Shown: one piece after another, positions 1 to 64,000 of the stretch | Layout: every line of letters begins with the position of its first letter | Position numbering within the stretch: the stretch's first letter is position 1 | Source of the DNA: Spizellomyces punctatus DAOM BR117 | Taxonomy: Eukaryota | Direction: 5' to 3' (one strand) | Length of the DNA stretch: 64,000 nucleotides | Assembly: GCA_000182565.2 (NCBI GenBank) | Contig: KQ257456.1 | Notes under the pieces: model-generated | Databases searched by the model: none | The model's input: the letters and a program-made list of their open reading frames with translations, nothing else | Told to the model about the DNA's origin: nothing | Made by a program: the position numbers and the translations under genes

Positions 1-2537
1 CGGAAATATATCTTCGAACTTTGGCCACATCAGTGGCCGCCGAGAACAATGCCTTGTTTGTATCTGTCACCAATGACGATCTATTTGAACGATTGTCTGG
101 GCATAAGGTTGTCACTGGGCCACCGTTAAAGACAGATCAGCATGGAGGGATGTATGGAGGTGGAGGGGGGCAGCGGCCAATGGGTCGGAGAAGAGCTCCG
201 AGCATGCTCGCAGTCCAGCTGGTGCCAACGTTGGGTGGTGGAGGTAATATATCTGCACAACCGCAGGAAGACGATGCGGATTTGAATGAAGATGTGCCGT
301 CTGTACCCTATCGTAAGTGTTGATCTTTTTTGAAGCTTATGAGAGTGATGCTGAAATGCGAGGTTTTGAACAGCTTGGTTCAAGGGTTACCAGAACAGTA
401 AGGGCGAACGCCTAGTACTTGCCCGAAACCGAACTGGAGCTACGGAACCCTTGGGAGATGCACAGAAACTTATCGGCGATGCTTTTACGATCTTCTTCGA
501 CAAGATTGCTGCAGAAAGCACTGGCCGACCAGTCATTATTTATTATGAGGATCTCCTCGCGCTACTTACCAGTGAGGAAGGCAAGCTGCCAGATCTGATT
601 GCTTTACTCTCAAAGAGCCTGGAGAAGTGTAGGGACGAGGGAACAAATATCCTGCTGTTGGCACCACATACATCGACATTTCAAAAGACGTCTAATCAAG
701 GAAATCGGATGGGTGGCATAGGGAATCTGATTAAAGCTCTGAACTCGGGTGAGGAAGATGGCCCACCTGATGAAGAGCCTGGGGGTCCTGGCGGTTTCAA
801 CATTTTGGGTGGCCAACGGCGGCGACCCAAGGGGCTGTCGTACGATACGCCGCTTGATAAGTATCTTGGGGTGACTGCGGTCAATGTATTCCCGCCTCCG
901 GGAGGCGAGCTAAAGAGGCTACAGAATCAGCTGGAAGATGATCTGCGGATACTGTATTGGAATGCCAACAAACGGGAACTTGCTCTTGCGGCGGGAGCAG
1001 CGGATGTTCAGCTCCCTCTGGCAGATGAGCGTCTATCCAAATTGATCACAGCACCTCCGCGACCCTCCAATGCCTCACTTGCGCTGCTTAGCGACCGTCT
1101 CCTTTCCCCCCTCGAAGTCGAAACATTAGTGTTTTTGAGCATTGACGCCTACCGCCAACGAAAACCTGATGGACGACGAAAATCAAAAAACAATGCCGTC
1201 TTGAGCGTCACCCCAGACGATTTCATTAATGCATGCAGCATTGGCTCTTTGGAACGAAACACGCTTGAGGATATGAAGAATGGGACTGCATATGCGGGTG
1301 TGTTCAAGAACCCTGGTGACAGAACGCGACTTTCGCAGCGTGAAGAGCAGTTGTTGGGCCAGTGTTTGGTGAAACCAGATCCGGCTGTGGCGTCTTTCCA
1401 AGGAGTGGGAGGTTTGAAGAAGACCAAACAGACGATTCAAGAGCTGATAAGACTACCATTACAACGACCTGAACTATTTGAAACGGGTATTCTACGGTGG
1501 GTTCTAAATCACGATTTTTAGCAACTGATGTAAAAATATTTATAGTTGGAGTTGGTCCATAGGCAAAGCACGACGGGTATATTATTGTTTGGTCCACCAG
1601 GAACTGGAAAGACATTACTAGCGCGTGCTGTGGCCGCAGAGTCTGGAGCGAATTTTCTCAACGTTCAAATGAGTGACATTCAGAGCATGTGGGTTGGCGA
1701 GAATGAAAAGGTGCGTCTAGTCGGGGTTCAAATTTGCTTTGGAATATCCAGAAAATACTTACATGTGACGGATACATACAAATAGAACGTAAAGTCTCTC
1801 TTTACCTTGGCTCGGAAGCTCAGGCCCTGCGTTATTTTTGTGGATGAGATTGACGCCCTACTACGTGCCCGACAAAGACATCAAGCCCATCATGTCACCA
1901 ATACCATCAACGAATTTATGCAAGAATGGGATGGGTTGCAAAGTGACTCCAATGGCGTGATCGTAGTCGGTGCAACAAACCGACCGTTTGATTTGGACGA
2001 AGCGGTGCTTCGACGACTTCCTCGTCGGATTTTGGTTGATATGCCCGATTATGAGGCTCGATGTGAGATTCTAGGGATTAAGTTAAAGGACGATCCTTTG
2101 GGAGAAAATACACCAGCGGAACGAAAGAGAATTATAGAGGAAGTCGCCTCCTTGACGAATGGGTGGAGTGGTAGCGATTTACGCAACTTTTGCATAGCCG
2201 CTGGTACGTTTACCGTCTCTCTATTTTCGTGCTCTCCAACATTCTAACCCTCCAAAACCTTTCAGCATACGCATCTCTTCGACCGCACGTCGAATCCGGT
2301 GCAGATCTCACAGTACGACCGTCAATTACTCTTGAGGACTTTAAGACTGTCCTCGAATCGGGAGATGTAAGACCATCTCTGAGCGATAGAGCCGAATTGA
2401 GCAAGCAGTTAAAGGATTGGGACAAGGTATATGGAACCGGCAGCGGAGGGTACGGGCGCGGGGGAAGCGAGTGGGGATTTGATTTGGTGCTTCAGCAGCC
2501 CAGTCGGACATCTAGTGATAGCCAACAGCTGGAATAG
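1..2537 (+). CDS. AAA+ ATPase of the Msp1/ATAD1/spastin-like clade; multi-exon, 5' end lies outside the window
   Basis: Walker [14 protein letters not shown], Walker [33 protein letters not shown] and GWSGSDL. GT-AG introns at about 313, 1497, 1711 and 2204; stop at 2537. Confidence 0.88.
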
Positions 2538-3357
2538 GCATGTATATTGTCGGTTAGTCTAGCCTGTATATCATTGGAGGAGGGGGCTGATGACTTGGAT
2601 TTTACACCACTTATAGATGCAGCTTATAGTTGATTTCCCTTCCAACAAGCCTCATATCTTCGGAACGTGCTAAGCCACGTGAGTTACTAAGCAGCACACA
2701 TCGGGAGGGTTGTAGCCCTAACAGCTCGTTGCTTTACCAGACCTTTGGAGATGCGAGGTTTTGAAAAGCCCTTCTGCGTTTTCGATTCCCGCCCCCCACC
2801 TTTTGTCGCTGCGACCTTGTAGATTCTGACGGCTTGCGACAGCGGTGGAGCATTTGTTTTGCTTTGCTCCTCCTAGATATTTGCTTCATTGAGCTGTTGA
2901 GCAGTCACTCTTTGCGAGTGCAGTCGCCGCGCTTTTGACCAGGTTTGCCAATCGCGTGTCTCTCGAACTCTGGTCGTCGAACGTGTTTGATCTGACTTTT
3001 TTTTTTATAGCACAGTGCTTTTTCGCTATTTGTCAGTTTGCTGAAATTGGTGCTCCCGTTTTGGATTCCAGGTGTGTGTCTGTCTGTGTGTGCGTATGGA
3101 CCTTGAGAGACAGAGATCCCAATGCCGAGACACGTTCAGCTGGGACAAGTAGATAAGGCATCTGGGACTGCGTGCTGGGAAAACGAGAACCACTATTGTC
3201 ATTGAGGATACTCTTACCAATAGACTTGGGACTGTTTGTCTTTTGACAATTGCATTTTTGCTGATCGTGACACTGATCTGCGTCTACCATCTCAGCAGCG
3301 CTTTTGCGACACGTTCCCCTCTCCGCGATTTCATGTTGAGGTGGGACCAGTGGGACC

Positions 3358-6300
3358 ATGGACAGAGGAGACATGGAATCCAAAAAGCGATCCCACTCGC
3401 CTGATGCAGGGAGTGGAGCATCTCATCGATACGGATCAGATTCTTCGCTTTCACTACCATCCTTCTCACCAGCGGCTCCATCTGAAAGATATAATTTACC
3501 ACCACTCTCCAGCCTCACCTCGTTTGCTGCCGGTGGTGGGCCCCCGCCGCCGCCATCTCTTCATGGGCATATGCGGAGATCTGGATCTGAGGCGTCTCCC
3601 CCGCCACCCGTCAACAGTGCCAAGCGCTTGCGACTGGATGACACTGGATCGGTTGGATCTGCTGGAAGTCGGGATCGGTCGCAGTACGGGTCGCCGGCAG
3701 GCGCTGATGACCTAGGCGGTGGTCGCAGGCATTACATGCACTCGATGCCGGAACTTCCTGGTGAGTATTGGGTTTACATCATAATGGGTGCTAGCAGATA
3801 GGATTGTACTGATGAGAAGCTGTATCTAGGTATAGCTTCCATTACCGGACGTCCAGCACAAAACCCACCAGCAATGCCACTGTTTTCACCGGGGGCAATG
3901 CCTCCTTCAGCATCATCCCATGACGTCGATCATAGGTCCATCCTCCCGTCCGCTGGACATAGAGTGGTACCCGAATACACAGGCACTGCTCCGCCCACCC
4001 TTCCGTCCTTGAAATCTTTTAGCGCTGATGCTCTTCCAGAACGGACGCGAGGGTCTCCTGTTCTCAGTAGTCATTACGCGGCATCCGATTCTACACGATA
4101 TGGACCGTCTGGTGCTCCGCATTACTCTTCTTCAGCCTCTGTGCTAACTCCTTCTGGTGGAACTAATGCAATAGTACAGTCATCTCCTGGCCTCCTTTCC
4201 AGTAATAGAATGACATTACCGCCATTCAATGCAAGTTCTCCGGTCAGCAAAGTGCCAAAGCCGCCAGCAACCAATCTCTATAAGAGAGAAGGTAATGCGA
4301 CCACTTCAACCAGTGGTACAGCGTCAACATCAGTGACTAGCAGAGGTTCACCCTATCAGTCGCCCCGGTTGTCCCCTGCGTTGAACCCTACCATTGCAAC
4401 GATACCCCCTCCGGCAGCGTCATTTCTTCAAGCAGCGAATGGCACTGGACCTGCATTTGCCGCCAACCCCTTTGGCGTATCCCAATACGGTCCCAACTAT
4501 TACCCCTCTGCCGTGAAGCGTCTAGATTATGAGCGAAAGGACATACCAAGTGTCCTCTCCCGAGTACCCAACCCACCATCTTCCGCGGGAGAACCATCGA
4601 CTCCCCTAGGAACGTCTTCCAGTGAACTGCATGCTGTCGGAGCACTTTTACATGCTGCTTCTGCCGGTTCACCTACAGACCGCGACACTGGCTCTGGGGA
4701 TGGCGACTTGGACGAATCAGGTGCTGCTGGCAATTCGGAAGATTTGGAATCAGAGGACCTACGCAGTGGTGCTGCACTTCGAAGACGGACCAAGGGGCCC
4801 GATTCAGAAGCGGGCGAGCCGCTTGGGCGTGTCCTCATAATGGGGGTCCGTAAAGCTGATATGGAAAAAGCTAAAGAAGAAGCAAAACGAAAACGTAAAC
4901 CTGGGGATGTTGCTGTTGTGAATGATGAAAGATTAATTAAGTTGCCGAAAAATGTCGAAGAGAGATTTTTAGGTGAGAAGGTATATTGAGCGACTGATGC
5001 GATTATATTGAACTAAAAATAATTCTTTCAGGACATGTTAATTATACTGGTCCCCGCGTGAAAGTTCCCGGGTCTATCCGAGTAGAAGATATTGAACTCT
5101 TCCTGCTACCTCAGTTCACTAGCGAACATCATTACAGTACCATCGAAGTTCGCATTCCAGCGCACTTGCTGACATTTAAGAACAATGTTGCCGTGCGGCG
5201 ATCGGCCGTGTGGGGAACTGATGTATACGCTGATGATTCCGATGTTGTTGGCAGTAAGTTTGTCGCTGCGCAGGTTCAGCCGTGGCATTTCACTCACGGA
5301 GATTATATGCAGTGATTATTCATTCTGGATGGTACAAACCAATTGACTCACCCGTAACAAAGACTGTCCGCGCTCTGGGATTGACGACAGAGCGTCGGGA
5401 ACCTGAAACTCAGATTAAGCAGGAGCCGTTGAGTCCTAACGACGAAGACAAGAATGGCCAACAGGTTAGCACAACAGTCGAAGATAGCGCGACGCAGAGC
5501 AGTGTACCCCCAGAAACAGCCACCGTGCGCGTACTACCCCAACCTCCACCAGAGCCCATCACAGGAAAGGTAGATCCGCGGGACGGACTACCCGACCACG
5601 ATTTACACGTGACTTTGAGGATACTACCAAGATTGGTCAAGTACAGTGGCTCTTCGCGTAACGGAATAGAATCACGGGGATGGGGTGGTTTGCATGATGG
5701 AGAGAGCGTGCGAATCGAGAACGTTGTGTTGGCTGATAAAGGTACTGTGGGTCGTAAGGGACGAAAGACGGGTGCCAAGGGATGGAGCGCGATGGCAAGA
5801 ATCGTCGCTCGTGAACTGATTGCTATGGAACAAGGAGACGACGATGGGGAAGGAGACTGGGGGTGGGGCACAAAAGAGCCTGCAGAAGGTTTCGGAACTG
5901 TCACGTTTGTTTTCTCTGACTTTGATGGAGAAGCCTGGTAAGTTATTGTCTGCGAGGGACTCGCTCAACCGTTTCTCCCCTGGACTCATCAGGTTCTCGT
6001 CCGTTAGTTTGAAATACTCGCCAAAATTATTGATAGACTGGCCACCGTATTTACGAGATCTTTTTTGGGATTCAGAAACATGCCTTCAACGCGCTCGAGA
6101 GAAAGGCAAACATTACGCAGACGGCACAGAGTCGGCGTCTCAGCGAGCGCAGGAAATAGTTCAACGCCGCGTAGAAGTGCAAGAGCGAAAAGCCGAGTTC
6201 ACAGGGGAAGAGCTACGACGTATGCGTGATTGGCCATACTGGCGCATTAGGATGTTAAAGGATACCTTGTTTTTGGAAGATGGGTATGGTAAAAGGTAGG

Positions 6301-6974
6301 TCGTAAATTGTGTATGTCTTGCGTACCGCTAGACGCTCACATTTGAATTCGTCAGATATGAGCTATCCCGTCGCAAAGAAGGTGATTCCCAAGCTGAATT
6401 ATACCAGCTAACAGAATGCAAAGGTGGCCTGGGACGGCCGACTCAGCCTTCACCTCCCGCACCCGCTGTCCATGCGGAAAACCTTGGATGGCAAGATTTG
6501 GAGTGGACGGAAGCGGGTGTGGCTTTTGCTAATGGCGAACGTGTAGCTGTTGCTAGATTCTTCTGGCGACGACAAGACCGTCCTGTGGAGCAAGAGAGAA
6601 AACACTTGACGCCCGTGGAGCGAGACCGCAAGAGGCCGCGGGAAGAGGAATCAGCTAGTGAAGAAGGTATAGATGTGGAGGGACAGGCGACTGCTGAAGC
6701 ACAGCATCAGTCATTGCCAGAACAACCAGTAAAAAGACGACGAACGGAGGAAACGGCGTCTGTCGAATCTGTGACGACGGCACCAACGAGCATGCCTCAA
6801 GATTCCGCAGCCTCCACACCCACCAGCGCGTCCGACAACAGTAAAGTAGTCGCCAACCATGCCGCCCCAGCTGGAGTACAGTCTCCAACGAGTAAAACAA
6901 CCTCCTCTCCGGCCATACCCGCACTCAGTGCTCAGCCGGATGTTCCTTCGACCACCTCCCTCCTACCGGCATAG
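3358..6974 (+). CDS. Rxt3-domain protein (Rpd3L/Sin3 HDAC-complex subunit-like) with long low-complexity N- and C-termini; multi-exon
   Basis: Spliced motifs VWGTDVYADDSDVV/AVIIHSGW and DLHVTLRILPRLVKYSGSSRNGIESRGWGGLHDGES are typical of Rxt3. Consecutive ORFs are joined by GT-AG introns. Confidence 0.8.
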
Positions 6975-7801
6975 TTCCAGTGATTATACCATCAAGCAAA
7001 GTAGATGCTTGGCCGCAATATCTACCTTTGAGGGGAAGCCCAGTCTCACTTCCATGCAAAGCTTGAGTAGAACGCTGTAAATGTTCCAGGGAGTCATAGT
7101 TGCTACTCTTATTCGCATAAAGCTGTCGTTGCGCATTGGGTTGTAAAGTAAATAGAGCGAATTGTGTCCTCATTTCGTTTCCCCATGCCTGGCGCTTTTT
7201 TAAATTGTGAAATCGGTGTGCGAGGGCGCATTTGTGCTTATCCAAATGGTTAACTGGAGTGCCTGGTTCAGCGCGGTATATTGCTCCGCGCACTTGACCG
7301 CCTCTCTTCCCGCTCTAACACTTTTAGAACCCTGATTTTTACCAGCTCAAGCTTATCCTTCTCACGAGCACTTTTTGTCCAAATCATGAAAATCTAAAGT
7401 ACTGAGACAACACTACTCGTCAACCATGATCTATTTTGGACGACACGCTATTAAACTTGGGCTTCCATTCGCAATCCTGTTAAATGCATCAATGCCGACA
7501 AGAACGAATCGCATGACAGATACATGTTGGGGGGGAAAAATATTCCAAATTTGAAAAAACTTCATTAATCCTGAAGCAAATGGTTTGAACCGTTTGATCA
7601 GGGCTGAGCACATTCTTGCTTACACAGCCGCGCGCTTTTCAATCATTAAATACGGCTGTTGGTCTTGTTCAGCAAGCAAAGAAAGTGTACCCAGCCTCTT
7701 GTGGGGGTTTTTTTTGTTCTACTGCGGGGCCAGGGACGACCGTCGTTATAAAGTTGACGTATTCTGACAAAAAGTATCAAAGGGTATAATACTGGTTCAC
7801 A

Positions 7802-8575
7802 ATGTTGACGTTTTTGACTCGACCGCGCAACGGGCCAGCCAGCCATTCAGTTTCCGCTTCCTCAACCTCCATATCCTCAATGCCTTTCCACCCTCGTACG
7901 TCGTCCCTCCCATCAAGCTCACATTCCCTCGTCCCTTTATGGGATCCCGTCTCCAAAGAACAGCGTCTTGTCCTCCGCGACCGAATATGTGCAGTGACGG
8001 AACGTGACGGGAACGTGGTTTTGGCCGTGGATGATATGGATGGCGGTCTCTTGGTCGTTGTTGGCACGAATGCGATAACAGAAGATCAACTTGGTGATGA
8101 AGGGTTTGAAGACCCTCATGGGATACAGAACGAAGGAAAAGAGTTTTATGCTGAACGGGATTGGAGTTTGAACCCTGGACAGCGGGCCTTGACATTGCCG
8201 CCTGGTATGGACTTGGATGAGTTTGTGCAAAATTGGTGTGAGGGATTTTTGGTGTTGGAGGAAACGGATAGCGAGGAAAACAGTGGTTGGAGTATAGCGA
8301 CTTCTCAAACAGCTCCATACCCCCATCCCCCCCGAGTTGCCGTCAATCCGAGTCGAATTCTCGATGTGCATCCGGACATTCAAACACCTCTTCCTGGTTA
8401 TGTTGTCCTGGACTTTGGACAGCAAGCTCCATGGTTACGCACCAGATGTGGAACTCGACGGGCGCGAACAGAGGAGAAGGATGCCAGAGTCAAATTGCGT
8501 GTGAAAGGTGTTTCTTTGGCGGATTTTATGGTGAAGGTTGACCCTCTTGGATGGGAAGAAGTTTCCCTCTCCTGA
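7802..8575 (+). CDS. Hypothetical protein, single exon, 257 aa
   Basis: ATG-initiated 774-nt ORF with globular-looking composition, followed by an AT-rich 3' region; no family recognised. Confidence 0.6.
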   Translation: MLTFLTRPRNGPASHSVSASSTSISSMPFHPRTSSLPSSSHSLVPLWDPVSKEQRLVLRDRICAVTERDGNVVLAVDDMDGGLLVVVGTNAITEDQLGDEGFEDPHGIQNEGKEFYAERDWSLNPGQRALTLPPGMDLDEFVQNWCEGFLVLEETDSEENSGWSIATSQTAPYPHPPRVAVNPSRILDVHPDIQTPLPGYVVLDFGQQAPWLRTRCGTRRARTEEKDARVKLRVKGVSLADFMVKVDPLGWEEVSLS

Positions 8576-9023
8576 TGCGGATACTTTTGGTTCTTTTATG
8601 TACATGATTTGCGAGCTTGTAAATATAATTGTAATATAATCCGAAAACGACACACTAGTCGTTTAAGCCATTGTCAATGGTTCCTTTACTCTGATGTTTC
8701 GATCGTCGTTGGGATCACTGGAACCTCTCCAACTTTCAGCATTTGACTTTGACCCTAAAGTGCGGTCCAGGGAATACGACAAGCCCTGATCCTGTAAATG
8801 GTGAGATGCACAGAGATTTGGAGAAACATTATATATTATCAAGTTCCAAGTACGTGCATTTGCTCATGAAGCAAGTTCTGCACGAGACTGCCCAAAACCG
8901 AGCATCCCCATAAACTATTTACGAAAAGAAAAGCAAAACAACTCCAGCGCCTATTCTCAAATACACATTACAAGCAATATTTCACTCATCGGATATGCCC
9001 AGACTTTCCCCCATTTCCCACAG

Positions 9024-10180
9024 CTACGACTTGCGCTCATCCAATCCGAGCTGACTGTGGCCTCCGTGTTGTGGGTGCTGATGACTCGGATGCCCAGGGT
9101 GTCCATGTGATTGGTGCTGGTGTGTTTGCTGAGGGGCCGTCGAAGAGACATGCGGGCTACCCCCCAGCGAAGTTGACACCTGCGGAAGATGTCCACCTCC
9201 CACATTGGAAACATTATCATACACGTTCTTTACTCCTGGATGTTGGTGCTGTTGAAACGCGTTTTGGGCAGCAGCCGCCATTGCGGCCGCTGCAGCAGCG
9301 GCTGCAGCAGGGTTGCTTGTGATCTGGCTTGGGTCACCGTTTGTTACTGCACCGAGAAACTGCGCACTCGCATTGCGCTGCTCCAATGCAGTGGTGTGCT
9401 TTACCGTCTTCAAGTGAGTTCCGACATTTGAAAGCTGCGGCTGGCGACCTCCGTTTCGAAGCGAAATGGTTACGGGACGCGAGTTGCATACGAGGCACTT
9501 CCATACTCCTTCTGCCCCGCGGCCATCCCTAGAATGCTCAACACCAACCCGATAGTCCACATCCTTTCTTAGCGCTCTCGTTACAGGTGACTCTGCCAAG
9601 TGACGCTCCAATGACGCGAGTAAAGTAGGCAAATCTGGTGGACTCTGCATTAGAGGGCTCCCTTCATCCGTCATTCGGCGACGCTTACGGGGACCCGGAG
9701 ACGCACCCAGTGCAGCCAGAACATTTGCATTGGCGGGATCATTTGGATCGAGCCCATATGGTGGATTGGTTACATACTAACAACGATACGCGTTAAAAGT
9801 GAATACAACCATCAATTCCAAGAAAAATAGCTTACTTGAATAACCAACTTGCGATGACCAGGCTTCAAAGTTCTCTTTGTGTAGTACTCGGCCGAAACGA
9901 GATCATTGTTTGGGTCAGTCAAGTTAACGTTGAGTGTGCGAATGGCGTCGATGGTTTCATAACCCGCATCAAACAAGAGGCTGGTGGCTTCTGAAGGGAT
10001 ATGAGGGTGCAGCTGCTCAATTAACCTCTGACGAGCCTGTTCTGTCTGGACCAATGGTTCCATCAGCGGGGGAGTCGACGGCAGTGCGTTCGCCCCTTGA
10101 GCGTTTTGGGCTAGTTCGTGGTGCTGCTGCTCAGTCATTTGCGAGAGGCTGATGAGAGCTTGGCCGACGCTGCTTTCCAT
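9024..10180 (-). CDS. SAM-like domain plus single C2H2-type zinc finger protein with a Q/H/A-rich tail (putative regulator); 2 exons
   Basis: Exon 1 LFDAGYETIDAIRTL...LKPGHRKLVIQ is SAM-like. Intron about 9835-9777 (GTAAG...TTAG). Exon 2 has NLS-like PRKRRR and WKCLVC...GTHLKTVKH. Confidence 0.65.
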
Positions 10181-10779
10181 ATGCACAATGGGTAACTGCG
10201 CGCAAACAGTCAGCTTGATACTATACACAGAAAAGGTGGGCTACAAGAAGCCCCAAGATTACCCTTTGTCCGGACGCGTAGGGGCGAGGGCAAACGACCG
10301 CGGGAGTTGGTTGCTGGTTTCTTGAAGGGTGGTTCCGCGAGAAACGAAATGTGGAAGGAAGGAAAGAAACGGTTCGCTTCGCTTCTTTTCTTTCACAAAC
10401 CACTTTCTATATTTGGTTACATTGAATTCCAGTCGCATGATTCGCTAGCGATTTGTGATTCGATCAGCCATTCGATCAGCTCACTTTTTGCAATGCATTC
10501 CATCACTCGTTTCATTATTCCATTTACAGGTTAATGAAGTGTCATTGGATTCTGGTAGGCGATTCTTATCAGAGATCTCTGCGGCGTTCCTCATAGCGCT
10601 TTCTATACCTGCCATTATGTTGTTAGAAAATATTGGACCAGTCGGTTGACTTTTCCAGGTGCTCAGCACTTTGAAGAATCTCTGTTTGTCATCCGCATCG
10701 ACCATTTCGTAGGCGTATTTATAAAATAGAATTTAGGGTTCACGCCTGTAGATCCAAAGCACACCAGCACCGTCACATA

Positions 10780-10804
10780 GTGTATTGGCAAGAACTAATG
10801 TCAC
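10780..10804 (+). repeat. Left terminal inverted repeat of the Fanzor element
   Basis: GTGTATTGGCAAGAACTAATGTCAC, preceded by CATA (10776-10779); pairs with 13043-13067. Confidence 0.75.
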
Positions 10805-10938
10805 AAACAATACACAAACTGAGTCGATACATTGAGTCATGGAGTGTCATATATGTGGCAAACTGCAGAATATTCCTCTCATAGATGGCCGTCAGATGGC
10901 TGCAAGGGATAGTAATTGCAATCATTCATGGCCGCAGG

Positions 10939-11014
10939 TATTGGACCCGTTTTCATGCTGGCCACACATATTGGACCCGTTTTCATGCTGGCCACACATA
11001 TTGGACCCGTTTTC
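10939..11014 (+). repeat. 30-bp tandem repeat (about 2.5 copies) inside the Fanzor element, upstream of the ORF
   Basis: Unit TATTGGACCCGTTTTCATGCTGGCCACACA exact at 10939 and 10969, partial at 10999. Confidence 0.95.
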
Positions 11015-11077
11015 TCATGACAACAAACATAAATAGTGGCCATGGTCGCGGCATTTTCTCCTTTAACCCATCCTGAT

Positions 11078-12928
11078 ATGGGATGTCCTACATGTAACGG
11101 CACCGACCATCATCGGGCTTCCAGCAAACTTTGCTCCTTCTACAAACCTCGAAAGAAAAACGAAGTACGCACAACTTTGAAAAGGAAGAGGGATACCGAC
11201 CTTCCCAATGACGAAATCTTCATTCTTTCGACTGTTGTAAAAAGTGGACAACGGTCCCCTTTGCAAGTTGTTATCGCACATGCTGCGAGAACCTTGACTT
11301 GTATCGCTGCTGAAGCCACGCGGTTGTTCAACATGTTCGTCCTGGACCTTTTGGAGAGGAAGCAACAAATCCCCGAGTGTAGTTACAACAAATTTCTGCA
11401 CCAACCATTCCAGATTATTGCTTTGGCAAAAGCATCTTCCCCCCAACTGCAAACGATTCATCGCACCTTGTACCGTCAAACATCTCGATACGATGTTACC
11501 TACCTCAGCCAGCTGATCTCAAACATGGCCAAAGATTACGAGACCAACTGCATGAACCATGTATCAACAAACATTCGCAAATGGGCTTTCAAGTGGTATC
11601 GAATGAAGATGCAGAAGACGTACCCAGATCTCAAGCGAGATAAAATCCGAATTCTGTTCAACAAGGAAGATGACTTGAACGAGCATTCTCTTTACTTAAA
11701 GGCATGCTTGATGACATATGACGTTGACATCACCAAAGAGGTGTCATTTGACCATTGGTGGACATACTTTCCTTTGATGTGGAAGTTTCAAAGGTATTTT
11801 GCCAAGCACGGAGAGAGGAATTTCTCCATGGTCCCAATTACCACTTACGGGATTCGCCACATCCGTCTCGATACCAATGCACTTTACAAACTGTGCCTGA
11901 GAGTGGATCTATTCACCAGGAAGGATGTACCCGCAGCTGAATTCCGGACAAACGCTCTCGTTTATTGGAAAACCCTGTTCCCCGATATTGCCGAGACGAG
12001 CAACAAGTCATTTGCATACGGCGTCTCGACCGACGGAGTCGCTTGCAGTTACTATTACCAGAAACGTTACGTTCGGCGGCGACAGAGTCACAATTACTAT
12101 GGCTTCGACGATGACGGAAAATATGGAGCAATGAATTTGGAAGACGGCGTATCCATCGTCGGTGTGGATCCCGGTAGGATTGACATCTTTACAGCTGTTG
12201 ATGGGAACGAAAATGTTGTGAGGATGTCCAGAAAGGAATTTTACTCACTCACGGGCATGGTGGCAAGTCAGAAGACTAGAAACCGATGGTTAAAGAACAA
12301 CCCAGCAGTCCAGTCGATCGTAACGCAATGTCCCACACCACGCACTCCAGATATTGAGAACTTTCGACAACACTGTCAATATGTGCAGCAGCATCTGTTA
12401 ACCTTGGTCGACTTTTACGGAGCGCGGCGGTTCACCCGTCAAAAGTTGCACACTTACATTGGCAAGCAGAAAGTCTGGGCTACGATCGTAAGAAGAATTA
12501 CCAAGAATGACAGACGCACGGTTGTGGCGCTGGGCGATGCAAAGTTCAGACACAACTCCAAAGGCGGACCTTCGACACCCCTCGCTAGGATGGCCAAAGA
12601 GTTAAAAAGGAGACACCGGGTTCGAATGATTGACGAATTCAGAACGTCCATAACGTGTTCACATTGCGATGGTGAATTGCCGAAAAGCACTCGACACTGG
12701 CAGGTCAAGGTACGTTGGGCCGTCATGAATTCGGTTTCACAAAAGTGAAGTTGAATTTGTGTGTTTTGCCAGGTCTGCAACGACTTATGTTTGACTCACT
12801 GGAATCGAGACGTTAATGCGGCAAGGAACATTCGAAATATTTTTCTCCACATGAACGAGAACAACGGAGAACGCCCTTGCTGCTTTGCACGTACTGTACC
12901 CCAGTTCAACCCAGGCTGGAACCTGTAG
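11078..12928 (+). CDS. Fanzor1 (eukaryotic TnpB-like RuvC RNA-guided endonuclease), ~595 aa; exons 11078-12709 and 12773-12928 (alternative ATG at 11042)
   Basis: RuvC-I SIVGVDPGRIDIF (D codon 12167), VVALGD, rearranged catalytic Glu in MIDEFRTS (12635), Zn finger CSHC...VCNDLC and RuvC-III WNRDVNAARNI (D codon 12809). Also FSMVP and GVSTDGVAC motifs, an N-terminal CxxC..H..C knuckle and basic NLS-like KPRKK/LKRKRD. Phase-0 intron GTACGT...TTTTGCCAG at 12710-12772. Confidence 0.93.
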
Positions 12929-12994
12929 CGAGTTAGGATAGGGGTGGGACTCGTTTGCAGGATAGGTTATGAAGGGTTGGACAGGCTGGCTAAT

Positions 12995-13089
12995 TGTAAA
13001 TTAGAACCGGCTGTAGTGGGTTGGAGGGAGAATCTGTCCCTAGTGACATTTTCTACCACCTGCACACTATTGCGACCAAGTATTCTGCC
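12995..13089 (+). ncRNA. Putative Fanzor omegaRNA: scaffold to about 13069 plus flank-derived guide (~TTGCGACCAAGTATTCTGCC)
   Basis: Lies between the Fanzor stop codon and the right end, the known omegaRNA position. Visible stems are AACC/GGTT (13005-13022), GGGA/TCCC (13026-13040) and TAGTG/CACTA (13041-13069). The 5' boundary is a guess. Confidence 0.7.
13043..13067 (-). repeat. Right terminal inverted repeat of the Fanzor element
   Basis: GTGACATTTTCTACCACCTGCACAC followed by TA; inverse of 10780-10804. Confidence 0.75.
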
Positions 13090-13437
13090 AGCAAGTGTGT
13101 TTATTTGCTGACGTGAGCCTTTTGTTTATAACAAAAATGGCGGTCCCCCCTTTGCGTTTCAAATGTGGTGGGCGCCAATGCCGTTGTACCCCCGTGTTTC
13201 AGGTCAAAGTTGTTGAGTATCTCAACATGCCCCTTGCCCACTTTGCGTGCATAGGGCTCGTGTATGCTTGAACAAAGAGCGTGAGAAAAAGGCAGCGGGG
13301 TGCTCGTTCCACCGCCCTTCCCGTCACCTTTGCACGTTCGCAGCCCGGACATTTGAGTTTCCGGGGAATTGGCGAAAGCAGTTATCCTAACAATCGGGCG
13401 GAACTCAAGAAACCTGCCCTTGTCATCCAGTTGGGCA

Positions 13438-16047
13438 ATGGCCGCAACTGTCCATACCCGCTTAACCGATCACGATCACGACTTGTATTCTCGAACTAAC
13501 CGCAGCACTGGACCTTCAATGTACGATGCTGAAGCGTATGCCTTGCAAGAAGACACAACACCCATCATGACGGAGGACGAAATGATGCAAGTGGAAAGAG
13601 AACTGCTAACTGCATGGCAAAGTAGGACTCCTGCAAAGCCTTCGGATGCACAGCTGGCGTCTCCTGCTGTTACGAACGGGGGCGAAGCGTCCCCTCGTAT
13701 CGCGGACACGGCAAGGTCACTCGAGATCGAACGAAAGAAAAGCCTGTACGCAAGCGAATTTGCCGAGTCGGTCCAAAACATGAAGAACCTTGCCGAAAAG
13801 CAGCGAAGATTAGAAGAATTACAATTGTCCCTAGACGACTCGTATGAAATTCGGAAAGATATGCAGGTGGAAGACGAAGTTGAACGTGTCTGGATGTCTC
13901 CCACCTTCGGATCTGGAGGACAAAATGACAATCTGCCAAAAGATGAAAATGAGAATGGGAGTGCGGCAGCCAATCATGGCGAGACAGCCTCATCCTCTCG
14001 GAGTGTACCAGCGTATGTGGCCACGTCACAAGAAATGGATGGAGCAGAGACCTCGAGTCTACTTATCGATACAAAGGGCCATTTACAGCAGCTGGAGAAA
14101 GAACTGGAATTGCTGAGAGTTACTACTCTTTCTCGGCCAGCGACTTCCGAGTCTAGTTCCCCAGCTCTGTCTGTAGCTGCAGAAATGTCAGAGACAAGAG
14201 AATCCCCTGTTGCGGTGGACGAGGATGGAAATGAATGCATGGAGACGCAGGACGCCTGGGGCAAGGCGGATGGCAATGCAAAGCAAGATGTTGATGCAAA
14301 GTCTGCGCAACGGGTTTCGTTAACCGTTCGCACCTCTCGGTCCAGCTCATCTCTACAGTGGCACTCTTCCAAGCACTCATACATTTACGAACCAGTCAAG
14401 AACACAAAAGCAGATGTCGCGGATCTACTGGTACAGATACAAGAAGAGTATGAAGAACTTACATCCGAACCTTTTCCTTCACCAAAAGCCGATGTATCGC
14501 TCGCAACATCTTTTGACAATTGGAATAAGGATGCCAAGCCTGCCGATAGTGTGCCAGTGACGGTGAAAAAATTTCACTTACCCATGGGTCGGCCCAAGTA
14601 TATGCAGTCCCTACTGATGCAAGTTGACGATCCCAAAGTCAAGGAACGACTTCGCGAGATGCATAAAATACGGCAGTCGAACGCAGCCGCAGGATTGGCT
14701 GTTTTGGTGCCGTATTCTGTTGGACCAAGGCAGACGGGTGAATTTGGTAGTTTAGGGGAAGTCGTCGAGGTGAATGAGGATGGGGATGATACTGCATCTC
14801 AGCTGACAGAGGACGACCCAAGTTCCCCTGTTGTTGAGCAAAAGTCTTCCTTGCAGCCACCACCACGGCGAATTATTCCACCAACAGCAACCGATGGTCA
14901 CTTGGGAACATCGACCTCATCTAGAGGCACGGAAGAAATTGCTGGACGTGCTAGCGTAGCCCCAGCACTGCCCTCCTATCTAACATCATCACCGGCAAGT
15001 CAGGGCAGCCCTATTCCTGTCCCGCCGGTGAGACGATCCAGCATTTGTTACTCATCCCTTTCGATCCCTTCCGCACCGCAATGGGCGCCGATTCAACTCG
15101 CACCGACCGCAAACAATGACTCAAAACGCCTCACACCCCTCACCCTCCACATTCCCCCACCGCCACGCACCTTCCCACCCCAGTATCTCCATCCCCGCCT
15201 TTCCCGTATGGGTGTTATGGACTTGTCACCGAGGCCCGCAGGACGGCCATCGACACTTGGTAGAACGTGGGGAGATCCGACCAACGTGACGTCGTTTGTT
15301 ACACCAGTACATTCCGCTCCGGAAAGATTGAAGACTGCTCCAAGTTCCATTACAGGACCTCAGTTGGTCAGCACATCTGCGAGAATCAAGACCGTACCCA
15401 TCAACAATGTTCTCAGGGAGCTGCAATTGAAGGGGAAAACCCAGTATGCAGAATCTTACATAAATGACAACGTCTCGCTCGGCAGTAACACTTACGGAAC
15501 GGCGCAAAGGGCGCAAACAGTGACTGGGGTATTCCGAGGACAAGGCTCACGAAAACGATCGGACGTTTTTTCGGTGTTTGAGGAGCAGGATCCTCTTGAG
15601 AGGAATTACACATCACCGGCCCCCATACCTGGTGTGTCCATGAACACCCGCACTGCAACCGTCTATCCGAGTCCTCCGGGCACTCCCTCTTTCCAACGAG
15701 AACGTAGCGCATCGTCGCCTCAGCTACCCAATGCTTCCGGGTCACATTTCACCAAATATGTCCGTAAAGTCGGTAAAGCCCTCAAAACGGCCATCGATCC
15801 TTACACCCCTCCTCCTCAAACCACACCTCCAGTATCTGGTTATGCAACAGCCGACCGCACGCTCCGCCACTCCAAATCCATGAGCTCGTTGCTACCAGAT
15901 CAAAGTGCAGTGACCTTCTCCCAAGCTGCTGCAAATACGGGTGATATTTCTCCGACGACATTGCAAAATAAGCGATCCGCTGAGATGGAAAAGTTTAGAC
16001 AAATGTTGATTGAAACCTATTCAGGTCCGAGTGGACCAGCGGCATGA
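13438..16047 (+). CDS. Hypothetical S/P/T-rich, largely disordered protein with short coiled coils; intronless, ~870 aa
   Basis: 2.6-kb uninterrupted ORF, first ATG at 13438; no family recognised. Confidence 0.75.
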   Translation: MAATVHTRLTDHDHDLYSRTNRSTGPSMYDAEAYALQEDTTPIMTEDEMMQVERELLTAWQSRTPAKPSDAQLASPAVTNGGEASPRIADTARSLEIERKKSLYASEFAESVQNMKNLAEKQRRLEELQLSLDDSYEIRKDMQVEDEVERVWMSPTFGSGGQNDNLPKDENENGSAAANHGETASSSRSVPAYVATSQEMDGAETSSLLIDTKGHLQQLEKELELLRVTTLSRPATSESSSPALSVAAEMSETRESPVAVDEDGNECMETQDAWGKADGNAKQDVDAKSAQRVSLTVRTSRSSSSLQWHSSKHSYIYEPVKNTKADVADLLVQIQEEYEELTSEPFPSPKADVSLATSFDNWNKDAKPADSVPVTVKKFHLPMGRPKYMQSLLMQVDDPKVKERLREMHKIRQSNAAAGLAVLVPYSVGPRQTGEFGSLGEVVEVNEDGDDTASQLTEDDPSSPVVEQKSSLQPPPRRIIPPTATDGHLGTSTSSRGTEEIAGRASVAPALPSYLTSSPASQGSPIPVPPVRRSSICYSSLSIPSAPQWAPIQLAPTANNDSKRLTPLTLHIPPPPRTFPPQYLHPRLSRMGVMDLSPRPAGRPSTLGRTWGDPTNVTSFVTPVHSAPERLKTAPSSITGPQLVSTSARIKTVPINNVLRELQLKGKTQYAESYINDNVSLGSNTYGTAQRAQTVTGVFRGQGSRKRSDVFSVFEEQDPLERNYTSPAPIPGVSMNTRTATVYPSPPGTPSFQRERSASSPQLPNASGSHFTKYVRKVGKALKTAIDPYTPPPQTTPPVSGYATADRTLRHSKSMSSLLPDQSAVTFSQAAANTGDISPTTLQNKRSAEMEKFRQMLIETYSGPSGPAA

Positions 16048-16412
16048 AGGTCTATGCCAATGCAAGGTAGTGTACATAGAGATAGATTAGTTCTAGATAT
16101 GGGATTCGTTGGCTTTTGTTTTTCTTTCACGCGCAATCTGTGAAGGGGAAGGGAAGGTTCCATGCATTGGACTTTTTGTTTTTTTTTTGTGTATTTTGTG
16201 GATAATTTTTGTATGCTCCGTTTGAATTTCTATTTCCTTGACTTTCGATATCTGTGCACATCTCGAAATCGGAGATTTGTTATGATGAGATAATCAGTCG
16301 TTGGAATTATATAAGCATAGCGATCTGTGGAATACGACGAGATTCCTCTATTAAACCTCACACTTACTAAAGCAAAGCTAATAGAAGTGCGATAGGGAAG
16401 CTCTAATCCTCA

Positions 16413-17843
16413 ATGACGGAACTCCAAAAGATTTCCTCCCCGACGACGGATTATGCCGTTGACATTGAGCGTCGGGGATTAACCTCCGTGGCCCCAGACG
16501 ACGACGAAATCGCACCTTTTGATGATTTGAATGATGCACCCGGCAAGTTCAGCTGGAATCCTCTGGAGTGGATTAAAGAATTCCAACAGGACTGGAGGGA
16601 ATTCTCATGGGCAATGACAGAGAAGAGGCGGGTGGTAAGTAAACCCAGAAATTAGTCGGTATTTTGCCACCTTCGACTGGAATGTAAAACTTTTTTGTTG
16701 CCGACCCCAGCTTCTCCGTGCAGTCTTTGGTGAAGGCCTCTGCACATTTCTCTTCCTTTTCATTGTTGAAGCCGTGGCAGTGAACAATGGCCGACAAGAA
16801 CAACCTGAAAATCTAACGCTCGGAGCTGTCGCAACCGCTTTTTGCAGTATTGCTTTGATTTACTCTTTTGCGGATGTGTCTGGTGCCCATTTCAACCCTG
16901 CTGTAACATTTGCGACTATGGTGACTGGAAAGGTTTCATTGCGGAAAGGTTAGTGGGGAAACCCCAAGTTAAGCCTAGAGTGATCACTGTGATAGACCAA
17001 AACCGTATTCCTCTTTATGTTTAAACTCTGTTCTTTTTTCTCATTTAGGTCTTGCGTTTATTTCAATCCAGCTGTTCGCGTCCATCTTTTCGGTTGTGGC
17101 ACTTCTTATTGTCTTCCCGGGCCCTCACCCTGGATATAGCAGCATCCCGGCCTCTGTTGTGGTCGACATTGACTCGAGCGCGCATTTGGCTCAAGCGTTT
17201 TTCATGGAAGTGATCTTGACGTTTATCCTCGTTTACGTGATTTTTGCAACGGCTTTTGATACTGGTCTGGTCATGTTATTCCATCTTTTTTGACCGTTTT
17301 GACTGGCTAGCTAATGAAGCTACTGCACTCTCTTTTCGTTTATTTAGTTGATACATCGAACGAAGTCAAGGTCAAGGCAAAGGGCGCAGGGGGATCCGCA
17401 GCCGCACAAGCAGATGACAAGTCGGTTGGGCGCTACTTGACCATTTACACCACTTCTGGTACCACCAAAGCTGGGTTTGCTCCGTTTGCCATCGGCTTTA
17501 CACTTGGATTCCTCGTAAGTCGCTCCGTATCTCAACATCTGCTCAAAGCACCGACTTTGTACTCATTCATGTGTCATAGGGCCTCATTGGCGGTTCCGTG
17601 TCCGGAGGTGCCTTCAACCCCGCCCGTGCATTTGGTCCCGCCCTTCTGTCTGGACACTGGAATAATCATTGGGTGTACTGGTTGGGCGATTTTATTGGGG
17701 CTGCGCTGGCTGGTTGGGCCCAGCACTTTTTCGCACACGAGGCTGTCCAGCATTCTGGTGCAAGTGCCAAGACAAAAAAGGGAGCGGAGAATGAGAGGGT
17801 TGAGGAGGCACAAAAGGCGGCAAGGGCTGGTGATCTCTCTTGA
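16413..17843 (+). CDS. Aquaporin (MIP family); 5 exons
   Basis: Two NPA boxes, [11 protein letters not shown] and [13 protein letters not shown]; also [17 protein letters not shown] and [19 protein letters not shown] introns. Confidence 0.95.
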
Positions 17844-18086
17844 TAATGATCGCTGTTTGTCTAATGTGTTTTGGATAACAAACATTTGGTATCTTGTTAA
17901 TGAGTATTTCAATGTGTCCTTTGCGACGTCTTGAACAATTGTGCTTCCTGGGTCTAAAATTTCACATGGAAGGAAGACTGCTGTGGAGCCACAGTCTGAA
18001 GCTTATCTTTCTAATCTATCCACGCTGGCTGGCATCTGTTTAGCTATGAACAGTCTAGCCAAACGAAACTACTCTACGTTTGATGG

Positions 18087-20355
18087 CTAACTAATAGTCC
18101 AAAGCTTTCTCTGCTTTTCCTCCTCTACACGTTCCTCAGCATCGTCAAAAACTCTTTTCTTGTACCGTTTCCAAGCGTACCCTACCTTCCACGCATCTGC
18201 TAGCGCTTCTGGACTCAAGGTAGCTTGCCATTCCTTTTCATCCTTTCCAATCATTTCCGCCATTTCAGTGGTACACAGTCGTGCAAAGTCCGGTCGGGAG
18301 AGGAGAAGAACACGCGTTGGGCGAGATGTTATGAGAGAGAACGAAGACCGTGGTGACGCTGTTGGCGGTAGGAAGCGTAGATGAGGGCCAGTACAGTGAC
18401 TGAGAATAGCTGAGGTTGCACCGATACAGGCGCCGGTGGTAAGAGTTGTTGCACTTAGTAAAAGAGTAGTGAACTTTGAAGATGGTCCTGTACTGACAAG
18501 ATTCTTTGATGAAGGGAGAGCAGGAAGTGGAACTGGAGGGTTGTGTTGGTCATGTCCCATTTCCTTGGCCTTTGACGTCTCCGTTGAGCTAGAGGCAATG
18601 GGAGGAAGAATCAGGTACCCGGACGTGCCTCTCTCTACCGCCATTCCGCGCGAATGCATCCGACTACCCGCCGTCGAATGTACTATGAGACTGTGAGCGG
18701 TCTTCTGCCTAATTGGCGGAGGCGGGGGAATGTAAGGTCGTATTCGAATCCGTCCATGTATATCAGACATTCTATTGAATTTGACAGCTTTTACCACCCG
18801 GCATGCGCCTTCTCTGTAAAGGAATTCTCTCAGCAACAGGTTTGCATCTTCAATAAACGGCATACACTCTTCCTACCTAATAATAAATAAAAAGCCTGGT
18901 ACTTCACCTTCGGCAACAATAACCTCGTTGCTAGCAAGCGATCTCGTCCGACTCACCACCGCTAAATGCCTGATAGCACTTGGAGCCAAACATGCAAACA
19001 GCGGTATACTACCAATGAGCGCGATTTTGGCGTCAACATCCGCTTGTGTTTCATGCTGAAGAATCTCATTAAAATCGGACTTTGCTACTCGTAGGAAGGC
19101 TGTGGGTGTGGTGAGTGTAGTGACGGTCGCACTTCGTCGATGATTGCGGAGAAGAGAAGTTTCACCAAAACTGTCGCCTCTGATAGATGTCGTTGTGGTG
19201 AGGACGAACTCTTGCTTATAACATGCGTCTGATCGGAAAACCGGGCTTACCCTTTCAGCACACTGATGACAATGACCCGATCTTCTACTTTCTTTGTTAC
19301 CTCCACCTCTCCAGAAAGTATATGATAGAAATTCTGCGCCTCATGACCCTAAGTGAGGCAAAAGGAAGGGATAAACGTCCTTGACCATTTGGAACGACCA
19401 GCAGTCAGACAAGCAGAGCCTTACCTGCCTCACTACTACTCTCCCTGCCTCAAACACTTCATATGTAATCACTCTTGCCAGTGCTCTTCTTATGCCTTCA
19501 TCGTATTTGGCAAATACAGGCACAAGACTAGTAAGATGAAATAGATTATCGATATCTGAAGTCGTCAATGAGTCTGGGTCAGCGGTTTTAGCTAATGCTG
19601 CCAGGAGGGTCGGACTGAGGTGCAGATGCGCGTTATCTGGTCGTCTCCGGTAGGTGGACATCTTGAAACCAACTTTGGAAGCCATCTATGGTGAATTTCC
19701 TTTAGTGGCATGCTTTTAAAATGAAGTGTAATCCGCATCGTACCAGACTAGACTGCCCACTTTCCAAAGCCTTCCGGGCGCCAATCCCTTCAGCAAGCGG
19801 GGCTTTGCGAATCTGAAATGCTCGAAGTGCTCTTACAGAAGCACCGATTCTCTCTAGCGCCATTTTCCACCACTCCTTTGCCGATGGTCGAGTATCGTCA
19901 GTCGTAGAAATGGATTCATTTGAGCCATGTGTCGAAGATGCTTTGTTGGTGGATGTTCGGTTAGTCGATTTTCGATCAATGTGCCGAGTGAATGTTAATC
20001 CTGGACGGTACAGTATCGATTCTAGTGTGCTGTTATCCTTATCTGTGGAACGATATTGAGAGTGACGCTCCGTCCAGGTTGCACCATAACCGGCATTCAA
20101 TTTTCGTACTCCAACCGAGGCTCTGGGCCTTTTTCCTATGTCGCTACCAGCAAGAGAACTCCTGCGTGAGATTTTGCCATGCCTTGGGCGCCGTGTGAGA
20201 GATGCGTGGCTTCCCGTCGAGTTCGAGTATTCAGACGCAGTGTGTGAGGGTCGCCGTGGTTGACGAATCAGGAAATGCTCGGCGTGATTGGGTGACTTTA
20301 TTGAGTCACTACTTGTGTGAGCTTCGCGGTCTTCGTCCAGGTTGGTGTAAGTCAT
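18087..20355 (-). CDS. Soluble cyclic-nucleotide-binding domain protein (multiple CNB/Crp-like domains); multi-exon
   Basis: Spliced segments VPVFAKYDEGIRRALARVITYEVFEAGRVVVRQ, FYHILSGEVEV and SFGETSLLRNHRRSATVTT. A second, degenerate CNB ends RSSFSLITSRPTRVLLLSRPDFARL. Confidence 0.8.
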
Positions 20356-20806
20356 TTTGAATTTAGGTCACAAATGAATCTTTTCGGGAGACGGTGTAGC
20401 ATCAGGTAAAAGCTAAGATCTGACAATGGACACGCTTTAATTTCAGGGCAAAATTCTTTGGGATCAACAAGCCGCCATTAAGGATAACCAGAGATGGTCC
20501 GCGATCGGTGTTCCATGGGTGGTATCAAGTCACTACCAAAGTCGCAAAACCACTCGTTTACCCTATTCTCCTCTCGTACATTAGCCATATCGTCGCGAAC
20601 TCAGCCTTGCTGGACAGTCCATATTTGCTTTGGCGCGGAGTTGCTTATGTAATATCAAAATACCAGAGATATCATGACAAAACCGTGTTGCGGGAGCGCT
20701 TGGCTATAATGGTCCGCAAGTCCACGAGATCGAGCAGAGCCCTTCGCTGGCTTCAACTTACATCATAACTATAAACTGTGCATATATCCTTATTGTGTCT
20801 GATGAG

Positions 20807-23669
20807 ATGACCTCGCAGCTAAAGCCGCTTGATGAGTGTCTTCGACAATTACGAGGATTAAACGAGCACTTGTCAACGATTCAGGGTGAGATACAAGATC
20901 TATTAGCCCAAGTGGAAGCGCATGCGCAAGAAAAAAACTTTTGCGTTCCGCGTCGCAGAAGTTCGTTCGACGAACGCGAGACAAGTATTCCGCCGAGTCG
21001 ACGAAGGAGTCGCAATTATGATCGATTGTCATTTCACAGTGGAGCTGCCCAAGGGGAGTGTCCTTTTCCAGTAATTGTCGATCAAGCCGTGGAGAGGGCT
21101 TTAACCCAGCACAAAATTGCCCCTGAGGAATTTACTTGCGACAGAATCCACGAGGGCAGCAAAGATTCCTTGCCAGGCACATCATCCGGTTTTAGTCTGA
21201 GTGGATATTACCGCACCATGCGTCGATCAAGACAGCGCAAAGAGTCAACGAGTAGCGGGTTGTCAAGCTCAAATCCAAAGCTTCCCAAGCATCCCAGTTC
21301 TATATCGGCCAAAAGTTCATCATGTTCCTCAGAACCACGGTTTCAGTTGGACGACACACGAATTGGACCCAAACCCAGTAGTCTTCGAAATGCAGAGGGT
21401 GATTCGCGCAAAGATCATCCAACAGGCAGCATTCTAAAAGGTATAATCCACATGATTAATACTTTGGTTGGCGTGGGCTGACAATCTTGTGTAGAATCAT
21501 TGGTGGATCCCATCAAAGACGACATTGAAGCCCAACGAATCGCACGAGATACCGATGTCAAACCAAACGCACAGGATATTTTGTCGTCAACCGCAAAATA
21601 CATCACACACGATTTGTCCCTCCTTACAAACTCAGGACGCCTATGGAGGTGGTATATCAGATATTTTGCCGCTCCTAAATATAATGAGTTCAAAGCACCG
21701 TACTCGTCAGCGGATTTTAATGCAATGATAATCCAAGTCCCAACTATGAATCCAGCCTTCTTTATACACCCACGATCCCAGTTTCGGGCAGTGTGGGGAG
21801 TGCTCATGTCAAGTGAGTAAAAATCTGTACATACATTGACCGTCGATATCATCTCATTTTTATCCTGTCACTTAGTTATATATCTGTAAGTGCACAAAGA
21901 CTTGGCGTTTCACTCTCTTTGGGAAACCTTGTCAACATTGATCTCTTGTGGTAGGGCTGCGATGATTGCCGTACCCATCTTTGTCTCCTTTCCAAAATCA
22001 CAGCATATAGCGGGGGCATCTTCTCTCGTATACACCATACTGTGTTCTCTCGATATCGTGGTTCATATATTTTCTCTTCACACTGAAGACGGCCAACTAC
22101 TCTCTGCCCGCGAATCCTTGTTGCGCTACGCTCGCACCCAATTCCCTTTGGATATCCTCACTGCATTGCCCTGGTACCTCGTTCTTCAAAACGACCCGAG
22201 CGCATCCTACTATGGCTTGATTCGTCTTCTTCGACTCTATCACCTCGGTTACATTTTGCTCACCAACCCCCTTTATACCGGGTTGAGTCGATGGATCCAG
22301 ACCGCCTTGGGTGTTGGAGAGAGCTTTGTTGCACTCATTCTGTTTTTAGGGTTGCTTGGCATTGTCGTACATCTCTACGCATGTGCCCTGTTTTTGATGG
22401 GTGCGGCTACAAATTATGTTAGCTTTGGGGATACGTCTGTCTTTTCGAAATCGGTTATAGAGCAGTACGCTTGGGCATTTTACACTGCAGTAGCAACAGT
22501 AGGTGGACTACAGACGAGTTACAAGTAAGTAAGGGCCGTCATCTTCAGTGTTATCGACCTTAATAACATTCTTCTATTTCAAAGCCCTGTTGCACTTCTT
22601 GAGCGTACCGTAACCATCATGACTATTTTCACGGGTGCTGCTCTGTACGGTACGGTCATTGGTCACGTCTCATCCGTAAGCTCTGGTCTCGACTCTTCGG
22701 GCAGGATGTTTAAGCAGAAAATAGAAGAAGTAAATGAGTACATGACCTATCGAAATCTGAGCAGATCACTCCAAACAAAAGTGCGGCATTTCTTCCAGCT
22801 CAAGTATCGAGGAAAATATTTTGATGAGATTGGAATCTTGGAGGAATTGAGCGACAGTTTGAGACAGGCAAGTAATTTTCAGCGTTTTGGCTTCACCGTA
22901 ACGCGAGGCCAATTTGCTAATACCCAAAGTTGATCTTCTACAGGAAGTTACAATCCACAATTGCAGTGACCTCATCGCCAAAGTGGACTTTCTTTCCCGT
23001 AAGGTCGGTGACGGACGCGATGATAACTTTCTTGGCCGCATTGCCGATGCTCTCAATGCGAGATATTATGTGAAAGGCGACACTATATTCGAACAAGGAC
23101 GGGTAAGATGCCACTTGTAATGCTGCCCAGACTATTCCCTAATAGCTTTACGTAACCTTCATAATGGGAGTAAAGCCGGGTAATGAAATGTATTTCATTC
23201 TCTCGGGGTGCGTAGGTAGGCCCTGCTTTTTAGATGAACGAGCATTTTAATATTCACACTAAAAATGCATTACAGAGATTATCGTTGCATCCCAGCGGAT
23301 CGGCGTCCTTTCAGACGGGGCTTTTTTCGGTGAAGTTGCTTTGCTTGGTCAAGTTCCTCGTACGGCTACCATCAAAGCATTTACGGATACCGTCGCATAC
23401 CGTTTGCATCGCACGGATTTTGAGGACATTGTGACAGATTTTCCGGACATGGCGCTTAAAATCCGGACTGTTTACGAGGAAAGGATGGCGAAAGTCAGGA
23501 AAGAGAGAGAAATGCTCTATACTGGCAAAAACGGCGAAACAGGTCCCGTGAGCACAGAGAAAGAACATGCTATAATGCAATCTTCGGAGGTGTGTGGTTT
23601 TCCCGGCCTTGCGAGCTGGAGTGTTTGCTAACTGCATTCTATCAGCTAGAGCAGCAGGAAATCGGATAG
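20807..23669 (+). CDS. Cyclic-nucleotide-gated / HCN-like cation channel; multi-exon
   Basis: FFIHPRSQFRAVW (pre-S1), FPLDILTALPW (S3), LIRLLRL (S4), C-linker LDSSGRMFKQKIEEVNEYM...KYRGKYFDE and CNBD FFGEVALLGQVPRTATIKA. Confidence 0.9.
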
Positions 23670-23974
23670 TTAGCTATCAACGATCAGTTAATATGAATAA
23701 TACTTGTTGTCATCGTTGAAACTCGCAAGTTATGGTTTTTTTATTCGCGTATGCATTTATGCCCCTTAGCGTCTCTTTGCGTGCCATGTATATTATGCAC
23801 CATCCATGCTGTTGAAAGGTTTTTAGTGGGGCGGTTTATCATGTGCATCTTTTATTTATAATGAGGCGTTAGAAGGCCGTACGCAGTAACTCACCCTACA
23901 AACTAAATATCAAAGCCTTTCCTATGACATCTACCCAAAAACAAAAACCTACAATCTAAAAAAAAAACCAACTG

Positions 23975-25682
23975 CTACCCACTCCCCTCCCCACCCCCCG
24001 AAAACGGATCCAAATTACACTGAACACCGACTTCTCTAAACCCCTCTCTCACACCCCGTGGAAACAACCCCCTCACAAACGGCGAAACAGTCTTCAACCC
24101 CCCTCGTATACACCCCTTTACAATCGGATCTGCGAGGGCAGCTTGGGCTTCTTGGCATGCGAGACGGTATTCCTCTATTTTTGTGGTAAGGTTGGTTTGG
24201 AGGGTGGTTAGGGTTGTGTTATGGGTGGTTTGGATGTCTTCGAGGCGGGTTTCGTACAGTGTTGTTAGAGAGTTTAGGAGGGCTATTGTTGTTTCTTTTA
24301 GGGCGGGTGGGTCTTGCTGTTGTTGTTGATCTTGTTGATCTTGCTGATCTTGCTGTTGCTGTGGTTGTGGTTGTTGGGGGTGAGAATGTACTTGTTGGTA
24401 CGCCACAGATGGAAGTGTAGGAGAACTCAACCCATCCTCCACACCCGATTTCCACTCCACACTCATTTTCCGATCCTTTTCCAATATACTCTTTCGATGA
24501 TCTCCATAAACTCTCTGAGTAGGTCGTCTGGCCCCTCCACTCCCCTGCTTAACAGAAGATCTCCGCGAACTTTTTCGTGTGGCATTGGCGGATGTAGATC
24601 GCTTTTTTTCGGCTTGTTGGTCTAGCTCTGTTAGACGTTCTGTTAGGGATTTGATTGTTTGTTCTTTTTCGTGGAGGGAGGTTTGGAGGGAGGTTAGGAG
24701 GTCTTCGGTTCGGATTCGGTCGTCTGTAATGTTTTGTGAGACCTGTATTTTTATTGTAAGATGGGTTATGTGTGTGAGTAGAATAAGTTATGATTGTACA
24801 CAAACAATCTAAGAAAAAACGGAATAATACTCAAAAAACCGACCTCATTTTCGTAAATCCCATGCTTCTTCAACGCAATATGCGCTCTCGCAACTTGACT
24901 TCGTAACTTGCTAATCACATCCGCCCTCCTCCGTGCCTGTCGCTTCATATCAAATATATGTTCCTGAATAGATTCCAATTGTAGTTCATGACGGTTTTGA
25001 AGGACAATGTTGGCTGTCTCGCGATGTTTCTATTTCAAAAAATGTTCATCGTAACATCCGATACCCAAATGTTCAATGGAAAGTTACGATACCTTTGCAT
25101 CTGATACGACTCGTGCGACCATATCTGCCAATTGTCCCCGGCATGCTCGCCTCACTCTCGCGAGATCTCGTTCATGAAGGGCTTGGAGATGGGATAATCG
25201 GGTATGGAGGTATGTAACGAGATCTTTTGTGCAATACGAAACGGATTCTGAAAAAGTTTTTTGAATGTCTTGTTTTGTTTGGTCGATTTCCTACGTTGTT
25301 TAACATGGAGGTTTTATTAAAATCCATGTTTTTTTTTCAATAAACGAGTTTTTCGTAAACGTACTTTTACGAGTTGCTCTACACCCTCTTCAGCCTTTTT
25401 GACACCCCCAACACAAGCCTCACCAACCTGCTCACCCCGACACACCCGAAAAAGCCGTACATACTCAACCCCAGAATTCAATACCCCTTCCAAAGCTCCT
25501 GGTGAACATGTTTCTCGCTTACGGGGAACAATAATCTTTGGTAAATCTGTTGGGCGTTTTGGTTTTGGTTGAGGTTTTTGGTCGAATATTCCGGATTTGC
25601 TCGTGGATTGTTGTTGCAGGGTTGGGTGGGAGAGGTCTAGGATGTTTGCGAGGAGTTGGATTACTTTTTTTGTTGGTGCCAT
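23975..25682 (-). CDS. Hypothetical coiled-coil protein with a Gln-rich tract; multi-exon, boundaries approximate
   Basis: Chain of minus-strand ORFs (25317-25682, 24766-24978, 23975-24484) separated by GT-AG-like introns; heptad-like composition. Confidence 0.5.
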
Positions 25683-25857
25683 TTTGTTTTGGGGTTGAAA
25701 TCTGTATGTATGATTTGTCTAAACCTCTAGTTCTTCATCATGTCCTGTATCTCTAAAAAATCCCCGATGGGTTAATATTCCTTTCAGGGTTTTTGGGATC
25801 GTCTCTCTTTCGAATCGGTTTTCGTAATTACTTACAAGACGAGCAAATAACGTAAAT

Positions 25858-26114
25858 CTACCAGTGGTTTTTGAATATTACGGGTACAGATAAGTTCATT
25901 AATCTTTGTTAATGCAGTTCGACGCACATTTAGCATATCCAGCATCGAATTCGTCTGTCTCTTTTCCGTCTCTACCAGAATTTTATCAACCATGACGGGT
26001 ACAGTAGAGGTTAATTCATCGCTGTCAAGTCGACGCTCATTTAGCGTATCCAGCATCAAAGAGGGCCATCTCTTTTCCATATGTACCAGTACTTATTAAC
26101 CATTACGGGTACAG
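25858..26114. repeat. Degenerate ~111-bp tandem repeat (about 2.3 copies)
   Basis: ACGGGTACAG at 25880, 25995 and 26105; TTTAGC-TATCCAGCATC and TCTCTTTTCC each recur 111 bp apart. Confidence 0.8.
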
Positions 26115-26126
26115 CCAAATCCATCA

Positions 26127-27611
26127 TCAAACAGGTCTCTTTCCCTCCCTCCTCTGTCTCTTCTCGACCTCATCCTCACCCACTTCCTCAACACCCACCT
26201 CCCTATACCTCCTCTCAACATCCCTCTGACACTCTTCAACAATCCTCTCCAAATCCTCCTCTTTTACACCTAAACCCAATAACCCCTTGGCAATCCCCCT
26301 CAACCCACTGTCAATGTATTCGAGGGAATGAGAGGGGTGGTGGGATGCCACGGTTAGCAGTAACTGGAAGAGTCCGTCAGTGGGTTCAAGGAATTTAACT
26401 TTTTTGCGGATGTTTCGTTTCTTGGTTGGTTTGGGGGTTTTTATGGCTCTCTGTGGTTGTTGTGGGGGTTTTGAGACCGGGATGGACGAACTTTGACCTC
26501 CAGTACTAGTCGCCTCGATCATGGGCTGTGGATATGAGATATGAGAAATTGACTGTGTCGTGGGGGGTGGGATTGGTGGTGGTATACTGGTAAACATGTG
26601 TCCTTGTCCGTAGGGGTTCCACATCATGGCGGGTTGGAAGCAGTATTCGGCATTTGAGACCTACATGGAATACGGATATAAAAAAAGCACTGAATTGGGT
26701 AATGGAGTTTGAGGGACTGACTTACTGGGTGTCCACCTGCATATGCACCGATAACAGATGGATGAAGGGGTATCCCCTGGCCAACGAGTTGGTGCGCAAC
26801 AAGGTGGTGATGCTCATGCATCGTCGGCATTGCCGACGGTGGCAAACTTGTTCCTGATACCGTCCCAACAGACACTGGCTTTCTCGTATAAAACAGTGAG
26901 ATAAGCAACACGGAACGAAACCCATCACAAAAGCACCTAGAAACCTACACCCATACCCGACCCCATTGCCGTATAATCCATAGAGGTATCACTCATCTGG
27001 ATCTATCACAGATATGAAATGTTCGATAACGATAAACAAGGAAAAAAAAAAAAGTGGACTTACCATACTCCCTCTCGTCAACCGCTCGTACAATCCCCTC
27101 GCACCCGCATTATGCAAAAGCGAATCTGGTAGAGGAACTTGTAGCGCAGCCGTCACCTATACCCACCAAAACCATTAAGCAAGCAGAAACAAAAAACATA
27201 CTACACTTTTCAACAAAAACCGACCACATCCTCGGGGTCGGGAAACAACAATTGATCCAAATCAATAGACTCTATAAATTGCCGATTTTCAACCAGTTCA
27301 ATATCTTCAAACGTCCCGGGTATCGTAAAAAGCCTTTCAAACTGATCAATATCCTCCTGTTCCGCGATACACAACCCCGTTAAATCAAACTCTGCGGCAA
27401 ACTGGAGCAAAGTCAAATCTGCATTGTCGTTATCCGAAGCTGTCACATCTATCATAACGATTTTTTGGTATCCACGTTGAATATGAATAGACGTTGGGAA
27501 TGGACTGGAAAAACTTACTGATGGATTGGACATGGTCGCCATTGGATGAGGTGTAGAATGTGACTGATGGTTGAACGTAGAGGTGTTGCTCGGGGTTTCG
27601 TTCCACATCAT
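26127..27611 (-). CDS. Hypothetical Pro/His-rich protein; multi-exon, structure uncertain
   Basis: Minus-strand ORFs 27210-27611, 26624-26911 and 26127-26627 with intron-like gaps; no family recognised. Confidence 0.4.
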
Positions 27612-28305
27612 CTAAAATACCCTAACAGTGAAACGAAAGAGCAGTTGTAAAATGGATCGAGCGCATAGTGAGTGACGAGCACCACAACACAAGGAATGGT
27701 GGGTCATGTTCTTAAAGTGTGTAAGGACCATTTGTTTTTTTTCATTGGGTTCTTACCACAAAACTACTTGGATCACTTCCACTCTCATCACCAGACGCCA
27801 TTGCACTGTCTCTAACCCTAGGGTTAACTTGACAGCCCGAAAAAAAAACCTTTGACAGCTTGCTCTGTCTCTCTCTCGTTGCTAGTTGAGACAGTGCCGC
27901 AACGTAAACAAAAGAACCACTTTAAAAAACCCCAACAATAAAAAAATCACCCGACAGTACATTTTACGCAAAAACCAATTGAAACCCATTCTATTACGCT
28001 CCGTCTATGATTCTACTTTCTTTTTTCATTGTGTGTATGTGCACATCATACCCTTTGAGTTCCTTGTCGCAACTGTCAAAATGCAAGTGTTCCAAAAATG
28101 CTTGCGATCGCTCATCGGAACGCGTGTTGCGCAATCTAACCAAATTTGGTATCTTTGTTATGTCAGCATTGGATGATCCATCAAGTATTGGAAGGGCTGT
28201 TTGTTTTATTGCATTTCAATGAACGTTCAAACATTCTTGTTGATGCTTTTGGATGCGATTGATGATGATGTTTGGAAGTGGGTCTTTTGCAAATTGATTT
28301 ACAAA

Positions 28306-28405
28306 NNNNNNNNNNNNNNNNNNNNNNNNNNNNNNNNNNNNNNNNNNNNNNNNNNNNNNNNNNNNNNNNNNNNNNNNNNNNNNNNNNNNNNNNNNNNNNN
28401 NNNNN
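28306..28405. other. Assembly gap (100 N)
   Basis: Run of N. Confidence 0.99.
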
Positions 28406-28937
28406 GGCACGGTACATAATGGCGGACCACGCATTCACGATTTGAGCAAACAGTTCCGTCTCATCTGCTGTGATCCCATATCCTGCATATACACTGACAA
28501 ATGAATAAACTCAAAATAGCTTATATACTATCCCGGATTGCCAAGACTCGCCAGAAAGCGTTAGCGGAATTCCTTCCTGCAACAAAAAGTGTGAAAGTGG
28601 TTTCTGTGCCTTTGTTGCGTTATGCCTTGTCACATGGGGAATCAGGTTGGTGTCTTGAATGTGACCTTGCCACCACAATATAACCTTTTGTGGATAGATG
28701 ACAACTTAACTCTGTAAATGAATTGGAACACTCCCAGATGACAAGCGGCATATCTTTGAAGCGAACGCAGCGAACGCAATGAACAAACGAGATTTTATTT
28801 AAAAGGACCAGAGGTCTCCTTATTTATTCCCCGGCTTTGTCTTCCAAGACGAGACGAACGGTCAACGGCAGAACGGTTATTATATATTCGGACGTTAGAC
28901 TACCACCTCATTCACACTTTTGTAAAATTGCCCCGCC

Positions 28938-30285
28938 ATGCCCTTTTGTACTGTCGCCAAGGATCGCCCTACGGGAGGTCCATACCAACTCTGCTATGAA
29001 TTGCACGGGTCGGGTCCCAATAAAGTGTTGTTAGTCATGGGTATGTCCGAATTTCAAGGTAGAGAATGTGAGGGTGTTCAATAATGCAATTTTGCGCAGG
29101 TCTGTCGGGAACGATGCGCGCGTGGGACACGACTGTTCGACAACTCTTGGCACGAAACGGTTATGAAATCTGTATCTTTGATAATCGCGGTATTGGGCAT
29201 TCTGACCAGCCTGGACCGGGTTACTCGTAAGTGTCCCACTAACAAATCTACCAAAATGCATGTAATCTCATGACCGACTCCTAGCGTAAAGGATATGGCT
29301 GAAGATGCGTACGAACTTCTTCTACACCTTGGATGGACAAAAGATGTTTTATTGGCTGGTGTCTCTATGGGTGGAATGATCTCTCAAGAGTTGGTCTTGT
29401 TGGCTCCTCCTGGAACATTTGGCGCTCTGGTACTTATCTCCACTCACCCTGGACGAACCATCCCCCCTGTAAGTAACAGCAGCCATGGTTTATCTATGCA
29501 GGTTTTGTCTAAATTCAACTGGTTTTGATAGCTTCGAACGATCTGGACTTTTGCCTCTTCTCTCCTTCTCCCTGGCACCAAGTCTGAGGAGGATCAATTC
29601 CATACTTACTGCAAATTGGTCTTTGCTTTGGTGAGTATGTAGCGTTCAGATATTGCGCAATATTTGGAGTTGACGCAGCTCGACTTTTTTTTAGCCTTGG
29701 TTGGATGCCGAAGCCCCACCGCAGTCGGGTTTCCATACAAATCGGGAGATGATATTACACGTATAGTACATGGGTTATAAGATAGTTGCGATGCGATTAT
29801 TAACGTTCTTTTATGATATAGTCTCTTCGTGAAACTCGCAAGGAAAAGGGTGTCCAGTCAGAGCAAGGACGTATGGGTCAGCTGCGGGCGATTGGCCAAC
29901 ACTATGTATCTCCTCAACGCTTAGCACAAATCGGTGCTCTCGGTATCCCTGTGCTAGTCATGACCGGTACTGAAGATGCTGTAAGTCAAAGTTGGGAAAC
30001 GATTACATTCTACTCTATTGCGCATTCGCCTTGTCTAATATCAAATTTGTTTACTAGCTTATTCGCCCAAAGAACTCATACTATATTGCGAAGCACATTG
30101 GTGCTCCTTTGGAAGTATTTAAGGGCGCCGGGCACGGGTTAGCTCAAGAACGTCCACACCGGTTCCACGCCCTCATGTGCGCAACCTTTGCAAAGTCCAA
30201 GGGATTTGTGAAGGTTGCTCAGCCGGATGACCTGGAGAAGACACTCCTCGAGGTGGACATGCCCATCTCCGCCACGAGTTTATAG
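28938..30285 (+). CDS. Alpha/beta-fold hydrolase; multi-exon
   Basis: YELHGSGPNKVLLVMG, CIFDNRGIGHSD, nucleophile elbow GVSMGG, VLVMTGTED and catalytic His motif GAGHG. Confidence 0.92.
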
Positions 30286-30523
30286 TGAGAGGGCTAGTAA
30301 CGATAGTTTGACGTATACTTAATGGTAATTAGGATCTCATGGATGTTCGCCTTTATTAAATAGTATAATATGTGTTAGGATGTGTAAATAAGGAAAAGTT
30401 TGCCAGATTTATGTAAAAATGGGTGCATCAATTAATATCCTTTATTCACACCCCGCTTCTCCAGCCCCAAAAGAAATCCTCCTCCACATGCACAATCATT
30501 TGAATCATTTACAACCAACGATG

Positions 30524-31510
30524 TCACGGTAACGCTGGTGCAAAGTCCAGATCCGCCTTATCCACCTTACTTCCCCTCCTCACTATATCCTTCAACTTGT
30601 GAACAAATTTTCCTTTATCCTGTCGATCTGGTGGACTTCCCACAATGCCATCTGCATACACACCATGCGGGGTGGGGACAATGGGCGGTCCAGGAATTTG
30701 CTTGATAAACTTGAGTCTAACCCTTGCTGACCCCCTACTCAAATGTAAATGATGATGCAGATCGACATCAAGCTCCACCATCCGCTCATTGGCCACTGCA
30801 TCCTTGAACGAATGTTTCCCTTTAGCAATCAACTCATCCTTATCCTCTGACCGCTTATACGTCCATATCTCCACATGAATATGATGGTGCTCAGATGTGA
30901 CGGGGAGGACGATCGGGCTCGTTTCTAATGGGTATGTTCTACGTGGGGAGGTATGCGTTTCCGGTATATTATCCGTTCGACGAACGAGGGTCTTTCGCCA
31001 GTCGGTGCCGTCTAGAGAGAGCCGCGAGTACAGTTCCTTGTGGGTCAGGTTGATATCTTTGGGGAGTGTTGCGGACAGGCATGTTATTTCCATATTCCCG
31101 AGGTAGTCGACCGGCATGGTGGATAGCTGTGTAAGAGTATGCCTTGTGCGATATGACGTCGTTTTTTGGGTTTTTTCGATGGTGTCCCCGGAGGGGGAGA
31201 CAGCGCCGGGTCCTTTTGAGAAAGCGAGGCGGAAAGATTAATCTGAAAGTAAGAAATACGTACAAAACGACAACAAAGCAGCGCAGGTTTAAAAGCTTGG
31301 TAACAAGACCGGAAATATTCGAAAAGGGATACCCGTAAAAGAAGTGAAGGGGGGTGTGATCTGCCCTCGCTGCCGTAAGTTGTTGATGACGTAAACAGCA
31401 GGTGACCCATCATGACAAAGGGACGATCTGCATACTTTCATGTTCAAACTATATCTTTTTCCTTTTCCATTATCGCTTTGTTTCCATTGTTGACTTTGTT
31501 GGTCCGCCAT
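30524..31510 (-). CDS. C2-domain-like protein; multi-exon
   Basis: GNMEITCLSA..., IHVEIWTYKRSEDKDELIAKG and RGSARVRLKF resemble C2 beta-strands; short upstream exons start at ATG 31510. Confidence 0.55.
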
Positions 31511-32252
31511 GAAGAATAGAACAGCATTTGTAACGTCCTATGTTCAGTCCAGATTGGGATCCCCCTTTCCTCCACGACGTCGATGCACACAAAACTCTAT
31601 CGTCCAGTATTTTGGAATGCAAAGTGTTCAGGTCAACAATTTCACCCCAATCCAAGATGAACTCTGTTATAACATTTATAGAATTAGTCGCAATCCGTAA
31701 CGAGAAAGCTCAGCGGAAGTCAAAGACAGGGACAAGGCTCCCAAATATATCAACTACGTTGTAGATGCCCGCAGGTTTGCTATGTAATCACCGTAGCAGT
31801 TGAATTGATTCAGGCACAAAGGAGCCTTCCAAAGCGAGTCTCTGCAGACGGCATATCGCTCCCATTGCAATCCCAAGTAGTAAAAATCATAACGGCCGCT
31901 CATCAATTCCAGTCTTCCCTTCTTCCATATATAGCGCTTACAATGTGACAGCAGTAGTTCCTATGCCATAGAAGCAGTCAATGGTGTCATCAGGTGGTGA
32001 TAGAATGGCTTAAAATATAACAAAGCCGTGAGCATTGTGTGCCAGAGGGCATGTAGTTTATAGGCCTTTGCTGTCAACCAGGAGCGAGAAGAATGGTCGG
32101 ACAGGCAGTCAACAGATGCCAACTGTGCCACACCCTTACTTGAAGCCTCATTTGGGATGATCTTGAAAGCTTGTTCGTCTCTCGCGCTGGGTGAGATCCC
32201 CAGATCTCCCCCAAGGTCATTCCAGAGCTGTTCTTCGCTCTGGTATAGTGCC

Positions 32253-34808
32253 ATGTTTCCATGTACAAAGTTTCGTGCCTTTACTTGTCCATACCTGCCA
32301 GACTGTCCCCGTGGTGAAACATGCATATTTTCACACCAGCCGCCAAAGCCAAGTCCACCACCGATCAAAGTGCCAAGTATGTTAGCGTTTTCGTGCAAGG
32401 ATCCCTTCTTGATTTGATTTCATATGCCAGAATACTTTCTGAACCTTTTTATGCAGAACGGATATCCATCTCCGAATCTGACGTTTCGCAGACACGTCGG
32501 TCATCCCATTCAACAAACTCAACAAAGCCTGCCAATGACGCGGCAAAAACGCACTTGCCATCACATACAAACACCATCCCCAGACCTGCACCTGACACAA
32601 CAGAAGCCCGTCGACCATCGAGTATAACAAAAGATGACACCAAAGCTCCCGTCCCCCAACCCACTTCTCGGAAACGTCCCACCCCGCCGACGGCCTTGCA
32701 CCCTGTCGAAAAGCGGCTAGCAAACGAAAAGACGTCTCCCCTCATGGCAGCTTTGGCTTCCAGGGGGTATGCATACAAAAGTGGCACCACTGTACCCGTA
32801 AAGCAGGACCCGCCGTCCGCACTGGTGAGTGCTCCAAAAAATGGATTCCCAACACTCCTCCTAACCATTAGCCCATTGTCGCATAGGCATCCTCGAATAG
32901 AGCACGCCCCCACCCTCAGGCATCAGTTACTGTATGTTATGTCTCTCAATGTCCGCCATCTGCGAAAGGATGGCGAACTGATGTCAATATAAACAAACTA
33001 AACCCATTATGACAGCACATAGTACCGGGGCAAGCACCGATATTAGGCCCCGATTTACATTCAAGGATACCAAGAACGTCAAGGCAAAAGGCATTGACCA
33101 AATACTATGCGGAATTCTGTCGAATATATGCACCACTTCTTGCAGAACAGCCTACCTTGGCTCAAGAGCATGCTTTCAAGTATGAGAGCTCATCAATAGC
33201 GGCTTTCGTCCTCCCATTTATCTAAAAATGTTTATTGCTGTCTGTTTTAGGCAGGAGGCGGCTGTTATGGCCAAAGCAAGTCCTTTAAATTATATGACCC
33301 TTGCAATTTCTTCCTCCCATTGCCTCTAGCTCAACCTGTGGCTGTATCGCTGGATGACATAGGCATAGACGGCGAATGGACGCCACCATCTGTGACGGTG
33401 GGCGAGCCACCGGGTAACTCATCCAGAATCTGATTGATTACGATACAATTTCTTACTTTTTTCTCCTTGATACATACAGAGATACCAATGGCCGAGTTAG
33501 AAAAGCTGCTGACGTCAACGGAACAACTGCGCTTAATGGGTTACCCCTTTCCTCCAGATGAAGCTGAGCCACAGATCACATATGAGGACAATCAAGAGCA
33601 GCAGCAAACATGTGATCGATGCGGATCTCAGTTTATCCCAACGTGGCCCTTGGATGAAGGCCAACAGGTTGCGTGTCGGTACCATTGGGCGAACTTACGG
33701 AGTGTCGTGCAGGGTGGTAAGTAGTTCTTACGTGGCAAGAGACACGCATTGGATTCTTAATTCACGACCGCAGGTGCTAAGGAGCGGTTATATGTATGTT
33801 GCCAAGAAAAAATGGGGGCTCCAGGTGCGCTTTACGGGTTGCTTCGGTATGAGTTCTAGTACCCAAGCTTGGGCCTAACATCATGTTGTCCAGGATGCGT
33901 GCGGGGTGCCCATGTTTTCAAAGATGAGGATACTGTCAAGCTCGATAGATGGGTACGTACGCTCAATGATTTTTTTTTGTCGGTCTACTATTTTGTGGAC
34001 TGAATTTTTTTTTTTTTTATCATAGATGCCCTTTGTAAGACTTCCTGAAGCATCACGTGTGCCAAAAGCGGAAAAAGTCGTCGCCCTTGACTGCGAAATG
34101 GTATACAATCCTACGTAAGATCCATGGAATGCTACTCCCACTAATTTGAGCGTGGCGCTAGTCATATACAACCTCTGGGATGGAGCTCACCCGATTAACA
34201 GCCGTCAACTGGCACGGCAAGCCAATACTGGACGAACTAGTCAGGACAACATTTCCGGTCCTCGACCTAAATTCTAGGTGGTCTGGCATCTCCAGTTTAG
34301 AAGATGCAAAGTACGATTTGAATGGGATTACAGATCTTCTGGGACAGATTATGGGAAGAGATACGATCCTTATTGGACATGGCTTAGAGAATGATCTTAA
34401 AGCTATGAGGGTGAGCCGTATTTCATGCAAGTCGTAAGTGGGTTTTAATAAACTCATGCTTTGCGTCCATCAGATTTATCACACAAAGGTACCATCGTTA
34501 ACCTTTCATTCTCGCCGCACGCGGCTGATCAACTATGATGCAGATCATCGACACAGCAGCCATTTTCCCGCATCCCCAAGGTCTTCCACGACGGTACCCA
34601 CTTCGATTCCTGTGCCAAAAGCTACTCGGGCGATTTATTCAACAGTCAACGACCGGACATGACTCTTTGGAGGATGCCAGAACGTCCTTGGAATTAGTTA
34701 AATTGAAACTAGAGAAGGGTACGCGTCACTCTTTTTTCAGCTGTTTTGCGGTTCAATGCCTGATATTCAAGTTCGACTTTAAGGGGACAATTTATATTTA
34801 TAGGTTAA
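32253..34808 (+). CDS. Rex1/Rex3-like (REXO1) DEDDh 3'-5' RNA exonuclease; multi-exon, with one apparent frameshift near 33310
   Basis: N-terminal CPYLPDCPRGETCIFSH, CDRC...CRYHW, ExoI VVALDCEM, MELTRLT, ILIGHGLENDLKAMR, IIDTA and GHDSLEDA. Confidence 0.9.
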
Positions 34809-37163
34809 AATGAAAGCGCATCTAATGTTTTGCAGAACTGGTTCTGAAGGCAATGATATACAGCAGGTGCTGTGCCACCTACGCGATGTCCGAAGGATGC
34901 TGGACGAGAATGCAGCCTTTTTATACATTATCTATCCTTTCACATGGGCAAAATCTACATTAGCAGTGCGACGGACGCACACCTATAGTCCTCACCACCC
35001 GTTCGAGCACCTAATCCCACACAATCTTCTCACATGTGTCTCCGTCCGACATAATAAGATTAGACACCGCGCACTAAGACGGGTCGCTTTCCATTCATCG
35101 ACCTCATCCTCCCCTGGCCCATTTCTCACTCTTCTTCACTAGCACCTCAACTGCATTCCAGGAAACGGGTCTCGCGAAAATTGCGTAGAAAACATCAGTA
35201 GTCCGGCCAAACCACAGCAAAACCTCCTTGAATCTTTTTGTCACGTAGAAACCGAGGATGCGATATACCCACAACCGGCGAAATTCCCATAGTTCCATCC
35301 ATTGTAATGGATGAATCGAAGCTTCGAATACATTTCATGTACATCCAGGAGAGTACCCCAAATACACTCGAGTACTGCAAGAAAAGACTTATCATTATGG
35401 ATCTGAACGACCTCTCTTTTCCGATCCGGTCAGAGTTATCTTTTTGTTGTTGCCGTATACCATTTGGTTTGCATATGAAGCACCCTGTGTAAAGATTTGA
35501 ATTCATCTAGAAAATTTATAAATGTATCTATAATGGACTGTAGATGGATCAATGAGATTATTGAATGATACGACCTGTGAACGACCTCTGTCCGATCTGG
35601 TCAGAGATGGGTTTCGTTTTGCAGTAGCATCATTTTTTGAGGCTTGTACATGTCTAGAATGAACGTAGACATGCAAACAATGAGGGGCTCCTTTGCGTGA
35701 TGCATAGAATAATACAAAATGTGATAATGTCCAAAAACGAAAATTGTTCCTGGAGAAACAAAGTTTTTATCGGCAACGTGTAGATTTTTCGGTCAAGGTT
35801 GTGTAAAGTTAACATGTGTTGCTAATTCGAATAGAACAAGAAATCGTATTCGAAAGAATGCGGGTTGAGAGATGCAAGGTACACCATTTCAGACAGTGTG
35901 TGGTTGGGGTCTTGGAATGTTGCTGTTTTAGGACTGCATCATGGGCACAACAAGAGCTGACAATCAAGTCGCATCATCAAAATCAAATGTCCCATAGGTA
36001 GACCAAAAAATGCCGATTTCCAATAGCTAGCTTCTTTTAGTTTGCTCATTGACTGCCAAAGCCGGTTAGCGAGCTGGAGATTCCCAGTGGATTTCCCCGC
36101 CGACCCCCCATCCCCCTCCAAAATATGGAACAACTTTTTAGATTCTTTCTTTTTCCCAAATCACACATCCTCATGACGAATGTTCAAGGACAACCCTTGT
36201 TTGGAAACAACAAGTCCAAGAGTTTTGGGAGGAAACTTGTAGAATCTCGCAAACCGTTTTTGAAACTGATATGTGAGTATTTCACTTTATGAGGTAAATA
36301 ACAAAAATATTGGAAGCCTTGTCATTTACTCCTCTTGGGCACCATTAGACAAGAGGTACCTAGTGTTTTGGTGTAAATCGCTTTTGAGGGTCTCATAGTG
36401 AGTGACCATGGGTCTGTGTAAATAAAAAAGTATGTAGTTTAGGTATTTTTGGGTCACAACGACGTCTGGATGAATACAAGTAGGTTTTTCTGAAAATCCC
36501 CCATCCACGGACCTCGTGGTAATGCGTATACGTGGATCTAATTCTCAAAGGTGCTTTTTGATAATCGTCAAAAAGCTTTTTTCTTTCGGGGCGTCTATTC
36601 AAACAACGATAACCACCGCCCCGCCATTTTGCCGATATGTACAAACGTGCAAGCGAACAAGTCAAGATAATAGGAAATGGAAAATCTGGAAAACCAGCAC
36701 AGCAAGCTGAGGTTCGCTATCTGGCAAATTCCCTGTTTGGACCTAGCATTCGCCGCTTCCGAGACTAGAGTTTTTAAAATGTTTGTACTGGTGTTGAGTG
36801 ATGTCTTTTATTCATTCCACAACGCATAACCACCCTAATGGCAATGAAACATAGATGAGAATAACAGTAGAGCTTATATATTATATTTTTGGTTTACGTT
36901 ACATATAAACAAAAGGCAATATTATAAAAAGGGTTATTTGCAACAAGTTTCCAAAATGCTTAATAAAGGTCCGTTAACGTCACCTTACGCACACACATGG
37001 ACGCAGTATGCATCCTTTTACAAAGCACCACCTCAATTTGGCCTTAAAAAAATCCCTTAATAAAACCCGAGCTGCACACAAAACAGTCAGTGCATGTGCG
37101 TGACAAGCTTGCCAAAACCACCAGTTCCAATATCTATACTCCACAATTATTTCCACACACTCA

Positions 37164-38397
37164 CTAATCATCCAACCCATAAAACGACGAAAGTCTCCGC
37201 CTACACTCCACTTTATGCACACCCCAATGCCCAACCTGACATTCCCGTGAACAATACTTGACACCTTTACACCCCCCACATTTTTGGAACCGTCTCACAA
37301 ATTCAGCACTCCCACACCCAGCACAACAAGGTGTAAACACATCAGTAGGTAAAGCCAATAACCCTAAATCCGTCCAAGGCGTCACAGCCGAAACAGGTAC
37401 AAACCCATCAAGACGACGTAAATGTTTAGGAGACATCATGGAGAGGTTATATAATGCCGCGAGACGGATATCGGAACAAGGAGGTGGAGAGGCATTCAAG
37501 ATGGATTCCAAAAGTTCACGACCGTTCCGTGGTTCCACGCGGGAATTCAGGACTGCGAAATTCAATTTAAGTGTATAGTAATGTCGGTGGTCGTGCGTTG
37601 TGTCCAATCGGATGGCGATTTGAGATAAGAGGGTACAGTATGTTCGGAGGGCGGTTGAAATGTATTGGGTGTGTGTGGTTGATAGGGCTTCCCATGTTAA
37701 TGCGTGGGTTTCGAGGGCGGGGAGGTAAAAGGGGGAGGAGGGGTTGAGGGCTGACAGGCCGTGTTTGTGGAATTGGAGGAGGTTGAGGTGTGGAGTCGTT
37801 GGTTTGGGTGGGTAGGAGCGAAAAAGGGATGCAAAGCGTTTACTAAAACCAAGAGCAGTGAGAGAGTGAAAAACATTCAACGAAACCAAGAAACAATCAA
37901 AAAACCTACTTGCCAAAAGCCCTAAAAATCAACTCCAAAACCTCCTTCTCCAACCCAGGAGTAACAACAACCTCCTCCCACACCACCTCAACAAAACACT
38001 CGTCCACAAAACACTCACCCAAAAAGGCACCCACCCACCTCGTATTCTCAAAACCCGATAAACAAGAGCCCAATCCATTCATCTTGACCTCCCAAAATGC
38101 CGCCAAGAGGAGTCGTACGACATGGCTATTCAGTTCCTTGCGGGCGGGGATGGGGAGGATCGTATCAATAATACCGGGGAATACAGCAGAAATGATTTCA
38201 GCGTTTTCAAAGCGGGCTGTGTAGAGTATCCCGGATTCGGGGACGTGGATGGCAATCTTGGGTGGGCCATTGAGGGCTTTGTTGAGGGTGTTGTGCGAGA
38301 GTGTGTCTAGGAGGGTGAGTTGGGTGTTTGTCCAGATGTGGAGTGCGAGATTTGTGGGGTTGAAAAAGGTGCGGTCAAAAGAGAGGGGGATGCCCAT
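37164..38397 (-). CDS. MYND-type zinc-finger protein; 2 exons
   Basis: C-terminal CAGCG...CGGCKGVKYCSRECQVGHWGVHKVEC; an intron at about 37910-37845 joins the two ORFs. Confidence 0.8.
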
Positions 38398-39213
38398 TGT
38401 CAACTGTTAACGTTGCGGGGGATCTAGGACAAGTAGGTTTTTGGACGTTGTGTCGTGTCGCGGTGAGCTGTGTTGATTACGAAGCGCGTTATCGTCGCGT
38501 ACAGCGTGTTGCCTAAGAACGCAACCTTTTTAACTGTCCTCCCGTTTTTGTTCGTATATACACGTACTGGGTCGGAATGGTTCGTATTCTTGTACGAATG
38601 TCCTCAAACTTTTTTGGCTGTTCTCATTTCAACAAAGTCAGCGTCACAAACCCTAAAAAAAATTAGAGTCTGTCTGCAAAAACCACTGATGACCGCCATA
38701 TCTAGTCAAGAATAACATATTCATATTGCCCAACACACCATTCCAGAATATAATACCAACGAACACCTCTGAACCAAATCTATGGAAACCCCTCTGCTTC
38801 GCACCCCCACTCTAAACACACCCAAGCCCATCCATTACATTAAACATATGCCCATGATAAGGGAACCCTACGGAAAAAAAAAAGAAAAAAAAAAAACGAT
38901 GGAGGCCAATGAGCATATCCCATGCAAGCTGCTATGGATCAAAAGGTGGACCGCGTCATCTACCACTAAGATCATAAAACACACATCTTCACCAAAAAAA
39001 AACGCCTTGAATAAAAAAATAAACGAATAACGGTCAACGTCTCCGTTCTTTTTTTTATACACACAATACCGAAAAACATAAATGCAAAAGAACAACATGT
39101 AAAAAAAAAACCTTGCTACATGACAAAACGTACAAACAACCCTTTTCTATATACTGCTTTTTCTATGCAACATAAAAAATGTTCTCTCTTCAAACTATGC
39201 ACATTTCTGTTTT

Positions 39214-40331
39214 TTACAACAAGGCGAAAAGGGATGCACCAAGGAGCATTGCAGCAATAGATGACAGCGTCGTAGAATGGATAGCAGAACTTTGGATAGG
39301 TGTGCTTGAGCCTGCCGTCGAGTTTGTCTTGTTCTTGTTGTTGTTGTTGTTTCCGTTTTTACCAGTGTTGCTCGTGCTGTTGCCATTCTTTTTACCGCCG
39401 TTCGGGCATTTACCAGTGTTGGGTGGAGTGGTGGTGCTGTTACCGCCTCTTCCGGGTGTGGTGGTGGTGTTGCCGCCGGTGTTGCCGCCAGCCGATTGGA
39501 GGGTGAGGACGTCAAGAACTTGCCAAGGTGCTCCGGGGGCTCCTCCAGCTACAGCGGCATTGACTAGAGAGAAGAGAAAGGCGAGTTAGCAATGTGATTG
39601 CGAAAAGGCGAAAGCGAGCTGCCTTTGGCCAGTGAGCGAGAGCGCTAGCAAGAACAAGATCTGGCTAGGTCACATGATTTGCACCAAGTCACATGATCTG
39701 CCTCTGGGTTTCATTTCCCTCTCCCTCATTCCCCTTTCTCTTTCTTGCTGCGCTTGAAAGTAGCTGCGCTCTAAAGCCATGAAAAATGATACTCACAACT
39801 AATGGGGCCGCTGGCAGTAGCGGGAGCCGTCCATTCAAACGTCACAGAGTTGCCCTTTGGCGTGGGATTTGCGTGTGTAATGGTACTCTCTGGGGCGTCA
39901 TTCTTGATGGCAGCAGCATCACAAATGGTGGCGGTCTGAGCACGGAATCCGGCGGGGACCTTGAATACACCGACATGCTCTTTTCCATTGTTGGGAGCGA
40001 GACCGGCGTCTTGCTGTGTGCCTGGAGTCGCGTACAAGAGCGTGCCTGCAATGGGTGTGGTGGTTCCGGCAATGGTAATGGTCAATGGCTGTCCAGGCGT
40101 CTATAAAAATGAAATCATGTAAGCAAAAAAACAAACAAAACACAAGAATACAAGAATATTTACATAAGACTTTGCTGAAGCACTAATCTTGTAACCAGCA
40201 GCAGGAGAGGGAGCCTGATGAGCAGCTGTAATGACAGCAGGGTTAATGGCACATTTGGGAGCACCGGTAGGAAGAGCGAGAGCCGATCCCGAGAGCAAGA
40301 GGGCAGCGAAAAGTGAGAATGCCGAGCGCAT
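39214..40331 (-). CDS. Secreted Reeler-domain protein with G/N/T-rich linker and hydrophobic C-terminus (likely GPI anchor); 3 exons
   Basis: Signal peptide MRSAFSLFAALLLSGSALA, LPTGAPKC, YTPGQPLTITI, GTLLYA, HVGVF, ITHANPTPK and FEWTAP; C-terminal IAAMLLGASLFALL. Confidence 0.85.
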
Positions 40332-41130
40332 CGTTAGACAGTGTGAAATGGGTAAGGAACGGGATAAAGAGCGAATAAAGAACGAGAAGGGGGGGAAATC
40401 CCTATAACATAATTTATATAACAAAAGCCCATTTAAATCCACCCTCTAATAGTCAATGAAACATGAATAATGAACCGCTACCCCCAATAGTTAATAAAAC
40501 ACAAGAGAGCGGCGAGAAAGACAAGGGAACTCGTTTCAAATGTATGAAACTCTTTATTCCATTTATAGTTATATTATAATTATTAGATAGATAGAGAGAG
40601 ATTTATAAACTTTGTATGGATGGAGACTAGAACTCTCTCTCTCTCTCTTACACTCGTGTGCATGGGACGCAACTACTCTCTTGCATACTCTCACACACTC
40701 GTTTCTCTCTCAAGTTTCAATTCTTTTGTTCCATTTAGAATATTATTATTATTATTATTCTTATTCTTACTCACACATTGCATTGCTCTCAAATACGCTT
40801 ATTCTCAAGTCTTGCACGTGGATTCTTTCTTTCCATACTTTTTTTTTTTTTTTTTTTTTTTTTCTAGAGCGGTCAGCGGCGTTTCCTTTTTTTTAATGGA
40901 CAAGGGATCCAATATCCAATAGGGATCCCCAAAGGGGAGGGGTCCTAGAGGCCCAGACTCAAAGTGTGTCTGGTCACTGCGCATTAGGGAGTGTTTCATC
41001 TTTTGTTACATTCCATGGCGGTTTATTACATTCCAATGAGGATAGTGGATGCATGACATAAGCAATTGAATATCATGTACTTGTTTTGACTCCGACTTTT
41101 TTGTCAGAGTATTTTTGCATTCTCAAAAGC

Positions 41131-44100
41131 ATGGCTGACGATGAGAACGTGTCGACGACGACAGGAACGGGAATGGTCACGAGCAGTGTCCCCGCATCAC
41201 AGTCCTTTCTCGACACGCTCGCCCAGTCCCGCGCTCAGTCCCCTCCCACACTCCTCGACAAGGACATTCGCGACCTCGCCATCAAAACGCTCGCTTCAGA
41301 CTTTTTAAATGTTTCGGATGCCAATGTCGCCCTTCGAGCGTACTTGGTTGAAACAACACTTCCTGCTTGTGTCTTGGCTATGGAGGCTCTCATTAAAAAT
41401 GTATTGAAAGGGAATCGACTAGAGAGCGATGGCACCCTTTTGCCTCTCGAGCCGGATGAAAAGGATGGCAAGCAAGACAATAAAGAGAAGCAAAAAGACA
41501 CGATTGATTCCATCAATTGGTTGGGTGAGTAGAGTTTTGTGTTGGCGTTGGAGTTTGGGTTGGGGTTGTTACGAGTCTGTTTCGGGTTACGGTTCGCATT
41601 GGGTTCCGTGTTCGGGTTGGGGTTGTAGGGTTGTTGAAGAGTTTGGTCCAGGCTGGAATAGAGTTTCTGTTTGGTCTGGTGTGTTCAGGGTCGGATCTCG
41701 GATTCGGTTTCGTGATGGGATTGGGATTGTTAGCGTTAGGGTTGGTGAACATGGACGCATGGCGATGCCGAGAGGGGGAGCGCACTGTTCACTGTCGTGG
41801 AGGCATGCGAGGTTGCCTTTCATCATGTAGAGGGACATTTGTTGGGACGGCCCATTATTGGTTTCCCATTTCGTTGCTTGTTCTCTCATGATGCGGCACT
41901 TGCTCCTCACTCATCTTGATCCAATGTCCTCTTTTTATTTTCATAGCACAACACTTGTACCGCAACAACCCCCGCTTTGCCAACTTCACATCCCCAACGC
42001 CCTCCCCCTACCTCACCTCCCTAACAACAACCACAACCCTCCTCAAATCCCGCCTCTTTGACATTGAAGCGACAGCACAAGCTAAAAAACGCGCCCAGGA
42101 AATCCAAAAACGACAAGAAATGGAACGAGAAGCGAGGATGGAAAAGGAAAAGCAAGCGGAGAGAATCAAGGTTTTTAAAGAGTTGTTTGGGACCGTGTTC
42201 AAGAGGTGGTGTCAGAGGCTTTGGAGGGTTTCTCCTGGGTTTGTTTATCATTTTGAAGTGGTATGTATATGCTTGCTCTTGTGTCTTTTACGTGCGTTTC
42301 TTTACGGGCTTGTTGTGTGAGATCCATATCGATGAAGACTATGAAGCGTCTATCGCGCACATTCTCATCATGATAATGATTGTTAAGGATCTTGGTATGG
42401 TTATGGCAGTCGCTGTCGTATTCGCATTTGGATGATGGCTGTTGCCCGTATATGGACTGACCGGGTGTCGTATGAGTGGGCAACACTAGTTCGTTGCTGC
42501 CCAATGGGCGAGTGAGAGTAATGGGTGAGGGTCCAAGAGTGTCCTCAGTTCTCACATCTTTTTTTACTCAACACAGCTCGAAGCATACAAGAAAATATTC
42601 GGCACAGACACACTTCAAAGCACACCCGACCTCCTGTCTAAACTTAATTCCCTCATCGCCTCTCTCCCCTCTTTGTCACCCACCCCAACATCCCGTCCCT
42701 CCTCCGCTACCTCTACCCTCAGCGCTCCCAAATACACACTAGAAGACTACACAACAACTCATCTTTCCCTAACCTCCACCTGGACCATCGCAGATTTACA
42801 ACTCTTTCTCTCGAAACTCTCGGCGCACATTGACAGCACCGGCGAAACACTGAAGACAGGTTTCACAACCTCCTTTTTCTCTCCCGTCATAGAAGCACCC
42901 ACAAGCGACGCATGGATAAAGACAATCTCGACCGCGATTGACACGTTCAACGATGAAGATGACACAGTCGACGTACAGGGCGTCGTTGAATTATGGAAGG
43001 GATTCCAAAATGAACTTGGGACTAAAAGCATTGCGGAAATTGAGGCAGAATATCGGGGGTTTTGTAAAATGGTGTCGAGTTTGTTGGGCGTCAAGACGTT
43101 TCAGGGATTGATGGCTCATTTTCGCCGAACGCTTCCGACGAATGGGGAGGGTGGTGAAGGTCGTACGTTTACGCCTCCTACGGATGTGACCACCACCACC
43201 GCCGCCGTCCCTGCCTCCATAACCGCCGGTGATACCGTTGTTGATATCACCCAAGCACTGACAACCATCTTTTATACGCTCACCGAAACCACCACCCTCA
43301 CCACCAAATCGCTTACAATCCTCCTAACCCCGCAAGAAACATTCCCGGAACTGTCATCCCTAACAGAACATATACCCACCTCCGATCTAACCCTCCAAGA
43401 ATTCATTGAATACCTCTCACCAGTCTTTTCCAACCTCTCTCCAGAGGAAACCGGACGACTCTTGACGCATTTACGCGAAACGGCGCTTTCGATCCGTTTA
43501 TCGGCGCTTTTTGAGCGGTTGAGTGGTGGGAAGGGTGTGATTGATCCTACCGTCTTGTCATCCCTGTTGGATCGCATAGAGGAGTCAAACCTGAGTGCAG
43601 GGCAAGAGCTTGGTGAGTTTATTTCGTTACATGAGTAAATAGTCGTACTTCTAAACATGCTGAACCGTTCATTGACAATTCGGATTGGATCGTATAGGAG
43701 ATTTACAGATACAAGCGTTTGGTGAGTATCAAGAACCTCTTTAAATTGACGACAATAATCCAGGTGCAATACTAAGATTCTTATTAAAATAGATGCTACG
43801 AAAGAATGGTTACAAGGTTCAACCCAAATGGACCAAAAAGAATTCATCCAGAAAGGCACACACATCTTTTCTGCCGACCCCTCTGAATCCATTACCGTCC
43901 TCTCAAAAATCTCCAAATCCCTCGACACCATATCCGCGCCAAAAACCAATGAAGAAGAAAAATACACTCAAACCCTCCAAACCCTCGAAACCCTAACAAA
44001 AGACCCAACCCAACCCCTCGAAACCCTCACAAAAACCTTTTTACAAACAATTCACAAAATCCTTCCACTAGAGATGGAGATTTCCTTACAACACGGCTCT

Positions 44101-45877
44101 CAAACCATTTATACCATCAACACGACAACACCCGAAAGTGAACCTTTATCAAATCCTTTCATCCTCCCAATCTCAACTCCCATTCTGAACGGTACATTCA
44201 CAATCAACAATCCACCACCCACCCCCTTTTTCTCCCAATCAACAGAAATCCTGTGTCGTATCATTCAATCCGTAGTGGATTTGAATGACGCTTTGGTGTT
44301 TGCACGGGATTTCAAGGTGGGGTGTGGTGGAGAGGTTTTTGTTTGTGTTCCTGGGAATGTGTTTCGGGTGCTTGATAATGTGCAAGAGAAGCGGGAAGGG
44401 GATCGGTGGGCTAGGCCCTTGGGAATGGAACTTGTCAGAATGGGACCAGAGGATCCTGAATGGTATGTTTCGCAATGTTTTTTTTTTGATTGTTGCTGTC
44501 GTTTTTTGCGTATGGTGCAATATGGGTTGGATATGTCTATTACCACTCTGCGGTGAAAAGATCTCAGAGAATGGGGAGAGTGGCAGTTTGTCGGGGGGTG
44601 CAAAAGAATGGTTTCGTTTAGGTATGGTACATGCAACTGTCGTTGGCATGGAAAGGAAGATACGAAGATGGGTATTTGGAATGGTCGTATGGGTATCGCT
44701 GGAAGATGACCGGAAAGAACGCTCGTCATATGCGATTATGGTTGATACACTGCAAACAAAAGTGCACACCCCGCTCCACCACCCAAAACCAACACTCGAT
44801 ACTTACAAAAACACTTACAAAAATCCCATAGGCCCGACCTCCAACCCCCGACAACAACCTACACCTCCCTCCCTCCCCTCCTCCTCAAAGCCCCCACAGA
44901 AACCTTTCTATTCCCCCAAACACCAACCCCCCTAAAAGATCTAAACACCCTCATCCCAACACCAAACAACCCGCACCTCCTCCTCCCAAAACTCCGACTC
45001 TACGGCGCGAAAACGGCGTTAGTGTCTCTCGATGCTCGTGTTGTGAGGGAATTAAAGTCGTATCGTCGACCGCCGGCGGTTGTTAAGAGGGTTGTTAGGG
45101 GTGTGCTGTATTTGTGTGGTGTGGCGCCTGCTAAAGGTATGAAAAACGAAATTTGGTATTTTCTTTGTTATGTTTTTGGGTATTGATGTTTTTGTTTATG
45201 TTACGGTTTTTTCTTCTTCATTTTTATGCGGTTCTTTGTTCGTTCACTACTACGCTTACCTACGATAAACACTCACAAAACCATCGTTTTCCCACAATGA
45301 AAAACTCTTGACATTGCCCTCGCACCACAACAACAAAAACGCGGTTTCACCCTCTCTTAAAAAACGGCATTATCCTTCCCTTACACTTCCCCCTCCTTTC
45401 ACATCAACAGTCAAAACCTGGCACACCCTCCTCACATACCTAACACCAGCCCTATTAACAACCCTCCAAACCCACATCCCAACAAACACACCCAAACCCC
45501 ACATTCGCCGCGCCAAAAGAGTGTTACGCCGTCTCCCAGAGGATGTGGAAGCTAGGGGGAGTTTACCTGCTCGTGTATTACGGGAATGGTGTTTGGGTGT
45601 TATTGAGGTTTGGGAGGGGGCGAGGAAGCGGATTGATCGTGGTGGTGGTGATGATGTTGTTGTGGGTGATGTGGAGCAAGTACCAAATAATGATTTAGAA
45701 GAGGAGGAAGATGGTGAGGATGTTGATGAAAGTGATGATGACGAGGTTGAAGAGGGTGAAGAGGGTGAAGATTTACAAGAAGATTTACAAGAAGGTGGTC
45801 AAGATCTTGATGAGGGGACTCTGGAATCTCGACCACTTGACTCTGACCAAGAACCGTTGGAAAACTTGACATTGTAA
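41131..45877 (+). CDS. EFCAB5-like large protein (cilia/flagella-associated family by resemblance); multi-exon
   Basis: LRAYLVETTLPACVLAMEAL...DSINWL/AQHLYRNNPRF at the N-terminus and VRELKSYRRPPAVVKRVVRGVLYL near the C-terminus, followed by an acidic tail. Confidence 0.65.
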
Positions 45878-46819
45878 AAAACATAGAGATAACTTTTAAT
45901 AAAACGTATTCGTTAAAAAGACCGCGGCGAAATAACATCAACACACTCTCTGTGTAGTTTAACGGTAATTTCACAACTGAAAGTACCACAGTGAAGCAAT
46001 AAACACTGACAAGCTCCGTACATGATACGGATACTGACAAAGACATTAAACCCAAAAACATCCCAAAAACATGGAGCCTGATATATATCTCTATACTCCA
46101 AACCATTCTCTGATATATACAACAACTGTCAATGAACCCAACAATATCCCTCAATATCCCAATTCCATTAAACCCAACACGTCATTCAAAAAAACAAACC
46201 CTCACCTCCAAACCGACATTCCCATAAAAATCCTTCCCAAAAAATACCTTACCAAACCCCCAACATCAAAAGGCATCTCATACCCTCCCACAAAACACAT
46301 ACCAGCACACCTAAACACTATGTCCAAATCCCCAACACCCTACTCCAACAACCAAAAAAAACAAATATACATCTATCATCGACACACTCTCATCAAAATG
46401 TCAGTACAAAATGATATCTCCTTATCTGCATACCACAGCTTCCGCCTTAGGACTCAAGTGAGAGTCAAAAACATGTCGCAAGCCCGAAAGAATTCATCGA
46501 GTAAGTACCAGGAGCGTACTGTAAAGTATAAGAAAGTATGTAGCCTCGTGTTTGTTGTTTAGCTACGAGTCTAGCCAAATGTACAGAAAAACCGTCGTAG
46601 AAACCCCCTTGCACGGATGATCAAATGCCAAAAAAAAGGCGGTGAGAGAGAAAGGTATTGCGAGATCATGTCATTCTTTCGTGAGTTTTTCTGTTCTTGT
46701 ACAGTATTAGTTTTGACGTTTTTCATGGGCGTTAACGGATTGTCTACTATACCAGCTCTTATTCTAGTTTCGCAGTTTTAGGATTTTCGATATTTTGTAG
46801 ATGGATTTCGGGTGGGACT

Positions 46820-47329
46820 TTACGGACGGTCAGTGTGGGTAGCGACATGGGTATCAACACCGTGACCAGCAGTAATAAATTCTACACGGCTCTCTGCACG
46901 GCTGTCTGCACGGCTCTCAGCTCGACTCTCAGCTCGACTCTCAGCCCGACTCTCCTCCCCACATCCATCACCCCCAACAACCCAATACGGAGGCGGTTCA
47001 TCCCCACCAACCTCGCTACACTCCAAAACCATCCTCTCAAACCTCTCCCGACCTTTAGCAAAAGCCCCCAACCCACTCCCAAAATACACAACAACATACA
47101 AAACCCCTTTTCGAACAACAGCCGCATACCCTCTAAACTGCGTCCTTTTATTTCCCTTCAAGACAAAATGCCAAATTACACCCCCAGAGCACCATCCCTC
47201 CATTGTTTGTCGCGTCGCTTCCACAAGGTCTTTATGCGCGGCTTCCAAGAGTTCTTTTAATGCTTTTTGGGTAGAGTTGGGTGTTGGGAATGGTGGGAGG
47301 AGGGTAATACATGTAGGTGGATGTGGAAT
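46820..47329 (-). CDS. C-terminal fragment of a hypothetical protein truncated by the gap; contains SRA(E/D) repeats
   Basis: Frame is open from the gap to 46820 and includes a 12-bp tandem repeat at about 46885-46950. Confidence 0.4.
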   Translation of the reverse strand: MPHPPTCITLLPPFPTPNSTQKALKELLEAAHKDLVEATRQTMEGWCSGGVIWHFVLKGNKRTQFRGYAAVVRKGVLYVVVYFGSGLGAFAKGRERFERMVLECSEVGGDEPPPYWVVGGDGCGEESRAESRAESRAESRADSRAESRVEFITAGHGVDTHVATHTDRP

Positions 47330-47862
47330 NNNNNNNNNNNNNNNNNNNNNNNNNNNNNNNNNNNNNNNNNNNNNNNNNNNNNNNNNNNNNNNNNNNNNNN
47401 NNNNNNNNNNNNNNNNNNNNNNNNNNNNNNNNNNNNNNNNNNNNNNNNNNNNNNNNNNNNNNNNNNNNNNNNNNNNNNNNNNNNNNNNNNNNNNNNNNNN
47501 NNNNNNNNNNNNNNNNNNNNNNNNNNNNNNNNNNNNNNNNNNNNNNNNNNNNNNNNNNNNNNNNNNNNNNNNNNNNNNNNNNNNNNNNNNNNNNNNNNNN
47601 NNNNNNNNNNNNNNNNNNNNNNNNNNNNNNNNNNNNNNNNNNNNNNNNNNNNNNNNNNNNNNNNNNNNNNNNNNNNNNNNNNNNNNNNNNNNNNNNNNNN
47701 NNNNNNNNNNNNNNNNNNNNNNNNNNNNNNNNNNNNNNNNNNNNNNNNNNNNNNNNNNNNNNNNNNNNNNNNNNNNNNNNNNNNNNNNNNNNNNNNNNNN
47801 NNNNNNNNNNNNNNNNNNNNNNNNNNNNNNNNNNNNNNNNNNNNNNNNNNNNNNNNNNNNNN
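47330..47862. other. Assembly gap (~530 N)
   Basis: Run of N. Confidence 0.99.
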
Positions 47863-48287
47863 NCATTGTATATGCCCTCCAACACTTTTGATAATGTCAA
47901 CTCGCTATGGACATGTAGAATGCCCATCCATTTGGTTGAGTTGCGTGATGAGACCTATCGAATCGTGATGGACCGGCGTCCACCCCTGTGGAACGGGAAT
48001 GGAATAATGCCCACATGCGACACGAGTTGCGTTTGTCAATGTATCATGATACGGTACATTGCATGATATATCCTTGATAATGTTGATGCATTCAATCACC
48101 GTCGACATTCAAAAAGTGTAAACAACTTTTGTCGACGAGGTATTTTACTCTGCATCTGCTTTGGACCGTCTTGCTAAGCAAGTGTGGCTTGGCACATGGA
48201 CCCACACATCACACATCACACTCTACAAATCTCCGCCAACGACAATCGTTTTTTTTTTATTTAAAAAACTCGCACGTAACAGCACAT

Positions 48288-49219
48288 CTATCCTCCCTCC
48301 TCATCACTCGTCGTCCTCCTTCTCAAAAACCACGCATCAGGGGGTTGCACCCCCCGATTCCTCGCATAATACCCTTCAAATAAACACACCTTTTCAAACC
48401 CATGCCGCCCATAAAACCTCAAAGCCTCCTCATTCGTCGTTTGAACATGCAAGCATAATTGCTCTACACTCGTATCCCCCACCGCGTGTCGTATGATTCG
48501 ATTCAGTAATGCGGAGCCGATGTGGAGTCGTCGGTAGGGTGAGAGGACTCCTAGTGTCATGATGTAGATCCTTGAGAGACCGGTGGGTGTGCCTTCTGGG
48601 GTTAAGATAGGTTCTTTTCGGCAGCAGATAGCACCAATAGGTGTATTATGATAAAATGCTAAAAAATAAAACACACAAAAAACAATCAGCTCAAAAAATA
48701 CGTATATACAAAATCTTGCACACATAAAAACGGCAAAAACGTACCTAAACAACTCAACTCTTTCGGATGCACAACAGCCACTTCCCGATAAAACTTGTCA
48801 TTATACCTCACAGGAAACACGACCGAATTAATCTGTCTCACCAAATGGACATTTTCCTCTTGTACAGCATGAAGCGATACACCCTGCGGTAACGACCTAA
48901 ACTCGCATCTTTTCCCATCCTCCTCTTTCCTTTTCCCATCTTTTAACCACGCTAATATTCCCCTTCCACCCGACCCACTTGCATCCCGACCCCGTTGTTT
49001 CCGCGAGGGTGGCACGACGGTCGAATCTCCCAATACTGGTGGAGGCGGTGGAGGAATGTAACAAGAAAGTGATATCCGACTCGGCGTATGCGTCGTCGGT
49101 TCCAACGTCTTTGTAGTCGTCGTCGTCGTCGTTGTGGTTGTTGTGGTTGTTGTTGTTGTACTACTCGTCAATGTTGTGCTTGGTGTACGACTGCGGGTAG
49201 GTGGAAAACTCAATAGCAT
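48288..49219 (-). CDS. NAA50: N-alpha-acetyltransferase 50 (NatE catalytic subunit, GNAT) with N-terminal extension; 2 exons
   Basis: INSVVFPVRYNDKFY, IGAICCR, IYIMTLGVLSPYRRLHIGS and LHVQTTNEEALRFYGRHGF; intron about 48744-48661. Confidence 0.85.
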
Positions 49220-50099
49220 CCCCCAAATAGGATACTCTACATTAACAAAAGCAGATTCTCTACAGAGTATTGTGCAGAGAGACCCTCGTTCAAAAGATAC
49301 TCGAGACAATCAAGAAAAAACTAAAAGGAAAAAAACCAAAGGTGGGGGAGTCGGCCACACACACACAGACGGGCACACAAATGAAAACCCACCATTTGCA
49401 TAAACGCGCGACAAGTTGAACAGTGTTCGCGTGTCCAGTCACATGATCCATCGTTCGGTAAAAATGGAACACTTGTTCGCTTTTTGTTTAACACTCTGCA
49501 GATGCATCAACCGTCCAGAACCCATCTTTTGTCGGGGTCGTAACTAACACGTAGCTGTGTGATCCCATTTGTATTGGCATGCTTGGCGACTAGCACAGAT
49601 GCGTATCCTCGAAAAGTGGTGAATATTCTTTTGGCACCGTTCGCGCGATCTTGCTGCTCATCTGGAGGCGATGGATGGGGTTTGCACAGACAAGGGTAGT
49701 GGGGTCTAAACTTTTTCGTATGGCTGAAACCTCTACAGGGACGCTAAATAAAAGGCGGCTAGAGTATGGATGGTCTGGATTGGCCGAGCAGTTAAACCAA
49801 AGGTGGACCAGCAAAAAGGCGGTATCTTATTTAGGAAAACCGTTCGTTACGCCAATTAATAGATCTGGAAGCTTTACTAAAAACCAGAATCCAGAATAAC
49901 CTCACTATCGTGTCTATAAATTAAATAAAAAAAAAAATAACTTCACATTGACACTGCTACGCACCGAACAAGGATCTGGGGTTTTCTTGAATTATCATTA
50001 AACGCTCGAAGCGAGCGATACTTTTGCCTCCACTCTTTCCGCACTAGCCCAAGTGCTAGTCTCCCCACTATCACGCCATGTGAACACATCACAGTAATT

Positions 50100-53000
50100 C
50101 AAGTCCCATCTCAACAAAAAAAAAGACAAATCATAAACATCAAGGCAGAAACGCCGTTCAATCCTAGCTCCTTCATACTACCCACAAGATCAGTCATCCA
50201 ACCCACAGGTAACGACAGCCCTTTCTGCGCCGCACGAACCCTCATCCCTCGTCCTCGCAACATATCTTCATCAATATGAGTCCACCACTAGATACGCACC
50301 GCACAATCCAAGACTCATCACCCACCTTCTACTCACACAACAAAAATGAGCCAAACCGCCATCAAAACCACAATACTCAAAATACATACCACTAGCATCC
50401 CGCACCCGGACTGTAATGCTCGTCCGCAACCGAAACCGGTACGGCCCACAAGGTCGATACTCACTCGCAAGCGGTCTAAACAGTGTCGTACCACTCGGTA
50501 AAATCACCTACGCTGTCCATTAGATCTAGCAGCATATCCACCAAAACACCATGGACGTACCTCAACCCCCCACAAACTCGTATCAACAGCATTCCAAATC
50601 CTCGCTTCCACATCTACCCGACACAATCCGCCCCGTCCAATAGGTATTTCAGCAGGGGATTCAAACTTTGCCCGACATCGACGTAGAGCGACGGGAACTG
50701 TGATGCGAAAGAGTGGAAACTTCTGCAAAACATATCATCATGAGATTCCGGTGCCAGTGTAGGAGATTGCTAGACTTACCTGGATTATACCAAGGAGGTG
50801 CTGCAAAAGTTGTGTGCTAGATACTTTCTGGAGCCCCTTTATTGATTGGAATAAACCATCGCAAGCCACATGGTCTTGCATACTCATCACCCTTGCGAAA
50901 ATCCCAAATGTCAGCAAAGCGAAAATTGAAAACGGATGACAGACCCCTTACCTGTGTAATCCCGCCATCTGTTCCCTAAGAACCTTCACAAACTCATCCA
51001 CCCTACGCAAAATACGTCAAAACGGAAGAAACACTCTCACAGGCGTAACCACACAAACCACATACCGAAACTCCACATCTTCCCATCCCGTCATCCTCAT
51101 GACAACCCAGCATATCCTCGCAAAAACCCCCAAGATCTCCAAAACACCTTTACATCCACGCGACAGTCCCACGTACATGCACTGCATACGATACGTCAGT
51201 TCCAACAGCCGAGACGCAAGTTCCATGATACTTGCACGCCGATGTGGGATGCTAATCGATTCTTTGATCTGTACTCCCAAGTTTTATCATTTGTGTTTTC
51301 CCACGATGCAATTCAGGGACAGCATACCTTGAGGACACTGATACAACAGTTCACATAGTCCCGCGCAAAACGAACGACGCCGGAATCAATCGTCTCGGAT
51401 TTACATAGGCATTCCAAATCTCTATAATGTTCCAAAAATTGGTACCTTGCCACTGGTTGAATGCAATACCACTATATGTTACCTCAAGAAATTTGTTAAA
51501 AGCCTCTGAGCAATCTGGGATTTCCCCTCTGCTTCAAAATGTGTGACAGTATCCAACACAGTATGTAGCTTGGTGGTTATATCCGATAGTGGTGCATCTA
51601 ACAAGGATACCTGTGCTCAGCACACATAGACATTATCAATGCCAAGAAAAGTTACTCACGACTATCCAACTGACTCTGCAACGTACTCTGCAACGTATTG
51701 TCCTCTCTCATTTTCTCCTCAGGCGGAGCACTTTGTGGAACCTTACCACATAATTCAGTACGCTTGCAACAACCAACACGCTCTCACATCATGTACCTGA
51801 AGATGCGGAGCCAATAACGGAAACTTTGCCCGCAGATACGGCAACTGCTGAAGAACTGTCTTTGGCAACTTGCGTTTCGCCATACCCGTCGAATACGCAC
51901 TAAACACTACAATCAAGTGGCCCATATCTATATCGTAGCGTATGTCACATAAACGCATCATAATTATACACCAGAAGGAACGTACAGGTATCATCTTCCA
52001 GTGGCACCTCCTTTGGCAAGAATCGGTGATCCAGATTCAAGAGCTGTGCAATGAGCGAGTCTATCAACCCATTATATTAATACCACAAGCAAGTTATGTA
52101 GCCCAATTTTGCAATTCTGCATACCTATCATTTCAGCAGAGCCCCGGCCGATCTCTTGGGCGCATTGGAATAATGACAATTTATCTTCAGGAAACCGACC
52201 AAGATTCTGGTCGAGCAAAGACAGCACAAGTCGTAGGGTCTCAATACTCGACACCCGCACCGCCCTGGTGAATACTCATCAGAACTCGGAAGATCCATGA
52301 GGACCAACCAGACAACATACCCGAGCAATCGATGAGCAGCATGTCGGATAGTTTGGTCTGCATCCCGCAATATCAAAGACATGCTCTCAATTTGAGAATC
52401 ATCCATGGTGGTCGCTTGAATATGAGCCATTCGGCGTAGACTGTTGATCGCATTTAGGCGAACGCTTTCTGTCTCGTCGTTTAGGATATCTACGCGCATT
52501 TCTTATATTAGCAATAACGCTGTCGAGCGTCCTGGTAATGTTTCCACTCACCTACAAGGAATTCTAGAGACTTTTGCGCAAACGGTGTCGAAACCAACAC
52601 CAAATCGGACACAGCGTCTAGACAATTGGCAATTTTAGCAGGGAAATGAATCTATGCCCATCAACAAGCAAGTCTCCTCCGCTGGAGTCTCGTCTGCACC
52701 CACCAACTGCTGAATTTCTTACTGCCGCAAACTGATCCTCTACTCCTAGTACAAATGCGCCAGAGAGGGTTACATCCATGGCAAGGGTTGACCCAGCAAG
52801 TCCCTTTGCAGCCGACTTTTTTTGATTCGATTTACTTGATGTCTACATGAAAGAGCGCAGATGTTAGGCTCAAAGATCTTGAGTGTCTAAAACGCAAGCT
52901 ACGCACCTTTCCGGAACTCGGTCGGCCAAAACCACCTTGGTCAAACACCTCCATCAACTCCTTGCTCAATGTCTGCAACAACAGTAATGTATCGATCCTA

Positions 53001-54047
53001 TCCGACGTTCCCAAATACGTACACGTCTAACAAAATGATTGTCAATATATCACGGAAAGTATAATGGATAATTGCCATACCTTGGAACGAACAACCGGAC
53101 AGTTATCATTAATCATCATACAGAAACTCAAGAATACTTCGCGCGTGAGGCGTGCCTGGTCTGTTGACCCTCTGCGGGTAGTGGCTTGTAAATCCAGACT
53201 CGAGGCTCGGAGCGCCCTATCATTATCATTAGAATGTACAGGCGTTTAACCAGCGTCACATCAATACATACCACACGAGATGCATAGCACCTAATCGAAC
53301 ATCGCTTGAATCATCCCGTAAGCAGTGCAATGCGGTCTGAATATCCAAGGAAGGACGTATTCCAGCAATAACCAAATGCGCCAAACCATGTAACGCATTC
53401 TATTACACGGATCAGAACCCAACATAGCTTCCCAAAATTTCGACCAACAGTCACTTACTCGTCGAACAACAGCATCTCCACTGCTCAACCCCCCGACCAA
53501 TACATCCAAAAGCACACTACTCTCAAGATCAACATCCATCCTCTTCATTTCACTAATCTGACACAACACCCTCAACAACTGCATACAGGCGCGCTGTGAG
53601 CGCCTGTCACCATCCACCCATATCATGCAAAGAGCAGATACAAGACGCTTTCGCACATCCTTTGGAATGAGGAGAATATCCCTGACCTTACATCCAGTTA
53701 GATATTATCCAGACGAATACGATACGGCACATGCATCCACCTCAAGCACTTGTGACAAAAAGTGAACGTCAAGAGTCTGAAGACGCTTTCCAGACGTCTA
53801 CCGCAATCATTTAGTACACAACTACCACTATTATGTCGAAGTACTTGATGCGTACCAAACTGTGCAACAGGACCAGCAATGCAGGTCGAGAAAGAGACGA
53901 GTGGGTGCGTGCGATCCGATAGAGTAACTTGGACCAGTTGACCTAGATCACGCACAATTACATCGCGTTATGTGAGCAGATACTTGAATAGAACATGGAG
54001 TCGGAGCATACGTTGCGTCGGCCTTGCGTTTGTGTGGAAGACGGCAT
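50100..54047 (-). CDS. INTS4: Integrator complex subunit 4-like HEAT-repeat protein; many exons, both ends approximate
   Basis: Spliced motifs LQTLSK, GAFVLGVEDQFAAVRNSAV, FAQKSLEFL/VDILNDETESVRLNAINSLRRM, NLGRFPEDKLSLFQC and HLIVVFSA...PYLRAKFPLLAP follow, in order, the INTS4 pattern as I recall it. Confidence 0.75.
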
Positions 54048-54599
54048 CTGCTGGTGATCTACAATTGACCAGCAGCATTCTGCTGTTGAGAGTCGAAGAT
54101 CACGTGATGCGCGACTAGGTCTTGGAAGAGCGTTCCATATCGTTAAAACGAACCTGCACTTTACAAACCACTTTTAAGATTCCTTTACGTCACTCAATAC
54201 TTCATCACTATGTGATGTTCCATGTGTTGGACTGTTGCAAAAGAACCCAAAGAAGCATCTTCAAGCCTAGTCAGTACAAGTTGAATGCGAAAGGAGCTGT
54301 AACTCAAACAGACTTGATAGCAAATCGAGCACGAAAGAGGCTGCAGTTTCAATCTTTCAATTCAAGGGCAGTACATAGGAAGAATGTACCTGTCATGAAG
54401 ATATCTAGGTCACCTGGTGAGGAAAGTATTTGGCGGTATAATACATACAGCGATGGATGCACTGATGACGATGAGGTTATCCAACGAACGAACGCTGTTG
54501 ACGACACCGCTAAGAAACGAACTACCAATTTCTAGCAAGACAATCCAGGAGATTAGTATCGGTGTTTCAACTAGAACAACTAGAACCCTTCGATTGATG

Positions 54600-57250
54600 C
54601 ACATGGCGACTATGTGACTTTATAATCGCTCCATGTTGCTCCCGAGCTGGTTTACCATGGCGATGCCTTTGGTAAATCCATGACCTTAGATTGAGATGAG
54701 CAAAGTAATTACCCCAAACATTATCTTGAACTCAATGTGATCGTCGCAAGAAAAATATTACAAGCAATTCACTTGGAAGATGATGCATGGGCAAAATAAG
54801 GAAGAAAAAAATGCAGTTGATGCGAGCTATGCAATTGAAGTTGATTACCAACATCAACAGCCTATGAGACACTTTGCATTCACATTCAAAAAGCAATCTG
54901 AAAGGTGGATTTCTAACTGTGGATTTCCGCTAGGATAACCTCCTTTGCATTATGTTTTACTTGATGCTATCACTCTCGCTACAAAAGTAATTTAGGGGAA
55001 GGAGAGCCATGTGGATTAAAATTAACTCTACCATGGGAGACACTAACCAGCTGACATAACGTGTTCTAACCTTCCATATGGCGTTTTGCGCAGCAATCCA
55101 CGTCTATAAAAACAGTCCTTTTCCCCGCATGCCCCGCTCCCATTCATTCGCATCAACAACGCCTCCACACATAAATCATCACTTTGTCGTACCGACACGA
55201 GAAGCTTCGGTCGGCCTTTTGTGGGCATGACCTTCTGCGCAGCGCATGCGCATGTCCACAGCGATGGGAGGACAAGGACGATAGACGTGCAGAGCGAGAG
55301 ACAAATTTGCACGTCGTCACGTACGTAGCCAGAACCCTATTCGGTTTTTGCCATGTAGGCACGGTGTCGTTGTTCACTACAAAAGCCCTACAAAGCGCAG
55401 AGTAGCCTTTCTGGAGCAAAGTCTATGTAATTCAAGTCATTCGCATACACTCTCATGAGATTTGCAGTGCGGATACGAGAGGACACGACAGGGCTCGACA
55501 TGCCCTGGACGCTATTGGCCAGGGGAAGAGGTCTCGCAAAACTGAGAACGTCCAAAGAAGTCATCAGCAAGACAAAAGAACCCCGCTAGCGTCGACAAAA
55601 GCTCGTGTCGTGCGCCGGCAAACCGTGGGACCGAAATTCAGATCACAAGCATCTCCAATACGGAATATTTAAAAGCGACAGCAAGATGAACCTACGGCAT
55701 ATACAAGCGGACAGAGAAAAGCACCGCCGCCGTGAATCATTATTGACTAGATTTAGTCCTTATCACACGAACCAAGTCTTGAAACGTCTGACGGGAAGAC
55801 CAAGGTACGTGTGCGGCTTCACCCTTCAATCCCGACTTTGGTTCACAACCCAAACGGTCAATGAGTGGTACCGCAAACCTTCACGGAAGACACTTTTGCT
55901 GGGTCGAACGAAGCTAACACGTCTTGGTCCTTGCGTGCCATCTCAACGCAATCTAAGATCTGGGCGGGTCTTTCTAGTTTGCCTGCAGAATTTTCTCCTG
56001 TCAGAGGTATGGTCAGCCAACGAAATACCCTTCTTCAGCACATGCGTCTTGACCAAAGACGAATGCGCGGTATGTACACCTGTCGCGCGCGAGTAAATTT
56101 ACACAATCAACAGCTTCCATCAACATCACCACGCAGATTCTAGAGCACAAGTAAGTCAATCACATGAGTATCAGCACTGCACTAACTCCACGATCCTGAT
56201 GGGGCGCCTGCAACATACGTTAGCCAATACCACAGGATGGCTCTTCGCTCTCGAATACCAGTTCAAAAGGCTGCCTTTCCATACGGTTATCAAAGTGGGT
56301 AGGCATGTATTTCCGGCACAGGTACGTCCAATAGACAGTCGCGAAAGTGCCAGACTGATTGCAATACACCCCAGGAATGCACTATTGAACAGGTTTTCAA
56401 AATGGTACTGTGAGGGTGCATTGCAGACTTCTGCCGCGATACTAGGATCGCTGGTGTACTTGTCCATTCGGACCAGGCGCCCCGTAAATATTTTCAAATT
56501 GCGTCGATATATGACACCCAATCACTTTGCCCATCAAAGGATCTTGGAGATTCACAACGAATGTTACATCTTGGGCTCAAGTTCAATCTAGGACGGACCT
56601 TAAACCAGTTGCAAGCTGGAAACGATATGAATTCCGAGATGTCCACGAGTTCAAGATACACAGGAAGCAAAGAAACGGCAACAAGATGTTCTGGTACTGC
56701 ACGTTGCGCGCTCTCTCTGCATCGTATGCTTGGACCTTTACTACCTCTTTGAAATCACATTGTTGTCAAAACGCACTCACAGGCGTTCCACGGTATGTAA
56801 ACCATATATCTTGATCGCCGCTCAACATGCCCCAAGTCAGAATGGCTTGAAGCACCGTACGTATAAAGATAAGACCATCTGAACCGGTAGTCGCAGTCGA
56901 ATGGCAGAGTGCTTACATTTGAACTCGCAACATCACTGTGCCACTAGTCCGGACATGTCCGACAGCTAAAGACACCAAGTTTTCAACGTGTACTGCTCCA
57001 AGAGCCTCGCACCACCAGAGTATCAGAATATGAAACCAAACAACGGGTTGTCCCTGGGATTGCCATTCCCAAACGCCAATAACGAACAGATGGGATCGGA
57101 ATCTGGTAGGCTTACTCATTATATTAATGGGCCTTTATACCAAGGGTTTGTTTGGTACTTTGCTTTGCCAAAGCCGGTGACAGAGCAGATGCGTATGCCA
57201 GTAACCAGCGTACACACTGGAGAGCTTGTTATACATGCGAGTTGACGCGC
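54600..57250 (+). mobile_element. Highly decayed LTR-retrotransposon-like (Ty3/gypsy-type) pol remnant
   Basis: Stop- and frameshift-riddled frames carry scattered RT-like EYQFKRLPF (~56255) and integrase-like LVHSDQ (~56460), GVPRY (~56780) and SQSNGRV (~56890). No intact ORF or LTR pair found. Confidence 0.4.
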
Positions 57251-57849
57251 GCCCGCTCAATGACTTGCGATGCATGCCATGCGCAGTATTACCCATACAT
57301 CTAACGCGGGTAGGATAGGTATGCGAAGCATGCCAAAATGTGTCCCCTTTCGCGCTTGATAGTACGTGGTCCATGCAGATGACAAGGAACATGCGCAGGT
57401 GCATCAGACAAGCGCGCGCCAACTCGCACGTGCGCCCATGCATTGCAACAGGTGATACGGTGATGCGCTGACCTTAAAATAACCTGCGCAGCATCACCGA
57501 GCGGTCACCTGCACATGGGATGCGCAGCACACCTGACTATGTTGACGCGTATCTACTCGTACTCAACGGCACGCACGCGGCAAGGTGTAGGCCGCACGAG
57601 ATGAGGATCACGTAGCTCATGCACATGGTGATGTGTCGGGGTGTGCCCCAAATGTGCATAACCAGATGCCAGAGATGAGAGGGGCGAATCGACTTACCAA
57701 CTTGCTTCAGCGATTCCCCAAGCGCTCCCGTTTGATGATGCGGCACGTCTGAGTCTCCATGTTTACATTTCCAAAATCCCCGCTTCAGAGTTACTAGTTG
57801 TCCCGAGCGATTCTGCGCTTTTATATTACAAGTCATCCAGTGCCGATCG

Positions 57850-58555
57850 CTGACTTACCTAGTCCATAGCGCGACTTTGACGATACTCCATGCCCACTTT
57901 CCACTCGCAGGGCAAAGAGTTACATCTGACTTACCGTACTGATCGGGCGAAGGTCCACACTACTCCAGTTTGCCTTCCAACTCACACAATCAATTGGTGA
58001 CTTACTGATTCATGCAATCTCTCGTGATACACCACATTTACATTCCCACGCGCATAGCAACGGTTTCGGTGTTCCTCATGAATATTCCTCCGTGTTACTT
58101 GCGCAATCTTCCACGTCCATCTTCCAACCCTAAGAGACTTACCGATGTCTTTGCGCGATCTCTACGTCAGCTTTCCACCACGCGAGACGGTTGAACACTT
58201 ACCGATTTCCTTACGCGATCTCCACGTCGACCTGGAAATTTCAACCCACGCGGTGACGATTGGTGACTTACCAATTTCCTTGTGTGAACTTCCACATGAA
58301 CCTGTAAAGTCCAACCCACGCGACAACGATTGGAGACTTACCGATTTTCTTGCTCGATCCTCCAAGTCCATCTTCCAACCTACGCGACCACGATTGGTGA
58401 CTTACCGATTTCCTTGCACGATCCTCCACGTCGACCTGGAAATACCAACCTACGCGACGACGATAGGTTACTTACCTATTACCTATCTCCTTGAACGATC
58501 CTCCACGTCGACCTGGACATACTAACCTACACGACGACGATAGGTTACTCTCAAT
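57850..58555. repeat. Degenerate ~70-bp minisatellite (about 9-10 copies)
   Basis: ACTTACC anchor at about 57853, 57929, 58137, 58197, 58266, 58336, 58400 and 58470. Approximate consensus GACTTACCGATTTCCTTGCGCGATCCTCCACGTCGACCTGGAAATTCCAACCTACGCGACGACGATTGGT. Confidence 0.9.
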
Positions 58556-60470
58556 AGTCCTCAAAAGTTTCTTGCCGATCTTGCCGTTGGCCCGCAGACT
58601 CTTGTCACTTGTTGTCGACAGCGGCACTTTGATTGTTGTCGGACATAGTTATCTTGTTTTCTGTCGCCGACGCTGAAGTACCTGTTGACCTTGACCTTGA
58701 CGTCGCCCCTTGTGTGGTCCTCACGTACAGAGAAGGGAGAAGGACGCTTCCCTATCTTGGATCGGTATTCTTTGGCTCTCGACAAAGGACGAGCCAGAAG
58801 AATCGCGGTGTCACCTTGTGGACTGCGTAGTTCACTTGAAACCATGTGTCGTCTCTACACAAGGCAAGAAACAAGATGGTTTAGAAACAGTTCGGAAGCG
58901 CAGCAAGCAGGGAAGTCACAGGAATGGTTGCAAGCAGTCCGAAGGGTACGCTAGTTTGCAGGGAGAGGGCAGATGTAAACTTGTGAACGAAACGTTTCCC
59001 AGTGGCGGTCTTGAGAGGTCCGAAGGAAGATCCTAGTGTGCAAGAAAACAGAGGAATTAAGAACCAGTGACAAATCGGAAGATCGTTCAGCGATGGCCGA
59101 GTAGCCCGGCGAGAATGCTGCGCCTGTCCAACTCACAATTCGAAATGCACCTGACCCATCTTGAACGTCCAGGCGCTCATGAGCACAGTGTAGATGCTTT
59201 GCATGGAAGGTAAGAGAGCGGAATGCAGAAAAGCAGGATGGAAATGTCGGGGGGGACGTGGTGGGGGGGGGCCTTTTTATCTTTGAACGGGGGGAATGAC
59301 ACCGCGTTATTTACTGCGCAAACCAGAACGCGACTGATAACGTAATTAATGCACGTGGTTGTACGCATAGAAGCATTTACAGTTACAACTACCGTGGTGA
59401 TGACACATCCTTGTGCTCTCAGCGTGGAATACCAGTAACCAATCAGATATTAACCATGGAAAACCGAAGTGATCATGTCAGCATCCGCAAAGCATTTCGA
59501 CAGCTAGCAGAACGACATGACATTGCACACGAACTGACAAGTACTTGCCGTATGCAATGGACAGTTTATATGCCAATCGCAAGGCATATAGATGATGCCT
59601 GTAGCGACAGTTTTGTCGCTAGTTAAGGTCATGTCCACAATGGAAAAGTGAATGCGTATGCTAAATCTCCATGCACATGTGTCAATCGTACATTGGTTGG
59701 AAGGGTGTGCTCCAAGTGCACTTGTATGGAAACTTGCAATCCATGTGTTGACCACCTTAGAGGGGGTGCTGTCCTACAGTTTGTGACCTTCTCCACGCGC
59801 AGCACCCATCCAAATGAAGGGAGAAAAGCGCAGTGTCTCCTGCCAGTTGTTCTTGTAAGCAACAAAATCCATGTCCCATGGGCCTCAATGCGCACACTGG
59901 GGCATACCATGGTAAATAGCAATATGCCCCACGGGCTCAGGTGACAGAATTCAAGAACGTCGGATAATCTCACAAAAGGGAACTTTTGTAGCCCCTGTTG
60001 ACAGTAGCCAAATATGATGATGTTGTAGCCTCGGCTGGCTGATTGGGAAAATGAGGGGATGGGAGGAATTATGGGTGCGGGATTGGTGACGGGGGGAAAT
60101 TACTGCCACTGCATGTGCGGGAAGTTCGTTAAGCCCACCTGCTCTATTGGGGCCAGGGTTCTACTGTGACAACGCTTGCATACCGTGCACCTATAAGTAA
60201 TGATCTCACCTCTACCTCTATACCACTATGTTCTCATTTACGGTATCTTTATTGTACAATATCTCGTCTACGTTTTGCTGCGGCTTTAGATCGAGAGAGT
60301 TGCAGAAGGACAGGAAGCAAACGGACAGTTGTCTGGGAAAGAGTAATAGTATTGTAGATCGTGCTTCACGTTAAAAAGTGTCTGGAAGCGCGGACAGTCT
60401 GAGTCTGGAGTCGATCGAAGCAGGAAAGAAGCAATTGTCCGAGTTCAGTCCAATCCAAATCCAACAGAGC

Positions 60471-60960
60471 ATGTCGTGGACTGTCCAGCAAGCGGCAGTT
60501 TCTCCATCAGCAAACTCTGATATCTATGACCGTGCCTCTCAAGAACTCATTCGAGAGGCAACCTATGGTATAACCTTTACTGTAGAATTCATCATCTTCC
60601 TTTCCGTCTTGGGCCAATTCTGCAATTACATTATTCAACTGATTTCACACCGCAATGTAACACCTTTGACGTTGCACATCACACAAGGGCACTTCTAAAC
60701 GCTGTCTATGCGATCTGCTCTACTTATAACACGTACGCAATTACCAGTAGCGTCATGTTTCCGAGTGAACGTTGATTTGTCCTTGGCAGTGCATTATGGT
60801 GCAAAGGTGTGACCACAGTACAGTGTATTGTCAAGACGAGCGGCGAGAGCGTCGACATGCGTCTATTCCGTAGCCACTGTGGTCCTCCTCAGCGTAATCG
60901 TTTTTGACGCTCCATCGGTCGAGATTGGATAAGGGATTTGTAGCAGCAGTTACCGCTGGG
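60471..60960 (+). pseudogene. Possible disrupted membrane-protein gene
   Basis: ORF from MSWTVQ with a TM-like segment (ITFTVEFIIFLSVLGQF), then stops and further hydrophobic fragments without clean splice sites. Confidence 0.25.
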
Positions 60961-61259
60961 ACGGTAAGTTTTTTGGGCGAGCAGGTGCTTGAAATGAACG
61001 ATTCGTACCTATTTGGTAAAGAATGGACATTTGAACACATATTAGCAAAGAAGGCGACAGATTGGAGTAGAAATTCCACAAGAAGTGGAAAAGAATGACC
61101 TGGACAGGTTTATGGTAGCGAGATATATATTTTTGTATATGTACAGGATAAAATATTGCATCGTGCTCCTCTTTTTTACACATTTGCTTTTGACTCTCAT
61201 GCTTTGTACAGACCGACCTTTTGCTTTACATATTTACGCCAGACCCACATCCCACGGCT

Positions 61260-62202
61260 TTAAACTTTAAGCTCGTCGTGCTCCACCTCAGACATTCCAA
61301 TGCCTGAATCACGGTCAATTCGAACGCTCCTGAAGCCCCATGTTTGTCGCTTGTTCTTCCCATACCGTCGCCCACACTTTTCAACGCAGGACAAGATTAA
61401 TGTGCCAAAGAACACAAAACCTATGAGTCCGACAGACGCCATCATGACGCGGTAAGGATACAAGTAGACGGAGGGTCCTGTGTCCGAGTACAGGTATCGT
61501 GCAGCGTTGCCTGCGAGAGATTTCACAAGGTCGGGAACGCGTGGACGCAGTTGAGAGGGTAAGATGCGGAAGAACACAAGGACGGCCACTTGGAGGAGAA
61601 CTGTTGAAGAGCAGAGAACGTGAGTTTACTGGTAACATGGTCCAGATCAACGCTTGAATGAGAAACTTACGAGCAATGAGACTCAAGATGAGTGTCACAA
61701 TGTACACCGTCATGCCACGATATCTTCTCAATAATATACATGCAACTAATCACAAAAGTGAGAATGTTAGCAAAAGGAAACAAAATACAAGGCGCCATGT
61801 CATAGATCTAAAACGAAACAACTTACCAAAGGCTAATCCAACCACGACATCACTCGCAATCATAAAAGCCCGCACAGCATCCACAATTTTGCAAACTTCA
61901 CCGACAACCCCGCAAACGTCCACCGGCCTACACTCGTCCGCCCCGCCACCTTGAACCTGCGGCACATCCACAGTTGAAGGCAGTCCTTTCACACACCACC
62001 CAAACAATCCGATCCGGAGAGAAAGTGATTGCACGACACCCATTCCCTGCACACCAACGTCGGCGTATTGCTCGAACCATTTTTGTTTGGTGAAGGTTAT
62101 GGTCAAGCTCAAGGCAAAAGCTCCAAGTGCGACGAGAGCAAACAGGAGGGGAACGGAGCGTAAAAAGGTCGGTGGTCTCGATTGTTTTTCGAGCAGTGGC
62201 AT
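61260..62202 (-). CDS. Four-TM claudin-superfamily (Sur7/PalI-like) membrane protein; 3 exons
   Basis: N-terminal TM, then the RIGLFGWC...C...C loop signature and three further TM segments across introns. Confidence 0.7.
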
Positions 62203-63506
62203 GACTGGTTTTTCCAAATAAGTTCAACTCAATCTCAACGCTGAGGGTAGACGGGATATTCCCCTTATTTTAAGCTAGATCCGTAAACTCAGCGAAACAA
62301 GAGACGGAATAAAAATAATAAATCTAAGGCGAGAATCTAACAAGAAAGCTCAGGAGCAAGAAAATGACAAGAGGATGCTTGCTTATGAGCTCAGCTGTTG
62401 ACGCGCATCCACCTCCACCAATAAAGAAAAAAAAGAGTCTATGAACGGAACCCTCGCCCCAATGACACCCAAACCCCCCCAGTTCCCAAGTGTCCTTTTG
62501 AACACTTCTTTCAATCGATGAGCAACCATTTCAAAACAAAATAAAACGCGCTGTTTGGAGTCATTACGTGATGCTGGTTGATTCGGTTTGTTACTGATTG
62601 GAATGTGAGATCATTCTGATTTCACTCTTTTAACACCTTTTTTTTTTACAGACACTAACTGTTCTCCACCATACAAACGTACGATGATGAGGAAAACGAC
62701 CCACGGGTGCCTCAAGTGACGTTAGAAGGTCGTGTGAGTTGCAAGGATTTGGGCTGTGCTAGAATTATTTCCGATGGGTGGGATGAACGACATTAAAGTG
62801 GAGGTGTTCATCATCAAGACGCACTTGCATCGTATTAGTATTTTTCCTACTATGTGCAGCGCCACAATATCATTTTACCACAGCAACTACAACGCTGTGA
62901 GGCAATGTGCATTCCGTGATGGAAGAACCTACACAAACCACATTCCAAGATAAGTTCCAAACTTGACCATATCCTGTGCGTGAAACAAGCTCTGCGCGCC
63001 GCCAAGCCCATTGCGTGGTTTCATGGCCACAATCACACCTCTTGCTATGCTGAGATAATGCAAATGCAAAGTAGATTAGAACGTGGTCTCACCGTTGGCA
63101 GAAACGGTTGCAGATCATTCCCTTTTTGCTGAAATCGGTTTTGGGCTTGGCTTCGACAACTTGAATGTGCACGAAGGTGGTGGGATCTATATGGAAAGAT
63201 ATTTAGCGATCCAAGAGATCTTTTTTTCGTTTTTTGACGTGGGGCCCTCCAAGATCTCTATGTGTGCTCGTAGGGCCTTTTTTTTGTACCTGAAATGCCA
63301 CTGGTCTTTCCTTGACCCTTGGCGAGTCCCTTTCAACTGCAAATGAACTGCAGGATGGACTGTCACCTGACTGATTACATAAAGATTACTCTATCTTTAC
63401 CATTCGAATGCATTCTTGTCTCACTCGTTGATTCTCACTTTGCACTGCCTCGCCGTTTCGCTTTCTTTGCTGCCAATGCCATTCCACTGCTGAAAGCGGC
63501 CAAACA

Positions 63507-64000
63507 ATGTGCCCACCGCATTTGCTGCGGCTAGCTTTAGCTCAAGACCCTGCTCTTCGAACATCCCGCTATCTCCTCAGACTCGCCACATATGTCTCGA
63601 CGTCCACAGAAGCAGACAAGCAACTCCGCACAAGCCACGCTCGGTTTCTTCCCCACTTTTTCAAATGGTCACCTTTAGCCCTTACCCAAAGCTTTCCCCT
63701 ACGTGCATCAACACATTTACGTCAGAGTTCTGTAGCCTATCACTGCATTCACGCTAGAGAGCGACATGGATTTGCTTCAACAATACACCTACCAAAATGT
63801 GAATGGAGCCCAAAGCTACATATTGCACAGAAACGTTTTGTTGGAACGTCAAAGAGGCGCTTTCATGCCACACCGATAGCTTCCAAGACTCTGTTGACGG
63901 GGGCGATTGTAACGGGGTTCTTTAAACTTGCGAGGACTGTTGTGACCGCCTTGCCAATTCTCTGGAGATGGCAATGGTTCAAGAGGTAGAGAATACCGAA
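63507..64000 (+). CDS. First exon of a probably mitochondrion-targeted protein (continues beyond the window)
   Basis: ATG ORF rich in R/S/L and poor in acidic residues, with RRFHAT and a hydrophobic segment, ending at a GT donor near 63986. Family not determinable. Confidence 0.55.

Follow-up and report, generated by a model that had tools for sequence, protein, structure and literature searches.

A TA-flanked element with a divergent Fanzor1 gene in Spizellomyces punctatus, and CATA as its candidate TAM

The window analyzed here, a stretch of 64,000 nucleotides from Spizellomyces punctatus, contains a mobile element of 2,288 bp (10780–13067) with a Fanzor1 gene, a conserved 3′ module and a TA read directly on both sides (Table 1). 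The pattern GTGT-N13-AATGTCAC bounds the element at both ends, exactly and in inverted orientation. These two ends are its only exact matches in the 64 kb, against a mean of 0.03 in shuffled sequence, and two or more matches occurred in none of 100 shuffles of the window. Beyond the 12 fixed bases the ends have little in common (15 of the outer 25 positions are identical by our count). The last bases of the element up to 13067, GTGACATTTTCTACCACCTGCACAC, are the inverted counterpart of the left end; the 36-nt left repeat contains an internal 8-nt palindromic pair, GTGTATTG/CAATACAC, and the right flank from 13070 reads TTGCGACCAAGTATTC. An earlier note on this DNA had described a Fanzor element that has terminal inverted repeats (TIRs), is flanked by TA at either end and encodes no transposase itself; this description was borne out. 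The letters and coordinates that it gave for both flanks all proved correct on direct reading, and removal of 10780–13069 does yield CGTCA-CATA-TTGCGACC, as it had stated. The 64-kb window holds no second copy of the element and no further copy of its ends. Strings of 15–16 nt from both ends had no match in published paper text, supplements aside, and a metagenome scan with the TIR pattern gave 0 matches. The element itself is real and well defined.

Table 1. Features of the Fanzor1 element and its immediate flanks (window coordinates).
Feature	Position	Strand	Basis
Left flank, CGTCACATA	10771–10779		Read directly
CATA at the left junction, candidate TAM; last two bases are the 5′ TA	10776–10779	+	Read directly
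Left TA, putative 5′ copy of a TA target-site duplication	10778–10779	.	Read directly; copies sharing the left end
Left terminal repeat, 36 nt, GTGTATTG...CAATACAC	10780–10815	+	Repeat analysis; sibling reads
Left end GTGTATTGGCAAGAACTAATGTCAC, holding GTGT-N13-AATGTCAC	10780–10804	+	Read directly
Tandem repeats, 3 × 30 nt, upstream of the ORF; possibly promoter-proximal	10929–11018	+	100/90/77% identity
Fanzor1 exon 1	11078–12710	+	ORF and homology; 8gkh match
Intron, 62 nt, GT...AG	12711–12772	+	Read directly
Fanzor1 exon 2, 51 aa and stop TAG (12926–12928); NRDVNAARN motif	12773–12928	+	Relatives
Conserved 3′ terminal module, putative guide-RNA (omega RNA) scaffold	12896–13069	+	Reads
Right terminal repeat, GTGT-N13-AATGTCAC	13043–13067	−	Pattern count
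Right TA, putative 3′ copy of the duplication	13068–13069	.	Read directly; sibling copies
Right flank TTGCGACCAAGTAT, putative template of a guide of ~14 nt	13070–13083	+	Read directly; length inferred

The 30-nt repeats just upstream of the Fanzor ORF read TGGCC.C..TATTGGACCCGTTTTCATGC, and a fourth, partial copy of the ATATTGGACC core is located at 10630 in the left flank. The left neighboring gene consists of ORFs 9024–9776 and 9812–10228, with a 59-nt minus-strand intron (9777–9835) confirmed by a spliced contig; this gene (9024–10228) had no match in Pfam. Two N runs mark assembly gaps at 28306–28405 and 47330–47863, and a long ORF pair at 46820–47896, open on both strands, is an artifact because it spans the second of them.

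The Fanzor1 frame is open from 11036 to 12710 and has an earlier in-frame ATG at 11042; by homology to the relative P0003, translation probably starts at the ATG at 11078. Splicing joins WQVK to VCNDLCLTHWNRDVNAARNI, in agreement with the relatives P0003 and P0004, both of which also keep the NRDVNAARN motif of exon 2. No spliced read across the 62-nt intron was seen in the RNA run, because the depth of the mRNA is too low. An X10 transcript contig skips 85 nt at 12373–12457, within exon 1, with ends CT..AC. These ends belong to a canonical minus-strand intron (GTAAGT...CAG), and therefore an antisense spliced transcript crosses the Fanzor gene.

The sole PDB match of the protein was SpuFz1 (8gkh; E 7.1e-13, query residues 243–546), with ~25% identity confined to the C-terminal half (~300 aa); a profile of four relatives matched the characterized Fanzor1 with E 2.4e-11. 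In the 8gkh alignment (numbering offset 394, checked on D383, N385, and E541 as named in PMC10432273), D378 and E534 align with the catalytic D383 and E541 of SpuFz1. The third RuvC Asp would lie in NRDVNAARN, where it is matched by motif only; exon 2 alone had no match in the PDB. In DEFRTSITCSHC, six residues separate E534 from C541, the first zinc-finger Cys, and a Glu six residues before the zinc-finger Cys is given as a Fanzor trait in a 2026 review (PMC13565253). The domain PF07282 (OrfB_Zn_ribbon/Cas12f1-like TNB), split here by the intron, scored E 0.019 and 15.6 bits against a cutoff of 26.3, and is carried by the relatives P0003 and P0004.

Relatives were sought in 5.8 billion protein clusters, in a search limited by its word index. 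The close relatives number only three, namely P0003 of Borealophlyctis nickersoniae (51% identity) and two JGI proteins (64% and 52%), and all agree at the junction and the C-terminus. The next tier of homologs is ~25% identical, carries PF26935 together with PF07282, and is nearer to Parasitella Fz1 than to SpuFz1, as tested on P0043. Among metagenomes, a scan with the protein alignment gave 36 pattern matches with 0 confirmed, and the scan of viral contigs gave 46 with 0 confirmed. Judging from its sequence, the gene is an intact, one-intron Fanzor1 of a small and divergent chytrid-type subfamily.

Sequences from four public runs were mapped to the region 9300–14600. Two carry the same species label, a DNA run of 38-nt reads (X21) and an RNA run of 60-nt reads (X20); the contigs of the third behave like a transcriptome of the same organism, with the neighboring gene spliced (X10), and those of the fourth come from a sister species whose flanks are roughly 90–96% alike (X11). 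RNA depth was 697.5 in the bin 12840–13016 and 440.3 in the bin 13017–13193, at most 4.5 in the nine bins of 11247–12839, and at most 0.3 beyond 13194. Over the final ~170 nt of the element, RNA density thus exceeds that of the gene body more than 100-fold, and DNA depth is raised about 2-fold over 12840–13016. Only partial fits were obtained for 6,148 of the 6,456 placed RNA reads (strand convention of the library not calibrated), so that most of these reads come from sibling loci or are tailed. The conserved 3′ module starts inside exon 2, where its first 33 nt are also the end of the coding sequence with the stop codon, and it takes in the right TIR as well as the 3′ TA.

Several observations describe the sibling loci that carry this module. 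A transcript contig of 362 nt (X10) has only 12896–13063 in common with the element (3 differences), and its 178 nt upstream of this part are unrelated; its depth is 69.8, compared with 4–7 for neighboring transcripts. This contig is an ORF-less, “ghost”-like sibling locus. A 5-nt deletion at 12891 in sibling copies was found in 26/86 DNA reads and 89/146 RNA reads, and in seven DNA reads the loose end before 12849 spells out 12819–12826, which suggests a variant with a 22-nt deletion at 12827–12848. In sibling reads and contigs the match ends precisely at 13069 and 10778, with the TA included. At the right TA, the match extends to 13069 in 13 DNA and 256 RNA reads, which run on from there in loose ends of mixed sequence (consensus agreement 0.76 for DNA and 0.48 for RNA), with a median length of 14 nt in the RNA reads. 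At the left TA, the three most-read classes of RNA loose ends begin at 10775, 10777, and 10778, and the TA at 10778–10779 is present in all four of the sister-species pieces listed. TA flanks both this element and its sibling copies, a pattern that fits a duplication or a fixed terminal TA.

The reads fit a 3′ guide RNA whose scaffold includes the 3′ TA and is followed by variable sequence. The putative guide would be ~14 nt long, because this is the median loose end after 13069 and the guides of SpuFz1 have 14–15 nt (PMC10432273). By analogy with SpuFz1, the RNA of the 3′ module would be bound by this Fanzor1, and the guide would begin directly after the TA. Folding of the module was unexceptional relative to shuffles (z = −1.04; 30 of 200 shuffles fold as well), and comparison with Rfam revealed no matching family.

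The left end has a wider distribution. The TA and the 36-nt left repeat (10778–10815, 38 nt) are common to at least two other sequence families, which diverge directly after 10815 or 10806. RNA loose ends at these two positions were found in 674 and 660 reads, with variable extensions of 13–15 nt on the outer side; RNA depth at the left end was 322.5, in the opposite mate direction. In the sister-species contigs the summed depth of the left-end bin was 1,015.7, or ~50 copies by rough arithmetic. The dominant guide-RNA-producing family of the lineage may have this 36-nt left end as its terminus. The three best-supported left flanks of loci with the repeat, where it may be a left or a right end and may belong to another family, are CATA, GATA, and TTTA; TA is found in all three of them and CA in one.

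A broader, and in our view unlikely, scenario is that a single genome holds two Fanzor1 lineages, unrelated to each other, which both use one TA-targeting system of terminal repeats. In that case the 36-nt repeat on the left would mark the end of another family, far more abundant and likewise transcribed outward. The right end would keep only the 12 bases GTGT...AATGTCAC, because it doubles as the scaffold of a different guide RNA.

For the element as a whole, we slightly favor its reading as a non-autonomous, TA-flanked TIR transposon that encodes a Fanzor1 and an outward guide RNA directed at the naive site. By analogy with Spu-1 and SpuFz1, the last ~170 nt (12896–13069) would be transcribed outward to give the guide-RNA scaffold. 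The 3′ TA would close the scaffold, and the guide would be supplied by ~14 nt of right-flank sequence (TTGCGACCAAGTAT...). The predicted target is the never-occupied version of this site, in which a single TA follows CA and the guide match is directly preceded by 5′-CATA. If the nuclease cuts there and the break is repaired by copying the occupied allele, the element would be spread or restored. By the same analogy, cleavage would serve homing.

The empty allele that the earlier note proposed to seek in reads or in a sister species was not seen. The joint 10779–13070 was absent from the DNA run, whose 38-nt reads give low power. In the sister species, the match to the left flank stops at 10577; the piece 10579–10715 is found on a second contig, and a third carries the right flank from 13119 onward. 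The three contigs measure 33, 20, and 64 kb, and no match was obtained to 10716–10775 or 13070–13118. As these are three separate contigs, no orthologous empty site is readable. The window and the sister species no longer seem syntenic beside the element, and the ~200 nt directly to its left may themselves be mobile or rearranged.

No transposase is encoded inside the element, and Pfam detected no transposase domain, of the Tc1/mariner/IS630 type or any other, in the 10 searched of the 13 non-Fanzor ORFs of the window (at least 250 aa). The proposed mobilization in trans by an IS630/Tc1/mariner-type enzyme accords with the TIRs and the TA, but the window ORFs searched provided no candidate; a TA-targeting DDE transposase encoded elsewhere would move the element. 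Cut-and-paste excision by DDE transposases of the Tc1/mariner type normally leaves TA-footprint-TA. The scar of an excision would therefore carry a footprint, and CATA followed by the guide match would be rebuilt only at a site that was never occupied. Homing and retention, which the earlier note had merged, must accordingly be separated: if such a transposase moves the element, homing at a naive allele would fit better than retention after excision. A related argument is that transposition by DDE cut-and-paste makes a break of its own, so that a nuclease brings less benefit (PMC13565253), and the Discussion of PMC10432273 states that no transposase partner was found for Spu-1.

Whether CATA is the TAM has to be judged from little independent evidence. 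The order “TAM, then guide match” follows from the way the site was reconstructed, since the right flank itself supplies the guide sequence. Moreover, the TA of CATA is fixed by the duplication, so that only CA is informative. CA precedes 212 of the 3,021 TA dinucleotides on the plus strand of the window (7.0%; 7.4% on both strands), and at this one locus CATA itself is not above chance. The 14-mer TTGCGACCAAGTAT had no other exact match in the window and one match with 2 mismatches (7005–7018), which is within chance. The analogy draws on the literature: SpuFz1 does use a 5′-CATA TAM, as the earlier note had stated, and at the Spu-1 loci a conserved CA stands upstream of the left repeat (both PMC10432273), while for Fanzor1 the 5′ TA is described as part of the TAM and the 3′ TA as lying inside the guide-RNA scaffold (PMC13565253). 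The logic by which CATA is taken as TAM is thus already published for Spu-1, with its conserved CA and a 5′ target-site duplication that forms part of the TAM. The cutting of element-free alleles, which the same note ascribed to TnpB and Fanzor alike, holds for TnpB, but the biological role of Fanzor “remains unknown” in the words of PMC10432273.

Six TAM-contact residues of SpuFz1 have been named (PMC10432273). Two of them belong to the part that aligns, and both are kept (R291 as R295, Y345 as Y345), and the other four, R96, Q129, Q130, and N133, sit in the N-terminal half, which has no alignment here; the REC half could be aligned with SpuFz1 neither by single sequence nor by profile. R295 is missing in two of the three relatives (P0003 and P0005). 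With ~25% identity in the C-terminal half only, the TAM of SpuFz1 is not simply transferable. On this evidence we consider a TAM of the form NNTA likely for this Fanzor1, and the full CATA beside the element a tentative assignment with a little less than an even chance.

The alternative that bears most directly on this assignment is a coincidental CA at −4/−3, with a TAM that ends in TA through the duplication and has another upstream preference, or none. The single locus and the 7% background of CA before TA are compatible with it, as are the known Fanzor TAMs, which are diverse (CATA, TTAAN, CCG, and TAG; PMC10432273), and the REC half that cannot be aligned with SpuFz1. The loci sharing the left end point the same way: the four nucleotides to the left of the repeat keep TA in all three and CA in only one. 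Of the CATA-like TAM predicted earlier, the TA is kept in sibling copies, and the CA depends on one locus. On the other side, the flank of Spu-1 does mirror its TAM, and R291, which reads the G opposite C(−4) in SpuFz1 (both PMC10432273), is the very residue kept here as R295. We regard a coincidental CA as somewhat unlikely.

Two further alternatives concern the premises of the proposed scheme. If TA were the outermost part of the element and not a target-site duplication, the empty site would be CGTCACA joined directly to TTGCGACC, and CATA would never be rebuilt. All copies have TA at both ends, a pattern that a fixed terminal TA produces equally, and no empty site was seen that separates the two cases; Bao and Jurka call the TA of SPu-1 only “putative” target-site duplications (PMC3627910), and a transposase partner was found neither for Spu-1 (PMC10432273) nor here. 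Yet TIRs with TA are a hallmark of the Mariner-type elements that carry Fanzor1 (PMC3627910, PMC13565253), and the CATA TAM of SpuFz1, in our view, makes sense only with one TA at the empty site, which renders a terminal TA very improbable. It is also conceivable that the nuclease never acts on the empty donor or homologous site, the copy being silent or having a role in trans, in which case the left flank is irrelevant. The near-zero mRNA depth over the ORF in the RNA run, the origin of most 3′-module reads from other loci and the antisense spliced transcript across the gene are in line with such a copy, and Saito et al. describe the role of Fanzor as unknown and suggest action in trans with ghost loci (PMC10432273). 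Against it, the gene is intact in its reading frame, intron and catalytic residues, and it is joined to the 3′ module on one element, an arrangement known from characterized Fanzor loci; we consider it improbable that this copy is silent or serves another role.

The closest known system is SPu-1/Spu-1 with SpuFz1, also of Spizellomyces punctatus (PMC3627910, PMC10432273). As described in these sources, it shares with our element a length of ~2.1–2.3 kb, a single Fanzor1 gene, TIRs of ~30–36 nt, putative TA duplications and the absence of an internal transposase. It likewise has a 3′ non-coding RNA that runs over the right repeat and ~14–15 nt into the variable flank, CA directly before the left TA, and ORF-less sibling loci that carry the RNA module alone. 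The differences are substantial. The protein of the window is only ~25% identical over the C-terminal ~300 aa, and its gene has an intron, whereas SPu-1 is a single ORF (PMC3627910). The ends of the window element share only 12 fixed bases, its conserved 3′ module is ~170 nt long as opposed to 75 nt in Spu-1, and one full copy was seen here compared with 19 full-length Spu-1 loci (PMC10432273). For the Fanzor1 of the window, TAM, RNA binding and cleavage are predictions. Table 1 of Bao and Jurka lists three Fanzor1 families in S. punctatus, of which the accompanying text describes SPu-1 only (PMC3627910).

Two other systems provide partial parallels. The Tc1/mariner-type element PUl-4 (PMC3627910) also combines Fanzor1 as its only gene with TIRs, TA on both sides and presumed mobilization in trans. 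The TIRs of PUl-4, however, are identical to those of confirmed Mariner elements, whereas the window element has no transposase-bearing partner with the same ends within the 64 kb. With TnpB of IS200/IS605 elements (PMC13565253) the shared features are a right-end guide RNA with flanking DNA as the guide, a TAM that is the target motif to the left of the element, and a nuclease that would recognize the element-free site. The IS200/IS605 elements differ in lacking TIRs and duplication and in their scarless excision through an HUH transposase (PMC13565253); the presumed DDE scar of the window element, we infer, would not rebuild TAM and target.

As it stands, the locus adds one member to a known picture and opens no new question. 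If the two Fanzor1 lineages do ride a shared terminal-repeat system, the TAM (CATA, or at least NNTA) would be set by the target of the transposase and not by the ancestry of the nuclease, and divergent nucleases would have converged on one TAM. If CATA or NNTA is indeed the TAM, the locus would be the second case, with a very divergent protein, of a Fanzor1 that has its TAM built into the TA duplication of the transposon carrying it. This would support the published view that the TAMs of Fanzor1 co-evolve with the target site of the transposon, and the protein, the ~170-nt scaffold and the predicted TAM would together offer a starting point for a new compact nuclease.

Follow-up and report, generated by a model that had tools for sequence, protein, structure and literature searches.

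Fanzor1 proteins are eukaryotic relatives of TnpB. In TnpB elements the guide RNA is derived from the right end of the element and the adjoining flank serves as the guide. SpuFz1, encoded by the element SPu-1 of Spizellomyces punctatus, has been characterised biochemically and structurally (Saito et al. 2023, PMC10432273; structure 8GKH). According to that study, SpuFz1 recognises the TAM 5'-CATA, a conserved CA lies upstream of the left repeat, the guide is 14-15 nt long and, in the supplement, the omegaRNAs end in ...CCGCAC plus UA, after which the guide begins. PpFz1 from Parasitella parasitica (Xu et al. 2024, PMC11423790; structure 9CF0) is reported to recognise the TAM ATN and to carry an additional domain that binds cyclophilin.

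Another Fanzor element, SPu-3, was described from S. punctatus by Bao and Jurka (2013, PMC3627910), whose Additional file 1 gives 2288 bp, 2 copies (25 for SPu-1), a terminal inverted repeat (TIR) of 25, a target-site duplication (TSD) of TA and a Fanzor protein of 626 aa. Their paper appeared before RNA guidance had been discovered, and it mentions neither an RNA end nor a TAM nor ghost copies. The catalogue of 2023 from which SpuFz1 emerged does not include SPu-3, and no experimental test of this element was found in the literature and supplements searched.

The locus analysed here lies in a window of 64,000 nt of S. punctatus DAOM BR117 (contig KQ257456.1); "the window" means this whole stretch. 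A preliminary description, made from the letters and a list of open reading frames, had called the locus a complete and probably active Fanzor1.

Results

The element is SPu-3

Positions 10780-13067 of the window form a 2,288-bp element with one gene, 25-nt inverted ends and TA on either side, in agreement with the single-gene, repeat-bounded element of about 2.3 kb that had been proposed. The terminal features are as follows.

10776..10779 (+): CATA, made up of CA and the TA flank, immediately 5' of the left end; candidate TAM
10778..10779 (no strand): left TA target-site duplication; likeness to the public reads begins at 10777/10778
10780..10804 (+): left terminal inverted repeat, 25 nt; the SPu-3 terminus, in capitals in Additional file S2 of PMC3627910
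10929..11018 (+): 30-nt tandem repeat in three copies, each with TATTGGACCCG, in the stretch from the left end to the gene
13043..13067 (-): right terminal inverted repeat, 25 nt; in capitals in print as the final 25 nt of SPu-3
13068..13069 (no strand): right TA target-site duplication (sequence, reads and the PMC3627910 listing)

The inverted ends (10780-10804 against the reverse complement of 13043-13067) agree in register at 15 of 25 positions, a level equalled by 41 of 100,000 shuffles, and they share GTGT at the tip and AATGTCAC inside. In the reads of four public runs, likeness to the window stops exactly at 10777 and at 13069-13071, so the same element ends are marked independently by the read break-points. 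TRF reported the left-end tandem repeat at 10939-11014 (2.5 copies, 100% matches).

The printed SPu-3 DNA, of which the first ~490 nt and the last ~440 nt were compared by eye, agrees with the window. The entire printed SPu-3 protein likewise agrees by eye with the protein of the window (P0153), with X at both TGA codons. The element is SPu-3, already published with its size, ends, TSD and protein. The suggestion that the locus was possibly uncharacterised therefore holds for its biochemistry only, since the element has been in print since 2013.

SPu-3 is a non-autonomous cut-and-paste DNA transposon without a transposase: none was found among the 15 long ORFs of the window, and none inside the element. 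Regarding Tc1/mariner, a TA duplication is present and the superfamily column of Bao and Jurka (PMC3627910) is blank for SPu-3. When the flanks were joined into an empty site, no long ORF was found to be broken, and nothing longer than stop-to-stop stretches of 83 aa and 81 aa spans the join. ARAGORN returned no tRNA genes, and a scan for bacterial promoters and terminators, a scan type not applicable to a fungus, gave nothing.

The layout resembles that of SPu-1 of the same host (PMC10432273). Both are single-gene elements of ~2.1-2.3 kb with inverted ends, a TA duplication and CA before the TA.

A predicted intron restores an intact gene model

The coding part of the element is predicted to consist of two exons.

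11078..12709 (+): Fanzor1 exon 1, 544 codons (ORF, homology and alignment of relatives)
12710..12772 (+): putative 63-nt intron in phase 0, GTACGT...CAG, containing two TGA codons in frame (sequence and relatives)
12773..12928 (+): Fanzor1 exon 2, with C546/C550, the RuvC-III residue D557 and the stop TAG

Two ORFs share one frame here, a stop-to-stop ORF at 11033-12748 and, after it, one at 12755-12928, and excision of 12710-12772 fuses both in phase 0 into 595 aa, the length expected from the preliminary description, with no stops or frameshifts. The start at ATG 11078 lines up with the start of the relative P0001 from Borealophlyctis nickersoniae, while an alternative in-frame ATG at 11042 would give 607 aa and is the start of the published SPu-3 protein. 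That protein is listed as "626 aa, 1 exon" with X at the two stops (PMC3627910); it differs from the 595-aa model in its start and in that the 63 nt are here taken as an intron. The intact gene model with this intron is an addition to the earlier listings of SPu-3.

The competing explanation is that of a dead copy, in which the TGA codons (12746 and 12752) truly end translation of an unspliced RNA, half of the zinc finger and RuvC-III are lost, and what persists is a decaying relic, with a right end preserved as no more than a repeat. The two previous publications, which count against an intact gene, took it to be disrupted or shortened: Bao and Jurka gave a one-exon protein with X at both stops, and Data S1 of Jiang et al. 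(2023) lists only a truncated ORF of 568 aa, labelled "unclassified". The preliminary description had foreseen that automated annotation could take the gene for a truncated one, as indeed happened in both. A dead copy would also fit the number of just 2 SPu-3 copies and the RNA data, in which no read was seen across the 12709/12773 junction and the depth in the gene body is only 0-3; because of this depth, we infer splicing and do not observe it.

Against this explanation, the 63 nt begin with GTACGT, finish with CAG and are in phase, and their excision restores ...WQVK|VCNDLCLTHWNRD, as in eight of the nine aligned relatives, which are without exactly the 21 intron-encoded residues, and in two intron-less metagenome loci (L001 and L002), which read continuously ...WQVKVC.DICLT.WNRDVNAARN. 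The BLASTP alignment to the relative P0002 shows a gap of exactly 21 residues. P0001 carries a 20-residue V...Q insert at the same point, and the metagenome locus L005 has a GTAAGC..CAG intron seven codons beyond it. Apart from the 63 nt the frame is open throughout, and every catalytic and zinc residue is retained. We consider the dead copy very unlikely. Five further candidate introns of 55-97 nt (GTNNGT..YAG) bridge long ORFs elsewhere in the window.

The protein is a Fanzor1 distant from SpuFz1

Exon 1 encodes an N-terminal CxxC..H.R.SS..C motif, basic stretches and a REC/WED region, followed by RuvC-I D364, G486, RuvC-II E520 and the C527/C530 half of the zinc finger. In the spliced protein D364 lies in GVDPG, E520 in IDEFRTS and D557 in WNRDVNAARN, and the C4 zinc finger consists of C527, C530, C546 and C550. 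These residue numbers, counted from ATG 11078, are the same as those given before.

An HMM search with the spliced protein, as the preliminary description had proposed, led to solved Fanzor1 structures. The single protein matched 8GKH in phmmer (E 6.8e-13), and a profile of 10 relatives matched it at E 2.7e-24 over profile positions 164-596. The same profile matched the Parasitella Fanzor1 9CF0 at 5.9e-12 over positions 462-596, a match limited to the C-terminal part with RuvC-II, the zinc finger and RuvC-III. Aligned to SpuFz1 (numbering from PMC10432273), D364 corresponds to D383, E520 to E541 and D557 to D606, and R281 and Y331 correspond to SpuFz1 R291 and Y345 in the phmmer alignment. No sequence alignment with SpuFz1 was obtained for the N-terminal half, the part responsible for TAM reading in that protein.

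Published motif patterns led to the same assignment. The pattern DPG..E x6 [CH]xxC..C..RD x5 N of a 2023 preprint is found at residues 364-563, with its DPG in RuvC-I and a RuvC-II glutamate moved C-terminally to lie just ahead of the zinc finger. The Bao-Jurka pattern, D-x(125,275)-[TS][TS]-x-x-C4 zinc finger-x(5,50)-RD, is found in the spliced protein, with 158 residues from D364 to T523/S524, and not in the unspliced 568-aa ORF. According to PMC10530073, Fanzor1 proteins have an inert Gly or Pro at the canonical position of the RuvC-II glutamate. Here G486 (VVALGDAKF) aligns with the G of SpuFz1 VVMGDWS as the inert residue at this place, and it does not vary among the 10 close relatives. 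Pfam PF07282, the RuvC plus zinc-ribbon (TNB) core that the protein has in common with bacterial TnpB and Cas12f, scored 27.9 bits against a cut-off of 26.3 with both exons together, while the separate exons, with 15.4 and 17.7 bits, stayed below it. Judged by homology to solved structures and by patterns that appear only after splicing, the protein of the window is a Fanzor1, as had been called.

Membership in bacterial TnpB of the IS200/IS605 or IS607 type was considered and rejected. NCBIfam TnpB models gave no match to P0153, and on its close relative P0002 they reached only 25.3 bits for guided_TnpB (cut-off 100), 16.7 for IS607_TnpB (350) and 16.1 for IS200_TnpB (425). Unlike TnpB elements, SPu-3 has no TnpA, has inverted repeats and a TSD instead of peel-and-paste ends, and encodes a shifted catalytic Glu.

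The protein library contained 1,550 matches to the window protein at E<=1e-3, and SpuFz1 is outside the best 150 of these. SpuFz1 and the SPu-3 protein share the D, shifted E, D arrangement and the Gly at the old Glu place, and SPu-3 differs from SpuFz1 in its intron, its N-terminal CxxC..H..C motif and its scaffold sequence. In a quick-search tree of 33 proteins, from which SpuFz1 was left out and for which X was removed from P0153, the window protein stands beside P0002 (SH-aLRT 97) and then P0001 plus P0003. The metagenome scan gave no relatives in 86 stretches with the single-protein query and 16 loci in 51 stretches with the alignment query, and none of four viral contigs held a relative. 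In the ESM Atlas, the nearest clusters carry PF07282 and PF26935 and belong for the most part to Mucoromycota and giant viruses, which is given as a lead only.

The gene could be intact and its protein no longer cut DNA, either binding RNA or DNA only or needing a partner; it could also act in trans, its guides being supplied for the most part by gene-less right-end copies instead of by its own flank. The right-end RNA comes chiefly from other copies (see below). PMC10432273 calls the biological role of Fanzors unknown and discusses the ghost guide loci of SPu-1, and CrFNuc-1 bound RNA without detectable cleavage (PMC10530073). Loss of cutting fits poorly with the conserved and complete D/E/D triad and C4 finger, in which D364 is invariant in an alignment of 97 sequences and E520 is present in at least 90% of the rows, and with SpuFz1, which has the same active-site layout and does cut DNA (PMC10432273). 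We regard this alternative as unlikely.

The right end is transcribed and present in multiple copies

The features of the right end are listed below.

12896..13069 (+): right-end segment, 174 nt, with "ghost"-like copies; the most transcribed part (public reads)
12984..13012 (+): predicted stem-loop 1, candidate omegaRNA scaffold (single-sequence fold)
13014..13069 (+): predicted stem-loop 2, its 3' arm being the right inverted repeat
13070..13089 (+): flank, would-be guide (TTGCGACCAAGTAT...), by analogy with SpuFz1 (PMC10432273)

In the DNA run X20, raw reads per direction number 86-178 over 12896-13069 and 13-72 in the gene body. Reads or contigs of X1, X2, X19 and X20 depart from the window at 12895-12897 and 13069-13071 into varied sequences; contig depths of X1 and X2 were not taken as copy numbers. 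In the RNA run X19, which was chosen by its species label, depth is 403-1169 over the right end (first mate on +) and 0-3 in most of the gene body. The strand bias of the right-end RNA is 44:1, with the strand call resting on one A-run at the read ends. Depth is 71 in the bin 13075-13185 and 1 in the next, so transcripts extend a short way into the flank. Most right-end RNA stems from other copies, as 4,354 of the 4,550 placed RNA reads have only a partial fit, and 896 of 1,142 '+' RNA reads show T at position 13034, where this copy has C. The gene of this copy may be nearly silent, because 10 of 11 RNA reads at 11207 carry the letter of the other copy. These data suggest that SPu-3 has gene-less right-end copies and that no other part of it is transcribed as strongly. 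SPu-1, too, has copies that lack the gene and retain the right end (PMC10432273).

The closing pairs of stem-loop 2, UAGUG/CACUA, take in the TA flank. At -28.7 kcal/mol, the fold of 12983-13069 is only modestly better than those of shuffled sequences (z -2.07, a level reached by 7 of 200; z -1.54 for the opposite strand). The right ends of L002 (z -4.78) and L004 (z -3.29), with 0 of 200 shuffles as good in either, have like two-hairpin folds, the likeness being judged by inspection of single folds, and the three folds end in CACUA or GUGUA. A consensus fold of the three gave -0.63 kcal/mol with 11 pairs, the sequences being too dissimilar for MAFFT. Variants among the copies fall at unpaired positions (13034 and 13039) or break pairs (13000 and 13020) and say nothing in favour of the fold. 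According to PMC10432273 the SpuFz1 RNA has two stem-loops ending in ...CAC plus UA before the guide, and so has the predicted SPu-3 scaffold. By this analogy the right end would serve as an omegaRNA with the flank as its guide, the layout of TnpB elements. The first 12 nt of the would-be guide occur once in the window. In favour of CATA as the TAM are its place before the left end and the alignment of R281 and Y331 with R291 and Y345 of SpuFz1. One other left-end-like copy, in RNA reads, shows GATA and not CATA, which counts against CATA as the TAM.

The right-end RNA might instead not be a guide at all, being read-through or 3'-UTR sequence from many miniature copies in or near expressed genes, with hairpins that are merely inverted-repeat ends. 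The many differing flanks (loose-end agreement at 13069 of 0.48), the excess of first mates expected of a 3'-tag library (4,545 against 5), the absence of reported sharp RNA ends for X19 and the lack of Rfam matches at E<=1 over 10600-13300 all accord with this. With an RNA library that seems biased towards 3' ends, a separate small RNA cannot be distinguished from a 3' UTR. On the other side, the stem pairs with internal sequence and not with the opposite end of the element, it recurs in L002 and L004 with other letters and always finishes at TA, and the RNA has the 44:1 strand bias; SpuFz1 omegaRNAs of the same layout were pulled down with the protein (PMC10432273). On balance this explanation appears unlikely.

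Discussion

The locus is best explained as a copy of SPu-3 with an intact Fanzor1 gene, and this reading, in which the gene would encode a SpuFz1-like RNA-guided nuclease, is probable. The preliminary description had called it probably active, and by analogy with SpuFz1 the protein would bind RNA, read a TAM and cleave DNA. In Jiang et al., an intron-containing algal Fanzor1 bound RNA and no cleavage was seen, which counts against activity.

The following steps are worded conditionally because they are drawn from SpuFz1. A transcript would pass the right end into the flank. In its last ~87 nt or more, two hairpins would form, with the inverted repeat and TA closing the second one, and the next 14-20 nt of flank would be the guide. 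The 595-aa protein would bind this RNA and read a TAM beside a matching target, probably CATA formed by CA and the TA target, and the RuvC site of D364, E520 and D557 would then cut. An empty site, with CATA followed by TTGCGACC..., would be cut, whereas a filled site, with ACTA before the same sequence, would be spared. Least certain of all is the payoff: the element may be retained, or copied, through repair from a filled copy.

A more detailed scenario is possible but doubtful. Here SPu-3 would provide a second working Fanzor1 in this fungus, with a protein and an RNA scaffold too different for cross-reaction with SpuFz1, the same TA target and probably a CATA TAM. It would have its own gene-less right-end copies, on whose guides the two gene copies would act mainly in trans, and the zinc-finger intron would choose between the full nuclease and a truncated RNA-binding form.

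Since the element itself was already in print, the value of this analysis lies in three corrections or additions. With stop-containing or truncated listings and absence from the 2023 catalogue, a complete predicted nuclease of 595 aa was overlooked. As an editing tool it is one compact candidate among thousands. It is also a second, distant Fanzor1 in the one organism with studied Fanzor biology; both are carried by elements flanked by TA with a preceding CA, which makes it possible to test for cross-talk, orthogonality and shared mobilisation there. The gene-less right-end copies of SPu-3, finally, bear on what Fanzors do in their hosts.

A published element with a probably intact gene and a predicted intron

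The element at 10780-13067 is already known: it is published as SPu-3. Three Fanzor1 families of Spizellomyces punctatus appear in the accessible part of Bao and Jurka 2013 (PMC3627910), where the table entry 'SPu-3 (2288)' gives copy number 2, a TIR of 25, a TSD of 2 (TA) and a single-exon Fanzor of 626 aa. The window element has the same length (2,288 bp). The printed DNA starts with the left and stops with the right end of the window element, each set in capitals, and agrees with it over the ~490 nt (start) and ~440 nt (end) compared, including the 63 nt removed below. The element has thus been in print since 2013, and the preliminary description's 'possibly uncharacterised' applies to its biochemistry only.

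The gene lies in a stop-to-stop ORF (11033-12748) followed by an ORF in the same frame (12755-12928). Removal of 63 nt gave 595 aa from ATG 11078, and the protein of ~595 aa described beforehand, with its RuvC-I D, shifted E, zinc finger and RuvC-III D, was found in full.

Features of the spliced gene
12710-12772, predicted intron of 63 nt, GTACGT at its start, CAG at its end, two in-frame TGA
595-aa protein, RuvC residues: D364 in GVDPG; G486 in ALGD; E520 in IDEFRTS; D557 in WNRDVNAARN
595-aa protein, zinc finger: C527-x2-C530, C546-x3-C550

In the alignment, exactly these 21 intron residues were absent from 8 of 9 relatives, and BLASTP against the library protein P0002 (63% identity, 458 columns) opened one gap of exactly 21. 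The ninth relative, P0001 from Borealophlyctis nickersoniae, carries a different insert of 20 residues in this position, V first and Q last, as would be expected of a retained GT..AG intron. Two metagenome relatives lack an intron there, and their sequence ...WQVKVC.DICLT.WNRDVNAARN is unbroken. The metagenome locus L005 has a GTAAGC...CAG intron of ~66 nt (1336-1402) in the zinc-finger region, seven codons downstream of the position of the predicted 63-nt intron, by either independent gain or intron sliding. Its size and donor are in keeping with the host, since five further candidates (55-97 nt, similar donors), found heuristically, connect long ORFs in other parts of the window. Judged from the sequences of relatives, the junction 12709/12773 is well supported. 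No read of the public RNA run X19 crosses it, and gene-body depth in X19 is only 0-3 in most bins (one bin reaches 12.7 on the other strand).

The published SPu-3 protein starts at the in-frame ATG 11042, and the P0001 N-terminus aligns with 11078. Residues 3-19 (11084-11134) form a motif CxxC..H.R.SS..C, which occurs in 19 of 97 aligned relatives and which SpuFz1, the characterised Fanzor1 of this host, lacks. Basic stretches KPRKKN and KRKRD, resembling nuclear localisation signals, follow at 11144-11194. No Pfam match covers the motif or these stretches.

In the available text of PMC3627910 the printed SPu-3 protein equals P0153 (the read-through translation of the window gene) plus twelve extra N-terminal residues, with X at both TGA; Bao and Jurka saw the stops and called no intron. 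In Jiang et al. 2023 (PMC10530073, part seen) this gene appears under the name Fanzor50_0617 ('unclassified', 568 characters) as an ORF that runs from ATG 11042 to the first intron stop, the kind of truncated annotation that had been foreseen. In the available portions of Saito et al. 2023 (PMC10432273), the tree table has a single S. punctatus entry, SpuFz1, every one of the five S. punctatus loci tested is of the SPu-1 type (the SpuFz1 element), and the SPu-3 N-terminal peptide was not found in the searched supplements. A full-text literature search found no relevant publication on SPu-3, SpuFz2 or SpuFz3. The protein search, with the limits of a word index, gave nothing nearer than 64% identity, which fits an SPu-3 gene left out of public gene sets.

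A Fanzor1 of another lineage than SpuFz1

Among all PDB chains, phmmer matched a single sequence, SpuFz1 fused to MBP (8GKH and six further entries; E 6.8e-13, query 229-532). A profile built from the protein with nine relatives gave 4 sequences at E<=0.01: 8GKH (E 2.7e-24, profile positions 164-596), the Parasitella Fanzor1 9CF0 (E 5.9e-12) and two chains of LaTranC (near 8e-5). D364, E520 and D557 align with SpuFz1 D383, E541 and D606, the metal-binding residues named in the part of PMC10432273 consulted. The protein has G486 in place of the canonical RuvC-II glutamate, a substitution reported for Fanzors by Jiang et al. (PMC10530073, in part). Residues 364-563 fit a 2023 preprint's Fanzor pattern DPG ... 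E x6 [CH]xxC ... C ... RD x5 N, and the pattern in the accessible part of PMC3627910 is fitted by the spliced protein and not by the unspliced 568-aa ORF. The earlier Fanzor1 call therefore stands on both published patterns and on the solved Fanzor1s 8GKH and 9CF0, matched in the kind of HMM search of the spliced protein that had been proposed with it.

For PF07282 (TNB/zinc ribbon) the exons alone scored 15.4 and 17.7 bits, below the cut-off of 26.3, and both together 27.9 bits; therefore the intron splits this domain. NCBIfam bacterial TnpB models scored far below their cut-offs. In a library of 1.84 billion proteins, 1,550 matched at E<=1e-3 and 31 at E<=1e-30. The nearest were P0002 (63-68%) and P0001 and P0003 (about 52%), which form one group with the window protein in a quick tree. 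SpuFz1 is absent from the best 150 of the 1,550 matches, so the SPu-3 protein belongs to another Fanzor1 lineage than the characterised one.

Ends of the element and its probable gene-less copies

Ends read from the sequence
10776-10779, CATA before the left end
10780-10804, left terminal inverted repeat, 25 nt, GTGTATTGGCAAGAACTAATGTCAC
13043-13067, right terminal inverted repeat, imperfect partner of the left end
13068-13069, TA after the right end

The inverted ends match in register at 15 of 25 positions, with the four outermost and eight innermost among them; 41 of 100,000 shuffles of one arm reached this. Over 10300-13600 the window was compared with reads of X19 and X20 (a raw DNA run) and with contigs of two further public runs, X1 and X2. 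Likeness breaks at 10777 on the left and 13069-13071 on the right, where other sequences follow, so the recurring genomic unit ends exactly at the two TA. The TIR-bounded 2.3-kb element proposed earlier is thus confirmed in sequence and, independently, by these breakpoints.

Neither the element nor the 15 long ORFs of the window encode a transposase; therefore mobilisation must be in trans. The stretch from the left end to the gene holds three 30-nt tandem repeats (10929-11018), each with TATTGGACCCG, and a 13-mer resembling TATTGGACCCG lies 150 nt outside the element (10630-10642). TATTGGC is also present in the left inverted repeat, and GGTATTGGCAC in the SPu-1 terminus printed in PMC3627910 (part seen). 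These repeats and related motifs may be candidate binding sites of a shared transposase. The left flank 10579-10715 matches the middle of a 4,484-nt X1 contig with 3 differences and unlike sequence either side; this SPu-3 copy seems to be located beside or inside another repeat. Nearby host genes encode an Rxt3 histone-deacetylation domain (5258-5938, E 6e-13) and a MYND zinc finger (37167-37928, E 6e-11). N runs occupy 28306-28405 (100 bases) and 47330-47863 (534 bases); long ORFs around 46820-48066 cross the second run and were rejected as artefacts.

X20 is a ChIP library of uneven depth, with 86-178 reads per direction in bins 12853-13074, 13-72 in the gene body and 14-75 in the right flank. 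At 13034, where the window has C, 237 of 319 DNA reads have T. Contigs and reads part from the window sequence at 12895-12897, and beyond 13069-13071 they continue in at least five different ways. Because of the higher depth, the 13034 variant and the differing flanks, the last 174 nt must lie in more genomic places than the gene; such copies resemble the 'ghost' (gene-less right-end) loci described for SPu-1 in the available part of PMC10432273. In the CDS, the single difference above the listing threshold was 11207 A>G (N44D), in 5 of 41 X20 reads, 10 of 11 RNA reads and half of the X1 contig depth. This fits a second, nearly identical gene copy, which may be the expressed one.

Transcripts and predicted fold of the right end

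Right-end bins of X19 had depths of 403 and 1,169 with the first mate on the plus strand and 5 and 26 on the minus strand; past the end, depth was 71 in flank bin one and 1 in flank bin two. Right-end copies are therefore transcribed on one strand, and transcripts of the window locus extend a short way into the right flank. Only a partial fit was found for 4,354 of 4,550 reads, so most right-end RNA stems from other copies. The placed reads are nearly all first mates, which suggests a 3'-tag library, and no sharp RNA ends were seen over 10300-13600. About 200 opposite-strand reads are confined to a 39-nt left-end piece (10777-10815; T at 10802 in 362 of 373), have a loose end at 10777 and continue into CGTTAACATCTC and an A-run; they represent a left-end-like fragment within another transcript, which is well expressed and probably polyadenylated. 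The A-run of this unrelated transcript, a single clue, suggests that first mates have the sense of the RNA itself; in that case the right-end RNA would run in the direction of the gene. The right-end RNA is at most a candidate for a processed guide RNA.

The last 87 nt (12983-13069) are predicted to form a short and a long hairpin (-28.7 kcal/mol, z -2.07, 7 of 200 shuffles as good; opposite strand z -1.54). The 3' arm of the long hairpin is the inverted repeat, and its closing pairs UAGUG/CACUA include the TA flank. Alone, this fold would be weak evidence of an RNA scaffold. The reading is strengthened by two metagenome loci whose right ends fold likewise, as judged from single folds of ends not alignable by sequence. 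L002 (protein 54% identical) has the same fold in different letters (z -4.78, 0/200), and its CACUA terminus coincides with the point where likeness to the window stops. L004 (28% identical) has a similar fold with a GUGUA terminus (z -3.29, 0/200) in a complete TA-flanked element (87-2231; 35-nt inverted ends, 86% complementary, CT before the left TA). A second piece resembling the window's right terminus (TAGTGACATTTTC...ACTA), at L002 777-805 and twenty nt behind the L002 right end, may be a neighbouring ghost remnant. The predicted SPu-3 layout fits that of omegaRNAs recovered with SpuFz1, which show a ...GGCUCCGCAC terminus, then UA, then about 14 nt of flank (PMC10432273, part seen), and that of insect-virus Fanzor1s, in which inverted repeat and TSD make the guide-adjacent stem (2023 preprint).

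Discussion

What is new here is modest: a corrected, intact Fanzor1 gene model for SPu-3, a predicted RNA scaffold consistent with relatives, and read-based evidence of transcribed gene-less right-end copies.

If SPu-3 works like SpuFz1, the flank at the 3' end of the RNA (TTGCGACCAAGTAT...) would serve as guide and bring the protein to an identical sequence beside a TAM. The pre-insertion site would read ...CA-TA-TTGCGACC..., that is CATA then target; the TAM determined for SpuFz1 is CATA, and any change in it abolished cutting by SpuFz1 (PMC10432273, available part). In the filled locus, ACTA stands before the flank sequence in place of CATA. R281 and Y331 align with SpuFz1 R291 and Y345 (TAM/unwinding point). 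The TAM-reading REC residues of SpuFz1 allow no alignment with the SPu-3 protein. SPu-3 copies are too few for a TAM logo from the window alone, and a left-end-like copy among the RNA reads shows GATA instead of CATA. The role of cutting in the host is described as unknown even for SpuFz1 (PMC10432273, in part). In the usual proposal, taken from TnpB, cutting would lead to retention of the element or its copying by repair from a filled copy.

Follow-up and report, generated by a model that had tools for sequence, protein, structure and literature searches.

A divergent Fanzor1 transposon of Spizellomyces with a multi-copy, transcribed right end that probably encodes a guide RNA

The 64-kb stretch of chytrid DNA analyzed here (hereafter, the window) carries a TA-flanked element with a Fanzor1 gene that retains its catalytic residues. 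The element ends at a sharp right boundary, and its transcribed right end is present in multiple copies, most of which differ from this gene upstream. A layout of 2 stem-loops is common to the best folds of this right end and of the right ends of related elements. The right end probably encodes the guide RNA (omegaRNA) of the nuclease, as in SpuFz1, and the overall explanation that we favor, with reasonable rather than high confidence, is a Fanzor1 transposon with a two-stem-loop right-end omegaRNA and a guide taken from the flank. It would add one more example to a known kind rather than represent a new mechanism, and a specialist would expect an omegaRNA at this position.

The Fanzor1 gene and the element that carries it

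The gene, the ends of the element, and the adjoining flanks comprise the following features.

10776..10779, + strand: left-flank CATA, a candidate TAM, in which CA (10776-7) precedes the TA shared with the element end
10778-13069, + strand: TA-flanked element, with TA at 10778-9 and 13068-9; right boundary by reads and contigs
10778..10807, + strand: left terminal inverted repeat, TAGTGT...AATGTCAC, weak as a repeat match
11042..12709, + strand: Fanzor1 exon 1 (556 aa), from translation, PDB match, and homologue alignment
12710..12772, + strand: intron of 63 nt, GTACGT...CAG, from the homologue sequence restored on joining the exons and from a dip in RNA depth
12773..12928, + strand: Fanzor1 exon 2 (51 aa and the TAG stop), with the third RuvC aspartate in NRDVNAARN
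13040-13069, + strand: right inverted repeat, inside candidate stem-loop 2 (see below)
13070-13089, + strand: host flank, TTGCGACCAAGTATTCTGCC, from the sequence

Both exons are open, and the spliced protein has 607 aa. The exon junction (...WQVK/VCNDLCLTHWNRDVNAARN..., after which exon 2 begins VCNDLC...) agrees exactly with the aligned homologues; the closest of the metagenome relatives compared below (L003) has no intron at the site that is occupied in the window gene, and RNA depth is lower in the 2 bins containing the intron. A phmmer search against the PDB matched chain 8gkh of SpuFz1 (E 7e-13) over residues 241-544 at approximately 30% identity; with identity this low, and in the C-terminal half only, the element belongs to a Fanzor1 family other than Spu-1. 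Only 5 homologues, 30-64% identical, were found among 5.8 billion proteins, the best named one (51% identical) being from the chytrid Borealophlyctis nickersoniae. The TnpB-like RuvC triad (D, E, D) is intact, with its third D contributed by exon 2; D376 (VGVDPGR) and E532 (IDEFRTS) are invariant in all 6 aligned sequences, and their motifs correspond in alignment to IDP and DEY of SpuFz1. A zinc-ribbon motif (CSHC...CNDLC) is present after RuvC-II, and its cysteines C539 and C542 are likewise invariant (6/6). The Pfam domain PF07282 is carried by 4 of the 5 homologues; in the window, it gives 2 sub-threshold matches, one on either side of the intron (15.6 and 17.7 bits; cut-off 26.3), which fall below the cut-off because the intron splits the domain. 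Judged from its RuvC triad, zinc ribbon, and relation to SpuFz1, the gene product is a Fanzor1 protein and would be a nuclease that cleaves DNA in an RNA-guided, TAM-dependent manner.

No protein identical or nearly identical to the product of the Fanzor gene (11042-12928) was found in the protein collection, yet the neighboring gene has an entry of its own, so that the Fanzor gene seems to be missing from the gene set of this genome. An orthologue of the gene neighboring the element occurs in Spizellomyces sp. ‘palustris’ at 88% identity, which places the window in a Spizellomyces species. Three Fanzor1 families of S. punctatus, including SPu-1, are listed by Bao and Jurka 2013 (Table 1, PMC3627910); the present element may belong to one of the 2 others and so already have a Repbase entry, and its RNA may already be in the supplementary tables of Saito 2023.

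The left end of the element begins TAGTGTATTGG... at 10778, with CA immediately before it, and the right end reads ...CTAGTGACATTTTCTACCACCTGCACACTA, with 13069 as its last base. Aligned as inverted repeats, the 2 ends agree at only 18 of 30 positions; because 4 unrelated + strand sites in the window also score at least 18/30 against the repeat, the left end is placed mainly by other criteria, namely, its position, its first 6 and last 8 bases, and its agreement with the right end of the relative L003 (21/30 positions). Copies of Spu-1 are described as encoding proteins that are approximately 82-92% alike and as having inverted repeats of approximately 30 nt and TA flanks (PMC3627910, PMC10432273), and the TAM reported for SpuFz1 is CATA, with CA conserved upstream of the left repeat of Spu-1 (Saito 2023, PMC10432273). 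Of such traits, the present element has TA at both ends and CA before the left TA, a dinucleotide that would occur there by chance at a single locus in 1 case in 16, and its repeats match at only 18/30 positions. The TAG stop codon occupies 12926-12928, 141 nt from the end of the element; the 139 nt given by an earlier reading made from the sequence alone is correct if the terminal TA is left out, and not if it is counted.

The 64-kb window contains no second copy of the element, of its ends, or of its protein, and the exact right-end pattern had 0 matches in the genome contig and viral contig collections searched. The window as a whole includes 634 N and has a G+C content of 46.5%. The stretch from the left inverted repeat to the start codon contains three tandem 30-nt repeats (10929-11018; TGGCC.C..(G)TATTGGACCCGTTTTCATGC), copies 2 and 3 of which are 90% and 77% identical to copy 1, and a 13-nt look-alike is found outside the element, at 10630-10642. 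These tandem repeats could be promoter or transposase-binding repeats.

Copies and transcription of the right end

Public runs of the same organism (RNA reads from one run, DNA reads from another, and two sets of contigs) were mapped to 12400-13400 and outlined 2 further features.

12878..13069, + strand: multi-copy, strongly transcribed segment, from DNA, contig, and RNA depth and from loose ends on both sides
13080..13215, + strand: read-through transcription into the flank, with an RNA depth of approximately 80 at 13080-13181, 8 at 13182-13215, and 0 beyond

By read and contig depth alike, the ORF is single-copy and the last approximately 190 nt of the element are multi-copy. DNA read depth per strand (X20) is 40-90 over the ORF, 130-250 over the right end from 12910, and 40-55 beyond 13216; contig word depth (X1) is 43 over the ORF and sums to 325-1250 from 12878, with no coverage after 13069. 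Contigs and reads diverge from the window at 13069, 13070, or 13071 into unrelated continuations (seen in two X1 contigs, four X2 contigs, and groups of X19 and X20 reads), and the boundary at 13069 is thus marked independently by read depth and by diverging contigs. At the other side, likeness among the copies begins at 12878-12897, and most copies differ from the window ORF upstream of approximately 12878; the sequence upstream of these other copies is absent from the 64-kb window. Taken together, the depth and the divergence at both ends indicate that the last approximately 190 nt belong to a family numbering perhaps 5-30 copies, in which this ORF is absent at the junction. The scaffold region is conserved among the copies, the likeness stops at the end of the repeat, and a variable flank follows. 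The sequence-only reading had taken this locus for the right end of a Fanzor1-bearing, TA-flanked element, which it is; its placing of the end at 13069 agrees with copies that are alike up to 13069-13071 and then have different flanks, the reverse of the pattern that would have counted against it, and the copies that differ from this ORF upstream resemble the ‘ghost’ loci that it predicted.

The right-end segment is transcribed, with transcripts continuing into the flank in a run that is not a small-RNA library: RNA depth is 266-1540 over 12876-13079 versus 0-27 over the final 240 nt of the ORF. At this locus, RNA extends 110-140 nt beyond the end of the element, to approximately 13200, and 99.7% of the RNA reads in the flank are in one orientation. 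Most of the RNA peak over the right end must come from other copies. The window letter C at 13034 is found in 240 of 1309 RNA reads versus 22 of 384 DNA reads, and if this letter is unique to the locus, the local scaffold RNA is approximately 3 times as abundant as its flank. Two other positions vary between the data sets, with G>A at 13020 in 165/1414 RNA reads versus 5/462 DNA reads and C>T at 13039 in 333/1398 RNA reads versus 5/376 DNA reads; both variants likely come from one minor, very strongly expressed copy, RNA editing being conceivable.

The RNA run consists of first mates only, in records averaging 39 letters, and probably represents a 3′-biased tag library, in which high depth near a transcript end is expected for any mRNA. 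No pile-up of molecule ends is listed for this non-small-RNA run. A 14-letter median of the loose ends of RNA reads behind 13069 was considered as a guide length and rejected, as other groups of loose ends have medians of 9-19 letters and the reads have at most 60. DNA depth in the ChIP run falls to 13-27 per strand at 13080-13215 versus 40-55 further on, which could reflect low nucleosome occupancy between the element and the gene that follows, or else a difference between strains, and the low DNA depth distorts RNA/DNA ratios in this interval.

Predicted folds of the right end and of its relatives

SpuFz1 is reported to use a 75-nt scaffold over the right repeat with a variable extension of 14-15 nt, and to be accompanied by ORF-less ghost loci (Saito 2023, PMC10432273). 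[quoted passage not shown] The corresponding candidates in the window are as follows.

12981..13014, + strand: candidate stem-loop 1, with seven pairs next to the junction, an AA bulge, and six more pairs, from the best folds
13014..13069, + strand: candidate stem-loop 2, a long imperfect hairpin TAGTG...CACTA containing the right inverted repeat
13070..13085, + strand: putative guide TTGCGACCAAGTATTC, by extension from the 14-15-nt guides of SpuFz1 and from copy flanks that differ from 13070

The best fold of the 75 nt at 12995-13069 (-18.8 kcal/mol) is one long imperfect hairpin, 13014-13069, in which TAGTG pairs with the terminal CACTA, and its stability is no better than chance against dinucleotide shuffles (z -0.24; for 12929-13089 and 13004-13069, z is -0.41 and -0.49). 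When extra upstream sequence is included, an additional hairpin forms at 12981-13014, and the 89 nt at 12981-13069 have z -1.81, with 11 of 200 dinucleotide shuffles equally good (z -2.51 with plain shuffles). An alternative fold with stem-loop 1 at 13005-13022 reaches -18.1 versus -18.8 kcal/mol, and with only 0.7 kcal/mol between the two, the predicted structure is tentative. By the fold with stem-loop 1 at 12981-13014 and the layout that it has in common with relatives (below), the scaffold would span approximately 12981-13069 and the guide would start at 13070. As DNA, the region is a foldback, with 13014-13043 and 13040-13069 complementary in inverted orientation at 22 of 30 positions. 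Rfam contains no family matching the interval, the sole row being a chance match (E 9.6).

A different fold had been proposed in the sequence-only reading. The sequence words on which it drew are all present: GAACCGGCTGT at 13004-13014, AACC at 13005-08 and GGTT at 13019-22, GGGA at 13026-29 and TCCC at 13037-40, CTAGTG at 13040-45 (with a second TAGTG at 13014-18), and CACTA at 13065-69, where the element ends ...CACACTA at 13069. The three-stem fold built from them has -9.3 kcal/mol versus -18.8 for the best fold and is not supported, the GGGA/TCCC stem having a pair probability of 0.005 and the stem of CTAGTG (13040) with CACTA being disfavored (0.0 for the 13041/13069 pair); the start then assigned to the scaffold, 12995, cuts through the best candidate for a first stem-loop, 12981-13014. 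A likeness of the right end to the SpuFz1 scaffold had also been proposed in that reading, and we treat it as an assumption. The letters of that scaffold were not found in the main text of Saito 2023 or of a 2026 Nat Commun paper; sequence words of the window and of L003 gave only unrelated primer strings in the literature.

A scan of metagenome contigs for relatives returned 80 loci, 4 of which (L003, L001, L002, and L040) have enough sequence after the gene. The comparison therefore covers 4 families, that is, the window and 3 related metagenome elements with protein identities of 54, 31, and 28%.

Window: stop to right end 141 nt; end by reads and contigs
L003: protein 54%, no intron; stop to right end 145 nt; ends ...GCACTA at 758
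L001: protein 31%; stop to right end 141 nt; end by inverted repeats, at 6115
L002 / L040: protein 28%; stop to right end 106 nt; two copies diverging right after ...CAGAGTGTA

L002 has a 28-nt repeat pair, and L003 was first noticed through a weak left-repeat match (E 5.9); BLAST of the window right end against the 80 metagenome loci gave nothing significant. The more distant loci L029, L036, L049, and L080 have no similar end, and L004, L019, and L023 were dropped from the comparison, as too little sequence follows the gene in them. L003 has another right-end-like sequence at 778-806, 19 nt after its own right end (758), which agrees with the window right repeat at 20 of 30 positions (TAGTGACATTTTC...ACTA); the arrangement suggests insertion into the end of another element or beside it. 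L040 (1410-2008) and L002 (1632-2231) are alike only over the final 600 nt (98.5%), with a common right end, and differ upstream, which makes L040 a 5′-truncated or ORF-less copy of the L002 family.

In their own best folds, the right ends of the window, L003, L001, and L002 all have a first stem-loop and then, 0-1 nt on, a hairpin closed by the terminal bases; in L040, the second copy of the L002 family, the terminal helix is missing from the best fold. The base of stem-loop 1 has 7 pairs in the window, L003, and L001 and five to six in the most distant relative. The closing pairs of the terminal helix differ as the ends differ (window and L003, UAGUG/CACUA; L001, UAUUG/UAAUA; L002, UAUACU/AGUGUA). 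The two-hairpin layout is common to the relatives only within the last 61-92 nt, and 12929-12980 has no fold in common with them. The pairs at the base of stem-loop 1 compare as follows.

Rank 1: window C-G; L003 C-G; L001 C-G
Rank 2: window A-U; L003 G.U; L001 G.U
Rank 3: window G-C; L003 A-U; L001 A-U
Rank 4: window C-G; L003 C-G; L001 C-G
Rank 5: window U.G; L003 C-G; L001 C-G
Rank 6: window G-C; L003 G-C; L001 A-U
Rank 7: window G-C; L003 G.U; L001 A-U

Paired changes on both strands are seen at ranks 3, 6, and 7, in a comparison of three or four sequences with the register aligned by hand. MAFFT alignments put the 5′ strands of stem-loop 1 elsewhere, so that no covariance model was built and the pairs were taken from the best fold of each sequence. 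Against shuffles, the right-end folds of L003 and L002 have z -5.18 and -3.28; the + strand is more stable than the - strand in 5/5 right ends, the - strand of L003 having z -3.46. A two-hairpin criterion, written post hoc after the folds had been seen, was applied at four lengths. The window, L003, and L001 satisfy it at 2 or more of them, as do 22 of 1000 random ends of the window; L002 satisfies it at a single length and L040 at no length. A junction motif derived from L003 and L001 was discarded as a marker, being not distinctive (29 matches in the window versus 19 expected).

A distinctly unlikely variant of our explanation is that the omegaRNA is real and its scaffold longer, starting near 12878-12897 and overlapping the last approximately 15 codons, as in TnpB and GtFz1. 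The copies are alike across the whole of 12878/12896-13069, beyond the last 75-90 nt, and RNA depth rises where the likeness begins, a coincidence with the start of the multi-copy part that may reflect copy number only. Known systems offer precedents, the omegaRNAs of GtFz1 and ISDra2 being described as overlapping the coding end (Saito 2023, PMC10432273), and the activity of SpuFz1 as increased by a 275-nt 5′ extension. Against a long scaffold, the shared two-hairpin layout is confined to the last 61-92 nt, upstream of which the relatives have no fold in common with the window.

We consider it improbable that the right end holds no guide RNA and acts solely as a DNA signal for the transposase (repeat and foldback), its RNA being the read-through 3′ untranslated tail of an mRNA. 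A signal of this kind would fit the palindrome formed by 13014-13043 as an inverted copy of the right repeat (22/30), a window fold no better than shuffles, and an apparently 3′-biased, non-small-RNA run in which no discrete RNA ends are seen and transcripts run 110-140 nt past the end. It would require neither the G-U pairs of the terminal helices nor the greater stability of the + strand in 5/5 ends, with the 2 strands of L003 at z -5.18 and -3.46; moreover, the structured part is found at the right end only, and an omegaRNA is present in all three Fz1 structures described (Xu 2024, PMC11423790).

That the abundant RNA is instead antisense, running on the - strand from the flank at approximately 13200 into the right end (a transcript of the silencing or promoter-upstream type, for example), is highly improbable: the first mate is opposite to the RNA in most stranded libraries, and a few reads at the start of the + strand gene downstream are oriented opposite to the flank reads, but the gradual leftward fall into the ORF, the sharp fall at 13182-13215, near 13200, and the dip over the bins of the + strand intron all fit a + strand RNA with its 3′ end at approximately 13200, and first mates averaging 39 letters fit a tag library in which the sense cDNA is read, as in some library designs. 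From this depth pattern, rather than from the strand convention of the library, we read the RNA as + strand.

Proposed mechanism and comparison with known systems

Returning to a two-stem-loop omegaRNA at the right end, we propose the following course of events, in which a discrete small RNA with defined ends, its binding by the protein, the TAM, cleavage, and homing are all modeled on SpuFz1. The element (10778-13069) would be a non-autonomous, TA-flanked transposon of a Spizellomyces-type chytrid with a single Fanzor1 gene, the transcript of which would run through the right end into the host flank. Its last approximately 90 nt (approximately 12981-13069) would fold into 2 stem-loops, the first with a seven-pair base and the second closing on the last bases of the element and including the right inverted repeat. 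The Fanzor protein would bind this scaffold; the first 14-16 nt of the flank (from 13070, TTGCGACCAAGTATTC) would be kept as guide, and the remaining transcript would be trimmed. The resulting complex would recognize and cut CATA followed by a guide-matching sequence. Joined to each other, the left and right flanks (...GTCACATA + TTGCGACC...) rebuild such a CATA-guide site, and the target would thus be the empty site, at which repair from a filled copy would restore the element.

A more far-reaching reading, which we regard as unlikely, joins 3 propositions: that the single-copy Fanzor gene serves the ORF-less right ends, that the repeat foldback is read in 2 ways, and that ends, TAM, and guides are shared with Spu-1. 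If it were true, the approximately 5-30 ORF-less right ends, transcribed more than the gene, would each have a guide derived from its own flank, and the same bases would be read as DNA by the transposase and as RNA by the nuclease. The ends (TAGTG...CACTA) and the CATA flank resemble those described for Spu-1; if this resemblance holds, 2 Fanzors that are approximately 30% identical might share ends, TAM, and even guides within one genome.

Some interest attaches to the single-copy gene beside a more abundant and more strongly expressed family of ORF-less right ends, to the scaffold hairpin as a foldback of the inverted repeat, and to the ends and TAM-like flank, which may be shared with Spu-1. 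If confirmed, the omegaRNA would give Spizellomyces a second Fanzor-omegaRNA pair, one that diverges strongly from the first, which would offer a comparison for the constrained parts of the scaffold (SL1 and the terminal helix) and for protein surfaces, would provide a further compact genome-editing candidate, and would allow one to test whether ORF-less ‘ghost’ guide loci are general in Fanzor families.

Compared with the SpuFz1 omegaRNA, the candidate scaffold is likewise found past the stop codon and takes in the right repeat, the candidate guide comes from the flank, CATA is found at the left, ORF-less copies share the right end, and the layout has 2 stem-loops, here as predicted folds. 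The window protein has 607 aa versus 638 and is approximately 30% identical, in the C-terminal half only; its gene has an intron, and the candidate scaffold measures approximately 89 nt versus 75, with the window copies alike over approximately 190 nt. The window ORF is single-copy, whereas 42 loci are reported for Spu-1 (Saito 2023, PMC10432273), and the window element falls outside the 82-92% protein likeness of the Spu-1 family. As with ghost Spu-1, many copies keep the right end and stop sharply at the repeat, with no such ORF upstream; they differ from ghost Spu-1 in number, approximately 5-30 by depth versus the 134 ghost loci reported (Saito 2023; PMC13434818), and in that the sequence upstream of them is not in this window. 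The seven-pair SL1 followed by one variable SL2 and then the guide resembles the Fz1 structures as described (Xu 2024), at the level of predicted folds only, and stem-loop 1 of the window differs from them in its bulge and six-pair extension.

The likeness extends to the omegaRNA of ISDra2 TnpB, of the bacterial IS200/IS605 group, which is also a right-end RNA with a guide from the flank and has the same presumed role, in that cutting of the empty site next to a TAM keeps the element. In contrast to ISDra2 TnpB, the window system is eukaryotic and belongs to an inverted-repeat element with TA flanks, its proposed scaffold does not overlap the ORF, and RNAs of the SpuFz1 type are described as having no pseudoknot.
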